Positions 1 through 64,000 of a stretch of DNA of 64,000 nt are shown piece by piece. This stretch comes from Bacteroidales bacterium (GTDB taxonomy: Bacteria; Bacteroidota; Bacteroidia; Bacteroidales; JAHJDW01), in assembly GCA_041671145.1 (NCBI GenBank), contig JBAZBZ010000014.1, positions 1,727-65,726 of the forward strand, read 5' to 3'. Every line of letters starts with the position of its first letter. The first letter of the stretch is position 1. Below the pieces are notes generated by a model. The model was not told the origin of the DNA. It did not search any database and saw only the letters and a program-made list of their open reading frames with translations. The position numbers and the translations under genes are program-made.

Positions 1-897
1 TCTGCTTTTTGAAGCAGGGAAATCACCTCCAGAAATATAAACATTTCCGAAATTATCATAGTCAACATCTAATGCTTTGGTGGTTCCGCTGAAGGGAGTG
101 GTTGTCCATGGGTCTACAACAATAGCTTCGAGCTTTGAGCTTTTAGCTTCGAGTTTAAAGGAAACTGTATTTTCTTTTAGTTCAAAAGATGAGGATACTG
201 CTGTTTTGCTTGCTTTATAAAAACTTTGTGGCGCATGGTCTGTAATATCACCTGCTTCTGTTTTTATTATGATATTTCCATTATTATCAATTTTTATCTT
301 TTCAATATCACCGGTATAGCTCATTTTCACTGAACTTAAGTCCGCTCCCGGCTGAACTATTAATGAATATTTTATCCCTCCTTTTTCCGGTACGATGTAT
401 TCAACATCTATTCCCGGGTAAAGATTTTTGTAAGTAAGTTTTTTGTATCCTTTTGCCTTTATTTGTTCGAATCCGGGCTCACCATAAGTATAATAACCTT
501 CTGCCTGTGTTTCTGTTTCTAATACGGCACTCGTATTACAATCAAGCCATTTCATGGTAACAAGAATTGTTTTCTGAACTGGTTTAGGGAGTTTATTTTT
601 TTTACGTTCTATGCGTTCTTCGTCACTAAAACTGTTAGTTTTAATAAATTTAAAAGTAATTTCCCGTGATTTAAAAAAAACCAGGTCGCTGTTGCAAACA
701 ACGTATTTTATATCAGAAGCACTTGAAGTTGCATTTATCCACGTGTCAAACTGTCCGAGGTTTTCTACAAAAACATTGGATTTGAATGGGTCTGCGCCAA
801 TGGTCCATCCCTTATTTTGTGATTGCCCGTTTGCAATAAATGATAGCAATGCTAATGATAATGCTACTAATCCCGTAAAAAAATAATTTTTCTTCAT
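1..897 (-). CDS. Secreted beta-propeller (SBBP-like) repeat surface protein, N-terminal 299 codons only; the gene runs off the left edge
   Basis: Own translation of the minus strand from ATG at 897-895 gives MKKNYFFTGLVALSLALLSFIANGQ (signal peptide), then FVENLGQFD, ending NFGNVYISGG. It is open in frame to base 1. The N-terminal domain resembles that of the neighbouring 2286-aa protein (FIENKGQ). It is not in the ORF track because there is no stop in the window. Confidence 0.7.
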   Translation of the reverse strand, partial: MKKNYFFTGLVALSLALLSFIANGQSQNKGWTIGADPFKSNVFVENLGQFDTWINATSSASDIKYVVCNSDLVFFKSREITFKFIKTNSFSDEERIERKKNKLPKPVQKTILVTMKWLDCNTSAVLETETQAEGYYTYGEPGFEQIKAKGYKKLTYKNLYPGIDVEYIVPEKGGIKYSLIVQPGADLSSVKMSYTGDIEKIKIDNNGNIIIKTEAGDITDHAPQSFYKASKTAVSSSFELKENTVSFKLEAKSSKLEAIVVDPWTTTPFSGTTKALDVDYDNFGNVYISGGDFPASKSR

Positions 898-1088
898 AAT
901 ACAAAATATAAATATTTTTTAAAGTTATTACTTCTTATATATTTATGAATAAGACATTAAAAGTATAATAAAGGTTGCTTTCAAAAACGGCGGTTAATTG
1001 TACGTATGGTATAAATAAATAAACGTATGGAATAGTTAAATAAAAGTAAATTACCTTTTAAAAAATTTGTGGTTTGTTGTTTTATCGT

Positions 1089-1128
1089 TAAATTGTTTAA
1101 TTGTCAAACCCAACAATTAAACAATTTA
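1089..1128 (-). terminator. 16-bp stem hairpin just downstream of the giant adhesin stop codon
   Basis: TAAATTGTTTAATTGT (1089-1104) pairs perfectly with ACAATTAAACAATTTA (1113-1128) around an 8-nt loop. It lies 48 nt 3' of the stop at 1176. There is no clean U-run, so terminator function is uncertain. Confidence 0.35.
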
Positions 1129-1175
1129 GCAATTTGACAATTCCTGAAACTTCAGAGATTAAACTTTAAACTTTC

Positions 1176-4100
1176 TTATCTGATTACAGTAACATTTCCG
1201 TGAAAATCATATTCCTTATTATCTGTAGCTTTTGCTTTTATTATGTAATAGTATGTTCCATCGGAATGATTTCTTGCGTCCCAGCCGCTGTTAATATCCG
1301 ATGTTTCAAATAGTTTTACTCCCCAGCGATTGAAAATCATCATGCTGAATGTCGAAAATTCTCCTTTGTATTTAACTTTAAATATATCATTAAGCCCATC
1401 TGAATTGGGTGTTGTAATATTGAATACTTCGATATCCGATGGATTTATTACTTCAACATACAAGTCGTATTCGCTTTCGCACCCTTGCTGTGTTGTAACT
1501 TTTATTTTAATATGATACTTTCCTGTTTTTTCATATATATGTGTGGGATTTTCCAATGTGCTGTGCGTGCTGTCTCCAAAATCCCAATCGTATGTATTTC
1601 CGCTATTACCATTCCATGCATATTTGAATACATGTGTTATTAATCCTTTTATTGAATCAACGGCTGCTTCGCCATTCGGATATATTCCTATGTTGTTTAC
1701 TGTTATTGTTTTTTCGGACTTGCAGTTATGTGAATCTGTTACCGTAACTGTATATGTGCCTTGTGATAAGCTGTCTAATGGATTTGTCGTTTTTCCATTG
1801 TTCCAGCTATAAGTATATGATGCTCCTCCGCTTGTATCTATCTTTACTGAGCCACTGTTGTTCAGGCAAATTTCATCATTTACAATTTCACTAATAACTG
1901 GATTTGGATAAACAGTTATAATCGCCGAGCCAGTGTTGGTACAGCCATTGCCATCCGTACCGGTTACACTGTATGTCGTTGTTGTTGTCGGTGTAACATT
2001 TAATGGATTGCCTATAAAGCCCGTATTCCATATGTATGTCGCTCCATTGATTGCTGTAATGTTTGCGTTTGCTCCATTACATATTGTTGTCCCGTTTGCT
2101 GTGATGTTTGGTTTTGGGTTTACTGTTACTGTTGTTTGTGCTGTATTTGTACATCCCTCCCCATCTGTACCCGTTACATTATAAATTGTCGTTGTCGTCG
2201 GACTCACATTGTACGGATTGTTGTTTGAGCCCGTATTCCATGTGTATGTGTTTGCATTGCTTGCCGAAATATTTACATTTCCTCCATTGCAGATTGTTCC
2301 TCCTGCTACTGTGATGTTTGGTTTTGGGTTTACGGTTACTGTTGCTGTTGCTATATTTGTGCATCCATTGCCATCTGTGCCGGTTACTTGATATGTTGTT
2401 GTTGCAACTGGCGTTACTACTATTGATGTGCTTGCTCCACCGGGACTCCATGTGTATGTTGTTGCTCCTGAGCCCGTCAGTGTTGTTGTTGCTCCGTCGC
2501 ATATTATCGGACTGTTTGCGGTTACATTCGGTTTTGCATTTACTGTTACTATTGCCTGCGTTGTGTTTGTGCAATCACTTCCATCTGTACCCGTTACACT
2601 GTATGTCGTCGTATTTGCAGGGGTAACATTTAATGGATTGCCTATAAAGCCCGTATTCCATGTATATGTTGTTCCATTGCTTGCCGTAATATTTACACTT
2701 GCTCCGTTACATATTGTTGTCCCGTTTGCTGTGATGTTTGGTTTTTGGTTCACTGTTACTGTTGTTTGTGCTGTATTTGTACATCCCTCCCCATCTGTAC
2801 CTGTTACATTATAAATTGTCGTTGCCGTTGGACTCACGTTGTATGGATTATTATTTGAGCCCGTATCCCATGTATATGTGTTTGCATTGCTTGCCGAAAT
2901 ATTTACATTTCCTCCATTGCAGATTGTTCCTCCTGCTGCTGTGATGTTTGGTTTTACATTTACCGCTACTGTTGCTACTGCTGTGTTTGTACATCCAGCC
3001 CCATCTGTTCCGGTTACCGTATATGTTGTTGTTATGGTTGGCGTTACTACTATTGATGTGCCCGCTCCTCCCGGACTCCATGTGTATGTCGTCGCTCCTG
3101 AGCCCGTCAGTGTTGTTGTTGCTCCGTCGCATATTATCGGACTGTTTGCGGTTACTGTCGGTTTCGGATTTACTGTTACTATTGCCTGCGTTGTATTTGT
3201 GCAATCACTTCCATCTGTACCCGTTACACTGTATGTCGTCGTATTTGCCGGTGTAACATTTAACGGGTTACCTATAAAGCCCGTATTCCATGTATATGTT
3301 GTTCCATTGCTTGCTGTAATATTTACACTTGCTCCATTGCAGATTGTCGTTCCGTTTGCCGCAATATCTGGCTTCGGGTTCACTGTTACTGCTGCTGTTG
3401 CTATGTTCGTGCATTGGTTTGCATCTGTGCCGGTTACTGTGTACGTTGTTGTATTTGATGGGGTAACATTTAACGGGTTACCTATAAATCCCGTATTCCA
3501 TGTATATGTTGTTCCATTGATTGCTGTAATGTTTGCGTTTGCTCCGTTGCAGATTATTGTTCCATTTGCTGCTATGATTGGTTTTGGGTTTACGGTTACT
3601 GTTGCCTGTCCGGTTCCTGAACATCCCGATGCATTTACTCCTGTTACTGTGTATGTTGTTGTTAAGGTTGGAGCAACTGTTATATCTGAGCCCGTCAGAG
3701 AAATGTTCCATGTATATGATACTCCATTAAATGCAGAAACAACTGTTGTTGCTCCAAAGCAAATAGCAGGATTCGTTGTGTTGATTGAAATAGTGGGGTT
3801 CAATGAAACCGTGGCTTGTGCAGTATTCGTACAGCCATTAACATCCACTCCCGTAACTGTATATGTAGCTGCTGCTGTTGGCGTTACAATTAAAGGGTTG
3901 TCGATAAACCCCGTGCTCCATGTGTAATTCGTACCATTGCCTCCAACTACATTTATTGGCGACCCAGGGCAAGTAGAACCTCCGGTTGCTGTTACGTTTG
4001 GCTTGTTATTCACGGCTACTGTTGCCTGTGATGTATTTGTGCAGCTATTGGCATCTGTGCCGGTTACCGAATAAATCGTTGTTGATGTCGGATTTACATT

Positions 4101-7100
4101 GTATGGATTATTTGTTGAGCCCGTATTCCATGTGTATGTTGTTGCATTGTTTGCCGAAATATTTATATTCCCTCCTGTACATATTGTTCCTCCGGTTGCT
4201 GTTACATTCGGCTTGTTATTCACGGTTACTATCGCCTGTACGGTATTTGTGCAGCCATTGCCATCGGTTCCTGTCACCGTATATGTGATTGTTGCTGCGG
4301 GCATGACATTTAACGGATTACCTATATAGCCCGTATTCCATGTATATGTTGTTCCGTTGCTTGCTGTTATATTCACACTTGCTCCATTGCATATTGTTGC
4401 AGGGTTTGCTGTGATATTTGGTTTTGGGTTTACAATTACAACTGCTTGGGCTGTGTTTGTGCAGTTATTTCCATTTATACCTGTTACCATATACGTTGTA
4501 GTTATTGTTGGAGTTACTGCAATGGTTGAACCCATTTGATTAGTACTCCAAGTATAAGTCGTAGCTCCTCCTGCAATCATATTTGCTGAGTTACCAGCAC
4601 ATATTAAATTTCCCATTGTTGTTATGTATGGCAGAGGGTTGACTAATACTACCGCTTGTGCCGTTCCAGTGCATCCCGAAACATTTTTTCCTGTTACGTA
4701 ATATGTTGTAGTTATAGTAGGCGAAACTGTTTGCGATGAAACGCTTGAATTATTGTTCCACGTATATGTGTTGCCTCCGCTTACTGTTATTGTTGCTGTT
4801 TTTCCGTTGCAAATTGTACTTCCTGTTGTTGTTAAAGTGAGGTTATTGCTTACCGTTACAATGCACGAAGCAGTTCCAGTACATCCTGCCCCATCTGAGC
4901 CGGTTACAATGTATGTTGTGGTAATGGTTGGTGATACTGCTTGTGTTGAACTGTTTGAATTATTACTCCACGTATAAAAATTGGCTCCGCTTGCTGTTAT
5001 TGTTGCAGATACTCCTGAGCATATTGTGTTGCCTGTGGCGGTTAACGACATGCTTCCTGTTCCTCCGGTAAGTGTATAGTATAAAACAGTATCGGGCATA
5101 CAATAACTTGAAACGGTAACTGAATAATTGCCAGGGCATAGTGCAGTAGCTGTATTTGATGTAGAAGAAGTATTTAGTGTTTGCTGCCCATTGCTCCAAA
5201 CATAACTATAGTTGGGACAAGCACCACTGATAGTAACTGTTGCTGTGCCATTGCATGCACATGTAGTAGCATCAACCTGATTTTTAGTATAAACAGAACC
5301 AAATTTTACGATGAACGAATCGTCCCACCCATTATATGAATTATCAAAATATGCTCCTCCGCCCGGATTAACAAGAGTGGGATAAGTTGCTCCATAAGTT
5401 CCCTCACCTTCCATCATACATTCCCCTACAGCAAGTAAATAATTTTTGCGGTTAACAAGTAAGTTAATACGATTTTCTGTTCCATTTCCACCCCAAAATG
5501 TTGCCCAATTTAAAACACATGTATTTGTGAATTTTGTGAGAAATATATCCCCAAACCCTGCTCCCTGAAGTCCGGTATGAGCGCTACCATTATATGAATT
5601 ATCCTGATATCCGCTACAAACATTCGTCATAGTTGTTATATTTGAAGACATAGTTAAAAAACCAACATATAGGTTATCGCAATTATCAATAGCCATAGGA
5701 TGGGCACCAAGAGCATAACCGTCAGGACTATTACCACCGTAATAAGTAGCCCAAAGCCGAACGCCGTTACTTTTGAATTTTAAAATAAAAGCATCGTCAA
5801 AACCTCCACCATGAGAGCCCTGAAAAAATGCTCCATTACCAGGATTTAACAAAGGAAATTTTTTTGACCTTGTATGTCCACAAACAAAAATATTCCCGGA
5901 ATTATCGGTAATTACTCCATAAGCATCGTCATAATCAGAACCTCCATAATTGGTTGCCCAAAGCATTGTCCCCGTATTAGACATTTTACAAATAAAAACA
6001 TCACCCATTCCTGCATTTCCTGATTTATAATATGCACCTTCTCCGGGATTATAAGTTGGGATACTGGCGTTACCAGCACAACCCGTAATAATAAAGTTGT
6101 CGGAATTATCAACAGTGATAGAGTTTGCTACATGTCCTGCATTAGTCCCTCCTCCTCCATAATAAGTAGCCCAAAGCCGAACGCCCGAATTATTAAATTT
6201 AAGGATAAAAGCATCACCATAGATTGCGGCTTTTGCTGCCTGGTAATATGCACTGCCATAACTCTGAACAGGAAAAGCAGATGACCTGGTGTATCCCGTA
6301 ATAAAAATATTCTGATGGCTGTCAATTGCAATAGATTTACCCATATCGTCCCCATCAATCATATTTCCGTTTCCACCATAATAAGTTGCCCAAAGCCGAA
6401 CACCCTTATTGCTAAACTTCAAGATAAATGCATCCCATTGTCCACCGGCAAAAGTATTCTGAAAATAAGCACCGCCACTAGCATCAAAAATCGGAAAATC
6501 TGTTGAACCTGTACATCCTGTTGCAAATAAATTTCCTGCAGCATCAACAGCAAAATCTAATATCTGGTCATATCCATCTCCGCCATAGGCCGTACCCCAT
6601 AATAAAATACCAGAAGGAGAAAATTTCAATATCAAAGCATCGGAATGACCACCAGCACCGGTTCCCTGAAAATAAGCACCATCACCTGAATTATAAAGAG
6701 GTGGCATTGCGGGTTCACCAAAATATCCACCTATAAATATATTTCCTGCGTTATCTTCTTTAATAGAGGTAAATCCATCAAAATTATTACTTCCATACAA
6801 AGTATGCCATACAATCTGAGGGTCGATAACAAGCTGGCTTTTACGACTTACTCCATTAAGAGAAGAAATGTTAAACTTAACAGATGTTTCAAAACCCTCT
6901 TCTTCATTTATTTTTAAAGATTTTGTATTGTTTTGCGTAAAATTCGTTTTTATTTCTTTGCCATCATAAAAACTCACAGGAGTATTTTCTTTTATATTGC
7001 CATATATAGTATATAATTCCAATTGCCCGGATTCATTTATTTTAACAGGCGTTTTGCTTTTGTAAAGCAATTCTATTTGCCGGTAATCGGCATCTGGATT

Positions 7101-8036
7101 AACAATAAAATCATATTTCAGAGTACCATCCTCTTTTCTATAAAATACCCAGTCAATACCTCTGTAAACATTTTTTATAGTAATTTTTTCATACTCTTTT
7201 ACTTCATTAATACCATCAGGACAATTTGGCAGAAAATAATTAAAATGACCTTGAAGCATCATTTCTTTTATTATATTGTTTTTTTGAATCCTTGCTCCAT
7301 TAAGCTCAACATCAATTCGTTCCCAGTCAATAAATTTTTTTGTTTTCTGCTTACCCCTCATTTTAATTTCTTCGTCTTTTGACTTATCAAGTTTACTTAC
7401 AGGTATTTCTTCTTTTCTTATTTTCATGGTTTCTATTGTTATTCCTTTATCTGTAATCCAGAAAATTATTCCGGGAGATTCTGCTCTGAAAAGAACATGT
7501 GAAGCAAGATTGCCATCCATATCTATCATCTGCCCTTTGTTTTCAATAAAACCTTTATTGTTTTGATTTGACAGCCATTGTTGAGCTTTTGCCAATATTT
7601 CAGAAGTATTTTTTTTGTTTTCAACAGAAATTACGGAAGAATAATTTGGTACAATAGGAACTGTCTGCTTTACAGAAGTCGATATATTTTCATTATCGGC
7701 AATACTTTCTTTTATTATGGGCTTTATGGTGACGGTATTATCGGGTTGCAGAGATGTTTGGGCTTGCAGATGGATTGCAAATAAAAGAAATAAAATGAAG
7801 TATAAGGTACGATGTATGAAGTTGGGATTTTCATAATTTGTATTTTTTACTTCGTGTTTGTTATTCATTTTTTCCTGTTCAAATGGATAAATTGCATCCC
7901 GACGAGCTTCGCTATCGGGATAGAAATTCACATTACTATAATCAATTTCTCTTGCATTTCGGAATGCTTTAATTATTAATTTAACTACCCATGCTATAAG
8001 TAGTACGGCTAATGATAGTATTGTTATTTTTGTCAT
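1176..8036 (-). CDS. Giant T9SS-secreted adhesin: N-terminal domain, SBBP beta-propeller repeats, 15 Ig-like repeats, PKD domain and type B (gliding-motility) C-terminal sorting domain
   Basis: 2286-aa ORF. It contains repeated YGGxxxDxxxxIxxDxxGNIFxxGxTxSxxFP beta-propeller motifs and 15 x 70-aa Cys-containing Ig-like units. A PKD-like segment reads FGDSTHSTLENPTHIYEKTGKYHIKIKV. The C-terminus TPNSDGLNDIFKV...FNRWGVKLFE...GTYYYIIKA is typical of the type B T9SS sorting domain. Start is ambiguous. The ORF opens at 8036 with a TM-like segment, but the Met at 7868 (MNNKHEV...LYFILFLLFAIHLQAQT) gives a normal signal peptide. Confidence 0.9.
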   Translation of the reverse strand: MTKITILSLAVLLIAWVVKLIIKAFRNAREIDYSNVNFYPDSEARRDAIYPFEQEKMNNKHEVKNTNYENPNFIHRTLYFILFLLFAIHLQAQTSLQPDNTVTIKPIIKESIADNENISTSVKQTVPIVPNYSSVISVENKKNTSEILAKAQQWLSNQNNKGFIENKGQMIDMDGNLASHVLFRAESPGIIFWITDKGITIETMKIRKEEIPVSKLDKSKDEEIKMRGKQKTKKFIDWERIDVELNGARIQKNNIIKEMMLQGHFNYFLPNCPDGINEVKEYEKITIKNVYRGIDWVFYRKEDGTLKYDFIVNPDADYRQIELLYKSKTPVKINESGQLELYTIYGNIKENTPVSFYDGKEIKTNFTQNNTKSLKINEEEGFETSVKFNISSLNGVSRKSQLVIDPQIVWHTLYGSNNFDGFTSIKEDNAGNIFIGGYFGEPAMPPLYNSGDGAYFQGTGAGGHSDALILKFSPSGILLWGTAYGGDGYDQILDFAVDAAGNLFATGCTGSTDFPIFDASGGAYFQNTFAGGQWDAFILKFSNKGVRLWATYYGGNGNMIDGDDMGKSIAIDSHQNIFITGYTRSSAFPVQSYGSAYYQAAKAAIYGDAFILKFNNSGVRLWATYYGGGGTNAGHVANSITVDNSDNFIITGCAGNASIPTYNPGEGAYYKSGNAGMGDVFICKMSNTGTMLWATNYGGSDYDDAYGVITDNSGNIFVCGHTRSKKFPLLNPGNGAFFQGSHGGGFDDAFILKFKSNGVRLWATYYGGNSPDGYALGAHPMAIDNCDNLYVGFLTMSSNITTMTNVCSGYQDNSYNGSAHTGLQGAGFGDIFLTKFTNTCVLNWATFWGGNGTENRINLLVNRKNYLLAVGECMMEGEGTYGATYPTLVNPGGGAYFDNSYNGWDDSFIVKFGSVYTKNQVDATTCACNGTATVTISGACPNYSYVWSNGQQTLNTSSTSNTATALCPGNYSVTVSSYCMPDTVLYYTLTGGTGSMSLTATGNTICSGVSATITASGANFYTWSNNSNSSTQAVSPTITTTYIVTGSDGAGCTGTASCIVTVSNNLTLTTTGSTICNGKTATITVSGGNTYTWNNNSSVSSQTVSPTITTTYYVTGKNVSGCTGTAQAVVLVNPLPYITTMGNLICAGNSANMIAGGATTYTWSTNQMGSTIAVTPTITTTYMVTGINGNNCTNTAQAVVIVNPKPNITANPATICNGASVNITASNGTTYTWNTGYIGNPLNVMPAATITYTVTGTDGNGCTNTVQAIVTVNNKPNVTATGGTICTGGNINISANNATTYTWNTGSTNNPYNVNPTSTTIYSVTGTDANSCTNTSQATVAVNNKPNVTATGGSTCPGSPINVVGGNGTNYTWSTGFIDNPLIVTPTAAATYTVTGVDVNGCTNTAQATVSLNPTISINTTNPAICFGATTVVSAFNGVSYTWNISLTGSDITVAPTLTTTYTVTGVNASGCSGTGQATVTVNPKPIIAANGTIICNGANANITAINGTTYTWNTGFIGNPLNVTPSNTTTYTVTGTDANQCTNIATAAVTVNPKPDIAANGTTICNGASVNITASNGTTYTWNTGFIGNPLNVTPANTTTYSVTGTDGSDCTNTTQAIVTVNPKPTVTANSPIICDGATTTLTGSGATTYTWSPGGAGTSIVVTPTITTTYTVTGTDGAGCTNTAVATVAVNVKPNITAAGGTICNGGNVNISASNANTYTWDTGSNNNPYNVSPTATTIYNVTGTDGEGCTNTAQTTVTVNQKPNITANGTTICNGASVNITASNGTTYTWNTGFIGNPLNVTPANTTTYSVTGTDGSDCTNTTQAIVTVNAKPNVTANSPIICDGATTTLTGSGATTYTWSPGGASTSIVVTPVATTTYQVTGTDGNGCTNIATATVTVNPKPNITVAGGTICNGGNVNISASNANTYTWNTGSNNNPYNVSPTTTTIYNVTGTDGEGCTNTAQTTVTVNPKPNITANGTTICNGANANITAINGATYIWNTGFIGNPLNVTPTTTTTYSVTGTDGNGCTNTGSAIITVYPNPVISEIVNDEICLNNSGSVKIDTSGGASYTYSWNNGKTTNPLDSLSQGTYTVTVTDSHNCKSEKTITVNNIGIYPNGEAAVDSIKGLITHVFKYAWNGNSGNTYDWDFGDSTHSTLENPTHIYEKTGKYHIKIKVTTQQGCESEYDLYVEVINPSDIEVFNITTPNSDGLNDIFKVKYKGEFSTFSMMIFNRWGVKLFETSDINSGWDARNHSDGTYYYIIKAKATDNKEYDFHGNVTVIR
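1905..5058 (-). repeat. Tandem array of 15 x 210-nt (70-aa) coding repeats inside the giant adhesin
   Basis: The protein shows 15 consecutive units, roughly KPNITANGTTICNGxxVNITASNGTTYTWNTGFIGNPLNVTPxxTTTYxVTGTDxxGCTNTAQAxVTVN. Boundaries come from my codon mapping: unit 15 ends at the YP codons near 1905-1910, and unit 1 starts near 5058. Confidence 0.9.
2115..3374 (-). repeat. Two copies of a 630-nt higher-order repeat (3 units each; 2115-2744 and 2745-3374)
   Basis: Antisense ORFs in the track recur at exactly +630 nt (2108/2738, 2209/2839, 2318/2948) with almost identical translations. Protein units 9-11 and 12-14 are near-identical. Confidence 0.85.
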
Positions 8037-8436
8037 GTAAAATAATTTTTAAAGATAGTTAATTTTTATGAAACCGCAAAATTTTCGAACATTTATTTCA
8101 GCCATTGAACATTTAATTTTGTTGTTTTATCGTTAAATTGACAGATTGTTATACTGTATAATTGTAAATAGTTGTCAGTTGTTAGTTGCTGGTTGTCAGA
8201 AAAAAAATTAACACTGACAACCAACAACTATCAACAATCTTTCTTTACTCATAGCTTTTTTGTTATTCATTTATAATATGTATATTTAAAGATAAACTTT
8301 GATGTTTTTTGAGTTAATCAATTATACAAATTTACACAAGGAAAAAGGCGAATCCTAATTTTTGATGTTTACAAAAATGTTAATATTAAGCATGCTATTT
8401 ACATGCTAAGCTTTACCAGAAGGGCTTTTCAGGAAA

Positions 8437-8548
8437 ATTAATTATTGCTTGCAAGAAAACTGCCGAAAAATGATTTTCAATGGCTTTTTGCCCTTAATCC
8501 CTGAAGGAAAGCCATTGAAAATCAGCCATCCGTCAGTTAGGATTAGAG
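8437..8548 (-). repeat. Structured repeat family, copy A (truncated, reverse orientation relative to copy B)
   Basis: TGCAAGAAAACTGCCGAAAAATGATTTTCAATGGCTTTTTGCCCTTAATCCCTGAAGGAAAGCCATTGAAAATCAGCCA aligns almost base for base with the reverse complement of 44376-44450. Confidence 0.6.
8466..8524 (-). terminator. Probable intrinsic terminator of the TPR/LuxR regulator gene, formed by repeat copy A
   Basis: Perfect 15-bp stem TGATTTTCAATGGCT (8471-8485) / AGCCATTGAAAATCA (8510-8524). On the minus strand it is followed directly by TTTTT (8470-8466). It lies 61 nt downstream of the stop at 8585. Confidence 0.5.
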
Positions 8549-8584
8549 TAAAAAACATCTGAATATTGAGTTTTTGAGAGGTGT

Positions 8585-10426
8585 CTATATGTTAGTAAGA
8601 AATTCGGCAATGGAAGTATCCTGTTCAACTCCGAGCATTTTTTTCAGACGGGTTTTGTAAACATCCACGCTTCTTGGAGTAATACCAAGCAAAGAAGCTA
8701 TTTCTTTTGAAGACATATTTAATTTAAGTAAGCAAGCTAACCTTTTTTGAGTATCATTAAGATTTGGATACAGCTTTTCTAATTTCATATAAAAATTCTG
8801 GTTCATTAGTTCTATGTGTTTTTCAAATTCCTCTCGGTCACGGTCTAAATACAACTTTTGATTTAATAATTTTGTCATACCATATATGCGGGATACTAAT
8901 GTTTCGGGACTTTTGTCTTTTGAGAATTTCCTTAAATTTTCTTTTATATCATTCATCAATTCATTTTTCTGAATAATTTGCGTGCCCAGATTCATGAATT
9001 CTTTGTTTTTATAATCTAATTCTTTTTGCAGTTGATTTTTTTCTGCTTCCATCATCACCTTCTGTGCTTCCTGAATTTGCCGGTTTTTTTCGGCAATTTC
9101 ACGTTCTTTGAGCGTTTTAATCCGTTGCCAGTTATAAATTAATACACCAATTATTAGAATTAGTAATAAAATTCCAACAAGTGAATAAATTTTTAACAAA
9201 CTAATTTTTTTATCACGTTGTAATATTTCAATCTTTTTATTATTCAGTATAAGTTCTTTGTCTTTCTTTTCGGTTTCGTATTTAACCTGAAACTCATCAA
9301 TTTTATTATTACTTTCTTTTGTAAAAACCGAATCTTTTAAAATCATGTATTTTTCGTGGTACTCAAGTGCTTTTTTATAATTGCCCATAGATGTATATAC
9401 TTCGTAAAAGTTCTTGTAGTTATCAATAACAGTTTCTTTAAAATTTATTGATTTGGCAACCTCAATGCTTTTCGTATAATATTCCAATGCTTTATCATAT
9501 TTCTTATTTTTATTATAAACAATCCCTATTCTGTTAAGTGTAGCTGCAATTTCGAATTTCGAACCTAATTCTTTTGATATTTTAAGGGATTTCTGATAAT
9601 ATTCAATTGCTTTTTTATATTTTTCCCATTCAAAATAAATTTCTCCGATATTGCCCAATGATATAGCTATTCCATCTTTATATCCTGCTCTTTCTTTTAT
9701 TTTAAGAGATTTCTGATGACATTCAATAGCTTTTTCATAATTGCCCAATATATAATAAATAGTTCCTATATTATTCATTGTCTTAGCAATTCCAAGAGAA
9801 TCGCCTATTGATTCTTTTATTTTTAAGGATCTTTGAAAGTATTCAATTGCAATTTCATATTTTTTCCAATTTCTATAAACAATTCCAATATTATTTAATG
9901 TTTGTGCAACAGAAAGTTTGCTCCCTGAACTTTCGTGAATTCTCAAAGATTTTTGATAATATTCAATCGCCTTTGTATAATTACCCCAGTTTAAATTAAC
10001 AACTCCCATATTATTCAGTAAACTTGCTATTCCATTCTTATCCTTTAATTTTTCTTTAATTTTTAAAGATAATTGATAGTAATAAACAGCTTTATCGTAA
10101 TTATTTAATTGAAAACACGTAGCGCCAATCAAGTGAAGTGAATTGGAATACAACTGTTCATTATTTATTTTTCCCGACAGCAACAATGCCTCATTAGCGT
10201 ATTCGTATGCTTTTTTAGGAAAATTGGAACCATATATTTTTGATAGTTTATTATAAATTTCAACTTTCGTTTCGTCATTTTTTGTTTTTTTTAATAAATA
10301 ATTTAAGCTGTCAATTGCGTGTGATTGTTCTTTTGTGAGGGATTCCTTATCGGCTGCGAAAGAAAAAGAAGTATGATGTATGATGTATGATGTAAGAATA
10401 AAAATTATGAAAATAATTTTTTTCAT
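8585..10426 (-). CDS. TPR-repeat, single-TM, LuxR-type HTH transcriptional regulator
   Basis: About 8 TPR units (NNIGxVYxxxxxYxKAIEYYQKSLKI), a TM segment (LVGILLLILIIGVLIY), a coiled-coil, and a C-terminal LuxR/GerE HTH (EIASLLGITPRSVDVYKTRLKKMLGV). I place the start at Met41 (10426; MKKIIFIIFILTSY signal-like). The ORF-track extension to 10546 consists of intergenic-type word repeats. Confidence 0.8.
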   Translation of the reverse strand: MKKIIFIIFILTSYIIHHTSFSFAADKESLTKEQSHAIDSLNYLLKKTKNDETKVEIYNKLSKIYGSNFPKKAYEYANEALLLSGKINNEQLYSNSLHLIGATCFQLNNYDKAVYYYQLSLKIKEKLKDKNGIASLLNNMGVVNLNWGNYTKAIEYYQKSLRIHESSGSKLSVAQTLNNIGIVYRNWKKYEIAIEYFQRSLKIKESIGDSLGIAKTMNNIGTIYYILGNYEKAIECHQKSLKIKERAGYKDGIAISLGNIGEIYFEWEKYKKAIEYYQKSLKISKELGSKFEIAATLNRIGIVYNKNKKYDKALEYYTKSIEVAKSINFKETVIDNYKNFYEVYTSMGNYKKALEYHEKYMILKDSVFTKESNNKIDEFQVKYETEKKDKELILNNKKIEILQRDKKISLLKIYSLVGILLLILIIGVLIYNWQRIKTLKEREIAEKNRQIQEAQKVMMEAEKNQLQKELDYKNKEFMNLGTQIIQKNELMNDIKENLRKFSKDKSPETLVSRIYGMTKLLNQKLYLDRDREEFEKHIELMNQNFYMKLEKLYPNLNDTQKRLACLLKLNMSSKEIASLLGITPRSVDVYKTRLKKMLGVEQDTSIAEFLTNI

Positions 10427-10699
10427 TGCGGAATGATTTGGAAATGTAAAAATAGGAAAATTTATACAATTGACAATTAACAGAGAACAATTAACAATAG
10501 GAAGGGATATAAGAAAGAAGGTTAATTTCTTATCTGCGTTTATCATAATCCTTCATAATAAATCAGCGATTATGTTTTTTCTGACAACTGAATAACTAAC
10601 TCGTAGCTCAAAGTGGGTAATGCCGAACCGATAGAGGTTGTTTCAAAAGTTTTATTTATAACCGCAAAGACCCTAAGGCGCAAAGATAAAATAATTATT

Positions 10700-11899
10700 T
10701 CAAAATTCGTTACTGTTTAAAAATTTTAATAAATGTATCTGTTTAATACCCCTGAATGATGTAATCAAAGGTAAGTCGTCCATAGTAATGACGTATTTAG
10801 GATAATTATCTTTTAACTGTTGTAAATTTCCAAACTCTCTATTAACAACATCGTTATTTTTCAGTAAATATGCAACCTGAAAATAAACCGTTTCGCCATT
10901 TTTTTCTGCAATAAAATCAATTTCTTTTTCGCCTTCTTTTCCAACAAAAACTTTATAACCAAGATAAGAAAGATGATTATAAACTATGTTTTCAAGCACC
11001 TTCGCAATATCATCGGGTTTAAAACCTCCAATTGCATTTCTTAGTCCTATATCTTCAAAATAATACTTTTCGCCGGTTTCAAAAATTTTTTTCCCACTTA
11101 TTTCTTTTCTTTTTACACCATTAACAAAATATGCCTGTTCCAGATAATGAAGGTAATTGATAACTACGGAAACAGTTTTGCTGTTTCTTTGAGATTTTAA
11201 GTAATCGGCTATTTTGTTTGCTGAAACAATGCACCCTGTATTATCAGCTAAAAACAGCAGGAGATTTTCAAGAAACGCATTATCTCTTATCTGATGCCGG
11301 CTTATAACATCTCTGTATAAAATAGTAGCATAGATGTTCTTGAGATAATCATATACAATTTCATCATTTTTTGGTAAGTTTATCAGATAAGGCAAGCCAC
11401 CGTACTTCATAAAAAGGGAAAGAGCATTTTTGTCGTCTTTGAGTTTATGAAAATGAATAAATTCCTGATAAGACAAGCTATGTATGCGAACTTCTATTTG
11501 CCTTCCGCTTAAAAAAGTGGCAAGTTCGCCCGAGAAAACATTTGAGTTGCTGCCGCTGCAATAAATATCATACATGCCATCGGATAAAAGGCTGCGTAAC
11601 GCTTTTTCAAATTCTTCAATTTCCTGTACTTCGTCAATAAACAAATAGTTCGCATGCTTAACGCTGTTTTGTTTGACCCATGCAATAAGTTCTTTATGAT
11701 TGGTAATGAATTCAAATTCATATTTTTCCTTATCAATGTATAATATATTAGCTTTAGGGTGCAAACTTAAAAGTTCATTTCTTATCTGTTGAAGCATAAA
11801 ACTTTTTCCTACCCGTCGCTGACCTGTAATTGCTTTTATTAGTTGCTTATTATAATAAGGTCTTATTTTTTTCAGGTATTTTTCGCGAATTATATTCAT
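10700..11899 (-). CDS. AAA-family ATPase with C-terminal DUF4143-like domain
   Basis: Walker A is GQRRVGKSF and Walker B is LFIDEVQ. Overall length and layout match the AAA_14 + DUF4143 ATP-binding proteins common in Bacteroidota. Confidence 0.8.
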   Translation of the reverse strand: MNIIREKYLKKIRPYYNKQLIKAITGQRRVGKSFMLQQIRNELLSLHPKANILYIDKEKYEFEFITNHKELIAWVKQNSVKHANYLFIDEVQEIEEFEKALRSLLSDGMYDIYCSGSNSNVFSGELATFLSGRQIEVRIHSLSYQEFIHFHKLKDDKNALSLFMKYGGLPYLINLPKNDEIVYDYLKNIYATILYRDVISRHQIRDNAFLENLLLFLADNTGCIVSANKIADYLKSQRNSKTVSVVINYLHYLEQAYFVNGVKRKEISGKKIFETGEKYYFEDIGLRNAIGGFKPDDIAKVLENIVYNHLSYLGYKVFVGKEGEKEIDFIAEKNGETVYFQVAYLLKNNDVVNREFGNLQQLKDNYPKYVITMDDLPLITSFRGIKQIHLLKFLNSNEF

Positions 11900-12310
11900 G
11901 TATTTACATTTTAATAAGTATTTGAAATTTAGTTGCTGCTTATTTGCTTTTTCTGTTTAGTATAATGAATAAATTGTACAAATATACCTTTTTTATTTAG
12001 TATAGTAAGAGGTTATTTTAAATTTGTTTTTTTATTTCGCAGTTATGCAGGTTGCAGGTTGATGCTCTATAAAGTGAGTTTCATGAAATCAAAGCACGTT
12101 GACTTTTGAGGTCGTCTAAAATTTTGTAAAAAATTGAAATGGAAAGATTTTATTAGGCGAGACAGCTACAAATCACAAACAACAAACAGTTCAAAGCCAT
12201 TAGTCATCATATCATCGGTATTATATTATTGAATAACTTGGATTAAATAATAAATCCAATTGACGTTAAAACAAATTAGAATCGAAATAAAAATTATATT
12301 TAATTTTAAT

Positions 12311-12318
12311 TACTTTTG
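12311..12318 (+). promoter_or_regulatory. Bacteroidota sigma-A -7 box (TAnnTTTG)
   Basis: TACTTTTG lies 28 nt upstream of the ATG at 12346. Confidence 0.4.
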
Positions 12319-12345
12319 CGATAAATATTGTAATAAACAAAAAAA

Positions 12346-13770
12346 ATGAAAATACCAAAACACCTGATTTTATTATTTATTCTGACAATAAGTTTAAATG
12401 TTTTCAGTCAGGATACTACAAAATTCAAAACAGAGTATTGGAAAAATAAAAATAAAAAAAGTGAAGGAACAATTATTGATGGCAAGCATGACGGCAAATG
12501 GAAGTATTGGCATGAAAACGGACAGCTTTGGTATGAAGGTGAATTTGTCAAAGGAGAAAAAACCGGAAAGTGGCTGTATTATTATAAAAGCGGCAAACCG
12601 GAAAGTGAAGTTCATTACGACAGTGGAATAAGTACAGTGTGGTATGAAAACGGGCAAAAGGAAAAAGAAGGCAATGTAATCAACGGCAAACGTGATGGGA
12701 AATGGAGCTACTGGTATCCAAGCGGAAAAATAAAAAAAGAAGAATTTTATATTAATGATAAGCAAACAGGAAGAGCAACAACATGGTATGAATCGGGAAA
12801 AATAAAGGAAGAAGCAAATTTTAAAGATGGGGAAAAGGATGGAAAATGTATTTCATGGTTTGAAAATGGACAAAAAGAATTTGAGGGAGTTTATAAAAAT
12901 GATGGAGTTGATGGTTATGCAAACTGGTGGTACGATAATGGAAATAAAGAAATGGAAGGAAAATCAATTGAAGGGAAACAGGACAGCGCATGGATATTTT
13001 ATCATAAAAACGGAAAGATAGGAAGTAAAGGCAATTTTAAAAACGGAAAACTTACCGGAACATGGAATTACTGGTATAAAACAGGAGAAAAATGGAAAAC
13101 AGGAAATTTTGCCGATGGCTTGAAGCAAGACATTTGGACCGCCTGGTATGAGAATGGAGCAAAACAACGCGAAGGTTCTTTTACAAACGATAAAGAAAAC
13201 GGAAAATGGACATCATGGTACGAAAACGGAAAAATAAAAGATGAAGGGAATTTTATCAATGGCTTGATGGACGCAGAATGGCAAGGATGGTATGAAAAGG
13301 GAGAAAAAAAATATGTTTCAAGTTATAAAAATAATGTAAAAAACGGCAAAGATATTTTTTGGTATGAGAACGGGAATAAAGAACATGAAGGAATTTTTAA
13401 AGAAGGAAAATTTAGTGGCTCATGGGAATCGTGGTATGAAACAGGAAAACAAAAAGAAACAGGAACTTATAAAAATGATAAAAAAGAAGGAATGTGGACG
13501 TACTTTGATGAATATGGCGTTAAAATTATGGAGCAGACATACATAAAAGACCGACCAACAGGCAAGTTCACATTATATCATAAAACCGGACAGAAATCGC
13601 AGGAAGGTTCTTACAACAATAATCTTAAAGAAGGAACTTGGTATTTCTGGGATGAAAGTGGAAACCTGCAATATCAAATGACTTTCAAAAACGGGAAAAA
13701 ATCTTCGGAGAAAAGTTATATAAAAGAAAACCCCGATAAATTCGATGCAATAAAAAAAGAAAAAAAATAA
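12346..13770 (+). CDS. Secreted MORN-variant / YwqK-family repeat protein
   Basis: Signal peptide, then about 17 repeats of GKxxGxWxxWYENGxKxxEGxFxNGK. Confidence 0.75.
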   Translation: MKIPKHLILLFILTISLNVFSQDTTKFKTEYWKNKNKKSEGTIIDGKHDGKWKYWHENGQLWYEGEFVKGEKTGKWLYYYKSGKPESEVHYDSGISTVWYENGQKEKEGNVINGKRDGKWSYWYPSGKIKKEEFYINDKQTGRATTWYESGKIKEEANFKDGEKDGKCISWFENGQKEFEGVYKNDGVDGYANWWYDNGNKEMEGKSIEGKQDSAWIFYHKNGKIGSKGNFKNGKLTGTWNYWYKTGEKWKTGNFADGLKQDIWTAWYENGAKQREGSFTNDKENGKWTSWYENGKIKDEGNFINGLMDAEWQGWYEKGEKKYVSSYKNNVKNGKDIFWYENGNKEHEGIFKEGKFSGSWESWYETGKQKETGTYKNDKKEGMWTYFDEYGVKIMEQTYIKDRPTGKFTLYHKTGQKSQEGSYNNNLKEGTWYFWDESGNLQYQMTFKNGKKSSEKSYIKENPDKFDAIKKEKK

Positions 13771-13854
13771 AATTACGCACTTTTTTTATAAAATATTTTG
13801 CAGATGTTAAGGAAATTAATATTTTAGCACTTTAAAAATTAAACACATAACATT

Positions 13855-14057
13855 ATGAAATATCCATGCAAGCAAAAAAAGTTGCACAAACCGTATAATG
13901 ATTAAAAATTCAGTGCTATTTTCAACGAAGAAATGCATGGATATTCACGAGCGGGTTGAGGGGATGGACTTTTGCGGGAGCGAGTAACTAAAAAAGCAAA
14001 AAAAACAGAACAGCAAATTAACAGCAGAAATATTAATTACTTACAAAATTTAAACAG
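13855..14057 (+). promoter_or_regulatory. Conserved leader, copy U1 (homologous to 17721-17859)
   Basis: Blocks shared with U2: TATGAAATATCCATGCAA, G(C/T)GAGTAACTAAAAAAG(C/T)AAAA, ATTAATTACT and AAAATTTAAACAGATGAAA. A GC-rich core sits in an AT-rich spacer. Internal inverted repeat GAAATATCCATGCA (13857-13870) / TGCATGGATATTC (13934-13946). Confidence 0.45.
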
Positions 14058-14540
14058 ATGAAAAAAATAGTTTTACTTATCGGAATGTTGATATGCGGAT
14101 ATGCATACAGTCAAAGCGTAAGCCCTGAAGTTATCGCCTCATCAGGCGAATATTTTATAGGCACAAATGCAACACTAAGCTGGACACTCGGCGAACCGGT
14201 TACCGAAACTTTTACCGGAACAAATAATATTTTAACTCAAGGATTTCAGCAAAAATACGATATTGGAGCTATTATAGAGGAAAAGGAAAATTTATATCAG
14301 ATAAGTGTTTTTCCAAATCCTGTAAAAGATGTGTTGAATGTTAATATTAATTTAGGTTTTGATAACCAATACACCTCGCAGTTATTCGATATGCAGGGGC
14401 AATTATTAACGAGTAACAGTTTTACAGGAAATACAGAAAATATTAATATGGCTTCTTTTTCTGTAGGCAGCTATTTTTTAAAAATAAATAACTCAAAAGG
14501 AGAAACTATTAAAACATTTAAAATTGTCAGGAATTATTAA
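14058..14540 (+). CDS. Small secreted protein with T9SS type A C-terminal sorting domain (cassette gene A1)
   Basis: Signal peptide, the conserved N-terminal block SQSVSPEVIASSGEYFIGTNATLSWTLGEPVTETFTGTNNILTQGFQQ, and a C-terminal ISVFPNPVKDVLNVNIN...LFDMQGQLL...GSYFLKINN sorting domain. Confidence 0.8.
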   Translation: MKKIVLLIGMLICGYAYSQSVSPEVIASSGEYFIGTNATLSWTLGEPVTETFTGTNNILTQGFQQKYDIGAIIEEKENLYQISVFPNPVKDVLNVNINLGFDNQYTSQLFDMQGQLLTSNSFTGNTENINMASFSVGSYFLKINNSKGETIKTFKIVRNY

Positions 14541-14634
14541 TTAATATCATTCTGTATTTTTCTCATAAACATATTATTTATATTTATAATCACAAACAAA
14601 TATTTAAAATTATTAACCTTTAAAAATTAAACAA

Positions 14635-15726
14635 ATGAAAAAAGTTTTATTATTATTATCAATTTTTACGAGTACCGCACTCGTTTTTGCACAGAAAGAA
14701 ACAAGAATAGACCCGTTTCCACAGGCATTCAAATATCAAGCTGTAGTGAGAAATATAGCAGGTAATCCGATTATTAACCAGAAAGTAAATTTTCAAATAA
14801 GCATTCTGCAAGGAAGCGCCACGGGGACGGCAGTGTATGTTGAAACACAAATTGACACCACAAACAGTTTTGGTTTAGCAAATTTAGAAATTGGAAGAGG
14901 AAGCGTAGTAAGTGGAACATTTTATACTATTAACTGGGGAAATGATTCCTATTTTGTAAAAGTAGAAATTGATGTTGCAGGTGGAACAACTTTCGCTTTT
15001 ATGGGAACCACGCAACTATTAAGCGTTCCTTATGCTTTGTATGCTAAAACAAGTGAAACATCTGGACCGGCAGGAACATCCGGTCAAACATTAAGACATG
15101 ATGGCACAAACTGGGCTGCAAATAGTTTATTATATAATAATGGTACATCCATTGGTATAGGGACAACATCTCCTGGAGCAAAATTACATATTGCCGGAGG
15201 ACACATGATATTAGACCACACAAATCCAATGTTTAATTTTATTGATGGAGCTACATATAAAACATTTCTTCAGGCAATTAATAATGATTTCTATATTGGA
15301 AATAGATTAGCCGGTAATATTATTTTCAGGACAAGTAATGTTAATAAAATGAGCTTGAAAGATAATGGCTGGCTCGATTTATCTTTTGCAAACAGCAAGG
15401 TTATACGTTCGGCAGAAACCGATACAGCAAATGTTGTAGCTGTAGCTTATGGAAATATAACCTCTGCGGGAGTAAAAAATGCTGATGGAAGTACAAATAA
15501 TTTTACTGTTTCAAAAGCTGGAACAGGATATTATGAAATTACATGGACAAATGGCTTAATTACAAATTATGCTAAAGCTGCAATTAGTGTTACTACAACC
15601 TATGGCAACGCCAGAATTACTTCATGGACAAGTTCCGGTGGCGGTACTGTTTTAATCGTAAAAATATACGATGCAGCAGGAACATTGGTTGATGATGCGT
15701 TTTCGTTTATAGTTTTCAAACCGTAA
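14635..15726 (+). CDS. Secreted fibre-like protein (cassette gene B1)
   Basis: Signal peptide. The N-terminal domain FKYQAVVRN...[11 protein letters not shown] is shared with 16387..17706. The GIGTTSPGAKLHI segment is reminiscent of tail-fibre-like proteins. No T9SS C-terminal domain is seen. Confidence 0.75.
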   Translation: MKKVLLLLSIFTSTALVFAQKETRIDPFPQAFKYQAVVRNIAGNPIINQKVNFQISILQGSATGTAVYVETQIDTTNSFGLANLEIGRGSVVSGTFYTINWGNDSYFVKVEIDVAGGTTFAFMGTTQLLSVPYALYAKTSETSGPAGTSGQTLRHDGTNWAANSLLYNNGTSIGIGTTSPGAKLHIAGGHMILDHTNPMFNFIDGATYKTFLQAINNDFYIGNRLAGNIIFRTSNVNKMSLKDNGWLDLSFANSKVIRSAETDTANVVAVAYGNITSAGVKNADGSTNNFTVSKAGTGYYEITWTNGLITNYAKAAISVTTTYGNARITSWTSSGGGTVLIVKIYDAAGTLVDDAFSFIVFKP

Positions 15727-15746
15727 AACTTTAAAATATACTAATG

Positions 15747-15790
15747 AAATAGCTGTTTGGCAAAATAATTCTAAGCAGCTATTTGTATTT
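15747..15790 (+). terminator. Hairpin plus T-rich tail after gene B1
   Basis: AAATAGCTGTTTGG (15747-15760) pairs with CTAAGCAGCTATTT (15771-15784), 14 bp including 2 G-U pairs, around a 10-nt loop. GTATTTT follows. Confidence 0.45.
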
Positions 15791-15796
15791 TCACAC

Positions 15797-15804
15797 TATC
15801 TTTG
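15797..15804 (+). promoter_or_regulatory. Bacteroidota -7 box (TAnnTTTG) for the second cassette
   Basis: TATCTTTG lies upstream of the ATG at 15886. Confidence 0.45.
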
Positions 15805-15885
15805 CAAAAATTATACAAGTTGAAAAAATCTAAAAACATTTATTGCGGGACTGATTTTATTGATAAAACAATTAATTACAAAAAA

Positions 15886-16368
15886 ATGAAAAAATTATTT
15901 TTTATTATAGGAATATTGGCATGCGGATATGCATACAGTCAAAGCGTAAGTCCTGAAGTTATTGCTTCATCAGGCGAATATTTTATAGGCACAAATGCAA
16001 CATTAAGCTGGACACTCGGCGAACCGGTTACCGAAACTTTTACCGGAACAAATAATATTTTAACTCAGGGATTTCAGCAAAAATATGATATTGCAACCAT
16101 TCAGGAAGAAAATAAAAACACATATCAAATTAGTGTTTTCCCGAATCCAACAAAAGACGTGCTGAATGTAATTATTAATTTAGGTTTAGATAATAAATAC
16201 ACCACTCAGTTATTCGATATGCAAGGAAAATTATTAGTAAGCAACAGTTTTACGGGAAACAGTGAAAGTATTAATATGAACCCTTTTACTTCCGGCAATT
16301 ACCTTTTGAGAATAAACAACTCAAAAGGAGAAATAATAAAAACATTAAAGATTGTCAGGAATTATTGA
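15886..16368 (+). CDS. Small secreted protein with T9SS type A sorting domain (cassette gene A2, paralog of 14058..14540)
   Basis: The ORF track starts at a TTG at 15802. The Met at 15886 (MKKLFFIIGILACGYAYSQ) matches the A1 start. Nucleotides 15922-16092 differ from 14094-14264 at only 6 positions by my count, all synonymous. Confidence 0.8.
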   Translation: MKKLFFIIGILACGYAYSQSVSPEVIASSGEYFIGTNATLSWTLGEPVTETFTGTNNILTQGFQQKYDIATIQEENKNTYQISVFPNPTKDVLNVIINLGLDNKYTTQLFDMQGKLLVSNSFTGNSESINMNPFTSGNYLLRINNSKGEIIKTLKIVRNY

Positions 16369-16386
16369 TAAAAATTTTAAACTTAA

Positions 16387-17706
16387 ATGTATATGAAAAA
16401 AGTTTTAGTATTTAGTGTAATGTGCTTTATAATTGTTGAATTATCATTTGCACAGGCACCACAGGCATTCAAATATCAAACTGTTGTAAGGGACGCAAGC
16501 GGCAACCCGCTCACAAATCAAAAGGTAAATTTCAGAATTAGCATTTTGCAAAATAGCACAGTCGGAATTTCTGTTTATACTGAAAGACAAATTGACACTA
16601 CAAACAATTTTGGATTGGCAAATATTGAAATCGGAAAAGGAACTCTTGTAAGCGGAAATTTTTCAAATATCAGCTGGGGTACAGATAAATATTATATACA
16701 AATTGAAATTGACCCAGCTGGAGGAAATACTTTTGCCCTGATGGGAACATCACAATTACTAAGTGTTCCGTATGCTTTATATGCTGAAAATTCTGGTACA
16801 GCTGGTTCCACAGGACCAACAGGAGGTCAAGGACCCCAAGGACCCATAGGCGGTCAAGGAGCTATAGGTTCTACCGGAGCAACAGGTTCAGCAGGTGTAA
16901 CGGGACCAACAGGTAATAATGGTTCAGCAGGAGCAACTGGAATTACAGGCCCAACAGGACCCATAGCAGGTGCAGATAAGCAACTTATTTTTAATGATGA
17001 CGGAAACGCCGGAGCATCTGCCGAATTGACTTATGACAAAACTTCAAAACATTTGGCTATCGGAACGGCAATGCCCGCTGCAAGTGCAGCATTAGAAGTA
17101 AATTCAACTACAGGCGCTCTCTTGGTTCCGAGAATGACAACCACTCAAAGAGACGCTCTCTCACCGGTGGCAGGAATGATTATTTACAATACAACAACAA
17201 ATAAATTTCAGGGCTATGTGTTAGGAATACCAGATACTACTAAATATGGAAATACTGATTATAATACGTCTTATGGTAATGCCTTAGGAGAAGATATAGG
17301 TCATCATGTTTTTATACCTCCTTCAAATACTTATGTAACTTCTATCAGAATCTGGATTTCGTCTTTACAATCCAGCGTATCAACTACATTGAGCATTTAT
17401 GATGATAAAAATACTCAATGCAGCGGAAATCCAACAAATCTCGGAACATCATTGCCGAAAACAGTTACACCGAGCGCATGGAATACATTTGTTTTTTCAA
17501 CACCTGTTGCTGTAACATCGGGAGTAAATTATCATATATGGTCTCCCGTGACATTAGCGATTGATGGAGCAACCGATAATCCTTCAAACACAATAACTAA
17601 TTGGTATGAAGCTGATTTTATGATGATGTGTTCTGATAATTCATACGACAGAGCCATTGAAATTTCAACAGTTTTAAACCCATCAATTTGGGTAAATTTA
17701 CATTAA
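16387..17706 (+). CDS. Secreted collagen-like repeat protein (cassette gene B2)
   Basis: Signal peptide and the same FKYQ...SVPYALYA N-terminal domain as B1. An uninterrupted G-X-Y run follows ([56 protein letters not shown]), then a unique C-terminal domain. Confidence 0.8.
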
Positions 17707-17720
17707 AAAAATAATTTTCT

Positions 17721-17786
17721 ATGAAATATCCATGCAAACAAATCCGTCGGCTGACGGATGCAATTGGTTTTTGTGAGAGTGAGTAA
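17721..17786 (+). CDS. Candidate 21-aa upstream ORF MKYPCKQIRRLTDAIGFCESE within leader copy U2
   Basis: Own translation. The first 7 codons (MKYPCKQ) and the C-terminal FC(E/G)SE-stop are also encoded in U1, in two separated pieces (13855..13905 and 13937..13987). Coding status is unproven. Confidence 0.3.
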   Translation: MKYPCKQIRRLTDAIGFCESE

Positions 17787-17859
17787 CTAAAAAAGTAAAA
17801 TAACAGAAGCAATAAATTAAAAGAATTTAAAATTCTATTAATTACTAAAATTTAAACAG
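17721..17859 (+). promoter_or_regulatory. Conserved leader, copy U2, upstream of the C1 peptidase gene
   Basis: See U1. The last ~30 nt before the ATG are identical to those before 14058 except for a 3-nt indel. It contains the GC-rich hairpin ATCCGTC-GGCT-GACGGAT. Confidence 0.45.
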
Positions 17860-18624
17860 ATGAAACAAAATTTTAAAAAGTATGGTTGGATGCACGATTT
17901 ACCTGACCATAGAGATTTTAGTTATCTTGCTCCGAAGCCTATAATTAGGAAGCTTCCTGCAAAAATTGATTTACAAAAATTATTTCCACCTGTTTATGAC
18001 CAGGGACAATTGGGAAGCTGCACAGCAAACGCCATTGGCGGTGCTTTCGAATTTGAATTAATAAAACAAAGACAGAAAGATTTCATGCCTTCACGGCTTT
18101 TCATTTACTACAACGAAAGAGTGATGGAAAATAATGTTAACAGCGATAGCGGAGCGATGATTCGTGATGGAATTAAAAGTATAAACAATCAAGGTGTATG
18201 TCCGGAAAAAATTTGGCCTTACAACATAAATAAATTTACACAAAAGCCATCTGCAAACTGCTATAAGGAAGCATTAAAACATCAGGCATTGCAGTATCAG
18301 CGGGTTATAAGAGACTTAAATCAATTTAAAGGATGTCTGGCAGAAGGATATCCGTTTGTTTTCGGATTTTCGGTTTACGAAAGCTTTGAAGGAAGCGAAG
18401 TAGCTAAAACCGGTAAATTAAATATTCCTAAAAAGAATGAAAAACTTTTGGGTGGACATGCTGTTGTTGCTGTTGGTTACGATGATAGCCAGAAACGATT
18501 TATAATCCGAAACAGTTGGGGCAACAAATGGGGAAAAAATGGATATTTCACTATGCCTTATGAATATTTAAACAACGATAAACTTTCAGATGATTTCTGG
18601 ACAATCAGATTGGTTGAAGATTAA
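17860..18624 (+). CDS. Papain-family (C1) cysteine peptidase, no obvious signal peptide
   Basis: Catalytic-Cys motif QGQLGSCTANA, His region GGHAVVAVGYDD, and NSWGNKWGKNGYF. Confidence 0.85.
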   Translation: MKQNFKKYGWMHDLPDHRDFSYLAPKPIIRKLPAKIDLQKLFPPVYDQGQLGSCTANAIGGAFEFELIKQRQKDFMPSRLFIYYNERVMENNVNSDSGAMIRDGIKSINNQGVCPEKIWPYNINKFTQKPSANCYKEALKHQALQYQRVIRDLNQFKGCLAEGYPFVFGFSVYESFEGSEVAKTGKLNIPKKNEKLLGGHAVVAVGYDDSQKRFIIRNSWGNKWGKNGYFTMPYEYLNNDKLSDDFWTIRLVED

Positions 18625-18632
18625 TAATAAAA

Positions 18633-19364
18633 ATGAAAAAAATATTTTTAATAACAGCAATATTAATATGCTTCGGTTTAATTTATTCTCAGAATAAATT
18701 ACAAGACGTTATTAATAAAACAAAAAAAACTATTACAGACAATAAACCTTTAACAAATACCGAAGTTGTTAAGGGTTTAAAGGAAGCATTAAATGTAGGA
18801 ACAAATAATTCAACAAAAAAAGTTTCAGCAGTTGATGGTTATTTCAAAAATCAGGCAATTAAAATTATTTTACCGCCCGACGCTGTGAAAATGGAAAAAA
18901 CACTTAGAGGAATGGGTATGGGACAACAAGTTGACAAGTGCGTATTAACTCTAAACAGAGCTGCCGAAGAAGCTGCAAAACAAGCAGCACCAATATTTTT
19001 AAATGCAATAACACAGCTTACAATTACCGATGGCATGAATATTCTGAAAGGTAAAGATAACGCTGCAACGCAATACTTAAAAGACAAAACTACAAACGAT
19101 TTAAAAATAAAATTCAAACCGGTTATTCATAATGCATTGCAAAAAGTTGAAATCACAAAATACTGGAACCCTTTGATGACAAAATATAACAAGCTCCCCA
19201 TGGTGCAAAAAATAAATCCTAACCTTGATGATTATGTTACAGTGAAAGCCCTTGACGGATTATTCAAAATGCTCGAAGGCGAAGAATTAAAAATCAGAAA
19301 AGACCCTGCTGCAAGGATTTCAGATATTCTGAAAAGAGTTTTTGGTTCGCTGGATAAAAAATAG
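18633..19364 (+). CDS. DUF4197-family secreted protein
   Basis: Signal peptide, with length and motifs (VSAVDGYFKNQAIKIILP, LNRAAEEAAKQAAPIF) as I recall for DUF4197. This assignment is from memory only. Confidence 0.6.
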   Translation: MKKIFLITAILICFGLIYSQNKLQDVINKTKKTITDNKPLTNTEVVKGLKEALNVGTNNSTKKVSAVDGYFKNQAIKIILPPDAVKMEKTLRGMGMGQQVDKCVLTLNRAAEEAAKQAAPIFLNAITQLTITDGMNILKGKDNAATQYLKDKTTNDLKIKFKPVIHNALQKVEITKYWNPLMTKYNKLPMVQKINPNLDDYVTVKALDGLFKMLEGEELKIRKDPAARISDILKRVFGSLDKK

Positions 19365-19427
19365 TATAATGTCAAACGGCATTTGTTTTTTTAATCAGAT
19401 TATATTATTTTCGTACAAAACTAAAAA

Positions 19428-19745
19428 ATGATTACCAATAATAGCACATACAAACTTATTAAAGATACTGCAACTCAATTAATCCCAAATTGTCAGGTTT
19501 ATCTGTTTGGTTCAAGAGTAAATTCAAATGAAACAAAAGACAGCGATTATGATTTATTAATAATAACTCCTAATAATATTTCAGTTCAAGATAAATTATT
19601 ATATAAATCTACATTGCGAAAATTATTTGCAAAAAACAAATTAGATGCCGACCTGATAATCGAGAGCAAAGATGAAATTAAATTTAAGAAAAATTTAATT
19701 GGACATATTGTAAAATATGCCTTAAACGAAGGAATATTGTTATGA
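19428..19745 (+). CDS. Minimal nucleotidyltransferase (MNT) domain protein, antitoxin-like
   Basis: LFGSRVNSNETKDSDYDLLI matches the GSxxxGxxxxxSDxDL nucleotidyltransferase motif. Its end overlaps the downstream HEPN gene by 4 nt. Confidence 0.8.
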   Translation: MITNNSTYKLIKDTATQLIPNCQVYLFGSRVNSNETKDSDYDLLIITPNNISVQDKLLYKSTLRKLFAKNKLDADLIIESKDEIKFKKNLIGHIVKYALNEGILL

Positions 19746-20122
19746 GCAAAAAAGAAGAATATCTTAGGGAGTGGATAACAAAAGCAGAAGATGACTTAGA
19801 TGTAATAAACAAACTTACCGAAGAAGGTATTGTGGCTAAGTCAGCAGTATGTTTTCATTGCCAGCAATTGGCGGAAAAATACCTTAAAATATTTCTAATT
19901 TATAAAGAAAAAGAATTTACAAAAACACATAATATTGAACTTTTACTCGAAGAATGTTCCCAAATTGATAAAGATTTTAGTACAATAGAACCAAAAAATT
20001 TAAGTGATTTTGGTGTAAATGTGAGATACCCCGGAGATATTTATATTCCTTCCGACAAAGAAACAATGGAATACAAAGAAATTGCTCTTGAAATAAGAAT
20101 ATTAGTAAGATTGAAAATATAA
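19742..20122 (+). CDS. HEPN domain protein, toxin-like partner of the MNT gene
   Basis: 126 aa and helical, with an NVRYPGD-type motif. It shows the canonical MNT-HEPN two-gene arrangement with an ATGA overlap. Confidence 0.7.
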   Translation: MSKKEEYLREWITKAEDDLDVINKLTEEGIVAKSAVCFHCQQLAEKYLKIFLIYKEKEFTKTHNIELLLEECSQIDKDFSTIEPKNLSDFGVNVRYPGDIYIPSDKETMEYKEIALEIRILVRLKI

Positions 20123-20126
20123 ATAC

Positions 20127-20690
20127 ATGAGTAAGTTTCTAATTACCGGCTTAGGAAACATATGCGAAGAATACGAAAACACCCGCCATAATATCGGGTT
20201 CATGATATTGGATGCTTTTGCAAAAAAAGAAAAATTTTCATTTTCTTCAAAAAGATACGCTGATGTTACAGAATTCAAATATAAAGGTAAAATTTTGTTT
20301 TTTATTAAACCAGCTACATTCATGAATTTAAGCGGCAATGCAGTGAGATACTGGCTGCAAAAAGAAAATATTTTATTAGAAAATCTTCTTGTTATTTGTG
20401 ATGATATTGCTTTGCCTTTAGGTTCGCTGCGAATGAAAACAAAAGGCGGCGACGGCAGTCATAACGGATTAACAAGCATTATAGAAACACTCGGCACTTC
20501 TGAATTTTCACGATTACGATTCGGCATCGGCAATAATTTTCCAAAAGGATACCAATCTGATTATGTTCTTGGCAAATGGACACATGAAGAAAAACAAATA
20601 TTAACTCCCAAAATAGAAATTGCTGCTGAAATGATTAAAAGTTTTGTTGCCTTTGGTTCAGCAAAAACTATGACCGATTTCAACGAATAG
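20127..20690 (+). CDS. pth: Peptidyl-tRNA hydrolase
   Basis: LITGLGNICEEYENTRHNIGF and GGDGSHNGL motifs; 187 aa. Confidence 0.9.
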   Translation: MSKFLITGLGNICEEYENTRHNIGFMILDAFAKKEKFSFSSKRYADVTEFKYKGKILFFIKPATFMNLSGNAVRYWLQKENILLENLLVICDDIALPLGSLRMKTKGGDGSHNGLTSIIETLGTSEFSRLRFGIGNNFPKGYQSDYVLGKWTHEEKQILTPKIEIAAEMIKSFVAFGSAKTMTDFNE

Positions 20691-20782
20691 ATGATTGAAA
20701 TATATAAAGTGTTTGAAGTTGAAAAAATAAATAATTATTTTTTTTAAAATTCTAAATCCCAAATCTTAATTCCTAAATTTTT

Positions 20783-22492
20783 ATGCAAAAACGCTGGACG
20801 CTTAAAAAACAAGCAGATGAAGAAACTGTAAAAAACCTATCTCAAAAATGTAATATAAATCCGGTTATTGCAAAAATTCTCGTACAGAGAGGCATTGATA
20901 CTTTTGAAAAAGCAAAGTCATTTTTTCGCCCTTCGCTTGATGATTTGTACAATCCCTTTCTGATGAAAGATATGGATATTGCAGTTGCACGCCTCGATAA
21001 AGCAATTGAAAAAAATGAAAAAATTTTAATTTATGGTGATTATGATGTTGACGGAACTACGGCTGTTGCTTTGATTTATTCATTCTTAAAAGAATATAAT
21101 AAAAATATCGATTTCTATATTCCCGACCGAAATTCAGAAGGATATGGTGTTTCATTCAAAGCAATTGATTTTGCAAAAGAAAATAATTTTTCCTTGATAA
21201 TATCTCTCGATTGCGGAATTAAAGCAATTGAACAAATTAAATATGCAAAAGATTCAGGTATTGATTTTATCGTTTGCGACCATCATATTCAAGGAGAAGA
21301 ACTACCTGTTGCCACTGCAATTTTAGACCCGAAAAGAAATAACTGCACATACCCTTACAAAGAACTCAGTGGCTGTGGAGTTGGCTTTAAAATGCTTTTC
21401 GGATATTGCCTGAAAAAAAACATTCCTATCAGCAAATTATATGACTATCTTGATTTGGTTGCAATAAGCGTTTGTTCAGACATAGTTCCGATTACAGGAG
21501 AAAACAGAATTTTAACTTATTACGGATTGCAATCAATAAATAATTGTCCCCGTCCGGGTATCAAGTCGTTGCTTGATGTCAGCGGATTTAAGAAAAGAGC
21601 TTCTGTGAATGATGTTGTTTTTGTTATTGGACCCAGAATTAATGCAGCAGGAAGAATTAATACCGGAAGAAATGCAGTAGAATTATTAATTTCTGATGAC
21701 GCAGAAAAATCAATTGCTTTCGCAAAAGAAATAAATTACGACAACAACACACGCAAAGACCTTGATAAGCAAATAACACAGGAGGCATTGCAAATAATTG
21801 GAAACAGTGAGGAGTTGCAAAAAAGAAAATCTACTGTTTTGTTTAATCCCGACTGGCATAAGGGAGTTATAGGCATTGTTGCATCAAGAGTGATTGAAAA
21901 TTATTACAAACCGACAATAATTTTAACAGAGTCTGAAGGATTTGCAACTGGCTCGGCTCGTTCTATAAAAAATTTCGATTTGTATGAAGCATTGTGTGCT
22001 TGCAGTGATTTACTTGAACGCTTCGGTGGACACAAATATGCTGCAGGCATTACCATGAAAAAAGAAAATATAGGATTATTTACAGAAAAATTTGAAAAAA
22101 TCGTATGTGAAACAATTGATGATGAATTATTAATTCCCGAAATAGATATTGATTCTGAAATTAATTTCAACGATATTACCCTTAATTTTTGTAAAGTTAT
22201 AAAACAGTTTGCTCCATTCGGTCCGGAAAATATGAACCCTCTTTTTAAAACCGAAAATGTTTTTGATAAAGGATTTGCCAAAATAGTTGGAGAAAAACAT
22301 CTTAAATTAAACTTATGCCAAAACAGCAATAAAAACAAAATGTTTGATGCAATTGCTTTCAACAAAGCAGAAGTTCTTGATAAAGTAAATCAAAATTCAC
22401 CATTTGCAATTTGTTATTCAATAGAAGAAAACGAATGGAACGGGGAAATAAAAGTTCAGTTAAATATAAAAGATTTTTTTTGTAAAATTTAA
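20783..22492 (+). CDS. recJ: Single-stranded-DNA-specific exonuclease RecJ
   Basis: DHH-family motifs (GDYDVDGTT, CDHH), a DHHA1 region (GGHKYAAG) and 569 aa. Confidence 0.9.
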   Translation: MQKRWTLKKQADEETVKNLSQKCNINPVIAKILVQRGIDTFEKAKSFFRPSLDDLYNPFLMKDMDIAVARLDKAIEKNEKILIYGDYDVDGTTAVALIYSFLKEYNKNIDFYIPDRNSEGYGVSFKAIDFAKENNFSLIISLDCGIKAIEQIKYAKDSGIDFIVCDHHIQGEELPVATAILDPKRNNCTYPYKELSGCGVGFKMLFGYCLKKNIPISKLYDYLDLVAISVCSDIVPITGENRILTYYGLQSINNCPRPGIKSLLDVSGFKKRASVNDVVFVIGPRINAAGRINTGRNAVELLISDDAEKSIAFAKEINYDNNTRKDLDKQITQEALQIIGNSEELQKRKSTVLFNPDWHKGVIGIVASRVIENYYKPTIILTESEGFATGSARSIKNFDLYEALCACSDLLERFGGHKYAAGITMKKENIGLFTEKFEKIVCETIDDELLIPEIDIDSEINFNDITLNFCKVIKQFAPFGPENMNPLFKTENVFDKGFAKIVGEKHLKLNLCQNSNKNKMFDAIAFNKAEVLDKVNQNSPFAICYSIEENEWNGEIKVQLNIKDFFCKI

Positions 22493-22526
22493 TTTTAATA
22501 TATTAGCGGTTTTATAGCAATTCTTA

Positions 22527-24263
22527 ATGAAAAAAATACACATAAGATTAATTTTTCTGATTTCTGTCCGGCTTGCGATGCTTTTAGTCGCTCTGCTTAT
22601 TCTTTATAAATTTGAATTATCAAAATTAAAAATAATAAAAAAAGATACTGAAGCGCAGAAAAAAGACATGTTTGAAAAGATTGTTCAATTGAAAGGACAA
22701 CCTCTTGAAACATTTGCTTTTGATTATACATATTGGGATGAAATGGTAAAATTCGTGAAAGACCCGAATACTGAATCTGCAAAAAAATGGGCTGACGAAA
22801 CAATTGCAACTGCTCTTGGTACTTATAATGCAAACTTTGTATGGATTTATGATTCAAAATATAAGTTAATATACACTGTAAATAATGTAAAAAATGAGCC
22901 AATATATCCTTTCGATGAATCATTGGTTAAGAAGATTTTCAGCAACGGGAAATATGCAAATTTCTTTTTGCGTTCTCCTTTAGGAATACTTGAATTACGT
23001 GCAGCTTCTATTCATCCATCTTATGACTATAACAGATTTACTTACCCAAAAGGATACTTTTTTGTAGCAAAATTATGGACGAAAAGCTATATGGACGAAA
23101 TTTCAAAAATGACACAAACAAAAATTTCTATAATTCCCATAATAAATGACATTTTTGAAAATAATAGTGATGATAATGATATAATTCATTTTTCAAAAAT
23201 TCTTTATGGTTATGATAACAAACCAATAATAAAACTTGATGTAAATACTCAGTCAGCTGCTTTACGTAATTTGATTGCCCTTACAAACAACACACTTTAC
23301 GTTGCAGTTATATTTCTGGTTTTTGTAATTGCTGTTATATCAGTATTTTCAATATTTTCAATAAAAAGACCTATTTCTTTATTAATAAAATCGCTTCAAA
23401 CAAAAGATACAACAATAATAAAAAATTTAATAAAAAAAGAAAAAAGTGAATTTGGAATATTAGCACGGTTAATTACAGCATTTTTTGAACAACAGAATTT
23501 GCTTATAGGACAAAAAACCGAATTGTCGGAAACTAAAATCAGGTTGCACGCTTTTGTTGACCATATTCCTTTTGTTGCATGGCTTAAAGATAAAGACAGT
23601 AAATTCATAACCGTAAATAAGCCCTACGCTAATCTAACAGGATATAAAATTGAAGATATTATTGGAAAAGATGATTACGATATTTGGCCTAAGGATTTCG
23701 CAGAATTTAACATGAAAAGCGATAAGGAAATATTTGCCTCAAAACAACAAAGCTATTTTGATGAAAAACTTCCTTTTATAAAAAATCAACCATGGTACGA
23801 AGTATATAAAACACCTATTATTAATGAAAAAGGCGAAGTTATAGGACTTACAGGAATAGCAAGAGATATTTCAATAAACAAAAAGGCAGATAATTTCACA
23901 AAAAAACAACGTGATTTAATAAAAATTATGCTTGATTCTCTTCAGGAATCCATTATCATATCTTCTGTTGATGGCTTTATATTGGAATGTAATGATAATA
24001 CTTTAAACTTATTTAAAATAAATTCCAAAGAAAAAATACTTGATACTTCTATATTCCAATTATTTCCCGAAAACATTAAGGAGCAGGTAATTGAAGATAT
24101 ATCTTTTATTATGGAAAACGGAGGAACAAAAGATTTTACATATAATTACTTCACAAAAGATGGAAATAAAAGTTCATTGAAATCAAGAATTTCCCTTGCT
24201 AATGATTTCGAAGGCAAACCATCTTATCTTATTACTAAAACAAAAAAGTTAAAAGATATTTAA
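22527..24263 (+). CDS. Membrane sensor with CHASE4-like periplasmic domain and two PAS domains; no output domain seen
   Basis: N-terminal TM, DYTYWDEM (CHASE4-like), a second TM, then two PAS-like segments. The protein ends without HisKA/HATPase, GGDEF or HTH motifs. Confidence 0.6.
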   Translation: MKKIHIRLIFLISVRLAMLLVALLILYKFELSKLKIIKKDTEAQKKDMFEKIVQLKGQPLETFAFDYTYWDEMVKFVKDPNTESAKKWADETIATALGTYNANFVWIYDSKYKLIYTVNNVKNEPIYPFDESLVKKIFSNGKYANFFLRSPLGILELRAASIHPSYDYNRFTYPKGYFFVAKLWTKSYMDEISKMTQTKISIIPIINDIFENNSDDNDIIHFSKILYGYDNKPIIKLDVNTQSAALRNLIALTNNTLYVAVIFLVFVIAVISVFSIFSIKRPISLLIKSLQTKDTTIIKNLIKKEKSEFGILARLITAFFEQQNLLIGQKTELSETKIRLHAFVDHIPFVAWLKDKDSKFITVNKPYANLTGYKIEDIIGKDDYDIWPKDFAEFNMKSDKEIFASKQQSYFDEKLPFIKNQPWYEVYKTPIINEKGEVIGLTGIARDISINKKADNFTKKQRDLIKIMLDSLQESIIISSVDGFILECNDNTLNLFKINSKEKILDTSIFQLFPENIKEQVIEDISFIMENGGTKDFTYNYFTKDGNKSSLKSRISLANDFEGKPSYLITKTKKLKDI

Positions 24264-24297
24264 ACCACTTCTATAAATCAACAATTACTGATTAATT

Positions 24298-24852
24298 TTA
24301 TTTTTTTACAGAAATTGTTCCTTTAGGTTTTTTGATTTTCCATTTATCAAAATACTGGTCTGACTCAAGTCCCTCGCCAAATAAAATTTCATCGTTTGTA
24401 GTAATTTTCACGAATACATCGGAATATATTTTTTCTTTTTGTTCATTCCAGATTAAATGTTCAGTATTAAGTTTTTCTCCTTTTCTGTTGATAACTTCAA
24501 CATTATTTCTTGCCTCCATGATTTTTTCCTTTTCACGATATATTGCGTAATTGGATTTTAAGCTTGATTCAACACTTTTAAGTGAATCATAAAATAAAAC
24601 CTTAACGCCTTCGGGCATTTCCATATATGGTGTTTTATCATTTATATATCTTTTCAACAAAGGAGCATTAGCTTTAACAAGCACATCAGCATCTTCGCTG
24701 TAAATTATTTCAACATTTCTCGATGTTTCAGTCGGCGACTTGTCTTTGTTCGTAATAATGTTAACAGTGCTAATATCGTTCTCGCAGGAAAAAAGCAATC
24801 CCAAAACAATAACTAATATAATGGTTTTATATTTCTTAAGCAGCGCTGTCAT
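24298..24852 (-). CDS. Probable LPS export periplasmic lipoprotein LptC
   Basis: 184 aa with a lipoprotein-type signal (LLFSCEND). Size and beta-rich pattern are typical of Bacteroidota LptC. Assignment is by resemblance only. Confidence 0.45.
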   Translation of the reverse strand: MTALLKKYKTIILVIVLGLLFSCENDISTVNIITNKDKSPTETSRNVEIIYSEDADVLVKANAPLLKRYINDKTPYMEMPEGVKVLFYDSLKSVESSLKSNYAIYREKEKIMEARNNVEVINRKGEKLNTEHLIWNEQKEKIYSDVFVKITTNDEILFGEGLESDQYFDKWKIKKPKGTISVKK

Positions 24853-27800
24853 ATAATTTTCGATATATTATTATTCAAATTATTAAATTCCATATAAAAA
24901 GATGTTCCTTTATTTTCTTTTGTTTCAAACCATATTTTCCCGTTCAGATTTTCAACAATACTTTTAACTATTGCAAGACCCAATCCCATTCCTCCTGTTT
25001 TTGTAGTAAAATCAGGAGAAAAAATTTTACTTATCTGATCAGAGGAAATTCCTATTCCATTGTCGGTAATTTTAATAATTACTATTTTATTTTTTTCGTA
25101 TAATTCAATATTTAAAATTCCTTTTCTATTGAATGGTATTGCCTGCATTGCATTATTGAGCAGGTTTGTCAAAATTCTCTGCAACTGGCTGCGGTCGCCA
25201 TTTATAAAATATTCTTTTTCTTCCTGTTTTGAAAAATGTATTTCTAAATTTTCAATGTTTTTATATAAATCAATACTATTATTAATTATTTCAGAAAGTT
25301 CAATTTTTTCATTATTTGTATGAGGCATTTTCGCAAAATCGGAAAATTCAGTTGAAATAGCAGATAAAGTATCTATCTGTTCTATCATTGTGCGGGTAAA
25401 TTTTTGCAGGCGTTCATCAAAGTTCTGTGCTTTATCTTTCCATGCTTTTTCCAAATATTGAACACTAAGTTTCATGGGAGTAAGAGGATTTTTTATTTCG
25501 TGTGCAACCTGCTTTGCCATTTCTCTCCATGCACTTTCTCTTTCCGATTTTGCGAGCATTTCTGCACTTTTTGCAAGTTCTTTTATCATGCGGTTGTATT
25601 CCTTAATTAAACTTCCTATTTCATCTTCGCTTTTCCATTCAATATTTTCATTTTTTCTGCCAAGTTTGGTTCTGCTCATTTTTATTCTAATAAACTGCAA
25701 TGGCAAAGTTATATAATTTGATACAAATAAAGAAACCACTATTGCCAAGGTGAAAAGTAATACATATATATTTATAAGTGCAACTATAAAAGTTGATAGT
25801 TCCTTTCTGGCTTCATTTTGTTTTGAAAAATACGGTAAGTTTATATATGCTATTGTTTTATTATTATCGTTCTTAAAAGGAATATAAGCAGATATATATT
25901 TCATACTTCCTATATTTTCATTATTAATAAATAATGTTTTCTGGTTTAAACTCAACTCGCTTAAAGCTACAGGATTTATTTTGTTGCTTATCAATCCTTC
26001 GTTAAAAATTTTAGGACGTGTTGATGCAATGAGATTTCCCTTTGGGTCATATAAATTAATGTCAATAAAATAAACATTAGAAAATTTTATAAGAAGTTCA
26101 GAAATGTAATCACTCATATTTGGTGAAATTGATGAAACATCTGAAACCCTGTGTTCCATTTCAATTGAAATTGAATGAATTTTTTCTTTTATGTTTTCAT
26201 AATTTTTATTTTCGAACAGATTGAGAATATAGTATGTTGAGCTTATACCAATAATAACAAGTGATACAAGAACTATCAGAATTGTTGTTATTTGAATTCT
26301 GAATTTAAAATTTGCTCGAACTGTTTCATATAAATTCGGTAATTTTCTTAAAAAAAGAAATAAAATGGCTATTATGCTGAAAAATCCGAACAAATAAGAA
26401 AAAGGTGTAATAATATTAAGAAGATTATCACTTTTTTTACTGATTATTAAAGATGTTTTATCATCAACTTTATAAAACAAATGATTAAACCCGTCTTTAT
26501 CAAAAAAAGTAAATTCATCATTTTGTTTTCCGTAAATATCGGAATAAAAACTGTACAAGTATTTGCCAAACTGGGTTACAAGCTGTTTATTGTTGTAAAT
26601 AGAATATGAATAATCTGTGGGGTCAATGAAACTTTTCACTTTTTTATCAAGAAGAAGCTCAGGATAGCCAATGCCTTGAGGAACAAATTTTGAATCAAGT
26701 TCTACAAAAAATTTTGTTGAATTTATCAGATTATTATTTTTATCGGGAATTGAAAGTTCTGATAAATAACTTATTTTTCCGGTGCCTTTATTTAAATGGT
26801 ATAAATCGCAGCTTATAGTGGGTTTTCCAATTGATAATATTTTCTCATTAAATAAAGTAAAACAATTCTTTTCAATACCATCAGGTACCATCAGCAATTT
26901 ATCTGAAGAACGACAGGTAGTTACTTGCACATCATATTTTTCCCAGTAACCCGAGAAATATTTTTCTTTTATTCTTTTTTCTATTGAATCTTCGTTAAAT
27001 GTTTTTCCCGAAATAAACTTTTTTAAAATTGTATCTTTTTTAATTTCCTGTTCAATTTCCGTAAATATATATTCTGCAATGGGGTCTTGTTCTGTAGAAA
27101 GTTTTATAGCAAGTGATTTTCTTTTTTCACTTTCTTTTGCTACATTAAAATCATTGAGCAAAAACGTTGCAACCATTGAATACAATAGTAAATAAAGCAT
27201 CACATTATAAAATGATAAAATATTTTTTGTTTTTATTTTTACAAATAATAATAATATAATAACTATCAAAGTCCATGAAATAACCAAAATACCTGATTGA
27301 GTATAATCGGTATCACAAATCATAAACAACAATACTCCCGCAATGAAATTCGGAAGATGAAAACTTAATTTTTTATTAAAAAATACCAGAAAGGAAACTG
27401 TTTTTTCAATCAAAAGAAAAAGAGATAAAAATAATATTCCAATGATTAAAAAGCCGGTAAAGCTTAATATATCAAGTTCAAAAATATTATTTACATTATA
27501 AGAAATATTTGAATTTATAACTATGCTTTTGAAAATATCAACTACAAAATCTGAGAGTTCAAATAAAATAAAAATCCCTAAAGTAGCTATAACACGCTTA
27601 TTCCACATTTTATATTTTCTGAAAATTTTTATTAAATTATATTTTTCAGAAAATACTATAACCATAAAAAATAAAAGCACTACATTTAAAAACAGGTCGC
27701 CAAAAGAAGGAAACCAAAATGACATTGCATAAAATTTAGGACTAAACAATTCGAGCTCATAAAGAGATGACGGAGTTTTATAATAGATTGAAAAAAATCT

Positions 27801-28562
27801 TAAACTAACAATAATCGCAGCAAAAGCTAAATAAAAAATTTGATTTTTATAACGAGCAACTACGATATTACACAGTGATAAAAGAAAAAAAACAATAAAA
27901 ATCAAACTTATTATATAAAATATTACATCAATGCTTTTATCAGCATTATCAGTACTTTCATCATTTTTATATATTAATGAAAAAAGAAATTTTTTATCCG
28001 CTGAAAATATATTATAATTTCCTGTTTGGCTTTTACTGATTGTGGTATTTTGTTTGACTGTAAATTCTTTTTGAAATTTATTTAAAAGATATTTGTTGTT
28101 ATACTGGTATTCGCGGTTCAATAAAATCAATCCTACTATCGTATATTTTCCATCGCTTTTATTAATAATTCTGTACCATCCGTTTTTCAAACGCAGTATT
28201 TGACTGTTGGTTAATTTATTCAAACTATAATCGCTTACAGGAACATTATTATCTGACCAGTATTTAAGATTTTTATTTTCATAAATAAAAAAGGAATAAC
28301 CCTTTTTTTCATAAAAATCGTTGTAATGCCTGATATTTAATAAAAAATAGCTTTCTTCTTTTTCTTTTACCTTGACCAGCAGGTTTTTCAAAATAGTATC
28401 CAGTTCATTTTCCTTGTAGGTTAGTGTTTTTTGAAATAAATTTGTTTTCTTTTCATTACTGACAAGGAAAATATTTGCATTCTTATATGAAATACCCAAT
28501 ACATAGAATATTACAGCAATTATTAACAACAAAATTGTTTTATTTTTCTTATTTATCTTCAT
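24849..28562 (-). CDS. Large multi-pass sensor histidine kinase (NtrY-like core)
   Basis: Multiple TM helices and a HAMP-like linker. The H-box is VAHEIKNPLTPMKLS, with N box NLLNNAMQAI and G boxes DNGIGI and GGMGLGLAIVKSIVE. Confidence 0.8.
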   Translation of the reverse strand: MKINKKNKTILLLIIAVIFYVLGISYKNANIFLVSNEKKTNLFQKTLTYKENELDTILKNLLVKVKEKEESYFLLNIRHYNDFYEKKGYSFFIYENKNLKYWSDNNVPVSDYSLNKLTNSQILRLKNGWYRIINKSDGKYTIVGLILLNREYQYNNKYLLNKFQKEFTVKQNTTISKSQTGNYNIFSADKKFLFSLIYKNDESTDNADKSIDVIFYIISLIFIVFFLLSLCNIVVARYKNQIFYLAFAAIIVSLRFFSIYYKTPSSLYELELFSPKFYAMSFWFPSFGDLFLNVVLLFFMVIVFSEKYNLIKIFRKYKMWNKRVIATLGIFILFELSDFVVDIFKSIVINSNISYNVNNIFELDILSFTGFLIIGILFLSLFLLIEKTVSFLVFFNKKLSFHLPNFIAGVLLFMICDTDYTQSGILVISWTLIVIILLLFVKIKTKNILSFYNVMLYLLLYSMVATFLLNDFNVAKESEKRKSLAIKLSTEQDPIAEYIFTEIEQEIKKDTILKKFISGKTFNEDSIEKRIKEKYFSGYWEKYDVQVTTCRSSDKLLMVPDGIEKNCFTLFNEKILSIGKPTISCDLYHLNKGTGKISYLSELSIPDKNNNLINSTKFFVELDSKFVPQGIGYPELLLDKKVKSFIDPTDYSYSIYNNKQLVTQFGKYLYSFYSDIYGKQNDEFTFFDKDGFNHLFYKVDDKTSLIISKKSDNLLNIITPFSYLFGFFSIIAILFLFLRKLPNLYETVRANFKFRIQITTILIVLVSLVIIGISSTYYILNLFENKNYENIKEKIHSISIEMEHRVSDVSSISPNMSDYISELLIKFSNVYFIDINLYDPKGNLIASTRPKIFNEGLISNKINPVALSELSLNQKTLFINNENIGSMKYISAYIPFKNDNNKTIAYINLPYFSKQNEARKELSTFIVALINIYVLLFTLAIVVSLFVSNYITLPLQFIRIKMSRTKLGRKNENIEWKSEDEIGSLIKEYNRMIKELAKSAEMLAKSERESAWREMAKQVAHEIKNPLTPMKLSVQYLEKAWKDKAQNFDERLQKFTRTMIEQIDTLSAISTEFSDFAKMPHTNNEKIELSEIINNSIDLYKNIENLEIHFSKQEEKEYFINGDRSQLQRILTNLLNNAMQAIPFNRKGILNIELYEKNKIVIIKITDNGIGISSDQISKIFSPDFTTKTGGMGLGLAIVKSIVENLNGKIWFETKENKGTSFYMEFNNLNNNISKII

Positions 28563-28594
28563 ATTTTATTGTGTAACACTTTGTAATATTTATT

Positions 28595-28602
28595 CAAAAA
28601 TA
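28595..28602 (-). promoter_or_regulatory. Bacteroidota -7 box (TAnnTTTG) for the histidine kinase/lptC operon
   Basis: Plus-strand CAAAAATA is TATTTTTG on the minus strand, 33 nt upstream of the start at 28562. Confidence 0.4.
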
Positions 28603-28798
28603 CAATATAAAATAAAGCGATTTAACAAACGATTTTTGATTTTATGATATAATATTCATTTTTTATGTTTTTTTTATTAAATCTCTTAAAATTGGTTTTT
28701 TTATAATAAATTGGTATAAAATTTAACTATAAACAGCTAAATGTTGAATTAATTTTTATTTTTTACATATATTATTGATATTCAATATTTTGAATGAT

Positions 28799-28814
28799 TG
28801 TTTCACGTGAAACA
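28799..28814. promoter_or_regulatory. Perfect palindrome TGTTTCACGTGAAACA immediately 3' of mnmG
   Basis: 16-bp perfect palindrome. Its 14-bp core GTTTCACGTGAAAC recurs at 30702-30715. Confidence 0.3.
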
Positions 28815-28822
28815 GTTACTTT

Positions 28823-30694
28823 TTATTTTCCAAAATAAATCATCAACACCGAAATATCAGCAGGTGAAACCCCGCTAATTCTTGATGCTTGTCCAATTGT
28901 TCTTGGTTTTATTTTAATTAATTTCTCTCTTGCTTCAGACGATATAGATTTTATTGAAGCATAATCAAAATCTTTTCTTAATTCTATATTTTCAAATTTG
29001 CTTAGTTTATTTACAATTTCCTTTTCCTTTTCAATATATCCTTCATATTTTATTAATATTTCGGCTTCTTCAGCAATTTCATTTTTTTCTGATTTAATTT
29101 TATTAAAAAAATCCTTAATGGATTTTACATTATTAATTAAGTCAAAAATCGAAATTTGGGGACGTGAAATCAAATTTCTGATTTTTGTTTTTTGTTGAAT
29201 ATTTTGTGTTTTAAGTTTTGTTAATATCTTGTTAATTTGAACTGGCTCAATGCTTGTTTTTCCAAGATACTCAATTACAGAATTTATTTCTTTAGTTTTT
29301 CGTTCAAGAGCTTTTTTTCTTTTTTCTTCTATTAAACCTATTTCATAACCCATTGGTGTTAATCTTATATCAGCGTTATCCTGACGAAGCAATATTCTGT
29401 ATTCGGCTCTCGAAGTAAACATTCGGTATGGTTCATCCGTTCCTTTTGTAACTAAATCATCTATCAAAACCCCTATGTATGCATCAGCTCTTTTTAAAAT
29501 AAAAGGAGATAGGTTCTTTATTTTTCTATGTGCATTTATTCCAGCCATTAACCCCTGGCAAGCTGCTTCTTCATATCCTGTTGTTCCGTTAATTTGCCCT
29601 GCAAAATAAAGATTTTCTATTTTTTTTGTTTCGAGAGTTAAATCCAGTTGGGTTGGAGGGAAAAAGTCATATTCTATAGCATATCCCGGGCGAAATATAC
29701 TAACATTACTAAATCCTTTTATTTTTTTTAACGCTTCATATTGTATTTCTTCAGGAAGGGAAGATGAAAACCCGTTTAAATAATATTCATTTGTTGTCCA
29801 TCCTTCGGGTTCGACAAATAACTGGTGCCTGTTTTTATCAGAAAATCTTTCAATTTTATCTTCAATTGACGGACAATATCTTGGTCCTTTTCCTTTTATT
29901 CTACCTGAAAACAAAGGTGATTTATCAAAACCTTTCCGTAAAATATCATGTACTTCATCATTTGTATAAACCAGATAACAACTTCTTTGTTTTTTAAGTT
30001 CGGGTGTTTCTATAAAAGAAAATTTCTTTGGGTTTTCATCACCTTTTTGTTCAATCATTTTTTCAAAATCAATAGAGCGCCCATCAATTCTTGGTGATGT
30101 TCCTGTTTTCATTCTGTCACTTTTCAGTCCTATTTTATTAAGTTGTTGTGTCAACCCAATAGAACTTATTTCTCCTATTCTTCCACCCGAAAAATTATTT
30201 TCTCCAACAAATATTTTTCCGTTTAAAAATGTTCCTGTTGTAAGTATGATTGTTTTAGCTAAAATTTCTTTACCTGTGAGTGTTTTTATTCCAATTACTT
30301 TATCGTTTTTTATTAATAAATTTGTTGCAGTATCCTGTCTCATAAAAAGGGTAGAAATATTTTCAAGAATTTTCCGCCATTCTATCGAAAATAATACTCT
30401 GTCGCTTTGTGCTCTCGGGCTCCACATTGCCGGTCCTTTTGATTTATTTAACATTCTGAATTGTATCATTGTTCTGTCGGTTACAATTCCCGAATATCCG
30501 CCAAGAGCATCAATTTCTCTCACTATTTGTCCCTTTGCAATTCCACCCATTGCCGGATTACACGACATTTGGGCAAGATTTGTAAGATTCATTGAAATTA
30601 AAAGTGTATTTGAGCCAAGATTTGCAGCAGCAGCCGCAGCTTCGCATCCGGCGTGTCCTCCACCAACTACTATTACATCAAAATCATATTTCAT
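28823..30694 (-). CDS. mnmG: tRNA uridine 5-carboxymethylaminomethyl modification enzyme MnmG (GidA)
   Basis: N-terminal FAD motif VIVVGGGHAGCEAA, 623 aa, and conserved GidA blocks throughout. Confidence 0.95.
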   Translation of the reverse strand: MKYDFDVIVVGGGHAGCEAAAAAANLGSNTLLISMNLTNLAQMSCNPAMGGIAKGQIVREIDALGGYSGIVTDRTMIQFRMLNKSKGPAMWSPRAQSDRVLFSIEWRKILENISTLFMRQDTATNLLIKNDKVIGIKTLTGKEILAKTIILTTGTFLNGKIFVGENNFSGGRIGEISSIGLTQQLNKIGLKSDRMKTGTSPRIDGRSIDFEKMIEQKGDENPKKFSFIETPELKKQRSCYLVYTNDEVHDILRKGFDKSPLFSGRIKGKGPRYCPSIEDKIERFSDKNRHQLFVEPEGWTTNEYYLNGFSSSLPEEIQYEALKKIKGFSNVSIFRPGYAIEYDFFPPTQLDLTLETKKIENLYFAGQINGTTGYEEAACQGLMAGINAHRKIKNLSPFILKRADAYIGVLIDDLVTKGTDEPYRMFTSRAEYRILLRQDNADIRLTPMGYEIGLIEEKRKKALERKTKEINSVIEYLGKTSIEPVQINKILTKLKTQNIQQKTKIRNLISRPQISIFDLINNVKSIKDFFNKIKSEKNEIAEEAEILIKYEGYIEKEKEIVNKLSKFENIELRKDFDYASIKSISSEAREKLIKIKPRTIGQASRISGVSPADISVLMIYFGK

Positions 30695-31131
30695 TTTTTT
30701 CGTTTCACGTGAAACATTTTTAAATAGATATTTTCTTTTCTTGTCATTATTGTTTTGTCTTTTCTTGTTTTGTCTTTGTATCCAACAATATGAAGAATTC
30801 CGTGTATCATTACTCTATATAATTCTTTTTCAAAAAATACTTTATATTTTTTTGCATTTTCCTTTACTCTTTCAATACTAATATATATATCTGCTACGAG
30901 ATTATTCTTTCCACAATAATTTTCAAAAGTAATAATATCGGTAAGGGTCTTGTGTTTAAGAAATCTTGTATTCAGGTTCATTAAGTATTTATCGGAACAG
31001 AAAATAAAATTCACATTTCCATTAACAGGTTTTTCTTTTGAAAATATTTTTTCAAAATATTCTTTAAGGACATTTCTGTCTTTTATTCTAAAATTACTAT
31101 CCTCATTATAAAAATTTAAGCTCAATTCCAT
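30691..31131 (-). CDS. ybeY: rRNA maturation endoribonuclease YbeY
   Basis: The zinc-binding motif HGILHIVGYKD matches HGxLHLxGYDH; 146 aa. Confidence 0.9.
   Translation of the reverse strand: MELSLNFYNEDSNFRIKDRNVLKEYFEKIFSKEKPVNGNVNFIFCSDKYLMNLNTRFLKHKTLTDIITFENYCGKNNLVADIYISIERVKENAKKYKVFFEKELYRVMIHGILHIVGYKDKTRKDKTIMTRKENIYLKMFHVKRKK
30702..30715. promoter_or_regulatory. Second copy of palindrome GTTTCACGTGAAAC, 8 nt upstream of the mnmG start and inside the ybeY 3' end
   Basis: Identical 14-mer to 28800-28813. It overlaps the ybeY codons for FHVKR. Confidence 0.3.
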
Positions 31132-31228
31132 TTTGCAAAATTACAATTTTAAGTTTAATTATTACGTTTTTGTTTATATTCAAAAAGTACATAATTATAA
31201 GAGTTAATTATATTTAAAAAATAAAAAT

Positions 31229-31236
31229 TATATTTG
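31229..31236 (+). promoter_or_regulatory. Bacteroidota -7 box (TAnnTTTG)
   Basis: TATATTTG lies 31 nt upstream of the ATG at 31268. Confidence 0.4.
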
Positions 31237-31267
31237 CTTAATTTATAAATAAAACAAATTTACAGAA

Positions 31268-32704
31268 ATGTCATTATTTACACCCGGGCGTCGTTGGCAG
31301 CCACCATTTTATCCTTTTAAAAAAGAAACCAAAGGAAGAAGATTTCTTGCTTTTACCGAAAGAAAAATAAAAGGAGTTCTTTTCGGCTGCAGAATGTGCG
31401 GCAATTGCTTGTTGCAAGAAACAGCTTTTATCTGCCCAATGGAATGTCCAAAAGGTATGAGAAATGGTCCTTGCGGCGGATCTTCTGCAAAATCCTGTTA
31501 TGTTGACGAAACACGTCCATGTATCTGGTATAAAATTTATGAGAGAGCATTTAAAATGAACCGTGAGGATAAGCTGCTGGAAGTTCTTCCCCCTCTTGAT
31601 TGGGAAAAAGTTGGGACGGAAACATGGGGTGAAGTTTTTTCAAAAATCAAGCAATTTGGGACAAGTAAATTTATTTCATCTGTATTTTTTTCCAAAGATA
31701 TTGAAAAGAAAAAAAATATGTGGGATGCTGTTTTCAGGACTATACGTCAACCCGAATGGTGGAAAGGCGACTCGGAATATCATGCTCCGAAATATGATGA
31801 GTCGGCTTCGGAATTGGAACAACAATTAAAAGCAGGAAAGTTTGTAGTTACATCAGAAGTAACTCCTCCAATAAGCATTTCAACAAATAAACTTACAAAA
31901 GAGATTCAGCTTTTAAAGCCATTCGTAACATCAGTTAATTTCACCGATTCTTCATCTGCAACACCAAGCATGTCGAGCATTGCGTGCTGCAAAATTGCCA
32001 TTGATTGCGGTGCAGAGCCGGTACTGCAAATCGCCGCCCGCGATGCAACAAGAAGTTCGTTTCAGTCGCTTGCTATTGGTGCAAACGCTTTAGGTATAAA
32101 AAATATTTTATGTTTAACCGGCGATAGTGCGAAACAAGGTGCAGCCCCAAAAGGAAACATGAATATTGTTGATTTGGATTCGATACAGATGCTCTGGATA
32201 CTCAGAAGAATGCGGGATGAGGGAATTTATTTGCACGGAAAACAAATAAAATTTCCGCCAAAATTCTTTCTTGGAGCAGCAGCATCACCTTTTGCTTCTG
32301 AGCCGAAATTTCAGGCAATCAGAGAACATAAAAAGATTGATGCGGGTGCTCAGTTTTTCCAGACAAATATTATTTACAACCCAGATGGTCTTGAAACATG
32401 GGTAAATGAATTAACAAAAAGAGGAATTAGAAATAAAGTTTATATACTCGCTGGAATAACTCCTTTGAGAAGCTATAAGATGGCAATGTATCTTCATAAC
32501 AATGTTCCCGGAGTTACAATTCCCGAAAAATATCTGAAACGTATGGAAAATGCCGGCGATAAAGGAGAAGAAGAAGGCATTGCAATAACCGTAGAGCTTA
32601 TGAAAGAAATAAAAGCAAGAAAAATAGTTGATGGTTTTCATATTATGGCAATCGGCTGGGAAACAATGGTTCCAAAAATATTGACTGAAGCTGGATTGAG
32701 TTGA
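31268..32704 (+). CDS. Methylenetetrahydrofolate reductase fused to an N-terminal Cys-rich MTHFR_C-like (MetV-like) domain
   Basis: The N-terminus CRMCGNCLLQETAFICPMECPKGMRNGPCGG resembles the zinc-ribbon domain usually annotated as MTHFR C-terminal-like. The C-terminal ~290 aa carries MetF-type blocks (LQIAARD, NILCLTGD, GAQFFQTN). Confidence 0.65.
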   Translation: MSLFTPGRRWQPPFYPFKKETKGRRFLAFTERKIKGVLFGCRMCGNCLLQETAFICPMECPKGMRNGPCGGSSAKSCYVDETRPCIWYKIYERAFKMNREDKLLEVLPPLDWEKVGTETWGEVFSKIKQFGTSKFISSVFFSKDIEKKKNMWDAVFRTIRQPEWWKGDSEYHAPKYDESASELEQQLKAGKFVVTSEVTPPISISTNKLTKEIQLLKPFVTSVNFTDSSSATPSMSSIACCKIAIDCGAEPVLQIAARDATRSSFQSLAIGANALGIKNILCLTGDSAKQGAAPKGNMNIVDLDSIQMLWILRRMRDEGIYLHGKQIKFPPKFFLGAAASPFASEPKFQAIREHKKIDAGAQFFQTNIIYNPDGLETWVNELTKRGIRNKVYILAGITPLRSYKMAMYLHNNVPGVTIPEKYLKRMENAGDKGEEEGIAITVELMKEIKARKIVDGFHIMAIGWETMVPKILTEAGLS

Positions 32705-32731
32705 ATGAAAAATTAAAATTAGTAATGAAAG

Positions 32732-34270
32732 TTAATCCTTATTTTCAATTGTCTGAAAATTTTTTTTATCAAATTCAGGAGTAATTTTAACTCCGTTATA
32801 TTTTACTTCCACACCGTTTTCATAAGTTATTTTAAGAACAATAGTTCCGTCGTCATAATATTTTACCCAATCTCCGTTTTTTTTACCCATACTGAAATTT
32901 CCTCTTTCTTTTATTGTTCCATTATCGTAATAATAATAATGTTCCCCATCGGGAAAGCCGTCAATGAAGCTGCCTGTAAAAGCTATAGTTCCGTTGCTTT
33001 TAAATGTACCTTTCCATTCGCCAAACTTTAATCCTTCTTTGTAAACACCTGTTTCGATATAATCGCCTATATCATAACTCCACATTCCATCTTTTTTGCC
33101 GTCACTGTAACTTCCTTCGGCAATTACTTTACCTGAGTCGCTGTATTCTTTCATTAATCCTTCTTCTTTTCCGTTTTCAAAAATTTCTTCTCGTAAGAGA
33201 TTTCCGCTTGGATAATACCAATTCCATTTGCCTGTAAGTTTTCCGATAGACGTATATTCTCCTGTTTGCTCCGGTTTTCCGTTTCTAAAGTAAAATTTCC
33301 ATACTCCTGATTTTTTACCCATATCGTATTCGCCTTCTCCTTTTACTTCGCCTGTTTCGTAATATTCGTACCAATATCCTTGTTTTAAGCCGTCTTCTTC
33401 AACAATACCACTGCCAATTATCTTTCCGTCTTTATAAATTTTTGAGCCGATTATTTTTCCGTCTTCTGAATATTCGCGGCTTATTCCTTCGGGAGTATTA
33501 TATCTATAAGTAATCATTTTTTTTACATGCCCGTTTGAATAATATTCTTTTTTTATTTCTGTTTTTGCTACTTCTGTAACATTAATCAGCAAACTGTCAT
33601 TTTGATATTTTTCTATTTTCAGTAAATTTCCGTTTTCCGCAAACTCTTTATATATGCCGTTCTTTAAATCATTTTTATAAAAACATTCTATTTTAACATT
33701 ACCATTATCGTAATAGAACTGCCATTTATCTGTTTTCATTCCTTTATCGTCTCTTCTGTTTATTTCTTCCTGACTAACAATGAAACCTCCGCTATATTCT
33801 GTTATGGTTTTTACATTTCCCGATTCATCAAATTCCTTTGATATTCCATTTTCAACACCATCAATAAAATTTATTGTTTTTAAGAGTCGTTGGTTTACAT
33901 AATAATTTGTTACTCCACTTTTTTTGTCGTTCACATAATTTTCTTCTGTTTTTTGATTTTCAAAATAAGTTGTTTTGAAACCGTTTTTCTTATCTTCTTT
34001 GTAATTTAAACTTAATGATATATTTCCTTTTTCGTCATAAAATTTCCATAATCCGTCAAGTTGAAAATCTTTTCTATTTCCTTCAGATTTTATAACACTA
34101 TTTTCATAATATGTTTTCCAATATCCATCTGGCTTTCCTCCAACCAAAAATCCTTCACTTGATTTTTTCCCGCTCGGATAATAAAATACTTTTAATCCGC
34201 TTGTATCATTCTGAGCGGTAATTATCAAAGCTTTTAATATTAATAATATTAAAATTAATTTTCTTATCAT
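32732..34270 (-). CDS. Secreted MORN-variant / YwqK-family repeat protein (second paralog)
   Basis: Signal peptide plus repeated GxxxGxWKxYYxNG units. Its start overlaps the upstream nadA by 4 nt. Confidence 0.75.
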
Positions 34271-35187
34271 TTACCGGATATTTTAAGCATTCTGCGAATC
34301 GGTATTTCTGCTTTAATTCTTAATTCTTCATCAATAATTATCTCAGGTTTTTCGTTTTGTAAACATAAATATAATTTTTCAAGTGTATTTAATCTCATAA
34401 ATTTACATTCGCCGCAAGCACATTCGCTGTCATCAACCGGTGCAGATATAAATATTTTATCAGGTGATTCTTTTTTCATCTGATGTATAATTCCTGTTTC
34501 GGTTGCTACTATAAACTTCTTACTATCATTTTTTATTGTATAATTCAATAAAGAAGTTGTAGAGCCAATAAAATCGGCTATTTTTAAAAGAGGTTCTCTA
34601 CATTCGGGATGAGCTATCAATTTAGCATCTGGATTTTCTATTTTAAGTTTCATTATTTTTTCTAATGAATAAATTTCATGAACAATGCATGAGCCATCCC
34701 AAAGCACCATATTTCTTCCGGTAATATTGTTTACATAAGCGCCAAGATTTTTATCGGGTGCAAAAATTATTTTTTCATTTTTAGGAAAACTTTCAACTAT
34801 CGAAACAGCATTTGATGAAGTGCATATAACATCTGATAAAGCTTTTATTTCGGTACTGCAATTTATATAACTTATCACTTTATGTTCCGGATATTTATTT
34901 AAAAAAATTATAAAATCTTCTTTTTTACACAAATCAGATAATGAGCATCCCGCTTCTGTATCAGGTATCAAAACTTTTTTAAATGGATTTAAAATTTTTG
35001 CTACTTCCGCCATAAAATTTACTCCTGCAAAAACAATTATATCTGCATTTGTTTTTGCAGCTTGCTGCGATAGTGTTAAACTATCTCCTATAAAATCGGC
35101 TATGTCCTGTATTTCGGATTCCTGATAATAATGAGCCAAAATTACTGCATTTTTTTCTTTTCGCAATCTTTTAATTTCGTCAATCAT
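34267..35187 (-). CDS. nadA: Quinolinate synthase NadA
   Basis: AHYYQ, VNFMAE, conserved Cys ligands ([21 protein letters not shown]); 306 aa. Confidence 0.9.
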
Positions 35188-35294
35188 AAAAGTTATTAAG
35201 AAATATTAATCTTATATTTTTATATTTAGTAAATAATAAAACAATAATAATGCTTGTTAATTGTGTTTGAAAATAATCATTATAAAATTTGTTT

Positions 35295-35484
35295 TTTAAT
35301 CTTATCATTTTTTAATAACAATTTATATGTTTTATAAACATTCAAAAGTATTGAAAAAAGAGGATTTTTACTATTTATTAACATTATGTTTATATAAATT
35401 TTGTTTATAAAATAAAAAATAAAATTATAAATTTAATGTTAATAAACCAATAAAAAATTTGATGTAAAAAATGATAAGATTAAA
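35295..35484. repeat. Perfect 20-bp inverted repeat pair bracketing a 150-bp AT-rich segment (inverton or MITE candidate)
   Basis: TTTAATCTTATCATTTTTTA (35295-35314) is the exact reverse complement of TAAAAAATGATAAGATTAAA (35465-35484). Confidence 0.6.
35343..35350 (-). promoter_or_regulatory. -7 box (TAnnTTTG) pointing toward nadA, located inside the IR-bounded segment
   Basis: Plus-strand CAAAAGTA is TACTTTTG on the minus strand. It is the only such box I find between 35188 and 35623 in the nadA direction. Confidence 0.35.
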
Positions 35485-35623
35485 TAGTTTGCTTTAATTT
35501 TTTATTAAGAGAAATTAAAAACTGTTAATAAGTGAATAGTTTTTAAAAGTTATCACCATAAAGTAACTTTTAAAATGATAAAGTGTTAGTAACTGTTGAA
35601 ACAGTACTATTACCAATGATTTG

Positions 35624-36814
35624 CTAAGATAATTCCACGTCGAATTTTTCGTGCCATGGCAAACCGTGTTTATTAAGAGCATCTAAAAATGGGTCGGGGT
35701 CGAAGTTTTCAGTATTTAAAACACCTTTACCCTGCCATTTTCCGGTAAGATACATCATAGCACCTGTCATTGCAGGAACACCTGTAGTGTAAGATATTGC
35801 CTGTGATTTGGTTTCTTTGTAACATTCTGCATGGTCGCAGTTGTTGTAGATGAAATATTTTTTTTCTTTCCCTTCTTTAATTCCTTTAATAATACAGCCG
35901 ATGGAAGTTTTACCTTTATAATTTTCGCCAAGAGAAGAAGGTTCGGGCAAAAGAGCTTTAAGAAATTGAAGCGGAACTATTTCCATTCCATTATAGATAA
36001 CAGGTTTTATACTTGTTATGCCAACATTTTCGAGTACTCTGAGATGATTAATATAATTCTGAGAAAATGTCATCCAGAAACGTGCTCTTTTTAAAGTAGG
36101 AAAATTTTTTACAATTGATTCCAATTCTTCGTGAAATAACAAATAAGATTCTTTCGGACCTATTTCAGGATAATCGATAGGTTTATGAATTTCGAGAGGT
36201 TCAGTTTCAATCCATTTATCTTTTTCCCAGTATTTACCGCGCTGAGTAATTTCTCTGATATTTATTTCGGGATTAAAATTTGTTGCAAAAGATTTTCCAT
36301 GGTCGCCGGCATTGCAATCAACAATATCAAGATAGTGAAGTTCGTCAAAATGATGTTTTTTTGCGTAGGCAGTAAAAACTCCTGTTACTCCCGGGTCGAA
36401 GCCGCATCCGAGAATTGCAACTAAGCCTGCTTCTTTGAATTTATCGTTGTAAGCCCATTGCCACTTGTATTCAAATTTAGCAACATCTTTAGGTTCGTAG
36501 TTAGCCGTGTCAAGATAATTAACACCGGTTTGCAAACATGCATCCATTATTGTAAGGTCTTGATAAGGTAATGCAACATTAATTACAATATCGGGTTTAA
36601 ATTTATTAATTAGTGCGGCAAGTTCAGGAACATTGTCGGCATCAACTTTTGCGGTTTTTATTTTATTGCCTCCGATTTCAGTTGCAATATTCTGGCATTT
36701 GGAAAGTGTTCTGCTTGCCAGAAGAATTTCCGAAAAAACTTCAGGAATAGATGCACATTTGTAAGCAACAACTTTTCCTACGCCGCCGGCGCCTATTATC
36801 AATACTTTACTCAT
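35624..36814 (-). CDS. Saccharopine dehydrogenase family protein (carboxynorspermidine dehydrogenase-like)
   Basis: N-terminal Rossmann motif VLIIGAGGVGKVVA; 396 aa; conserved family blocks (ILGCGFDPGV, CDHAECYKE). Confidence 0.8.
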   Translation of the reverse strand: MSKVLIIGAGGVGKVVAYKCASIPEVFSEILLASRTLSKCQNIATEIGGNKIKTAKVDADNVPELAALINKFKPDIVINVALPYQDLTIMDACLQTGVNYLDTANYEPKDVAKFEYKWQWAYNDKFKEAGLVAILGCGFDPGVTGVFTAYAKKHHFDELHYLDIVDCNAGDHGKSFATNFNPEINIREITQRGKYWEKDKWIETEPLEIHKPIDYPEIGPKESYLLFHEELESIVKNFPTLKRARFWMTFSQNYINHLRVLENVGITSIKPVIYNGMEIVPLQFLKALLPEPSSLGENYKGKTSIGCIIKGIKEGKEKKYFIYNNCDHAECYKETKSQAISYTTGVPAMTGAMMYLTGKWQGKGVLNTENFDPDPFLDALNKHGLPWHEKFDVELS

Positions 36815-36869
36815 TTTGCTTCAGTGTTTAGTTTATACAAAACATTATAGAATAATTAAATTAAAAATT

Positions 36870-37070
36870 TTATTTATTTTGTTCTTTTTCCGTATTATTT
36901 TTAGTTGTATCCGATAATTGATTGTTTAAAGAGTTAGTGAGTGCATCAGCAGAAGAATCGGCATTTTTCTGAACTTTTTTTTCATCTGTTTTTTCTTTAT
37001 TACCTCCACATGAAACCACACATAACATTGACAAGATAGATAAACTTAAAATTATTTTTTTCATTAACAT
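36870..37070 (-). CDS. Small lipoprotein, hypothetical
   Basis: Lipobox LCVVSCGG, followed by a low-complexity polar tail. Confidence 0.45.
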   Translation of the reverse strand: MLMKKIILSLSILSMLCVVSCGGNKEKTDEKKVQKNADSSADALTNSLNNQLSDTTKNNTEKEQNK

Positions 37071-37117
37071 ATTTTTTAGGTTTTTTAATAAAATTATTTA
37101 TTGGAAACAAAAATATG

Positions 37118-37125
37118 TATATTTG
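37118..37125 (+). promoter_or_regulatory. Bacteroidota -7 box (TAnnTTTG)
   Basis: TATATTTG lies 28 nt upstream of the ATG at 37154. Confidence 0.45.
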
Positions 37126-37153
37126 AACAAATAAATAATAAAAATTTTAAAAT

Positions 37154-37726
37154 ATGATATTCGAATTACCGGAACTTCCTTTTGAAAATAATGTTTTTGA
37201 ACCTATTATTTCAAGCAGAACCATTGACTTCCATTACGGAAAGCATCATAGAACGTATGTGAATAATTTAAATAAACTTATTGCAGGCACCGAATTTGAA
37301 AATTCCACGCTTGAAGAAATAATAAAAAAAGCAAACGGAGGAATATTTAATAATGGTGCACAAGTGTGGAATCACACTTTCTATTGGGAAAGTATTACAT
37401 CCGATTTTGAAAAACCATCTGAAAAACTTATTGAACATATCAATAAAAATTTTGGTTCGTTTGATACATTTAAGGAAAAATTTATAAATGCAGCAACAAC
37501 GTTATTTGGCTCAGGCTGGGTATGGCTTGTAAAAAGACAGGATGGCAAACTTGAAATAATTCAGGAAAGCAATGCGGGGAATCCGCTGAGAAATGGATTA
37601 ACACCATTATTAACCTGCGATGTATGGGAACATGCTTATTATCTGGATTATCAAAATCGCCGCCCCGATTATGCAAATTCTTTTTTTGATATAATAAATT
37701 GGAAAGCAGTTGAAAAAAGGATTTAA
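37154..37726 (+). CDS. Fe/Mn superoxide dismutase
   Basis: LPELPF...HYGKHH...DVWEHAYYLDYQNRRPDY. Confidence 0.9.
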   Translation: MIFELPELPFENNVFEPIISSRTIDFHYGKHHRTYVNNLNKLIAGTEFENSTLEEIIKKANGGIFNNGAQVWNHTFYWESITSDFEKPSEKLIEHINKNFGSFDTFKEKFINAATTLFGSGWVWLVKRQDGKLEIIQESNAGNPLRNGLTPLLTCDVWEHAYYLDYQNRRPDYANSFFDIINWKAVEKRI

Positions 37727-37909
37727 ACTAAAAAACCGGTTTGATGAAAACATTACATTTATGTTTTATTAACGAGTACAAAAAGTTAATATCTTGTTAA
37801 AAAAAATGTAATTGCAACCCAACGTTTGAATACTCAATAGATACAACCGAAAAATCGAAAAAATAAATCAAAAAAAAATATTATTTTGTTTGTTTTATTT
37901 AAGATTTTA

Positions 37910-37917
37910 TATATTTG
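37910..37917 (+). promoter_or_regulatory. Bacteroidota -7 box (TAnnTTTG)
   Basis: TATATTTG lies 44 nt upstream of the ATG at 37962. Confidence 0.4.
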
Positions 37918-37961
37918 TGTCAGTTAAAAAAAAATAATAACATAAATAATTGTATAATCCT

Positions 37962-39716
37962 ATGAGAAAAATGAATTTAAAATCATTAGCAGCTATGATT
38001 GTAGTTGCTTTAATTGTTGCAAGTTGTGGACTTGGAAAAATGGTAAAAAAGTACCCGACTGTTAAATATGAAGTTACTCCCGAAGTTCTTGAAACCAATG
38101 GAGGAAAAATTTCTGTTACAGTGAACGGCACAATTCCACCGAAATATTTCCACAAAAAAGCAATTGTTGATTTTACACCCGTAATAAAGTATGACGGCGG
38201 AGAAGTTGCTTTAAAAACTCTTACTCTTCAGGGCGAAAAAGCCAAAGGAGACGGTACTGTTATTAAATACACTGATGGCGGGTCATTCAGTTATACCGAT
38301 ATTGTTGCATACAAACCCGAAATGAACAAATCGGAATTAAGGGTTAATGCAAAAGCGAAATTAAAAAAAGAAGTTCCTCTGGGAGATAGAAAACTTGCCG
38401 ACGGGGTGATTTATACTTCTGAAAGGATTAATGAAGATTATATATCAAATGCAGCAGACCATAAATTCCAGAAAGAAGAACTTGTAACAAATACTGCAAA
38501 TTTATATTTTCCTTTCGCAGAGTCAAAAATTGACATGAAACTTCCTAATAATAAAAAGAAAGAAAATGCAGATTTATTGAATGCACTGAAAGAATTCTCA
38601 GTAAATGGATGGAAGAAAAAAGGTATAGAAATAAATGCTTGGGCTTCACCTGAAGGAGAAATAAATTTCAACCAGAATCTTTCTGCTGACAGAGCAAAAG
38701 CAGCTCAGAATATGTTGAAAAAATATATTGATGAAGAAACCAACAAAATAGCAAAAGCAAAAGATAAAAAAGCCAAACCCATTAAAGATTCTACACAATA
38801 TGATGTAAAAGCCAATGGCGAGGACTGGAAAGGATTTGTTGCAGAACTTGATAAATCCACTTTTAAGGATAAAAGCGTAATTCTTAACGTTATCAATGCT
38901 CAAAATGATGTTACAAAACGTCAACAGGAAATAAACAAAATGGTTGTTGTTTATAAAGAAGTAGAAGACGATATTTTACCAGGACTTAGAAGAGCTGAAA
39001 TAAAAGTTAATTCACTGAAACCATCAAGAACCGATGAACAAATAGCAGCACTTTCAACAACAAAACCCGATTCACTGAAACTTGAAGAATTGCTTTATGC
39101 AGCTACTTTAACTAATGATGCAAATATTAAACTAAAAATTTACAAATCAGCAACTACCGTTTATCCTCAAGATTGGAGAGGATACAACAATGCTGCATAC
39201 ATTGATATAAAATCAAATAATCTTGACGAAGCAACAACATTACTTGAAAAAGCAAACACGTTGTCACCAAATAACGGAATGGTTTTGAATAATCAGGGAG
39301 TTATCGCAGCAATGAAAAAAGATTATGATAATGCAAAAACACTTTTTGAAACTGCACAGCAGAACGGACAAAATGCAGGATATAATATTGGAATAATTAA
39401 TCTTAGAAAAGGTGATTATGCAGGAGCATTAGCTTCGTTCTCCGGTATTACTTGCAACTATAATCTTGCACTTGCACAATTGCTTTCAAAAGATAATGCA
39501 TCAGCTACAACTACTATTGACTGCATAAAGGAGAAAACAGCATATTCTTATTATTTAATGGCAGTAGTTGGAGCAAGAACAAATAATGTAGGTATGTTAA
39601 CAGAAGGACTTACAAAAGCTGTTCAATTAGATGGCAAATATAAAGCACAAGCGAAAGACGACAGAGAATTCTTAAAATTCTTCAGCAATTCGCAATTTCA
39701 GGATGCTGTGAAATAA
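37962..39716 (+). CDS. Lipoprotein with degenerate OmpA-like segment and C-terminal TPR-like repeats, hypothetical
   Basis: Start chosen at MRKMNLKSLAAMIVVALIVASCG (lipobox). ASPEGEINFNQNLSADRAKAA resembles the OmpA-family motif. The C-terminal third is TPR-like. Confidence 0.6.
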   Translation: MRKMNLKSLAAMIVVALIVASCGLGKMVKKYPTVKYEVTPEVLETNGGKISVTVNGTIPPKYFHKKAIVDFTPVIKYDGGEVALKTLTLQGEKAKGDGTVIKYTDGGSFSYTDIVAYKPEMNKSELRVNAKAKLKKEVPLGDRKLADGVIYTSERINEDYISNAADHKFQKEELVTNTANLYFPFAESKIDMKLPNNKKKENADLLNALKEFSVNGWKKKGIEINAWASPEGEINFNQNLSADRAKAAQNMLKKYIDEETNKIAKAKDKKAKPIKDSTQYDVKANGEDWKGFVAELDKSTFKDKSVILNVINAQNDVTKRQQEINKMVVVYKEVEDDILPGLRRAEIKVNSLKPSRTDEQIAALSTTKPDSLKLEELLYAATLTNDANIKLKIYKSATTVYPQDWRGYNNAAYIDIKSNNLDEATTLLEKANTLSPNNGMVLNNQGVIAAMKKDYDNAKTLFETAQQNGQNAGYNIGIINLRKGDYAGALASFSGITCNYNLALAQLLSKDNASATTTIDCIKEKTAYSYYLMAVVGARTNNVGMLTEGLTKAVQLDGKYKAQAKDDREFLKFFSNSQFQDAVK

Positions 39717-39736
39717 TAAATAAATAATAAAAATTT

Positions 39737-39772
39737 AAAGGGTTGCTTTTTTAAAAGTAGCCCTTTATTTTT
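39737..39772. terminator. Bidirectional hairpin terminator between convergent genes
   Basis: AAAGGGTTGC (39737-39746) pairs with GTAGCCCTTT (39757-39766), followed by ATTTTT. A-rich sequence on the other side could serve the minus-strand gene. Confidence 0.5.
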
Positions 39773-39802
39773 GGTTATGCTTAAGTATCTGAATTGTTCG
39801 GG

Positions 39803-40267
39803 TTAAAATATGGGTATATGTCTGTCTATTGCTTGTTCTAACGAAACATAAGTTTCGGTTCTTGCAACTCCCTGAATGGGTTGAATTTTATTTATTAAAA
39901 TGTTTGTTAAATCGGCATTGTCTTTGCAATAAATTTTAACAAATGTAGAAAAATCACCGGTTGTGTAATGACACTCAGTAACTTCAGGAATTTTTTTCAA
40001 TTCCTCAACTGCAGATTTATAAAAAGTTGGTTTTTCAAGAAAAATTCCAATAAATGCACAAGTAGTTAATCCTGCAACTATTGGATTAACTGTAAAATGT
40101 GAACCGGAAATATATCCGGCATCTTCAAGCTTCTGAACTCTTTGATGAATTGCAGCACCTGAAAGGCCACATTCTCTTGCTACTTCAAGAAAAGGCGTTC
40201 GTGCATTATTCATTAATAAGGATAAAATTTTCTTATCGGTGCTGTCAATTTGATATTTTTCACTCAT
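39803..40267 (-). CDS. Lrp/AsnC family transcriptional regulator
   Basis: N-terminal HTH (DKKILSLLMNNARTPFLEVARECGLSGAAIHQRVQKLEDAGYI) and a C-terminal RAM-type domain; 154 aa. Confidence 0.85.
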   Translation of the reverse strand: MSEKYQIDSTDKKILSLLMNNARTPFLEVARECGLSGAAIHQRVQKLEDAGYISGSHFTVNPIVAGLTTCAFIGIFLEKPTFYKSAVEELKKIPEVTECHYTTGDFSTFVKIYCKDNADLTNILINKIQPIQGVARTETYVSLEQAIDRHIPIF

Positions 40268-40299
40268 ACGTTTTTTAATTATAAATTAAAAATTCTACA

Positions 40300-40307
40300 C
40301 AAATATA
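40300..40307 (-). promoter_or_regulatory. Bacteroidota -7 box (TAnnTTTG)
   Basis: Plus-strand CAAATATA is TATATTTG on the minus strand, 33 nt upstream of the start at 40267. Confidence 0.45.
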
Positions 40308-40351
40308 AATAACATTTTAACTGAAAACTAACTTTTTTTATTATAATTTTT

Positions 40352-41344
40352 TTAAGCTTTTCCAACACTTCCCAAAACATTTGTAATTTTATGCTTATAA
40401 AGTTCTTTTAGTTGCTCTCTAGCAGGACCAAGATATTTTCTCGGGTCAAATTCACCGGGACTGTCAACGAATACTTTGCGTATTGCTGCTGTAACAGCCA
40501 GACGACCATCGGAATCAATGTTTATTTTGCAAACCGATGAAGTTGCAGCTCTTCGGAGTTGTTCTTCGGGAATACCGACAGCATCTTTTAATTTACCCCC
40601 GTTTGCGTTAATTGTTTTCACAATATCAGCTGGTACTGATGAAGCTCCATGCAGTACAATCGGAAATCCGGGAATTCTTTTTTCAACTTCTTCAAGAATG
40701 TCGAAACGTAATGGCGGTGGTATAAGAACGCCATCGGCATTGCGTGTGCATTGTTCCGGCTTGAATTTAGTAGCTCCGTGAGATGTGCCTATGGAAATTG
40801 CAAGTGAATCAACATTTGTTTTTTTAACAAAATCTTCAACCTGTTCGGGTTGTGTGTATATTGATTTTGCTGCTTCTACATCATCTTCAATACCTGACAA
40901 AACACCAAGTTCACCTTCAACGGTTACATCATATTTATGTGCATATTCAACAACCTGTTTGGTTAATTCTACATTTTTTTCATAAGGATGATGAGAACCG
41001 TCAATCATTACAGAAGAAAAACCATATTCAATACATGATTTGCATAATTCAAAAGTATCTCCATGGTCAAGATGTAAAACTATAGGAACAGAAAATCCCA
41101 GCTCTTTCCCATATTCAACAGCTCCCTGAGCCATATATTGCAACAAAGTTTGATTTGCATATTTTCTTGCTCCGCTTGATACTTGCAAAATAACTGGAGA
41201 TTTTGTTTCTACGCAAGCCATTATTATTGCCTGCAACTGTTCCATGTTATTGAAATTAAAAGCAGGAATTGCATATTTGCCTGTTATTGCTTTTTGGAAC
41301 AATTCTTTTGAGTTTACAAGTCCGATTTCTTTATAATGAATCAT
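40352..41344 (-). CDS. fba: Class II fructose-1,6-bisphosphate aldolase
   Basis: PAFNFNNMEQ, HLDHG, IGTSHGA and LHGASSVP blocks; 330 aa. Confidence 0.9.
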   Translation of the reverse strand: MIHYKEIGLVNSKELFQKAITGKYAIPAFNFNNMEQLQAIIMACVETKSPVILQVSSGARKYANQTLLQYMAQGAVEYGKELGFSVPIVLHLDHGDTFELCKSCIEYGFSSVMIDGSHHPYEKNVELTKQVVEYAHKYDVTVEGELGVLSGIEDDVEAAKSIYTQPEQVEDFVKKTNVDSLAISIGTSHGATKFKPEQCTRNADGVLIPPPLRFDILEEVEKRIPGFPIVLHGASSVPADIVKTINANGGKLKDAVGIPEEQLRRAATSSVCKINIDSDGRLAVTAAIRKVFVDSPGEFDPRKYLGPAREQLKELYKHKITNVLGSVGKA

Positions 41345-41400
41345 AGTTTTAAGTTTTTTTGTAAAATTAACAATATAAATTATTTTGTAAAAAAAATAGT

Positions 41401-44226
41401 TTAAAAATTTTCATTTAAATTTTTCCCTGTATATGAGTTTTTACATTTTACCAAATCTTCAGGTTTACCTTCAAAAACAATATTTCCGCCATTATCGCCG
41501 CCTTCCGGTCCCAAATCTATAATCCAGTCGGCGCATTTAATAACTTCGGGATTATGCTCAATAACAATAATTGAATGACCTTGACTTAATAAAGAATTAA
41601 AAGCAATAAGCAATTTGTTGATATCGTGAAAATGCAAGCCGGTTGTGGGCTCATCAAAAATAAATAGTGTTTTATTTGCAGTATTTCTTTGTCCGATAAA
41701 ATAACTAAGTTTTATTCTTTGTGCTTCACCTCCGCTCAAAGTGCTTGATGACTGCCCAAGATGAACATATCCCATGCCTATTTCAGAAAACGGTTTTAAT
41801 TTTTCCACGATTTTTTTTTCAATAAAATTATTTTCTTCGCTAGCACCAAATAGTTCTATTGCCTCGTCAACAGTCATGTTGAGAATATCATTAATATCAT
41901 TTCCTTTATATTTTACTTCAAGAATTTCATCTTTATATCGTTTCCCTCTACAAACATCACAGGTTAAATGTATATCAGCCATAAACTGCATTTCTATCAC
42001 TACTTCGCCATCGCCACTACATTCATCACAGCGACCTCCCGGAACATTAAAGGAAAAATACCCGGGAGTATATCCGCGTAATTTCGATAATTGCTGGTTC
42101 GAAAACAAAAGCCGTATATCATCAAATACTTTTACATAAGTTACGGGATTGGAACGCGACGACCTGCCAATCGGATTCTGGTCAACAAATTCCACGTTGC
42201 TTAGATAATTTATATCTCCATCTAATTTATCATATTTTCCGGGCTTTTCGGAGTTCTTTTGATAAGCTTTACAAAGCGAAGGATATAAAATATTTTTAAC
42301 GAGTGATGACTTTCCCGAGCCGCTGACACCTGTTATTACTGTCAAAACATTTAAGGGAAATTTTACATTGATATTTTTAAGATTGTTTTCTTTTGCTCCT
42401 TTAATTTCTAAATACTCCTTCCATTCACGTCGTTTTTTAGGTGTTTTTATCTGCAGTTCCTTATTCAGATATTTTGAAGTGATGCTTGTTTTATTTTTTA
42501 TTAAGTCCTTATTTTCTCCCTGAAAAATAATTTCTCCACCGTTTTTGCCTGCGAACAGCCCGATATCAATTATATAATCCGCTGAACGAATAATTTTTTC
42601 GTCATGCTCAACAATAATAACAGTGTTTCCATTAGTTTGGAGTTTTCGCAGAACATTTATCAATTGCTCAGTATCTCTGCTGTGCAGCCCTATACTCGGT
42701 TCATCCAGAATATACATCGAACCCACAAGATTACTTCCGATGCAGGTTGCAAGACGCATTCTCTGAAATTCACCTCCCGATAAACTTGAAGTAAGTCGGT
42801 TTAGTGTTAAATACCCTAAACCAACTTCGTTCATATATTCCAAACGATTTGTAATTTCCAGCAAAATTCTTTTTGCCACTTTGCTGTCATGTTCATTTAA
42901 TTTTAATGAATTTAAAAAAACATGACTGTCTTTTACAGGAATTGTAATAATTTCAGAAATGGATTTATTTGCTATTTTAACATAGTTAGCATCTTTTCTC
43001 AATCGTGTTCCGTGGCAGTCGGGACAATCGGTTTTTCCACGAAAACGTGAAAGCAACACGCGGTATTGAATTTTATATGTTTGTTCTTCTATATATTTGA
43101 AAAAATCATTTATTCCATGAAAATGTTCATTCCCGTTCCAAAGGATTTTTTTCTGTTTATCGGTAAGTTCATAATATGGTTTATGAATGGGAAAGTTGAA
43201 TTTGTAAGCATTCATAACGAGTAAATCTTTAAACTCGCTTAATTTTTCACCTTTCCAGCAAGCAACAGCATCTTCAAAAATTGAAAGCGATTTATTCGGG
43301 ATAACGAGGTCTTCATCAATTCCCATGACCTTTCCGAATCCCTCACAGGTTTTACAGGCACCAAAAGGATTATTGAAACTAAAAAAATCAGGTGTAGGTT
43401 CTTCAAAAGAAATTCCATCGAGTTCAAATTTATTTGAGAAAAAATATTCTTTAGCAATTTCTTTTTCATCAACGACTTCAACCATGCAGCTTCCTTCGCC
43501 TTCGTAAAAAGCCGTTTGAAGTGAATCGGCAATTCTGCTTCTATCTTGAGCAATATCATGCTTTATTGCAATTCTGTCAATTATTATAAAGCCATTCTTT
43601 TTTTCAAACGAATGATTATAATTTTCAATAAGAGTATTTATTGAAAAAGAATCATTGTCAAATCGTATCTTTGAAAATCCTTGTTGATAAAGAATTTGCA
43701 ACTGTTGTTTCAAAGTTCTGTTTTCTTTAATAATTAAAGGGGAATAAATAAAAACTTTAAAATTTCCGTTTAAAGAAATAATAAATTCAGTAACATCATC
43801 CACCGAATGTCGCTTCACTTGTTGTTCCGAAACGGGTGAATATGTTTTTCCTATTCTTGCGAATAAAAGTTTAAGGTATTCATATATTTCAGTTGTTGTA
43901 CCGACAGTTGCTCTCGGATTTTTTGTATTTGATTTTTGTTCTATTGCAATTGCCGGCGAAATGCCTTTTATAAAATCAACATCGGGTTTATCCATTCTCC
44001 AAACAAACTGTCGTGCATAAGAAGACAAGCTTTCAACATAGCGTCTTTGACCTTCGGCAAAAATTGTATCGAAAGCAAGCGATGATTTTCCCGAACCCGA
44101 TAAGCCAGTGATGACAATAAGTTTATTACGCGGAATGATAACATCTACATTTTTGAGATTGTGTACTCTTGCTCCCTTTACAAAAATAAATTTTTTTGTA
44201 TCAATATTCTCTGAAATCTGCATCAA
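41401..44226 (-). CDS. uvrA: Excinuclease ABC subunit A
   Basis: Two ABC ATPase modules ([25 protein letters not shown]), zinc-finger Cys clusters; 941 aa. Confidence 0.95.
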
Positions 44227-44310
44227 TGTTTAATAATAAAAACAACAATTTAACAATTTTATTTCAGTAAAAGTTAAGTTCTAAGCCGTTTGTAGAATAT
44301 TCGTAAAATA

Positions 44311-44463
44311 TAATTAGAGTCAGCAAGAAAACACCTGTTTTTGAAAATCAGCTTTTGCCCCAACCCTAAAGGGTGGCTGATTTTCAATGGCTTCCCTTTA
44401 GGGATTAAGGGTAAAAAGCCATTGAAAATCATAATTCGGCGGTTTTCTTGCAGCCACTAATTA
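44311..44463 (+). repeat. Structured repeat family, copy B (apparently complete, with imperfect 22-nt terminal inverted repeats)
   Basis: Ends TAATTAGAGTCAGCAAGAAAAC / GTTTTCTTGCAGCCACTAATTA match at 17 of 22. There are two perfect, overlapping hairpins (44341-44352/44376-44387 and 44378-44392/44417-44431). The loops are complementary to each other. Confidence 0.65.
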
Positions 44464-44515
44464 TGAATATTGCGAAATTAATAAAAATAAATTTGGAAAT
44501 TATCTTTTTTCACTC

Positions 44516-44523
44516 TATATTTG
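44516..44523 (+). promoter_or_regulatory. Bacteroidota -7 box (TAnnTTTG) giving a ~110-nt leader for the sigma factor gene
   Basis: TATATTTG. The downstream leader contains two AGGAGG motifs (44575-44580 and 44629-44634). Confidence 0.35.
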
Positions 44524-44639
44524 TAAATTGAAATACTATAATTTCATATAGATTTATACTAACCTTAAAAATTTAGGAGGAGCGATTATCGAGTAAATAT
44601 ATACCCTTTTTTTATTTTTTTCTAATAAAGGAGGTTTAT

Positions 44640-45224
44640 ATGATACGTGTTGAATTAAGCGACCAGGAACTCGTTAATCAGTACATAGCCGGAAGTGAAT
44701 CAGCTTTTGAAATTCTTTTAAAACGCCACAAAAGAAAAATATTTACTTACATTAAAATTCAGGTAAAAAGTAAAGCATTGGCTGAAGATATTTTTCAGGA
44801 TACTTTTTACAAAGTGATAATAACACTTCGTTCGGGTAATTACAATGAAGAGGGCAAGTTTCTGCAATGGGTGATGAGAATTGCCCATAATATTATTGTT
44901 GATTATTTCAGAAAAGAAAATCGTATGCGGTTCATTGAAAATTCCGATGAATATGATATTTTTTCATTTCTTAAAATTTATGATGAAAATATTGAAGAGA
45001 AGCTCTGCAAAGAACAAATACATAATGATGTCAGAAAATTAGTTGCTCGCTTACCCGAAGACCAAAAAGAAGTTCTTGTAATGCGTCATTATGCCGATAT
45101 GGACTTTAAAGAAATAGCAACAAAGACAGGTGTGAGCATAAATACCGCACTCGGCAGAATGAGATATGCCCTGATAAATTTAAGGAAAATGATTGAAGAA
45201 AAGAAAGTTATATTGTCAGTTTAG
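44640..45224 (+). CDS. Sigma-70 family (ECF-like) RNA polymerase sigma factor
   Basis: Region 2 (DIFQDTFYKVI...WVMRIAHNIIVDYFRK) and region 4 HTH (MDFKEIATKTGVSINTALGRMRYA); 194 aa. Confidence 0.85.
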   Translation: MIRVELSDQELVNQYIAGSESAFEILLKRHKRKIFTYIKIQVKSKALAEDIFQDTFYKVIITLRSGNYNEEGKFLQWVMRIAHNIIVDYFRKENRMRFIENSDEYDIFSFLKIYDENIEEKLCKEQIHNDVRKLVARLPEDQKEVLVMRHYADMDFKEIATKTGVSINTALGRMRYALINLRKMIEEKKVILSV

Positions 45225-46397
45225 ATTTCTGTTTTCCGAAAATAATTAAAAAATAAATTACTACCAATACAACGCCAATTCCTGAGAATACAAATGTATA
45301 TGCGGGGGTGAATTTAAACCATATAAATCCAGCCAAACTACTCGCTATTAAAGTTGCAATACTCGAAAAACTTGAATAAAAACCAATTGCCGTAGCTGTT
45401 TCCGATGGAGCAGAAATATTTGAAATAAGTGCTTTCGACATTCCTTCTGTTGCACTTGCATAAATACCATATATACCGAATAAAATGCCAAGCATTAAAT
45501 AACCACTTGCAAAACTTATTGATAAATAAACGAACGCAAATAATATCAACCCGATTATTATTATGGTTTTCAATCCTATTTTATCAGCCAAAATTCCTAT
45601 AGGGTATGAAAATAAAGCATATACAAGGTTGTAAAATATATAAAATCCTATCATTGTTGTGTCTGACATGCCTTTATTTTTCAAAACCAACAATAAAAAG
45701 ACATCAGAACTATTGAAAAGTGTAAATGCTAAAAGTCCTATTAATAGCTGCTTATAGCCGACAGATGATTTTTCCCAATATTTAAAATAACCAAAAAAAG
45801 AAATTTTATTTTTATTTTCAAGCGGATTATTTTTTTTATCTTTTAATAGCAGCGAAAGAATTATTGAAATTATTCCCGGAACAATTGCCAGAATAAAAAT
45901 TGTTTTATACTTGTTAGGATAAAAATAAAGAAAAACTAAAGCTAATATAGGACCAATAGCTGCACCAATCGTATCCATTCCTCTGTGAAAGCCAAAAACC
46001 TTTCCTTTGTTTTAGGAGTTGTTTCGTCGGATAATAAAGCGTCGCGTGCACTTGTGCGTATTCCCTTGCCGAATCTGTCCATTGTTCTTGCCGTGAAAAT
46101 CCATAACGGAAATGTAAAAATTGCAAGCATTGGCTTTGAAATTGCGCTAAGAATATAACCAATTTTAACAAATGGTGCTCTTTTTCCGATTGAATCGGAA
46201 AGATTACCGAAATATCCTTTGCTTAATCCGGCTGTTGCTTCTGCTACACCTTCAAGTATACCAATTAAAAAAACAGAAAAGCCAATTGATTTAAGATAAA
46301 CAGGCATTACCGGATACAGCATTTCGCTTGCTATATCAGTAAATAAACTGATAAATGAAACAAGTAAAATTGCGCGGGTGATTATTTTTGTTTTCAT
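45208..46397 (-). pseudogene. MFS transporter interrupted by a 1-nt frameshift (or a sequencing error)
   Basis: Two overlapping ORFs (45942..46397 and 45208..45978) together make one 12-TM MFS protein. The frames switch in the run AAAACAAAGGAAAGG near 46003-46012. Adding one base restores ...TPKTKGKVFGFHRGMDTIGA... Confidence 0.7.
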
Positions 46398-46460
46398 TTT
46401 AAAAATTTTCTCACAAAGACTCGAGGCGCAAAGTTTTCATTAATTTAATTTTATTAAAAT

Positions 46461-46502
46461 GCCACAGATTCAGAATATTAAATTACTCTGTGAATCTGTG
46501 GC
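46461..46502 (-). terminator. Hairpin downstream of yajC
   Basis: GCCACAGATTCA (46461-46472) pairs with TGAATCTGTGGC (46491-46502), 12 bp with an 18-nt loop. It lies 31 nt after the yajC stop. The tail is A/T-rich but there is no clean U-run. Confidence 0.4.
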
Positions 46503-46532
46503 AAATTTTATAAATTCTACAATCTATTTTAT

Positions 46533-46856
46533 TTATTTATTCTCACTTAATTGGTCGGAAGTGCTTGAAGCAACGGCTGTTTTTTCTATTCGTAATTTAT
46601 TTCCGCCTTCAACTTCAATAGTGAAAGTTGTTTCCTGTACTTCAACTATTCTTCCGTGAATACCGCCGATTGTTATTACTTTATCTCCTTTTTTCAATAA
46701 TTCTCTGAATTTTTTCTGCTCTTTAGTTCTTTTTATTTGCGGTCTAATCATGAAAAAATAAAAAACAGCAATAATTAAAACGAGCGTAATCATTGGAGCA
46801 TAAGGATTTCCACCGCTTTTCTGGGGTGTCATTAAGATTATTTCAAGGTTTGTCAT
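46533..46856 (-). CDS. yajC: Preprotein translocase subunit YajC
   Basis: Single TM, then the conserved RPQxKRxKExxxxxxxLKKGDKVxTxGGIxGxI motif. Confidence 0.85.
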   Translation of the reverse strand: MTNLEIILMTPQKSGGNPYAPMITLVLIIAVFYFFMIRPQIKRTKEQKKFRELLKKGDKVITIGGIHGRIVEVQETTFTIEVEGGNKLRIEKTAVASSTSDQLSENK

Positions 46857-46891
46857 AAATAATTTTTTTAAATGGTTAAAAAATAAATTTA

Positions 46892-47353
46892 CTATTCAGG
46901 TACAATAACATTACAAATTATTTTTAATACAGTAGTATTTGGTTGAGTATTGGCAACTATGGAAACTGTTTTATTTTGTATTCCCTGTTTGCCTTCACTG
47001 TTGAAAGTAACTTTTATCTTATCTTCTTTGCCTGGAGCTATTGCTCCTTTAGGAAATTCGGGAACAGTGCATCCACAACTTCCATTTGCTTCGGTAATTA
47101 CCAAATCAACTTTTCCAGTGTTTTTGAATTTGAATTCATGTGTAACTTTTTCACCTCTTGTTACATTTCCGAAATTGAAAAAATCTTCTTCAAATTCAAA
47201 TTTTGCAAATTCTCCTTTTTTATGGTCAGTAGCGCTTGCAGGGTTATTTACAAGGTCTGTAGAAATTTTTTCCGAAGTTTTTTGTTTGCATGAAACTATT
47301 GATACCAAAATAAGAATTGACAATGTTGATATAAATTTTTTCATTTTTTTCAT
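46892..47353 (-). CDS. DUF1573 domain lipoprotein
   Basis: Start chosen at MKKMKKFISTL. Lipobox IVSCK. FNFGNVTRGEKVTHEFKFKNTGKVDLVI...GSCGCTVPEFP is typical of DUF1573. Confidence 0.75.
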   Translation of the reverse strand: MKKMKKFISTLSILILVSIVSCKQKTSEKISTDLVNNPASATDHKKGEFAKFEFEEDFFNFGNVTRGEKVTHEFKFKNTGKVDLVITEANGSCGCTVPEFPKGAIAPGKEDKIKVTFNSEGKQGIQNKTVSIVANTQPNTTVLKIICNVIVPE

Positions 47354-47387
47354 TAATTTAATTAAGGCAAAAGTAAAAAAAAATTCT

Positions 47388-48332
47388 TCAATCAATCAAT
47401 CCTCTTCCTGATTTTTTTATCAATCCCTGCTCTTTTAAATCTGCTGTAAGCTTGTCAAGAATTCCGTTTATAAAATCTTTACTCTTACGGGTACTGTATA
47501 TTTTTGAAATTTCAATATATTCATTAAGTGTAACTTTTACCGGTATCGTGGGAAAATCCGTTAGTTCATTAATTGCCATGTTCATTAAAATAATATCAAT
47601 AAGTGCAATCCTGTCAATTTCCCAGTTTGCTGCACGAGCTGCAATTATTTTTTCATTTTTATCTTTATTCTCAATTGACTTTTTAAACAAATCAACTACG
47701 AGTTTTGTGTCTTCGGGTTCATCTTTATATAAAGGCAGTATGAAATTGTTTTCTTCTTTATTTTCATTCAGGTTTAATAAAAATTTTGTTATGATTGCAT
47801 TTACAAGATAAATATCATTTCCCCAGAATAAATTTTTATCTTCAAAATAAGAAATCAAACTTTCCTGTTCTGTAATGATATCCTGATAAGCATTAGCAAT
47901 AAAATCTTTATCTTCCAAAAAGGTTTTGCATTTATTCAATTGTGCAGATGCTTCCGCATTATTTTTTATCGCTGTTATAATTTTTTTTATTAATTCTTTT
48001 TCTTCCTGCCAGTTTATATTTTTTTCTTTTACCACAGTGGCAAGTCTTTCGTTTTCTGTGATAATTGTCAATACTTTATTCGATAAAAATTTATTATAAA
48101 AAATTAAATCATTTTTATTAGGATGGAATTTGTTTTTTTCATCATCTTCGAACCGGATGAGGCAACTATGTAGTTCTTTAAAAAGCGATAAAAGATTAAT
48201 GTAAAGGTCAAATATTTGTTCAATGCTTTTGAGCAATTCGTGTTTAGCTTTTTCCGAATCGTTGCTTTTCGATTGAAAAAAAGCATACAATGCAAGAAAT
48301 ACCTTTATTCTTAAATACCTTCGGTTTAACAT
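47388..48332 (-). CDS. nusB: Transcription antitermination factor NusB (long Bacteroidota form)
   Basis: N-terminal RRYLRIKVFLALYAF and C-terminal NEYIEISKIYSTRKSKDFINGILD blocks. Gene order nusB-DUF1573-yajC is typical. Confidence 0.8.
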   Translation of the reverse strand: MLNRRYLRIKVFLALYAFFQSKSNDSEKAKHELLKSIEQIFDLYINLLSLFKELHSCLIRFEDDEKNKFHPNKNDLIFYNKFLSNKVLTIITENERLATVVKEKNINWQEEKELIKKIITAIKNNAEASAQLNKCKTFLEDKDFIANAYQDIITEQESLISYFEDKNLFWGNDIYLVNAIITKFLLNLNENKEENNFILPLYKDEPEDTKLVVDLFKKSIENKDKNEKIIAARAANWEIDRIALIDIILMNMAINELTDFPTIPVKVTLNEYIEISKIYSTRKSKDFINGILDKLTADLKEQGLIKKSGRGLID

Positions 48333-48355
48333 TTAAACAACTAAGCAAATTTCTG

Positions 48356-48363
48356 CAAAAATA
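48356..48363 (-). promoter_or_regulatory. Bacteroidota -7 box (TAnnTTTG) for nusB
   Basis: Plus-strand CAAAAATA is TATTTTTG on the minus strand, 24 nt upstream of the start at 48332. Confidence 0.4.
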
Positions 48364-48544
48364 GATTATATTTATTAAAATCAAAGAAAGAATATTTATA
48401 GTTTCAGATTTTTTTGTTTACAGATAGCCAATAGTCATTGAGTCAATAGTCATTAGTTAAAAAATAAATTTTCTGATTTTTTTCGCAACCTGCAATTCAT
48501 ACATCATAATTTGAACATCAGCATGCCGAAGCAGTGTTTTTTTA

Positions 48545-49969
48545 TTATATTCCTTGTTTTTTAAAAATATGTTTTACTTTCCATCCGTAAAAGGCAAGGT
48601 AGGCAAAACAAGCCACTCCAACCATATAGCTCCATTGTATTCCAAGTAAATTATCGGAAGCTAAATATCCTTGGAGCAAACTGATAAATCCACCTCCCAT
48701 AATCATCATTATTAAAAAACTTGAGCCCTCGCTTGTGTGTTTTCCGAGTCCCGAAATTGCTAATGTAAAAATACAAGGCCAAAGAGTACTGCAAAACAAT
48801 CCAACGCTAATGAATGCAAAAACACTAACCATTCCGCTTGACAATATTCCGATTAATAATGCCGCAATACCAATAAGAGAAAAAAGTAAAAGTTGTTTTG
48901 CGGGATTTCCTTTGCTTAAAATATCGGCAACTATTAAAAAAATAATTACAAAAGCATAAATATAAAACGGAGTAATGTCGTGATTTGCGATTTTATTTAC
49001 AATCAGAAAAACTGCAAACGCAACGTATGGCATCAGAAACCCTAAAATTCTTTTCGTTCCCATTTTAAAATCAAAAGCTCCAACGGATGAAGTCCAACGA
49101 CCAATCATTAAACTCGCCCAAAAAAGCGAAACGAAAGGAGCAATTCTATCGTTTGTTAAATGTATATGCTGACGCATAAATTCAGGCAAATTGCCTGCTG
49201 TTGAAACTTCAACTCCAACATAAACAAATATGGCGAGCATTCCCAAAACAAGCTGCGGATATTTCAATGCGCTTTTTCTTTCGGCAACAACAGGAATATT
49301 GCTTTGAGCGTCATCTGTAACAGAATGTATTTTATTCGGAATATTTGAAAATTTAAAAATCAATGCGAAAACAAGAAATGCTGCACCAAGAATAAGATAT
49401 GGAATTTTTACACTTTCCATATTTGCTACAGAAATGCTTCCGACTTTGAAGCTTCCGAAAATTGCAAAGCTCACCAATAGTGGACCAATTGTAGTTCCCA
49501 AATTATTTATTCCTCCTGCCATGCTTAATCTTTGTGAACCTTTTTCGGGAGCACCCATTATAATTGTCAAAGGATTGGCAGCAGTTTGCTGCAAAGAAAA
49601 TCCCAAACCAACAATAAATAATCCTGTAATCATTAAGAGGAAAGATGATGTTTGAGCAGCTGGATAAAACAACCATGTTCCTATGGCAGAAATGACAAGT
49701 CCGAGAGCAATTCCATTTTTATAACCCATTCGGTTTAAAATGTCTCCACCCGAAAATTTTGAAATAAAATAATAAATTAACGAACCAACAGTATAAGCAA
49801 CATAAAAAGCAAATGAAATCATTTGTGCCTGCCATTGCTCTAATTTCAAATGTTCTTTAAATACAGGAATTAAAATATCATTGCTTGCTGCAACAAATCC
49901 CCAGAAAAAGAAAATGCTTATAATTGTTGCAAATGCTGAAGTATTGTTTTGTGATTGTTTGATTTGCAT
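48545..49969 (-). CDS. Sugar MFS transporter (FucP/GluP-like)
   Basis: 12 predicted TM segments. The N-terminal FFFWGFVAASNDILIPVFK block is typical of fucose/glucose-galactose permeases. Confidence 0.75.
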   Translation of the reverse strand: MQIKQSQNNTSAFATIISIFFFWGFVAASNDILIPVFKEHLKLEQWQAQMISFAFYVAYTVGSLIYYFISKFSGGDILNRMGYKNGIALGLVISAIGTWLFYPAAQTSSFLLMITGLFIVGLGFSLQQTAANPLTIIMGAPEKGSQRLSMAGGINNLGTTIGPLLVSFAIFGSFKVGSISVANMESVKIPYLILGAAFLVFALIFKFSNIPNKIHSVTDDAQSNIPVVAERKSALKYPQLVLGMLAIFVYVGVEVSTAGNLPEFMRQHIHLTNDRIAPFVSLFWASLMIGRWTSSVGAFDFKMGTKRILGFLMPYVAFAVFLIVNKIANHDITPFYIYAFVIIFLIVADILSKGNPAKQLLLFSLIGIAALLIGILSSGMVSVFAFISVGLFCSTLWPCIFTLAISGLGKHTSEGSSFLIMMIMGGGFISLLQGYLASDNLLGIQWSYMVGVACFAYLAFYGWKVKHIFKKQGI

Positions 49970-50018
49970 TTTTTCCTGAAATAGCTAATTGGCTTGTGAA
50001 AATGGATTTTATTTTCAG

Positions 50019-50026
50019 CAAAGATA
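50019..50026 (-). promoter_or_regulatory. Bacteroidota -7 box (TAnnTTTG) for the MFS sugar transporter
   Basis: Plus-strand CAAAGATA is TATCTTTG on the minus strand, 50 nt upstream of the start at 49969. Confidence 0.35.
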
Positions 50027-50099
50027 ACAAAATTTGAACTTTATGAATTTTACCAACTTATAATTTCAAAGATATTTTTATTAATAATTAAACTTCAAC

Positions 50100-50107
50100 T
50101 ATCTTTG
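50100..50107 (+). promoter_or_regulatory. Bacteroidota -7 box (TAnnTTTG) for the ECF sigma gene
   Basis: TATCTTTG lies 21-27 nt upstream of the first in-frame sense codons of the sigma reading frame. Confidence 0.45.
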
Positions 50108-50134
50108 CAAAGTCAAACGAAAAGATAAATTTTT

Positions 50135-50713
50135 CTGGAACAAGAAATATCAGATAGCATAAAAACCCTTGATGAAAAAACCTTTGAACTGCTTTTCAGG
50201 AGCAATTTTAAAGGATTATGTTTTTTTGCTGTTACTTATGTTAAGGATTACGAAACCGCAAAGGAGCTTGTTCAGGATTCGTTTATTACGCTTTGGGAAA
50301 AAAGAGATACAATAGATTTGTCGAAACCGGTTAAAACATACCTTACCACAACCATCCGCAACCGCTGTTTAAATTACCTGAGAGATAACAAAAAATTTAA
50401 TAAAGAAATATTGAATATAGAAAGCATTCATATTGAAGCCGAGCAAGCCGATAACAAACTCGGTGAAAAAGAATTAAAAAATAAGATAAATGATGCTATA
50501 AGTGAACTTCCCGAAAAATGCAGAGAAGTGTTTATTTTAAGCCGTTATGAAAATTTGAAATACCAGCAAATTGCCGATACATTGCAGATTTCAATTAAAA
50601 CCGTTGAAACACAAATGTCTAAAGCATTGCAGCACATGAGAGAGCGGCTTGCAGAGTATATAAATGCTTTGTTAATAATTATATCGGAAATTTTGTTTAT
50701 GAATAAATTTTAA
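50135..50713 (+). CDS. ECF-type RNA polymerase sigma factor (Bacteroidota FecI-like); 5' end lacks a canonical start codon
   Basis: The ORF track begins at TTG 50318. The same frame is open back to 50129 and encodes region 2: LEQEISDSIKTLDEKTFELLFRSNFKGLCFFAVTYVKDYETAKELVQDSFITLWEKR. The only candidate starts are ATT 50129, CTG 50135 and ATA 50147. Region 4 is present (YENLKYQQIADTLQISIKTVETQMSKAL). Confidence 0.7.
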   Translation: MEQEISDSIKTLDEKTFELLFRSNFKGLCFFAVTYVKDYETAKELVQDSFITLWEKRDTIDLSKPVKTYLTTTIRNRCLNYLRDNKKFNKEILNIESIHIEAEQADNKLGEKELKNKINDAISELPEKCREVFILSRYENLKYQQIADTLQISIKTVETQMSKALQHMRERLAEYINALLIIISEILFMNKF

Positions 50714-50732
50714 CTTTTTTTTAAACTTCATA

Positions 50733-50760
50733 AGGGTATGAATAATTTTATGTGTATTAT
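50733..50760 (+). promoter_or_regulatory. Bipartite motif AGGGT-N14-GTGTATTAT, copy P1 (upstream of the anti-sigma gene)
   Basis: Same half-sites and spacing as 55664-55691 and 55845-55872. Confidence 0.4.
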
Positions 50761-50782
50761 AGTCGAAAAACAGAAATAAAAA

Positions 50783-51811
50783 ATGGAAAACAACCAGACA
50801 TATTATACAGATTTGTTAGCAAAGTACTTCTCCGGTGAAGCAAACACCGAAGAAATGCTTCTGCTTTCCGACTGGTTGAATTCCGATGTTAATAATAAAA
50901 AAACATTTGAGGAATATCAGAAAACATGGTTTGCTATTGAAAAGAATAAAATCGAAACAAAGCTTGATGTAGAAGATGAATGGCTAAAAGTTAAATCCAA
51001 AATAAGCAAGGAAACAAAAGAAGAAACTCCTGTTTACCGCCTTGCACCTGTTGAAGCACAGAGCAAGAACATTTTCGTGAAAGTTTTGAGAATAGCAGCT
51101 GTAATTTTGCTGCTCTGTGTTTCAACTTATTTTATTTACAATTATCTTAACAAACCTAAATACGAAACACTCATTGCACAGGTTGAAACCATAAAAAACA
51201 AATTACCCGATGGCAGTGAAATAACACTGAATGCAAATTCCACTATTGAATATCCTAAAAAATTCGCAGGAAATAAAAGAGTTATAAAACTTAAAGGTGA
51301 AGCATACTTTAATGTTACACATGACAAAACAAAACCTTTTATTGTTTCAACAGATGATATAAATATTGAAGTTTTGGGAACATCATTTTATGTAAATACT
51401 AACGGTGCAAACGGCAAGGTTGAAGTAGTTCTTACCGAAGGCAGAGTAGCAATTTATTACAAAAATAATATTTCTGAAAAAATAATTCTTGCATCAGGCG
51501 AGAAAGCCGAAATTTCAAAAACAGAGGAAACAATAACGAAATCGGTGAACAATGATGAAAATTATATGGCATTTAAAACAAAGAAAATTATTTTTAATAA
51601 TACATCTTTAAAAGAACTTGTAAAGACCTTAAATAAAGTTTATCATTCCGATATTATAATTAAAAACAATAAGCTATCAGATTGTACGGTAAATGTTTCA
51701 TTCGATAACCAATCTCTGGAGTCGGTTTTAAATGTTCTTAAATCAACGCTTGATATAAAAATAAAAACCAACGGTTCCAAAATTGAAATCAACGGCAACG
51801 GTTGCAAATAA
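50783..51811 (+). CDS. FecR-family anti-sigma factor / transmembrane sensor
   Basis: N-terminal cytoplasmic segment, single TM (IAAVILLLCVSTYFIY), FecR domain (GEAYFNVTHDKTKPFIV...LGTSFYV), and a C-terminal DUF4974-like segment. Confidence 0.85.
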   Translation: MENNQTYYTDLLAKYFSGEANTEEMLLLSDWLNSDVNNKKTFEEYQKTWFAIEKNKIETKLDVEDEWLKVKSKISKETKEETPVYRLAPVEAQSKNIFVKVLRIAAVILLLCVSTYFIYNYLNKPKYETLIAQVETIKNKLPDGSEITLNANSTIEYPKKFAGNKRVIKLKGEAYFNVTHDKTKPFIVSTDDINIEVLGTSFYVNTNGANGKVEVVLTEGRVAIYYKNNISEKIILASGEKAEISKTEETITKSVNNDENYMAFKTKKIIFNNTSLKELVKTLNKVYHSDIIIKNNKLSDCTVNVSFDNQSLESVLNVLKSTLDIKIKTNGSKIEINGNGCK

Positions 51812-51820
51812 CCAAAATTT

Positions 51821-54634
51821 ATGCTGGCATTGAAGTCCCTAAAAATTGAGTATGGTTTTTTTAGTGTGCATCTAAGAACTGAATTTTCAGATGTTTTTGC
51901 CCCAACCCTAAAGGGTGAAACATCTGAAAATTTGCCTCCCTTTAGGGTTTGGGATAAAGCAAATTTTCAGATATTCAAGGTATTCTTTATATTCTTTTTT
52001 TTATTATTCTCTTTTAATTTTTCTTTTTCGCAGAATATTGAAAATAAAATAACAATTAAAGAAAAAGATAAAACACTCGGTGAAATTATAAATGAAATAA
52101 GCGATTTGGGTAAGGTAAATTTTTCGTACAGTCCATCGCTACTACCTCTCGATAAAAAAATAACTATAAAAGCAAAAAACAAAACTATAAAAGAGATTTG
52201 CGATGAAATTTTCACAAAGAATGGAATTGACTACATAGTTGTGGAAAAACAAATAGTTCTGAAGCCACATAAAAAAGAAGATATTCAAAACAAAGAGGAA
52301 AAACAAGTCCCAAAAGAAAAACCTAAATACACAATAAGCGGATATGTAAAAGATAAAACCACCGGCGAAATTCTGATTGGCGCAACAGTTTACATAAAAG
52401 GAACAACTACCGGAAATAATACAAATGCTTATGGATTTTATTCATTGACTTTGCCTGAAGGCAATTATAAACTTGCGACTTCATTTATCGGTTATAAAAA
52501 TATTGTACAGGATTTGGAGTTGAAATCAAATCAGAAAATTTCGATGGATATGGAAGTTGAAAAAATTGAAATTAAAGCTGTTGAAATAAAAGTAGAAGAG
52601 AAACCTGAAGAAGTGATAAGAGAAAATCAGTTTGGCAATATGAAATTATCTCCGAGAACAATCACGAAAATGCCCGGTTTTGTTGGCGAGGTTGATATAA
52701 TAAAGTCGTTGCAGGCAGTTCCCGGAATTAAATCTTATGGCGATGGTTCTTCACTTTTTTATGTTCGCGGGGGAAACAGTGACCAGAATTATATTTTACT
52801 TGATGAAGCTCCTATTTACAATCCTTCACATTTATTCGGATTCTTTTCTGCTTTTGCCCCCGATGCAATAAAAGACATTGAAGCATACAAAGGCGATTTT
52901 CCCGCAAACTACGGCGGAAGATTATCTTCTGTTATTGACATTAAATCGAAAGACGGAAACATGAAGAAACTTTGTTTCGGCGGAAGTATAGGATTATTTA
53001 CTTCAAATCTTTCATTTGAAGGACCTTTTAAAAAAGATAAAAGCTCTTTTTATATTTCATTAAGGCGCTCAAATCTTGAATGGCTTATAATTCCATTAAC
53101 AAAAACCACTAATAATTTAAAATTCGGATTTTCAGATTTTAATACAAAACTTAATTTCAGGATTAATGATAACAACCGCCTTTTTTTCACTATTTATGGA
53201 GGCAAAGACGAATATAGCATGATAGGTACATCTAAAATAAATACCAATGGAATAAGTTGGACTAATTTTTTATTTACAACACGATGGAATCATATTTTTA
53301 GTAATAAGCTTTTTTCAAATACAACATTATATACAAGTAATTATAATTATTATTTATACATTTCCAGAGGACTTAAAGATTACTGGAATTCGTCAATAGG
53401 AAATTTCAATATTAAAACCGATTTTACTTATTACCCTAATCCCAAAAACACAATTAAAACCGGAATAGATTTCGGAACTCATATTTCAAATCCCGGTAAT
53501 ATGAGCTTGTCTGATAAAGCCATTCAAGAACAAATACCGACTGTTCCAAAATACAATTCGCATGAACTTGATTTTTATTTAAGCAACGACCATAAAATAA
53601 ATGAAAAAATTTCAATACGATATGGCTTTAGAATTCCTACATGGAAGGATTTTGGAGAAACAACCGTATATCATTATAATGTAAATTATGAGGTTATGGA
53701 TACGCAGAAAGTTGATAGTAAAACCGTATATTCAACTTTTGTCAGCTTTGAACCAAGAATAAATATTACATATTCCATAAATAAAAGTTCATCATTAAAA
53801 GCCGACTACAGCAGAACAACACAATTCATACAATTATTATCAAATTCAATAAGTCCGTTTACATCACTTGAAGTGTGGGCTCCAAGCGGACCAACTATAA
53901 AACCACAGAAAGCAGACCAATTCTCCGTTGGTTACTTTCAAGGGCTTTTAAAATCAAAACTTGTATTTTCGGTAGAACCATTTTACAAAATATTCTATAA
54001 TCAGATTGATTATAAAGACCACGCCAATATGCTTTTCAATCCATTGCTCGAAGGAGAACTACGATTCGGAAAAGCTTGGTCGTATGGAACGGAATTTATG
54101 TTCAGAAAGATGGAAGGTAAATTCAGCGGCTGGATTGGATATACCTATTCGCGAACATTTAAGCAAATTAAAGGAATAAACAATAATGAAAAATATCCGG
54201 CTTCTTATGACAGACCTCATGATGTTTGCATAAATTTATCTTACAATGTCAAACACTGGATATTTTCGGCAGGATGGATATATGCTACCGGCGGTGCCAT
54301 AACAACTCCAACAGGTTTCTATTATTATAACGGATACAATGTTCCTGTTTATGACTCAAAAAATAATGCTCGCCTTCCCGATTATCACAGATGGGATATT
54401 TCCATAACATACAATATAAACAAACCGGAAAGAAAATATCAACACAGTTTTGTTTTCACATTGTATAACGCTTATGGCAGAGCAAATCCTTTTTCAGTAA
54501 ACTTTAATAAAATAATGACAGATAACGGTAAGTTTGTTTTACCAACAAACCTTAACGGTGATTATAAAATTATCCCGACAACTATTTCTGTGGCGGGAGT
54601 TATTCCATCAATATCATATAATTTTAAATTTTAA
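51821..54634 (+). CDS. TonB-dependent receptor with N-terminal STN signalling domain and CarboxypepD_reg-like domain
   Basis: STN-like ITIKEKDKTLGEIINEIS...IVLKP, then the CarboxypepD_reg-like YTISGYVKDKTTGEILIGATVYIKG, a plug (IKSLQAVPGI...VRGG), and a beta-barrel ending in F. The signal peptide (KVFFIFFFLLFSFNFSFSQ) begins only at residue ~53 of the ATG-initiated ORF. TTG at 51932 or GTG at 51866 are alternative starts. Confidence 0.85.
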   Translation: MLALKSLKIEYGFFSVHLRTEFSDVFAPTLKGETSENLPPFRVWDKANFQIFKVFFIFFFLLFSFNFSFSQNIENKITIKEKDKTLGEIINEISDLGKVNFSYSPSLLPLDKKITIKAKNKTIKEICDEIFTKNGIDYIVVEKQIVLKPHKKEDIQNKEEKQVPKEKPKYTISGYVKDKTTGEILIGATVYIKGTTTGNNTNAYGFYSLTLPEGNYKLATSFIGYKNIVQDLELKSNQKISMDMEVEKIEIKAVEIKVEEKPEEVIRENQFGNMKLSPRTITKMPGFVGEVDIIKSLQAVPGIKSYGDGSSLFYVRGGNSDQNYILLDEAPIYNPSHLFGFFSAFAPDAIKDIEAYKGDFPANYGGRLSSVIDIKSKDGNMKKLCFGGSIGLFTSNLSFEGPFKKDKSSFYISLRRSNLEWLIIPLTKTTNNLKFGFSDFNTKLNFRINDNNRLFFTIYGGKDEYSMIGTSKINTNGISWTNFLFTTRWNHIFSNKLFSNTTLYTSNYNYYLYISRGLKDYWNSSIGNFNIKTDFTYYPNPKNTIKTGIDFGTHISNPGNMSLSDKAIQEQIPTVPKYNSHELDFYLSNDHKINEKISIRYGFRIPTWKDFGETTVYHYNVNYEVMDTQKVDSKTVYSTFVSFEPRINITYSINKSSSLKADYSRTTQFIQLLSNSISPFTSLEVWAPSGPTIKPQKADQFSVGYFQGLLKSKLVFSVEPFYKIFYNQIDYKDHANMLFNPLLEGELRFGKAWSYGTEFMFRKMEGKFSGWIGYTYSRTFKQIKGINNNEKYPASYDRPHDVCINLSYNVKHWIFSAGWIYATGGAITTPTGFYYYNGYNVPVYDSKNNARLPDYHRWDISITYNINKPERKYQHSFVFTLYNAYGRANPFSVNFNKIMTDNGKFVLPTNLNGDYKIIPTTISVAGVIPSISYNFKF
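51882..51972 (+). repeat. Structured repeat family, copy C, lying inside the annotated 5' end of the TonB-dependent receptor ORF
   Basis: Hairpin 1 is AATTTTCAGATGTTT (51882-51896) / AAACATCTGAAAATT (51918-51932). Hairpin 2 is ATCTGAAAATTTGC (51922-51935) / GCAAATTTTCAGAT (51959-51972). The loop TTGCCCCAACCCTAAAGGGTG is identical to copy B. Confidence 0.65.
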
Positions 54635-54709
54635 AAAATAGAAATATGAGGTAAGAAGCATGAAAAATTTTGCATCTATTTTAAGGTTTATGAAAAAATA
54701 TTATAAAAA

Positions 54710-55528
54710 ATGAAAAAAATATTTTACATAATTATTTTATTGTTCTTGTTTAGTTGTGAAAAAAAAACCGATTGGCAATTAAAAGAAAAACACACCGATT
54801 TGATTGTTGTTGACGGCATAATTACAGATGAACAAAAATCGCATGAAATAAAAATCACTCACTCTGTTTCTGAATTGAATAAAACACCTCAACCGGTTGC
54901 GGGTGCAAGTGTAATTATAAGTAGCGAAGATTCTGTTTGGAATTTAACCGAACAACCCGCAAATTCGGGAATTTATAAAACAGCTAATATTTTCAAAGCA
55001 CAATTGGAAAAGCATTATACTTTATTGATAAATTACAACAGCAAAATTTATACGGCAAAAACATATATGGTAAGTGGCAGTGGTTTTGTACCTTTAGTAT
55101 ATGCAAAAAATGGTGACAGTAAATTTTATCATATCGAAAAAGTTTGTAGTCCCTATAATCCCAACCAGCCGGCTATGTGGGAATTATCATTAGATTGGTC
55201 AAATGTGCCTGAGTATAAAGATTCTGTTCCCGAAAAATGTAAAGCAAAACTTATGTATTATACTTTGCCTACAATAGATGTAAGTGAAGTGTTTTCGCCT
55301 GATAAGGGAAAAATAGCATTTCCTGCCGGCACCAAAATCATTGAAAGACGATATTCCTTAACACCCGAACATGTTGAATTTTTAAGAGCTTTACTATCGG
55401 AAACAACATGGAGTGGTGGATTATTCGATTCCGCACATTCAAATGTACCAACGAACTTAAGTGAAGGCGCCACAGGATTTTTCGCTGCATGTGCTGTTAC
55501 TTCCGTGTCAATTACTGTACTGCCTTGA
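54710..55528 (+). CDS. DUF4249-family lipoprotein (usual partner of this TonB-receptor class)
   Basis: Lipobox LFLFSCEK; LIVVDGIITDEQKSHEIKITHS motif. It sits directly downstream of the receptor. Confidence 0.7.
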   Translation: MKKIFYIIILLFLFSCEKKTDWQLKEKHTDLIVVDGIITDEQKSHEIKITHSVSELNKTPQPVAGASVIISSEDSVWNLTEQPANSGIYKTANIFKAQLEKHYTLLINYNSKIYTAKTYMVSGSGFVPLVYAKNGDSKFYHIEKVCSPYNPNQPAMWELSLDWSNVPEYKDSVPEKCKAKLMYYTLPTIDVSEVFSPDKGKIAFPAGTKIIERRYSLTPEHVEFLRALLSETTWSGGLFDSAHSNVPTNLSEGATGFFAACAVTSVSITVLP

Positions 55529-55566
55529 AAATAAATTAAGTATAAAACTGAATTTTCTTTTTTAAA

Positions 55567-55642
55567 ACCGCAAAGGCACAAAATCGCAAAGTCGCAAATG
55601 AAATGTTTATTTCAAAACTTTGCGATTTTGTGCCTTTGCGGT
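55567..55642 (+). terminator. Very long perfect hairpin (26-bp stem) closing the ECF/receptor operon
   Basis: ACCGCAAAGGCACAAAATCGCAAAGT (55567-55592) is the exact reverse complement of 55617-55642. There is an extra inner 6-bp stem (55599-55604/55609-55614). AAAATATTTTTT follows. Confidence 0.6.
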
Positions 55643-55663
55643 AAAATATTTTTTAGTTTGTTC

Positions 55664-55691
55664 AGGGTGTATTTTGTTTTATGTGTATTAT
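55664..55691 (+). promoter_or_regulatory. Bipartite motif AGGGT-N14-GTGTATTAT, copy P2
   Basis: AGGGT at 55664-55668 and GTGTATTAT at 55683-55691. Confidence 0.4.
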
Positions 55692-55734
55692 TAATGAACA
55701 AAAACAAAATTATAAACCTTAAAAACCAAAAACC

Positions 55735-55818
55735 ATGAAAACAATAAAAGAAAAAATCTACTGGATAATTTACGTAATGTTCATGATTTGCATAATTCTT
55801 CCAACATTTTTAAAATAA
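55735..55818 (+). CDS. Candidate 27-aa hydrophobic small ORF (MKTIKEKIYWIIYVMFMICIILPTFLK)
   Basis: Own translation. The upstream ~70 nt and first codons duplicate those of the lipoprotein gene at 55934. It may be a remnant rather than a gene. Confidence 0.25.
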   Translation: MKTIKEKIYWIIYVMFMICIILPTFLK

Positions 55819-55844
55819 TATTTAAAAAATATAATAAGCTCATC

Positions 55845-55872
55845 AGGGTAAAATAAATTTGAAGTGTATTAT
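55845..55872 (+). promoter_or_regulatory. Bipartite motif AGGGT-N14-GTGTATTAT, copy P3 (upstream of the lipoprotein gene)
   Basis: AGGGT at 55845-55849 and GTGTATTAT at 55864-55872, followed by TCGAAAAGCA as in P1 (TCGAAAAACA). Confidence 0.4.
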
Positions 55873-55933
55873 TATCGAAAAGCAATAAAAATAAGAAATA
55901 AAATAAATTATAAACCTTAAAAAAATCAAAACC

Positions 55934-56857
55934 ATGAAAACAAAAGAATTAAAAAAATTAGCAATTATTCTGGTAGCTGTGATAGGGATCGGCATAACCG
56001 GATGTAAGAAAGATGAAAAACAAACCAACACTGATTCAATGCAACAACTTTCAAGCGACCAAAACTCAGTTCAGGGTGCTTCCGATGAAGGACTGAATGA
56101 TGCTAATGGTGTGTTGGAACAAGGAGCAGCATCAAGGGGATACAAGTTACCATGTAATGTTACATTAGATACTGTTATTATTACCGGAGATACTGTTAAA
56201 TATACTTTAACATATAATGGTTTAAACTGTCTGCAAAATGTTAACAGGTCTGGTGTTGTTATTGTTAAAAAGAAATTAAGTGATTTATGGAAAACTGCCG
56301 GAACAAAAGTTTATGTACAGTTTATTAATTTTAAAATAACAAAACATGCAAGAACTGTAACTGTAAACGGAATAAAAGTTTTTGAAAATGTAAGTGGCGG
56401 CTTTGTATTCAATTTAGGTGATGGAACAACTACATCTGTTACACACAGAGTTTCAGGTTATCTTAATGCAACTTTCGAAGACGGTACAGCAAGAACATGG
56501 AATATAGCAAGACAATTAACTTACACCGGTAATGCAAGCACTCAGCAATTAGTATTAACTGCCGATGGTTTTGGCTCAGCTGACGGATATTCAAATCTTG
56601 AAACATGGGGTACTACAAGAAAAGGAGATGCTTTCTATTCACAAATATTAACTCCGGTTTCAATAAAACAGGAATGTGCATGGGATGCAGCATCAGGTGC
56701 ATTATCAATATCAATACCAGCCGAAACTATAAAAGCAACAATCACATGTGGGTTTGATAAAAATGATAAACCAATAACCAATGGTGACTGTCCTGCAAAA
56801 TTCAAACTTGATTGGGAAAAACAAGGCAAATCAGGTACAATATTTTGCTGGCTGTAA
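55934..56857 (+). CDS. Lipoprotein, hypothetical
   Basis: Lipobox GIGITGCKKDEK. 307 aa and beta-rich, with no motif I recognise. Confidence 0.65.
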   Translation: MKTKELKKLAIILVAVIGIGITGCKKDEKQTNTDSMQQLSSDQNSVQGASDEGLNDANGVLEQGAASRGYKLPCNVTLDTVIITGDTVKYTLTYNGLNCLQNVNRSGVVIVKKKLSDLWKTAGTKVYVQFINFKITKHARTVTVNGIKVFENVSGGFVFNLGDGTTTSVTHRVSGYLNATFEDGTARTWNIARQLTYTGNASTQQLVLTADGFGSADGYSNLETWGTTRKGDAFYSQILTPVSIKQECAWDAASGALSISIPAETIKATITCGFDKNDKPITNGDCPAKFKLDWEKQGKSGTIFCWL

Positions 56858-56874
56858 ATAATAAATTATCAAAA

Positions 56875-56907
56875 AAGGACTGGCTTTATTCAAGCCAGTC
56901 CTTTTTT
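56875..56907 (+). terminator. Intrinsic terminator
   Basis: AAGGACTGGCTT (56875-56886) pairs with AAGCCAGTCCTT (56892-56903) in a perfect 12-bp stem with a 5-nt loop, followed by TTTT. Confidence 0.75.
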
Positions 56908-57047
56908 CGTTTTGTACAACAATTTCATTTTATTTCGTGCAGGTTTAATAATATCAACAAGTTAATTTTAAAAATAATAATTATTTTGTCAAAATTACAT
57001 AAAAATAAAATTTGATAGAGTAATTTACTAAATTAGCATTTACTAAA

Positions 57048-58271
57048 ATGTTAAAAGAAAAATATTCCAAAATCTTTGTTTCTCTTCCCGTTCTTGATGA
57101 ACGGGATTACTTACCTTTTTGTTTAAAAGCATTAGAAAAACAAACATTTCGCAATTTCGAAGTTTTTATTTGTGTTAATCAACCTGATGAATGGTGGAAC
57201 ATTGAAGAAAAAAAACAAATTTGCATAAACAATCAGAAAACATTGGAATTTTTGAAAAGCTATAAAAAAATTTCTGTTAAAATTATTGACAAATCAAGTA
57301 AATATAATGGATGGAACAATAAGAATTTAGGAATCGGCTGGGCAAGAAAAACAATTATGGATAAAATTTCTTCGTCAGCAGATAACGACTATTTAATTGT
57401 CAGCATTGATGCAGATACAGTTTTTAATGAAAATTATTTTACTTCATTAATAAATATTTTTAATAAAAAACCCGAAGCAGTTGCCATGTCAGTTCCCTAT
57501 TATCATAATTTAACCAATGATGAAGTTTCAAATAAAGCAATTCTTCGATATGAAATTTACATGAGATATTATTTGCTCAATCTTTTCAGAATAAATTCTC
57601 CGTATTCATTTACAGCACTTGGTTCGGCAATTGTTATTCCGGTTTGGGCATACAAAAAAACAGGAGGAATTACTCCAAAGAAAAGCGGTGAAGATTTTTA
57701 TTTTCTTCAAAAACTTGCAAAATATGGAAAGATTTTAAATTACTGTTCTGAAAAGGTTTTTCCTGCTGCACGTTTTTCCGACAGAGTTTTTTTCGGAACA
57801 GGACCTGCTATGATCAAAGGAGCAAAAGGAGATTGGGAAAGTTACCCGATTTATGATTATTCTTTATTTGATGAAATAAAAAAATCTTACGAATTAATTT
57901 CATTATTATTTCAAAAAAATATTGAAACTAAATTTTTAGTTTTTATAGAAAATCAATTTAAGTCAGATAACTTATGGAAACTTCTGCGAAACAATTCAAC
58001 ATCATTTGAAAAATTTAGAAAAGCATTTCATGGTAAGGCAGATGGATTAAGGATTTTACAGTTTTTAAAATCAGAACAAAAATTAATAAACAAAACAGAT
58101 GAAAATTGTTTAATGGAGTTTCTCAATAAATTTTATAAAAATGATTTTATAAAGACAGGCATTGATTTGCAAACATTCTCTTTTTCCGATTTATCAATAA
58201 ATACATTGAATAAAATAAGAAATTTTTTATTCGAAGCAGAAGAAAATTATAGAAAATCGAATACATTCTGA
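57048..58271 (+). CDS. Family 2 glycosyltransferase
   Basis: N-terminal VSLPVLDERDYLPFCLKALEKQTFRNFEVFICVNQ and the DxD-type SIDADT motif. Confidence 0.75.
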   Translation: MLKEKYSKIFVSLPVLDERDYLPFCLKALEKQTFRNFEVFICVNQPDEWWNIEEKKQICINNQKTLEFLKSYKKISVKIIDKSSKYNGWNNKNLGIGWARKTIMDKISSSADNDYLIVSIDADTVFNENYFTSLINIFNKKPEAVAMSVPYYHNLTNDEVSNKAILRYEIYMRYYLLNLFRINSPYSFTALGSAIVIPVWAYKKTGGITPKKSGEDFYFLQKLAKYGKILNYCSEKVFPAARFSDRVFFGTGPAMIKGAKGDWESYPIYDYSLFDEIKKSYELISLLFQKNIETKFLVFIENQFKSDNLWKLLRNNSTSFEKFRKAFHGKADGLRILQFLKSEQKLINKTDENCLMEFLNKFYKNDFIKTGIDLQTFSFSDLSINTLNKIRNFLFEAEENYRKSNTF

Positions 58272-58326
58272 ATTTCGGATTTTTTAATGGCACGGAATTT
58301 GAAACATATTTATTAAATTTGCATTC

Positions 58327-58749
58327 ATGAAAAAAGTTATATATATACTTACTTCTTTGTTTTTATTATTTTTTACTTCCTGTAAGAAAGATGACAATAC
58401 AAATACATCAAACGAAGACCCAAGAACTAAATTCGAAGGTACATGGACTTGTAAAGAAACATGCAAGAAAGACGGTTCTTTTACGGCTTTTCCCGTTACA
58501 ATTTCGAAAAATACTTCAAATAGTACGGAAATATTAATAGCAAATTTCAATAATCTCGGTCAAACTGATAATTTACATGCAATAATTACTGGTTATAATT
58601 TTACAATTCCACAACAATCTTATACATCATCAAACTATCCGGTATCAGGAAGCGGAGCAATTGATAGTAAACAAACTTCAATAAATATGAACTATTTGGT
58701 TAATGAAGGAGCACAAACAGACGAATATACTGCCGTTCTTACAAAATAA
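58327..58749 (+). CDS. Small lipoprotein, hypothetical (lipocalin-like size)
   Basis: Lipobox LFFTSCKKDD; 140 aa. Confidence 0.6.
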   Translation: MKKVIYILTSLFLLFFTSCKKDDNTNTSNEDPRTKFEGTWTCKETCKKDGSFTAFPVTISKNTSNSTEILIANFNNLGQTDNLHAIITGYNFTIPQQSYTSSNYPVSGSGAIDSKQTSINMNYLVNEGAQTDEYTAVLTK

Positions 58750-58752
58750 AAA

Positions 58753-59682
58753 TTATTTATAAGCAATGGATATTTCGAATTGCACCAAATCAACAAATTC
58801 CTGAATTCGGTTTTTTATTTCTTCTTTGGTAAGATTTATCAATTTTTCTGTACCGAATTTTTCAACAGTAAAAGATGCCATTGCAGAACCCATGATAATT
58901 GCACCTTTTAAATTTTCAAAAGAAATATCTTTTGTTTTATCAAGATAACCGATAAAGCCACCGGCAAAAGAATCGCCGGCACCAGTGGGGTCAAAAACTT
59001 CTTCGAGAGGAAGTGCCGGAGCAAAAAATACCTGCTCTTTATCAAATAATAATGCACCATGCTCACCTTTCTTAATGATGAGATATTTTGGTCCCATTTC
59101 CATGATTTTTCTTGCTGCCTTAATTAAAGAATATTCGTTACTCAACATTCTTGCTTCTTCTTCATTAATGGTAAGCACATCAATCATTTTAAGAACTTCT
59201 TTCAAATCATTCATGGCAGTATCAATCCAAAAATTCATTGTGTCTAACACAATAAGCTTAGGTCGTTTTGTCAATTGCTGAATAACTTTTTTTTGAATTA
59301 AAGGAGTAAGGTTTCCAAGCATCAGAAAATCAGGTTCTTTAAATTTTGCGGAAACAACCGGGTCGAAACCGGCTAAAACATTTAATTCGGTAACCAATGT
59401 ATCGCGTGTATTCATATCAATATGATATTTTCCCGACCAGAAAAAAGATTTTTCTCCTTGTTTTATTTCTATCCCGTCAAGATTAATATTCTTACTTTTT
59501 AATAAATCAGTATAATCTTTTGGGAAATCATCTCCGATAACGGAAACCAAACCCAAATTTTGTGTAAAATAAGACGCTGCCAATCCGATATAAGTTGCAG
59601 CACCTCCAATTATTTTATCGGTTTTACCGAAAGGAGTTTCAATTGCATCAAAAGCAATTGTTCCAACAATAAGTAAACTCAT
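58753..59682 (-). CDS. PfkB-family carbohydrate/nucleoside kinase
   Basis: N-terminal GGAATY-type motif and C-terminal DPTGAGDSFAGGF signature. Confidence 0.85.
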   Translation of the reverse strand: MSLLIVGTIAFDAIETPFGKTDKIIGGAATYIGLAASYFTQNLGLVSVIGDDFPKDYTDLLKSKNINLDGIEIKQGEKSFFWSGKYHIDMNTRDTLVTELNVLAGFDPVVSAKFKEPDFLMLGNLTPLIQKKVIQQLTKRPKLIVLDTMNFWIDTAMNDLKEVLKMIDVLTINEEEARMLSNEYSLIKAARKIMEMGPKYLIIKKGEHGALLFDKEQVFFAPALPLEEVFDPTGAGDSFAGGFIGYLDKTKDISFENLKGAIIMGSAMASFTVEKFGTEKLINLTKEEIKNRIQEFVDLVQFEISIAYK

Positions 59683-59700
59683 AAATATCTATATTTTTTG

Positions 59701-59708
59701 CAAAGATA
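59701..59708 (-). promoter_or_regulatory. Bacteroidota -7 box (TAnnTTTG) for the PfkB kinase gene
   Basis: Plus-strand CAAAGATA is TATCTTTG on the minus strand, 19 nt upstream of the start at 59682. Confidence 0.45.
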
Positions 59709-59731
59709 TTGTTTATTTGATTTTTTACAAT

Positions 59732-59739
59732 TACTTTTG
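59732..59739 (+). promoter_or_regulatory. Bacteroidota -7 box (TAnnTTTG) for tRNA-Asn
   Basis: TACTTTTG lies 34 nt upstream of the tRNA 5' end. Confidence 0.4.
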
Positions 59740-59773
59740 CAATCCGAATTTTAAATTTTTTATAAACAAAAAT

Positions 59774-59847
59774 TCCTCCCTAGCTCAGTTGGTTAGAGCA
59801 TCTGACTGTTAATCAGAGGGTCGCTGGTTCAAGTCCAGCGGGGGGAG
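59774..59847 (+). tRNA. tRNA-Asn (anticodon GTT)
   Basis: Hand-folded cloverleaf. Acceptor TCCTCCC/GGGGGGA (one G-U pair), D arm GCTC-AGTTGGTTA-GAGC, and anticodon arm TCTGA-CTGTTAA-TCAGA. Then variable loop GGGTC, T arm GCTGG-TTCAAGT-CCAGC, and discriminator G. No CCA is encoded. Confidence 0.95.
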
Positions 59848-59850
59848 CAA

Positions 59851-59874
59851 ATCCTGCGAAAGCGGGATTTTTTA
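59851..59874 (+). terminator. Intrinsic terminator after tRNA-Asn
   Basis: ATCCTGC-GAAA-GCGGGAT stem-loop followed by TTTTTT. Confidence 0.75.
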
Positions 59875-60045
59875 TTATGTTAAACCTAACAGGTTTTAAA
59901 AACTTGTTAGGTGGGAGTACTTTTAAAAATAACCTCTCTTATTTCTTAATTTTGTGCAATTATGGAATAAAACGCAAAAAATTTGTTTATTGTAATAAGT
60001 TAAAACGATTTATTCCCAAACAATTTGCAAAACAAGTATTTTTTT

Positions 60046-60053
60046 TAACTTTG
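60046..60053 (+). promoter_or_regulatory. Bacteroidota -7 box (TAnnTTTG) with upstream TTTG (-33-like) at 60024-60027
   Basis: TAACTTTG lies 23 nt upstream of the ATG at 60077. A TTTG sits 18 nt upstream of the box. Confidence 0.5.
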
Positions 60054-60076
60054 CACGCTTAAAAAATTATAAAAAA

Positions 60077-61855
60077 ATGGAAAATAAAAAAATTTTAAAA
60101 AGCGGTGAATTTCTTGTAGAAGAAACGGAAGCAAAAAATGTTTTCATACCCGAAGAATTTAATGAAGAGCAAAAAATGATTGCTCAAACATGTCAGGATT
60201 TTCTAGAAACTGAAATATATCCCAAGCTTAATGAAATTGACGCCGGCAAACATGAAATTATGGTTGCTGCATTAAAAAAAGCAGGAGAACTTGGTTTATT
60301 GGGAATAGCGCTTCCTGAAGAATACAATGGCTTCGGGCAAAACTTTGTAACGCAAATGTTGGCAGCTGAAACCATAGGAGCAGGATATTCTTTTTCTGTT
60401 GCTTTCATGGCGCACAGTGGAATAGGAACTTTGCCGATTGCATATTACGGAAACGACGAACAGAGAAAAAAATATGTTTCAAAACTTGCTACCGGTGAAT
60501 TTATCGGAGCATATTGCCTCACAGAACCTAATGCGGGCAGCGATGCCAATTCGGGAAAAACACAGGCAAAACTTTCCGAAGACGGAAAAAATTACATTAT
60601 CAACGGACAAAAAATGTGGATAACGAATGCTGGATTTGCCGATGTGCATACAGTATTTGCAAAAATCGACAACGACCGATGTTTGAGTGCTTTTATTGTT
60701 GAAAAAAATTATCCGGGTGTTGTTATTAATGTTGACGAAAAGAAAATGGGTATTAAAGGTTCTTCTACTGCTCAGATTTTTTATAATGATGTAAAAGTAC
60801 CTGTTGAAAATCTTATAGGCACGAGAGGTGAAGGATTTAGAGTTGCCTTAACCATTTTACACATGGGACGCATTAAGCTGGGTGCTAATGTTCTTGGCGC
60901 AGCTAAAAAAGCCATCAATGATTCGGTCAGATATTCTAATGAAAGAAAGCAATTCGGAGTTTTAATATCAACATTTGGCGCAATCAAGCACAAACTTGCG
61001 GAACAGGTTGTAAAAACTTTTGCAATTGAATCGGCGGTTTATAGAGTAAGTAAAAATATTGACGATTTAATAGAACAAAATAAAAAAAGCGGAATGGACA
61101 AAGGAAGAGTTTCTATTGAAGCAATAAGTAATTATGCAGTTGAAGCGGCAATTTTAAAAGTATACGCATCGGAAGTGCTTGATTTTGTCGTTGATGAAGC
61201 GGTTCAAATACACGGAGGTATGGGTTATTCGGCAGAAATGGCAGTGGAAAAGGGTTATCGCGATTCGAGAATCAACCGTATTTTTGAAGGCACAAATGAA
61301 ATAAACCGACTTCTTGTTTCAGATACGGCAATGAAAAAAGCAATGAAAGGTGAATTTGATTTATTTGGAGTTGCCGAAAAATTATCATCAAATCTTTCTG
61401 ATATTGCTGAAAAGAAAAATAATAATGAAAATTATTTTGTCGAAAAGAAAAGATATATAAGAAATTTTAAAAAAGTTGCATTATTAGCAATCAATGCAGC
61501 AACAAAAAAATTCGATAAAAAACTTATAAGCGAACAGGAAGTACTAAATAATATTTCAGATATAATGATGGAAGTTTATGTAGCTGAATCTACATTGCTG
61601 AGGGTTGAAAAACTTGAAACGTTAAAAGGAAATGATGAAATAAAAACTTATAAAGATATTCTTGATGTATTAGTTTTTGATGCTGCTGAAAAAGTAAGAA
61701 AATCTGCTGTTGACGCATTCTCATCAATAGAAGATAATGCTGATAAATTAATAAGAGCAGCAAACAATTTAACCGAAGTATCAACAGTTAATATTAAAAA
61801 TGCACGTAGAAGAATTGCCGATAAATTAATTGAAGAAAATAAATATAAATTCTAA
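60077..61855 (+). CDS. Acyl-CoA dehydrogenase family protein (long form)
   Basis: CLTEPNAGSD, QKMWITNAG and IHGGMGY...RINRIFEGTNEI signatures; 592 aa. Confidence 0.9.
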   Translation: MENKKILKSGEFLVEETEAKNVFIPEEFNEEQKMIAQTCQDFLETEIYPKLNEIDAGKHEIMVAALKKAGELGLLGIALPEEYNGFGQNFVTQMLAAETIGAGYSFSVAFMAHSGIGTLPIAYYGNDEQRKKYVSKLATGEFIGAYCLTEPNAGSDANSGKTQAKLSEDGKNYIINGQKMWITNAGFADVHTVFAKIDNDRCLSAFIVEKNYPGVVINVDEKKMGIKGSSTAQIFYNDVKVPVENLIGTRGEGFRVALTILHMGRIKLGANVLGAAKKAINDSVRYSNERKQFGVLISTFGAIKHKLAEQVVKTFAIESAVYRVSKNIDDLIEQNKKSGMDKGRVSIEAISNYAVEAAILKVYASEVLDFVVDEAVQIHGGMGYSAEMAVEKGYRDSRINRIFEGTNEINRLLVSDTAMKKAMKGEFDLFGVAEKLSSNLSDIAEKKNNNENYFVEKKRYIRNFKKVALLAINAATKKFDKKLISEQEVLNNISDIMMEVYVAESTLLRVEKLETLKGNDEIKTYKDILDVLVFDAAEKVRKSAVDAFSSIEDNADKLIRAANNLTEVSTVNIKNARRRIADKLIEENKYKF

Positions 61856-61865
61856 CTTAAAACAA

Positions 61866-62387
61866 ATGAAAAACACCAATAAATTATTTTTTGCAACAAT
61901 CGTTTTGACTTGTATATTTTATAGTTGCGGCAAATCAAAACAAGAAGCAAAATTCAGTAATGACATGGAACAGGAAAAGTACTGGATAAACTTGCAAACC
62001 ATAACAAAAGGCGATGCACATTCTGGTAAATATATTTGCAAAATGGATAGTACAAAAGAATATAGTTTCGGATTTGGCAGTAAAATTGAAGATTTTACAA
62101 CTAAAATTCCGAAAAAAGTTAAGGTTAATTTTTTCAGTTATGCAAAAAATTCATGTGAAGGAACGGGGCTTGTAATTCAGATTGATTCAGCAGCAGGCAA
62201 AAATATTTTCTGGATTTCAGGAAATATTTCAGGAAAACTTAGCAAAATGAATGAATGGGTTGAAATAAATGAAATATTTAATTTACCTGCAAAATTAAAA
62301 CCTTCCAATGAAATAAAAATTTACGTTTGGAATCCCAAAAAGAAAGAATTTTATATTGATGATTTTAATGTAGAGTTTTTGTTCTAA
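61866..62387 (+). CDS. Lipoprotein, hypothetical
   Basis: Start chosen at MKNTNKLFFATIVLTCIFYSCGK (lipobox). The ORF-track extension overlaps the upstream gene. Confidence 0.6.
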   Translation: MKNTNKLFFATIVLTCIFYSCGKSKQEAKFSNDMEQEKYWINLQTITKGDAHSGKYICKMDSTKEYSFGFGSKIEDFTTKIPKKVKVNFFSYAKNSCEGTGLVIQIDSAAGKNIFWISGNISGKLSKMNEWVEINEIFNLPAKLKPSNEIKIYVWNPKKKEFYIDDFNVEFLF

Positions 62388-62614
62388 AATAATTTTGAAT
62401 AAAAACTTAGAGATTGTTTAAATTATATTTTGTTTAAAGTTTAAGGTCTAAAGTTTAAAGTCATGTATATTGAACTTCAGAACATAAGAATAAGATTAAC
62501 AATAAAAAAAATCAACATATAAATTTCAAAATTTTTAAAATTGGAAAAAAAATAGTAAGCTCAAATAACAAAAACTTTAAACCTTAAACTTTAAATTTTA
62601 AACAACTTCTTAAT

Positions 62615-63886
62615 ATGAGTATTTCGGAATCGGATAAAAAATTAATCTGGCATCCTTATACTCAGATGAAAACTTCCAGAACACCAATTCCTATTGTTAA
62701 AGGAGAAGGCATTTATGTTTACGATGAAAACGGCAAAAAATATATTGACGCTGTTTCGTCGTGGTGGGTTAATCTTCACGGACATTCACATCCTTATATC
62801 GCGGAAAAAATAAGCGAGCAGCTGAATGTGCTGGAACATGTTATTTTTGCGGGGTTTACTCATCCCAAGGCAGTTGAACTTGCAGAAAGATTAATAAAAA
62901 AACTTCCCACCAATCAGTCAAAAATTTTCTATTCCGATGACGGTTCAACTTCAGTTGAAGTTGCCGTTAAGATGGCTTTTCAATATTGGCATAATAAAGG
63001 GGTAGAAAAGAAAAAAATCATTGCTTTTAAAAATGCTTATCATGGCGATACTTTCGGAGCAATGTCGGTGAGCGGACGTAGTACATTTACAGAATCATTT
63101 ACTTCATTTTTATTTGATGTTATTTTTATTGATGCTCCCGTTAAAGGAAAAGAAGAAGATTCAAAAATGCAATTAAAAAAAGCAATTAAAAATAATACTC
63201 CGGCTGCTTTTATTTTCGAGCCATTGATACAAGGCGCAGGTGGAATGATTATATATAACCCGCAACCACTTGAACAGCTTATTGAAATTTGTAAAACCAA
63301 CGAAATATTGACAATTGCCGATGAAGTAATGACAGGATTCGGAAGAACAGGAAAATATTTTGCAACTGATTACATTAGCGTAAAACCCGATATGTTTTGC
63401 CTTTCAAAAGGACTTACCGGCGGAACATTGCCTCTCGGAATTACAAGCTGCACCGAAGAAATTTACAATGCTTTTCTTTCTGATGATGTAACTAAAACAT
63501 TTTTTCACGGACATTCATTCACTGCCAATCCTATTGCCTGTACTGCAGCTATTGCAAGCATGGATTTGCTCGAAAGAAATGAATGTCGGGAAAATATTAA
63601 AATGATTGAAAAAGAACATAATAAATTTTGTGAAGCATTAAAAGGAAATTCAAAAATAAAGAGAGCCGAAAGCAGAGGAACAATAATGGCTTTGGAAATA
63701 GTAACCGGCGAAAATACTTCTTATGTAAATTCATTAAAAGATAAAATTTATAATTTTTTTATTGAAAGAGGAATAATACTTCGACCGTTGGGAAATGTTA
63801 TTTATTTTATGCCGCCGTATTGTATAAAAGAAGAAGAAATTAAATTCGTTTATAAAGCTATTTTGGGTTTTTTAAATGAAGTTTAA
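62615..63886 (+). CDS. bioA: Adenosylmethionine-8-amino-7-oxononanoate aminotransferase
   Basis: LIWHPYTQMK, SSWWVNLHGH, ADEVMTGFGRTG and LSKGLTGG (PLP Lys) motifs; 423 aa. Confidence 0.9.
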   Translation: MSISESDKKLIWHPYTQMKTSRTPIPIVKGEGIYVYDENGKKYIDAVSSWWVNLHGHSHPYIAEKISEQLNVLEHVIFAGFTHPKAVELAERLIKKLPTNQSKIFYSDDGSTSVEVAVKMAFQYWHNKGVEKKKIIAFKNAYHGDTFGAMSVSGRSTFTESFTSFLFDVIFIDAPVKGKEEDSKMQLKKAIKNNTPAAFIFEPLIQGAGGMIIYNPQPLEQLIEICKTNEILTIADEVMTGFGRTGKYFATDYISVKPDMFCLSKGLTGGTLPLGITSCTEEIYNAFLSDDVTKTFFHGHSFTANPIACTAAIASMDLLERNECRENIKMIEKEHNKFCEALKGNSKIKRAESRGTIMALEIVTGENTSYVNSLKDKIYNFFIERGIILRPLGNVIYFMPPYCIKEEEIKFVYKAILGFLNEV

Positions 63887-64000
63887 TTATAAGTGTAAAT
63901 CACTAACATCCTAACATTATAAATTAAATTTCAATTGATTACAATTAAGTTCTTTGAAATCTTGTAGATAATAGTCGTCAAACAATTGCTGTATGGGGAT

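Follow-up and report, generated by a model that had tools for sequence, protein, structure and literature searches.

Hairpin-forming repeats of a Bacteroidales contig belong to a Bacteroidota-wide family associated with DUF559 nuclease genes

Three repeat copies (A, B and C) in a 64,000-nucleotide stretch of Bacteroidales DNA, which as a whole we call the window, belong to a Bacteroidota-wide family of hairpin-forming repeats. The conserved units of this family, L and its inverted counterpart L', are associated both statistically and by position with genes for DUF559 proteins. The anatomy and distribution of the repeats, the covariation of their arms and the MITE behaviour of related copies were observed directly, and together with the DUF559 association they lead us to regard the three copies as probably being miniature, non-coding, palindromic mobile repeats of the REP/MITE kind and non-autonomous partners of DUF559 elements. 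We infer that L, when in hairpin or cruciform DNA, is bound or cut by the DUF559 protein, which in this way would spread or maintain the repeats; the action would take place at the level of DNA and not of RNA. The original prediction could fit the repeats into no known element class, a view we no longer hold, as they can be placed among the REP/REPIN/MITE-like palindromic repeats.

Copies B (44310-44464) and C (51882-51972) show the layout arm-L-arm'-L'-arm, and all sequences quoted for them in the original prediction were located in their places (Table 1). The first loop had been called identical in the two copies, and the L unit (21-23 nt) is the same in both (TTTTGCCCCAACCCTAAAGGGTG); in copy B it is made of a head, TTTTGCCCCAA, and a mini-hairpin, CCC-TAAA-GGG. 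The second loop, described as a near reverse complement of the first, is L', which repeats L imperfectly in inverted orientation. Either outer arm can pair with the middle arm and, as foreseen, the hairpins overlap, with about 10 nt of the middle arm common to both hairpins of a copy. Folded as single-stranded DNA, the window copies exceeded shuffled sequences clearly in stability, with z values of -3.3 to -6.3.

The claim that three copies have one layout stands for B and C and has to be amended for copy A (8437-8570), which lies on the opposite strand to B and is partly intact. A 98-nt part of copy A is 88% complementary to B 44366-44463, and by alignment the B type accounts for four of its parts (middle arm, L', arm 3 and outer repeat), while L has decayed and the other outer arm is C-type and unpaired. 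B-type and C-type sequence thus meet in copy A, a decayed chimera. The outer inverted repeats of copy B, its shell, are imperfect; the left one (ATAATTAGAGTCAGCAAGAAAACACCTG) has homologues in related genomes, namely MITE ends of the GAGTCCGGTCTAAAAAG type, and the outside bases at which a target duplication of B would be sought (ATAATT / AATTAT) themselves belong to the inverted repeat. Copy C is without terminal inverted repeats, and no target duplication was seen around it. With up to three mismatches, CCCCAACCCTAAAGGG has three matches in the window compared to 0.21 expected, and the pattern L-core N14-34 L'-core has two compared to 0.00, so that the motif is well above chance; the pattern searches found no copies beyond A, B and C in the 64 kb.

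Table 1. Features of the three repeat copies in the window, and DUF559 genes in three Flavobacterium loci
Copy or locus	Feature	Position	Strand	Sequence or remark
B	Left outer inverted repeat (shell)	44310-44337	+	ATAATTAGAGTCAGCAAGAAAACACCTG
B	Arm 1	44341-44352	+	TTGAAAATCAGC; pairs with 44376-44387
B	L unit	44353-44375	+	TTTTGCCCCAACCCTAAAGGGTG
B	Middle arm	44376-44392	+	GCTGATTTTCAATGGCT; common to hairpin 1 (with arm 1) and hairpin 2 (with arm 3)
B	L' unit	44393-44416	+	TCCCTTTAGGGATTAAGGGTAAAA; inverted imperfect copy of L
B	Arm 3	44417-44431	+	AGCCATTGAAAATCA; pairs with 44378-44392
B	Right outer inverted repeat (shell)	44437-44464	+	CGGCGGTTTTCTTGCAGCCACTAATTAT
C	Arm 1	51882-51896	+	AATTTTCAGATGTTT
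C	L unit	51897-51917	+	TTGCCCCAACCCTAAAGGGTG
C	Middle arm	51918-51935	+	AAACATCTGAAAATTTGC
C	L' unit	51936-51958	+	CTCCCTTTAGGGTTTGGGATAAA
C	Arm 3	51959-51972	+	GCAAATTTTCAGAT
A	Outer shell repeat	8437-8470	-	Homologous to the right shell of B
A	Intact B-type hairpin	8472-8526	-	On the + strand: arm TGATTTTCAATGGCT, inverted L' TTTTGCCCTTAATCCCTGAAGGAA, arm AGCCATTGAAAATCAGC
A	Decayed L, then C-type outer arm	8527-8570	-	CATCTGAATATTGAG (outer arm); pairing lost
L023	Flavobacterium DUF559 gene	4034-4426		
L038	Flavobacterium DUF559 gene	7223-7615		
L062	Flavobacterium DUF559 gene	7204-7596		

All three copies lie outside annotated domains. Copy A is found between a gene for a TPR/LuxR-type regulator and that for a giant repeat protein, copy B between uvrA and an ECF sigma factor gene, which are divergently transcribed, and copy C just after a FecR gene and before a TonB-dependent receptor gene, possibly within the first codons of the receptor. 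There is no DUF559 gene within the 64-kb window, the DNA of which originates from a groundwater metagenome. As copies B and C adjoin ECF sigma, FecR and TonB-receptor genes, a link with RNA-guided transcription (dCas12f / ECF sigma) was considered and set aside; there is no connection, and the window loci are of the canonical sigma-FecR type. Duplication of host sequence containing the receptor start codon was considered as the origin of the arms in copy C, an idea weakened by the presence of the same arm in copy A and in another MAG (L026). An empty-site comparison for the window copies, made via identical flanking proteins, returned only a contig of the same population, which ends inside copy C.

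The three copies had been expected to represent a genome-wide family, and the family turned out to be phylum-wide. A scan with TTTNNCCCNAACCCTAAAGGG as the query and one genome per species found L in at least 120 loci, from Flavobacteriales, Bacteroidales, Saprospiraceae, Chitinophagales, Cytophagia and Chlorobiota. Among the matches listed, one Victivallales locus also carries L. The arm-L-arm'-L'-arm anatomy is present in nearly all L loci among the matches listed, and can be refined to core-p-[L]-p'-core'-q'-[L']-q-core, where p and q are variable and 'core' denotes an A-tract, GAAAATC or GATTTTC, that is semi-conserved; the layout of the element is identical on both strands. The spacing from L to L' is 20-24 nt in 53 of the 88 pairs among the matches listed, which also include spacings of 30-70 nt, where the two hairpins are separate, and common solo hairpins of the form arm-L-arm'. 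With the window included, the listed loci contain 146 elements, 101 of them flanked by genes on both sides, 12 inside long ORFs and 33 at locus edges. The 101 gene-flanked elements occupy 58 co-directional, 29 divergent and 14 convergent intergenic regions.

The arms differ between lineages and retain their complementarity. Using 17 non-redundant arm classes, we permuted the arms between elements; the real stems scored 9.7 and 10.7 compared to 4.9 and 5.0 with swapped arms, and 76% and 88% of them exceeded the permuted 95th percentile. The proposal of conserved loops between covarying arms is therefore borne out.

The MITE-like character suggested by the terminal inverted repeats of copy B is supported by target duplications in related copies. 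The Bacteroidales MAG JAWOBQ01 holds about 30 near-identical copies of roughly 150 bp, which have the terminal inverted repeats GAGTCCGGTCTAAAAAG and mostly clean, A/T-rich target duplications of 6 bp; these copies are thus true MITEs, and the outer repeat of copy B is a diverged version of their shell. In other lineages the same L module is located inside other shells, e.g. TACTTTGACAGATTAA, ATGAATATCCGT and GCATTTTGAG. JAWOBQ01 also contains a 71-bp form of the shell, which has only one arm and lacks L/L'; it occupies separate sites, and each of these shows a duplication of its own. In its arm, parts of arm 1 and arm 3 are combined as a mosaic, a pattern compatible with two readings alike: the 71-bp form is either the target for insertion of L-arm'-L'-arm or what was left after a deletion by recombination between the outer arms. 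No long shell-bounded element and no transposase, as would be present in a parent IS, was seen among the 120 loci listed. Since both the shells and the 71-bp form without L have duplications, at least part of the spread could come from an unrelated DDE transposase, and the MITE shells probably account for a share of it.

The link to DUF559 came from three Flavobacterium genomes, in which a gene of 130 aa lies in the middle of alternating L/L' arrays (L023, from Flavobacterium sp. 7A, L038 and L062). The proteins match Pfam PF04480 at E values of 6e-36 and 1e-33, and in all three loci L units abut or overlap the DUF559 stop codon; the L023 array contains three exact copies of the 21-mer L of the window. 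In a Cyclobacteriaceae locus (L089), L directly follows the DUF559 gene. Among the matches listed, the gene is present in only 5 of the 120 loci centred on the repeat, so that most copies are far from it, as is expected for a trans-acting enzyme, although this is not proof of one.

As an independent test, 80 metagenome loci were chosen by protein similarity alone, using an alignment of the DUF559 proteins just described; they represent the clade closest to the Flavobacterium DUF559 proteins. In these loci the density of the strict core CCCTNAAGGG is 2.06 per kb up to 250 nt from the DUF559 gene compared to 0.073 per kb elsewhere, a 28-fold difference. At least one strict core is near the gene in 39 of the 80 loci, and 22 have it on both sides. 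Its orientation is 31 plus and 12 minus upstream of the gene and 9 plus and 27 minus downstream, the typical order being L upstream and L' downstream. A fuzzy motif detected L near the gene in 52 of the 80 loci, and nothing L-like within 250 nt in the remaining 28.

Many DUF559 genes are bounded by clean terminal inverted repeats of 25-30 nt, e.g. CCCCCTGTCCCCCTAAAGGGGAGACTTAG ... CTAAGTCTCCCCTTTAGGGGGACAGGGGG, and the homology of copies in unrelated flanks runs exactly from one of these repeats to the other, over about 490 bp; L-DUF559-L' is thus a discrete unit. Target duplications were not found around the ~490-bp units. Other DUF559 genes are flanked by whole L doublets (L148, L151 and L173) or by arrays, much like RAYT genes among their BIMEs. 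One site holds the same cassette in both orientations (L195 and L203), and the cassette also lies in frame inside metH, where there was no pre-existing repeat. No intron or intein was seen around the DUF559 gene, and the metH cassette is translated in frame without an intein. L/L' could be the ends of an element or a homing target that the DUF559 gene has invaded. The original description of L and L' as loops was too narrow; they are conserved functional units with a REP-like head and a mini-hairpin, which elsewhere are the termini or flanks of DUF559 genes.

Two subtypes are seen at the DUF559 loci: outer stems usually enclose the units whose mini-hairpin has 3 bp, the type found in the window, and do not enclose units with an internal hairpin of 4-10 bp. 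Outer stems scoring at least 7 were found in 29% of the units adjoining DUF559 genes compared to 2.8% of permuted pairs. The same arms (AAATTTTCG / CGAAAATTT) recur in the related Flavobacterium elements L143, L156, L038 and L062, suggesting that the arms travel with the element and are not made at each site. The nearest solved relatives of the DUF559 protein are 3HRL, a Neisseria DUF559 protein (E 3.6e-19), and 3R3P, which is I-Bth0305I (E 0.018), and D63, E74, D76 and H80 are invariant in the DUF559 alignment. A literature search yielded no paper linking DUF559 with repeats, and a search by sequence string returned nothing relevant; a paper on Cardinium MITEs proved to be unrelated.

Two other explanations make use of the same mobile features. 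The elements might be ordinary MITEs of a DDE-type IS, in which the shells do all the moving, L/L' is inert or hitch-hiking, and the proximity to DUF559 reflects a shared insertion preference or invasion by the gene. The terminal repeats and 6-bp duplications of the ~30 copies in JAWOBQ01 speak for this explanation, as does the 71-bp form, whose own duplications show that the shell moves without the module, and the shells do differ between lineages. However, L is conserved across the phylum and the shells are not, although functional shell ends would lead one to expect the opposite; copy C and many others have no shell; in unrelated flanks the ~490-bp DUF559 units are delimited exactly by L/L'; and the 120 loci listed show no shell-bounded transposase gene. 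We therefore consider this explanation unlikely. Still less probable, in our judgement, is that L-X'-L' pairs represent homing sites not yet occupied by a DUF559 homing endonuclease gene, which would insert between L and L' and reach other repeat copies by break repair, with the repeats spreading by other means. It would explain the precise position of the gene between L and L', the relationship of the protein to the Vsr-like homing endonuclease I-Bth0305I, the lack of target duplications around the ~490-bp units and the site occupied by one cassette in both orientations. It does not account for the many genes flanked by whole doublets or arrays instead of one pair (L148, L151, L173 and L023), nor for the in-frame metH cassette at a place that had no repeat before.

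The remaining explanations concern the structure itself. Compensatory arm changes, a conserved loop sequence and stable predicted folds could all belong to a structured RNA, either a riboswitch- or attenuator-like switch of two hairpins or a small RNA gene. Rfam had been named as a place where the repeats might find a match; searched at gathering and at permissive thresholds with the window and 24 loci, it gave tRNA, TPP and cobalamin riboswitches elsewhere only, and for the element itself just weak, generic miRNA-hairpin matches, i.e. no family. The layout is the same on both strands and copies occur in either orientation; they are spread over co-directional (58), divergent (29) and convergent (14) regions, with 12 more of the 146 elements inside long ORFs; they are multi-copy, with target duplications, and sit inside transposon shells; and the same units serve as inverted ends of a gene cassette. 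An RNA switch is thus unlikely, and we give an RNA function of any of these kinds very little credence. Intrinsic terminators and elements of 3' UTRs do not fit either, as only 14 of the 101 regions are convergent compared to 29 divergent, the loops are 21-24 nt long and the stems are A/T-rich. The similarity in architecture to REP/BIME elements served by a RAYT (a Y1 HUH transposase), namely inverted doublets of hairpin units and arrays of alternating orientation, raises the question of whether a Bacteroidetes-specific RAYT subclass, 2.6, is responsible, since 'atypical' REPs have been reported for Bacteroidetes RAYTs (Quentin et al. 2018, PMC6006769). The REPs of subclass 2.6 listed in that work are GC-rich hairpins and unrelated to L; L has no GT[AG]G foot and carries the head TTTTRCCCCAA instead; and a RAYT-like ORF is present in one of the 120 loci listed, where the repeats on its flanks are canonical GTAG REPs instead of L. 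These data largely refute a RAYT origin, to which we assign a barely appreciable probability. Finally, templated propagation of the arms is an alternative account of their covariation, and the existence of the 71-bp single-arm form beside the three-arm form would suit it. The inheritance of arms with the element in related genomes argues against new arms being made at every insertion.

We therefore return to the reading in which the repeats are partners of a DUF559 nuclease, which would work as follows. The conserved part is the inverted pair of ~21-nt units, L and L', each with a C-rich head (TTTT-R-CCCC-AA) and a mini-hairpin (CCC-TAAA-GGG), which elsewhere terminate or flank the small genes for DUF559 endonucleases (Vsr fold, PD-(D/E)XK type). 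The nuclease may recognise L as a REP-like unit on extruded or single-stranded hairpin DNA, where L would be presented through an internal palindrome or, in the window's subfamily, at the tip of an outer A/T-rich stem. The miniature elements would have retained just the two end units. In the most compact of them, with 20-24 nt from L to L', the two stems share one strand, giving rise to the arm-L-arm'-L'-arm layout and to mutually exclusive hairpins. The arms would covary because drift in the stems is tolerated provided that pairing holds, and L would be conserved because it is recognised by the protein. Recombination at L between copies would explain why B and C have the same L and why copy A is a chimera. 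The nuclease could make a nick that starts copying, promote homing by break repair or resolve cruciforms, and many copies, including B, are in addition centred in a longer inverted-repeat shell, which in related copies behaves as an ordinary MITE with a 6-bp duplication. PD-(D/E)XK nucleases cut DNA and do not join it, so the chemistry of transposition is not obvious; this counts against the otherwise preferred explanation, as do the lack of a DUF559 gene in the window, its presence in only 5 of the 120 loci listed, the 28 of 80 DUF559 loci with nothing L-like nearby and the possible part of a DDE transposase in the spread.

A possible parallel exists outside the phylum. The E. coli K-12 gene ycjD, annotated as DUF559, has at its 3' end an inverted pair of C-tract/G-tract hairpin sequences, one unit being TCCCCTCACCCTAACCCTCTCCCCAGAGGGGCGAGGGGA and the other overlapping the stop codon. 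The TCCCCTCACCCTAACCCTCTCCCCAGAGGGGCGAGGGGA family is dispersed and was found in all 5426 complete E. coli genomes, at a median of 16 places per genome, and this type of repeat has the 11-mer ACCCTAACCCT in common with L variants. The dispersed repeat next to ycjD is possibly the old 'box C' family. Box C is described as a family of 56 bp with 33 copies (PMC5172473). Like the L elements, the ycjD repeat forms an inverted pair by a DUF559 gene and is dispersed, the link to YcjD being that of a single locus; it differs from them in its longer, G+C-rich hairpin, the absence of A/T-rich outer arms and its occurrence in a different phylum. Tentatively, and with rather less confidence than we have in the partnership itself, we suggest that DUF559 may be a second class of enzyme, independent of RAYTs, that generates or maintains REP-like repeats across phyla, of which the L family and the ycjD-adjacent repeat would be instances, through recognition of a C-rich head and mini-hairpin on extruded or single-stranded DNA. 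Under this broader suggestion, the ~490-bp L-DUF559-L' cassette could live in frame in essential genes because its ends encode Pro/Gly-rich linkers.

Among known systems, REP/BIME/REPIN elements with their RAYT (the 'REPtron') have several features in common with the L system: short, intergenic, high-copy palindromic units in inverted doublets and alternating arrays, a small nuclease gene flanked by the repeats, and a structure that is kept while the stem sequence varies by lineage. The L system differs in that its partner gene encodes a DUF559/Vsr-fold nuclease and not a Y1 HUH enzyme, the GT[AG]G foot is absent, and the conserved part is a C-rich head with a 3-bp mini-hairpin in the loop of a variable stem, with stems that can share a strand. 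Bacterial MITEs such as Correia/NEMIS, ERIC/IRU, RUP and Nezha are likewise intergenic elements of 90-170 bp with terminal inverted repeats, many copies per genome and target-site duplications, the last seen here in related copies. In contrast to those MITEs, the part conserved across the phylum is internal (L/L') and the outer ends vary by lineage, no parent IS with a transposase occurs among the loci listed, and the internal units flank a nuclease gene. The DUF559 protein is small and of the same superfamily as the Vsr-like (EDxHD) homing endonucleases (I-Bth0305I; the 'fractured gene' type), with which it also shares a selfish-element context and insertion into conserved genes; the known members are found in group I introns or between split inteins, whereas the DUF559 gene is located within inverted hairpin repeats. 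The ends of IS200/IS605 also have sub-terminal hairpins recognised as structure and complementarity just outside and inside the element end, but the L elements have no TnpA or TnpB, their complementary stretches are 10-17 nt compared to 4-5 nt, and HUH chemistry is not implied. The literature searched describes no REP-like system for Bacteroidota beyond GC-rich RAYT-associated hairpins. The L-DUF559 system appears to represent a variation on the REP/RAYT theme that has not been described before.

Few bacteria from gut, soil and ocean have been studied as thoroughly as the Bacteroidota. If the link between L and DUF559 holds, it would provide a function for a very large family of 'unknown function', including YcjD of E. 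coli, and would explain a phylum-wide class of repeats between genes, which interrupt assemblies and occupy promoter regions. Cassettes lying in frame in metH also illustrate a route by which a selfish nuclease gene can enter essential genes without an intron or intein. The link would also mean that the logic of REP and RAYT, a single-copy nuclease serving many hairpin repeats, has evolved at least twice, with unrelated enzymes.

The DUF559 cassette, about 490 bp long and made of a Vsr-fold nuclease gene of ~130 aa between the inverted ~21-nt units L and L', also occurs within protein-coding genes. At four loci (L211, L221, L098 and L214), the entire cassette lies in frame within metH, the gene for B12-dependent methionine synthase, where it separates the B12-binding cap from the B12-binding domain. 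Neither an intein nor an intron is present at these four loci, and the C-rich and G-rich DNA of the cassette ends is translated as Pro/Gly-rich linker peptides. At another locus, a GHMP-kinase (homoserine-kinase-like) gene is preceded by a DUF559 domain joined to it in frame, here too with L-like units on both sides. The coordinates of these and the other features are collected in the table.

Features in the window and at the fetched loci
Feature	Sequence	Position	Strand
metH with in-frame cassette	L211	1726-4845	
metH with in-frame cassette	L221	1657-4923	
DUF559–GHMP-kinase fusion	L190	711-2150	
TonB-dependent receptor ORF	Window	51821-54634	
Tandem repeats, 210 nt	Window	1900-5045	
ORF with 210-nt repeats	Window	1176-8036	minus
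Collagen-like triplet run	Window	16803-16971	
Paralogous segment pair	Window	14052-16758	
Gene starts with common opening	Window	14054, 15882, 18629	
71-bp short form	L053	1518	
71-bp short form	L055	6268	
71-bp short form	L080	3368	
71-bp short form	L116	109	
71-bp short form	L133	4389	
71-bp short form	L139	5227	
Two MITEs before thiS	L138	6764-7300	
DUF559 between direct hairpins	L173	2860-3460	
Copy B-like segment	L036	5240-5320	
ycjD inverted repeat pair	L225 (E. coli K-12, NC_000913 1351189-1351424)	2690-2925	

Two metagenomic loci, L195 and L203, have the same genomic flanks and carry the ~490-bp cassette in opposite orientations. Either the cassette was inverted between its inverted ends, or it inserted twice, independently, at this site.

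In the window, the ORF of a TonB-dependent receptor with STN, Plug and barrel domains runs in frame through copy C of the repeat, where L is read as APTLKG and L' as PPFRVW. From copy C to the signal-peptide-like FKVFFIFFFLLFSF, this ORF has no ATG, GTG or TTG; within copy C, arm 1 includes an ATG, and the corresponding position of arm 3 is ATA. The repeat also breaks short-read assemblies: the public Logan contig of the same population (L223, SRR18595301_27843) ends ~95 nt past the FecR gene, inside copy C.

Other repeats and paralogous segments were found in the window. About 15 tandem repeats of 210 nt (70 codons) each fall within a 2286-aa ORF encoding a giant repeat protein, and a run of GGN-NNN-NNN triplets is collagen-like (Gly-X-Y coding repeats). 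Two paralogous segments ~1.8 kb apart match over 300 nt with 87% identity and over another 300 nt with 70% identity. Three genes begin with a common sequence resembling a signal peptide, suggesting that they form a small tandem family.

The MITE shell, i.e. the outer inverted repeats around the L module, also exists as a 71-bp short form with one arm and without L/L', and a separate 6-bp target duplication accompanies every listed copy. At one locus, two different MITEs, one with an L module, lie between a TPP riboswitch and its thiS gene; in L053, a cobalamin riboswitch starts ~90 nt past an L-module MITE.

A related hairpin family was found on ten viral contigs (L003, L007, L008, L011, L012, L014, L016, L017, L019 and L020), with the layout ACCCCTAACCCCTAAAGGGG, a conserved ~32-nt loop with TACTAAC, and CCCCTTTAGGGGTTAGGGGT. 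A hairpin that closely resembles this one is present as a direct repeat, with one copy on each side of a DUF559 gene, at metagenomic locus L173. In E. coli K-12, two inverted copies of a dispersed C-tract/G-tract hairpin repeat, possibly the 'box C' family, lie at the 3′ end of the DUF559 gene ycjD. All complete E. coli genomes contain this repeat, with a median of 16 places per genome.

Finally, a Saprospiraceae MAG contains arm 1, L and the middle arm nearly identical to those of window copy B over ~50 nt, which suggests strong conservation or transfer of that arm type between orders.
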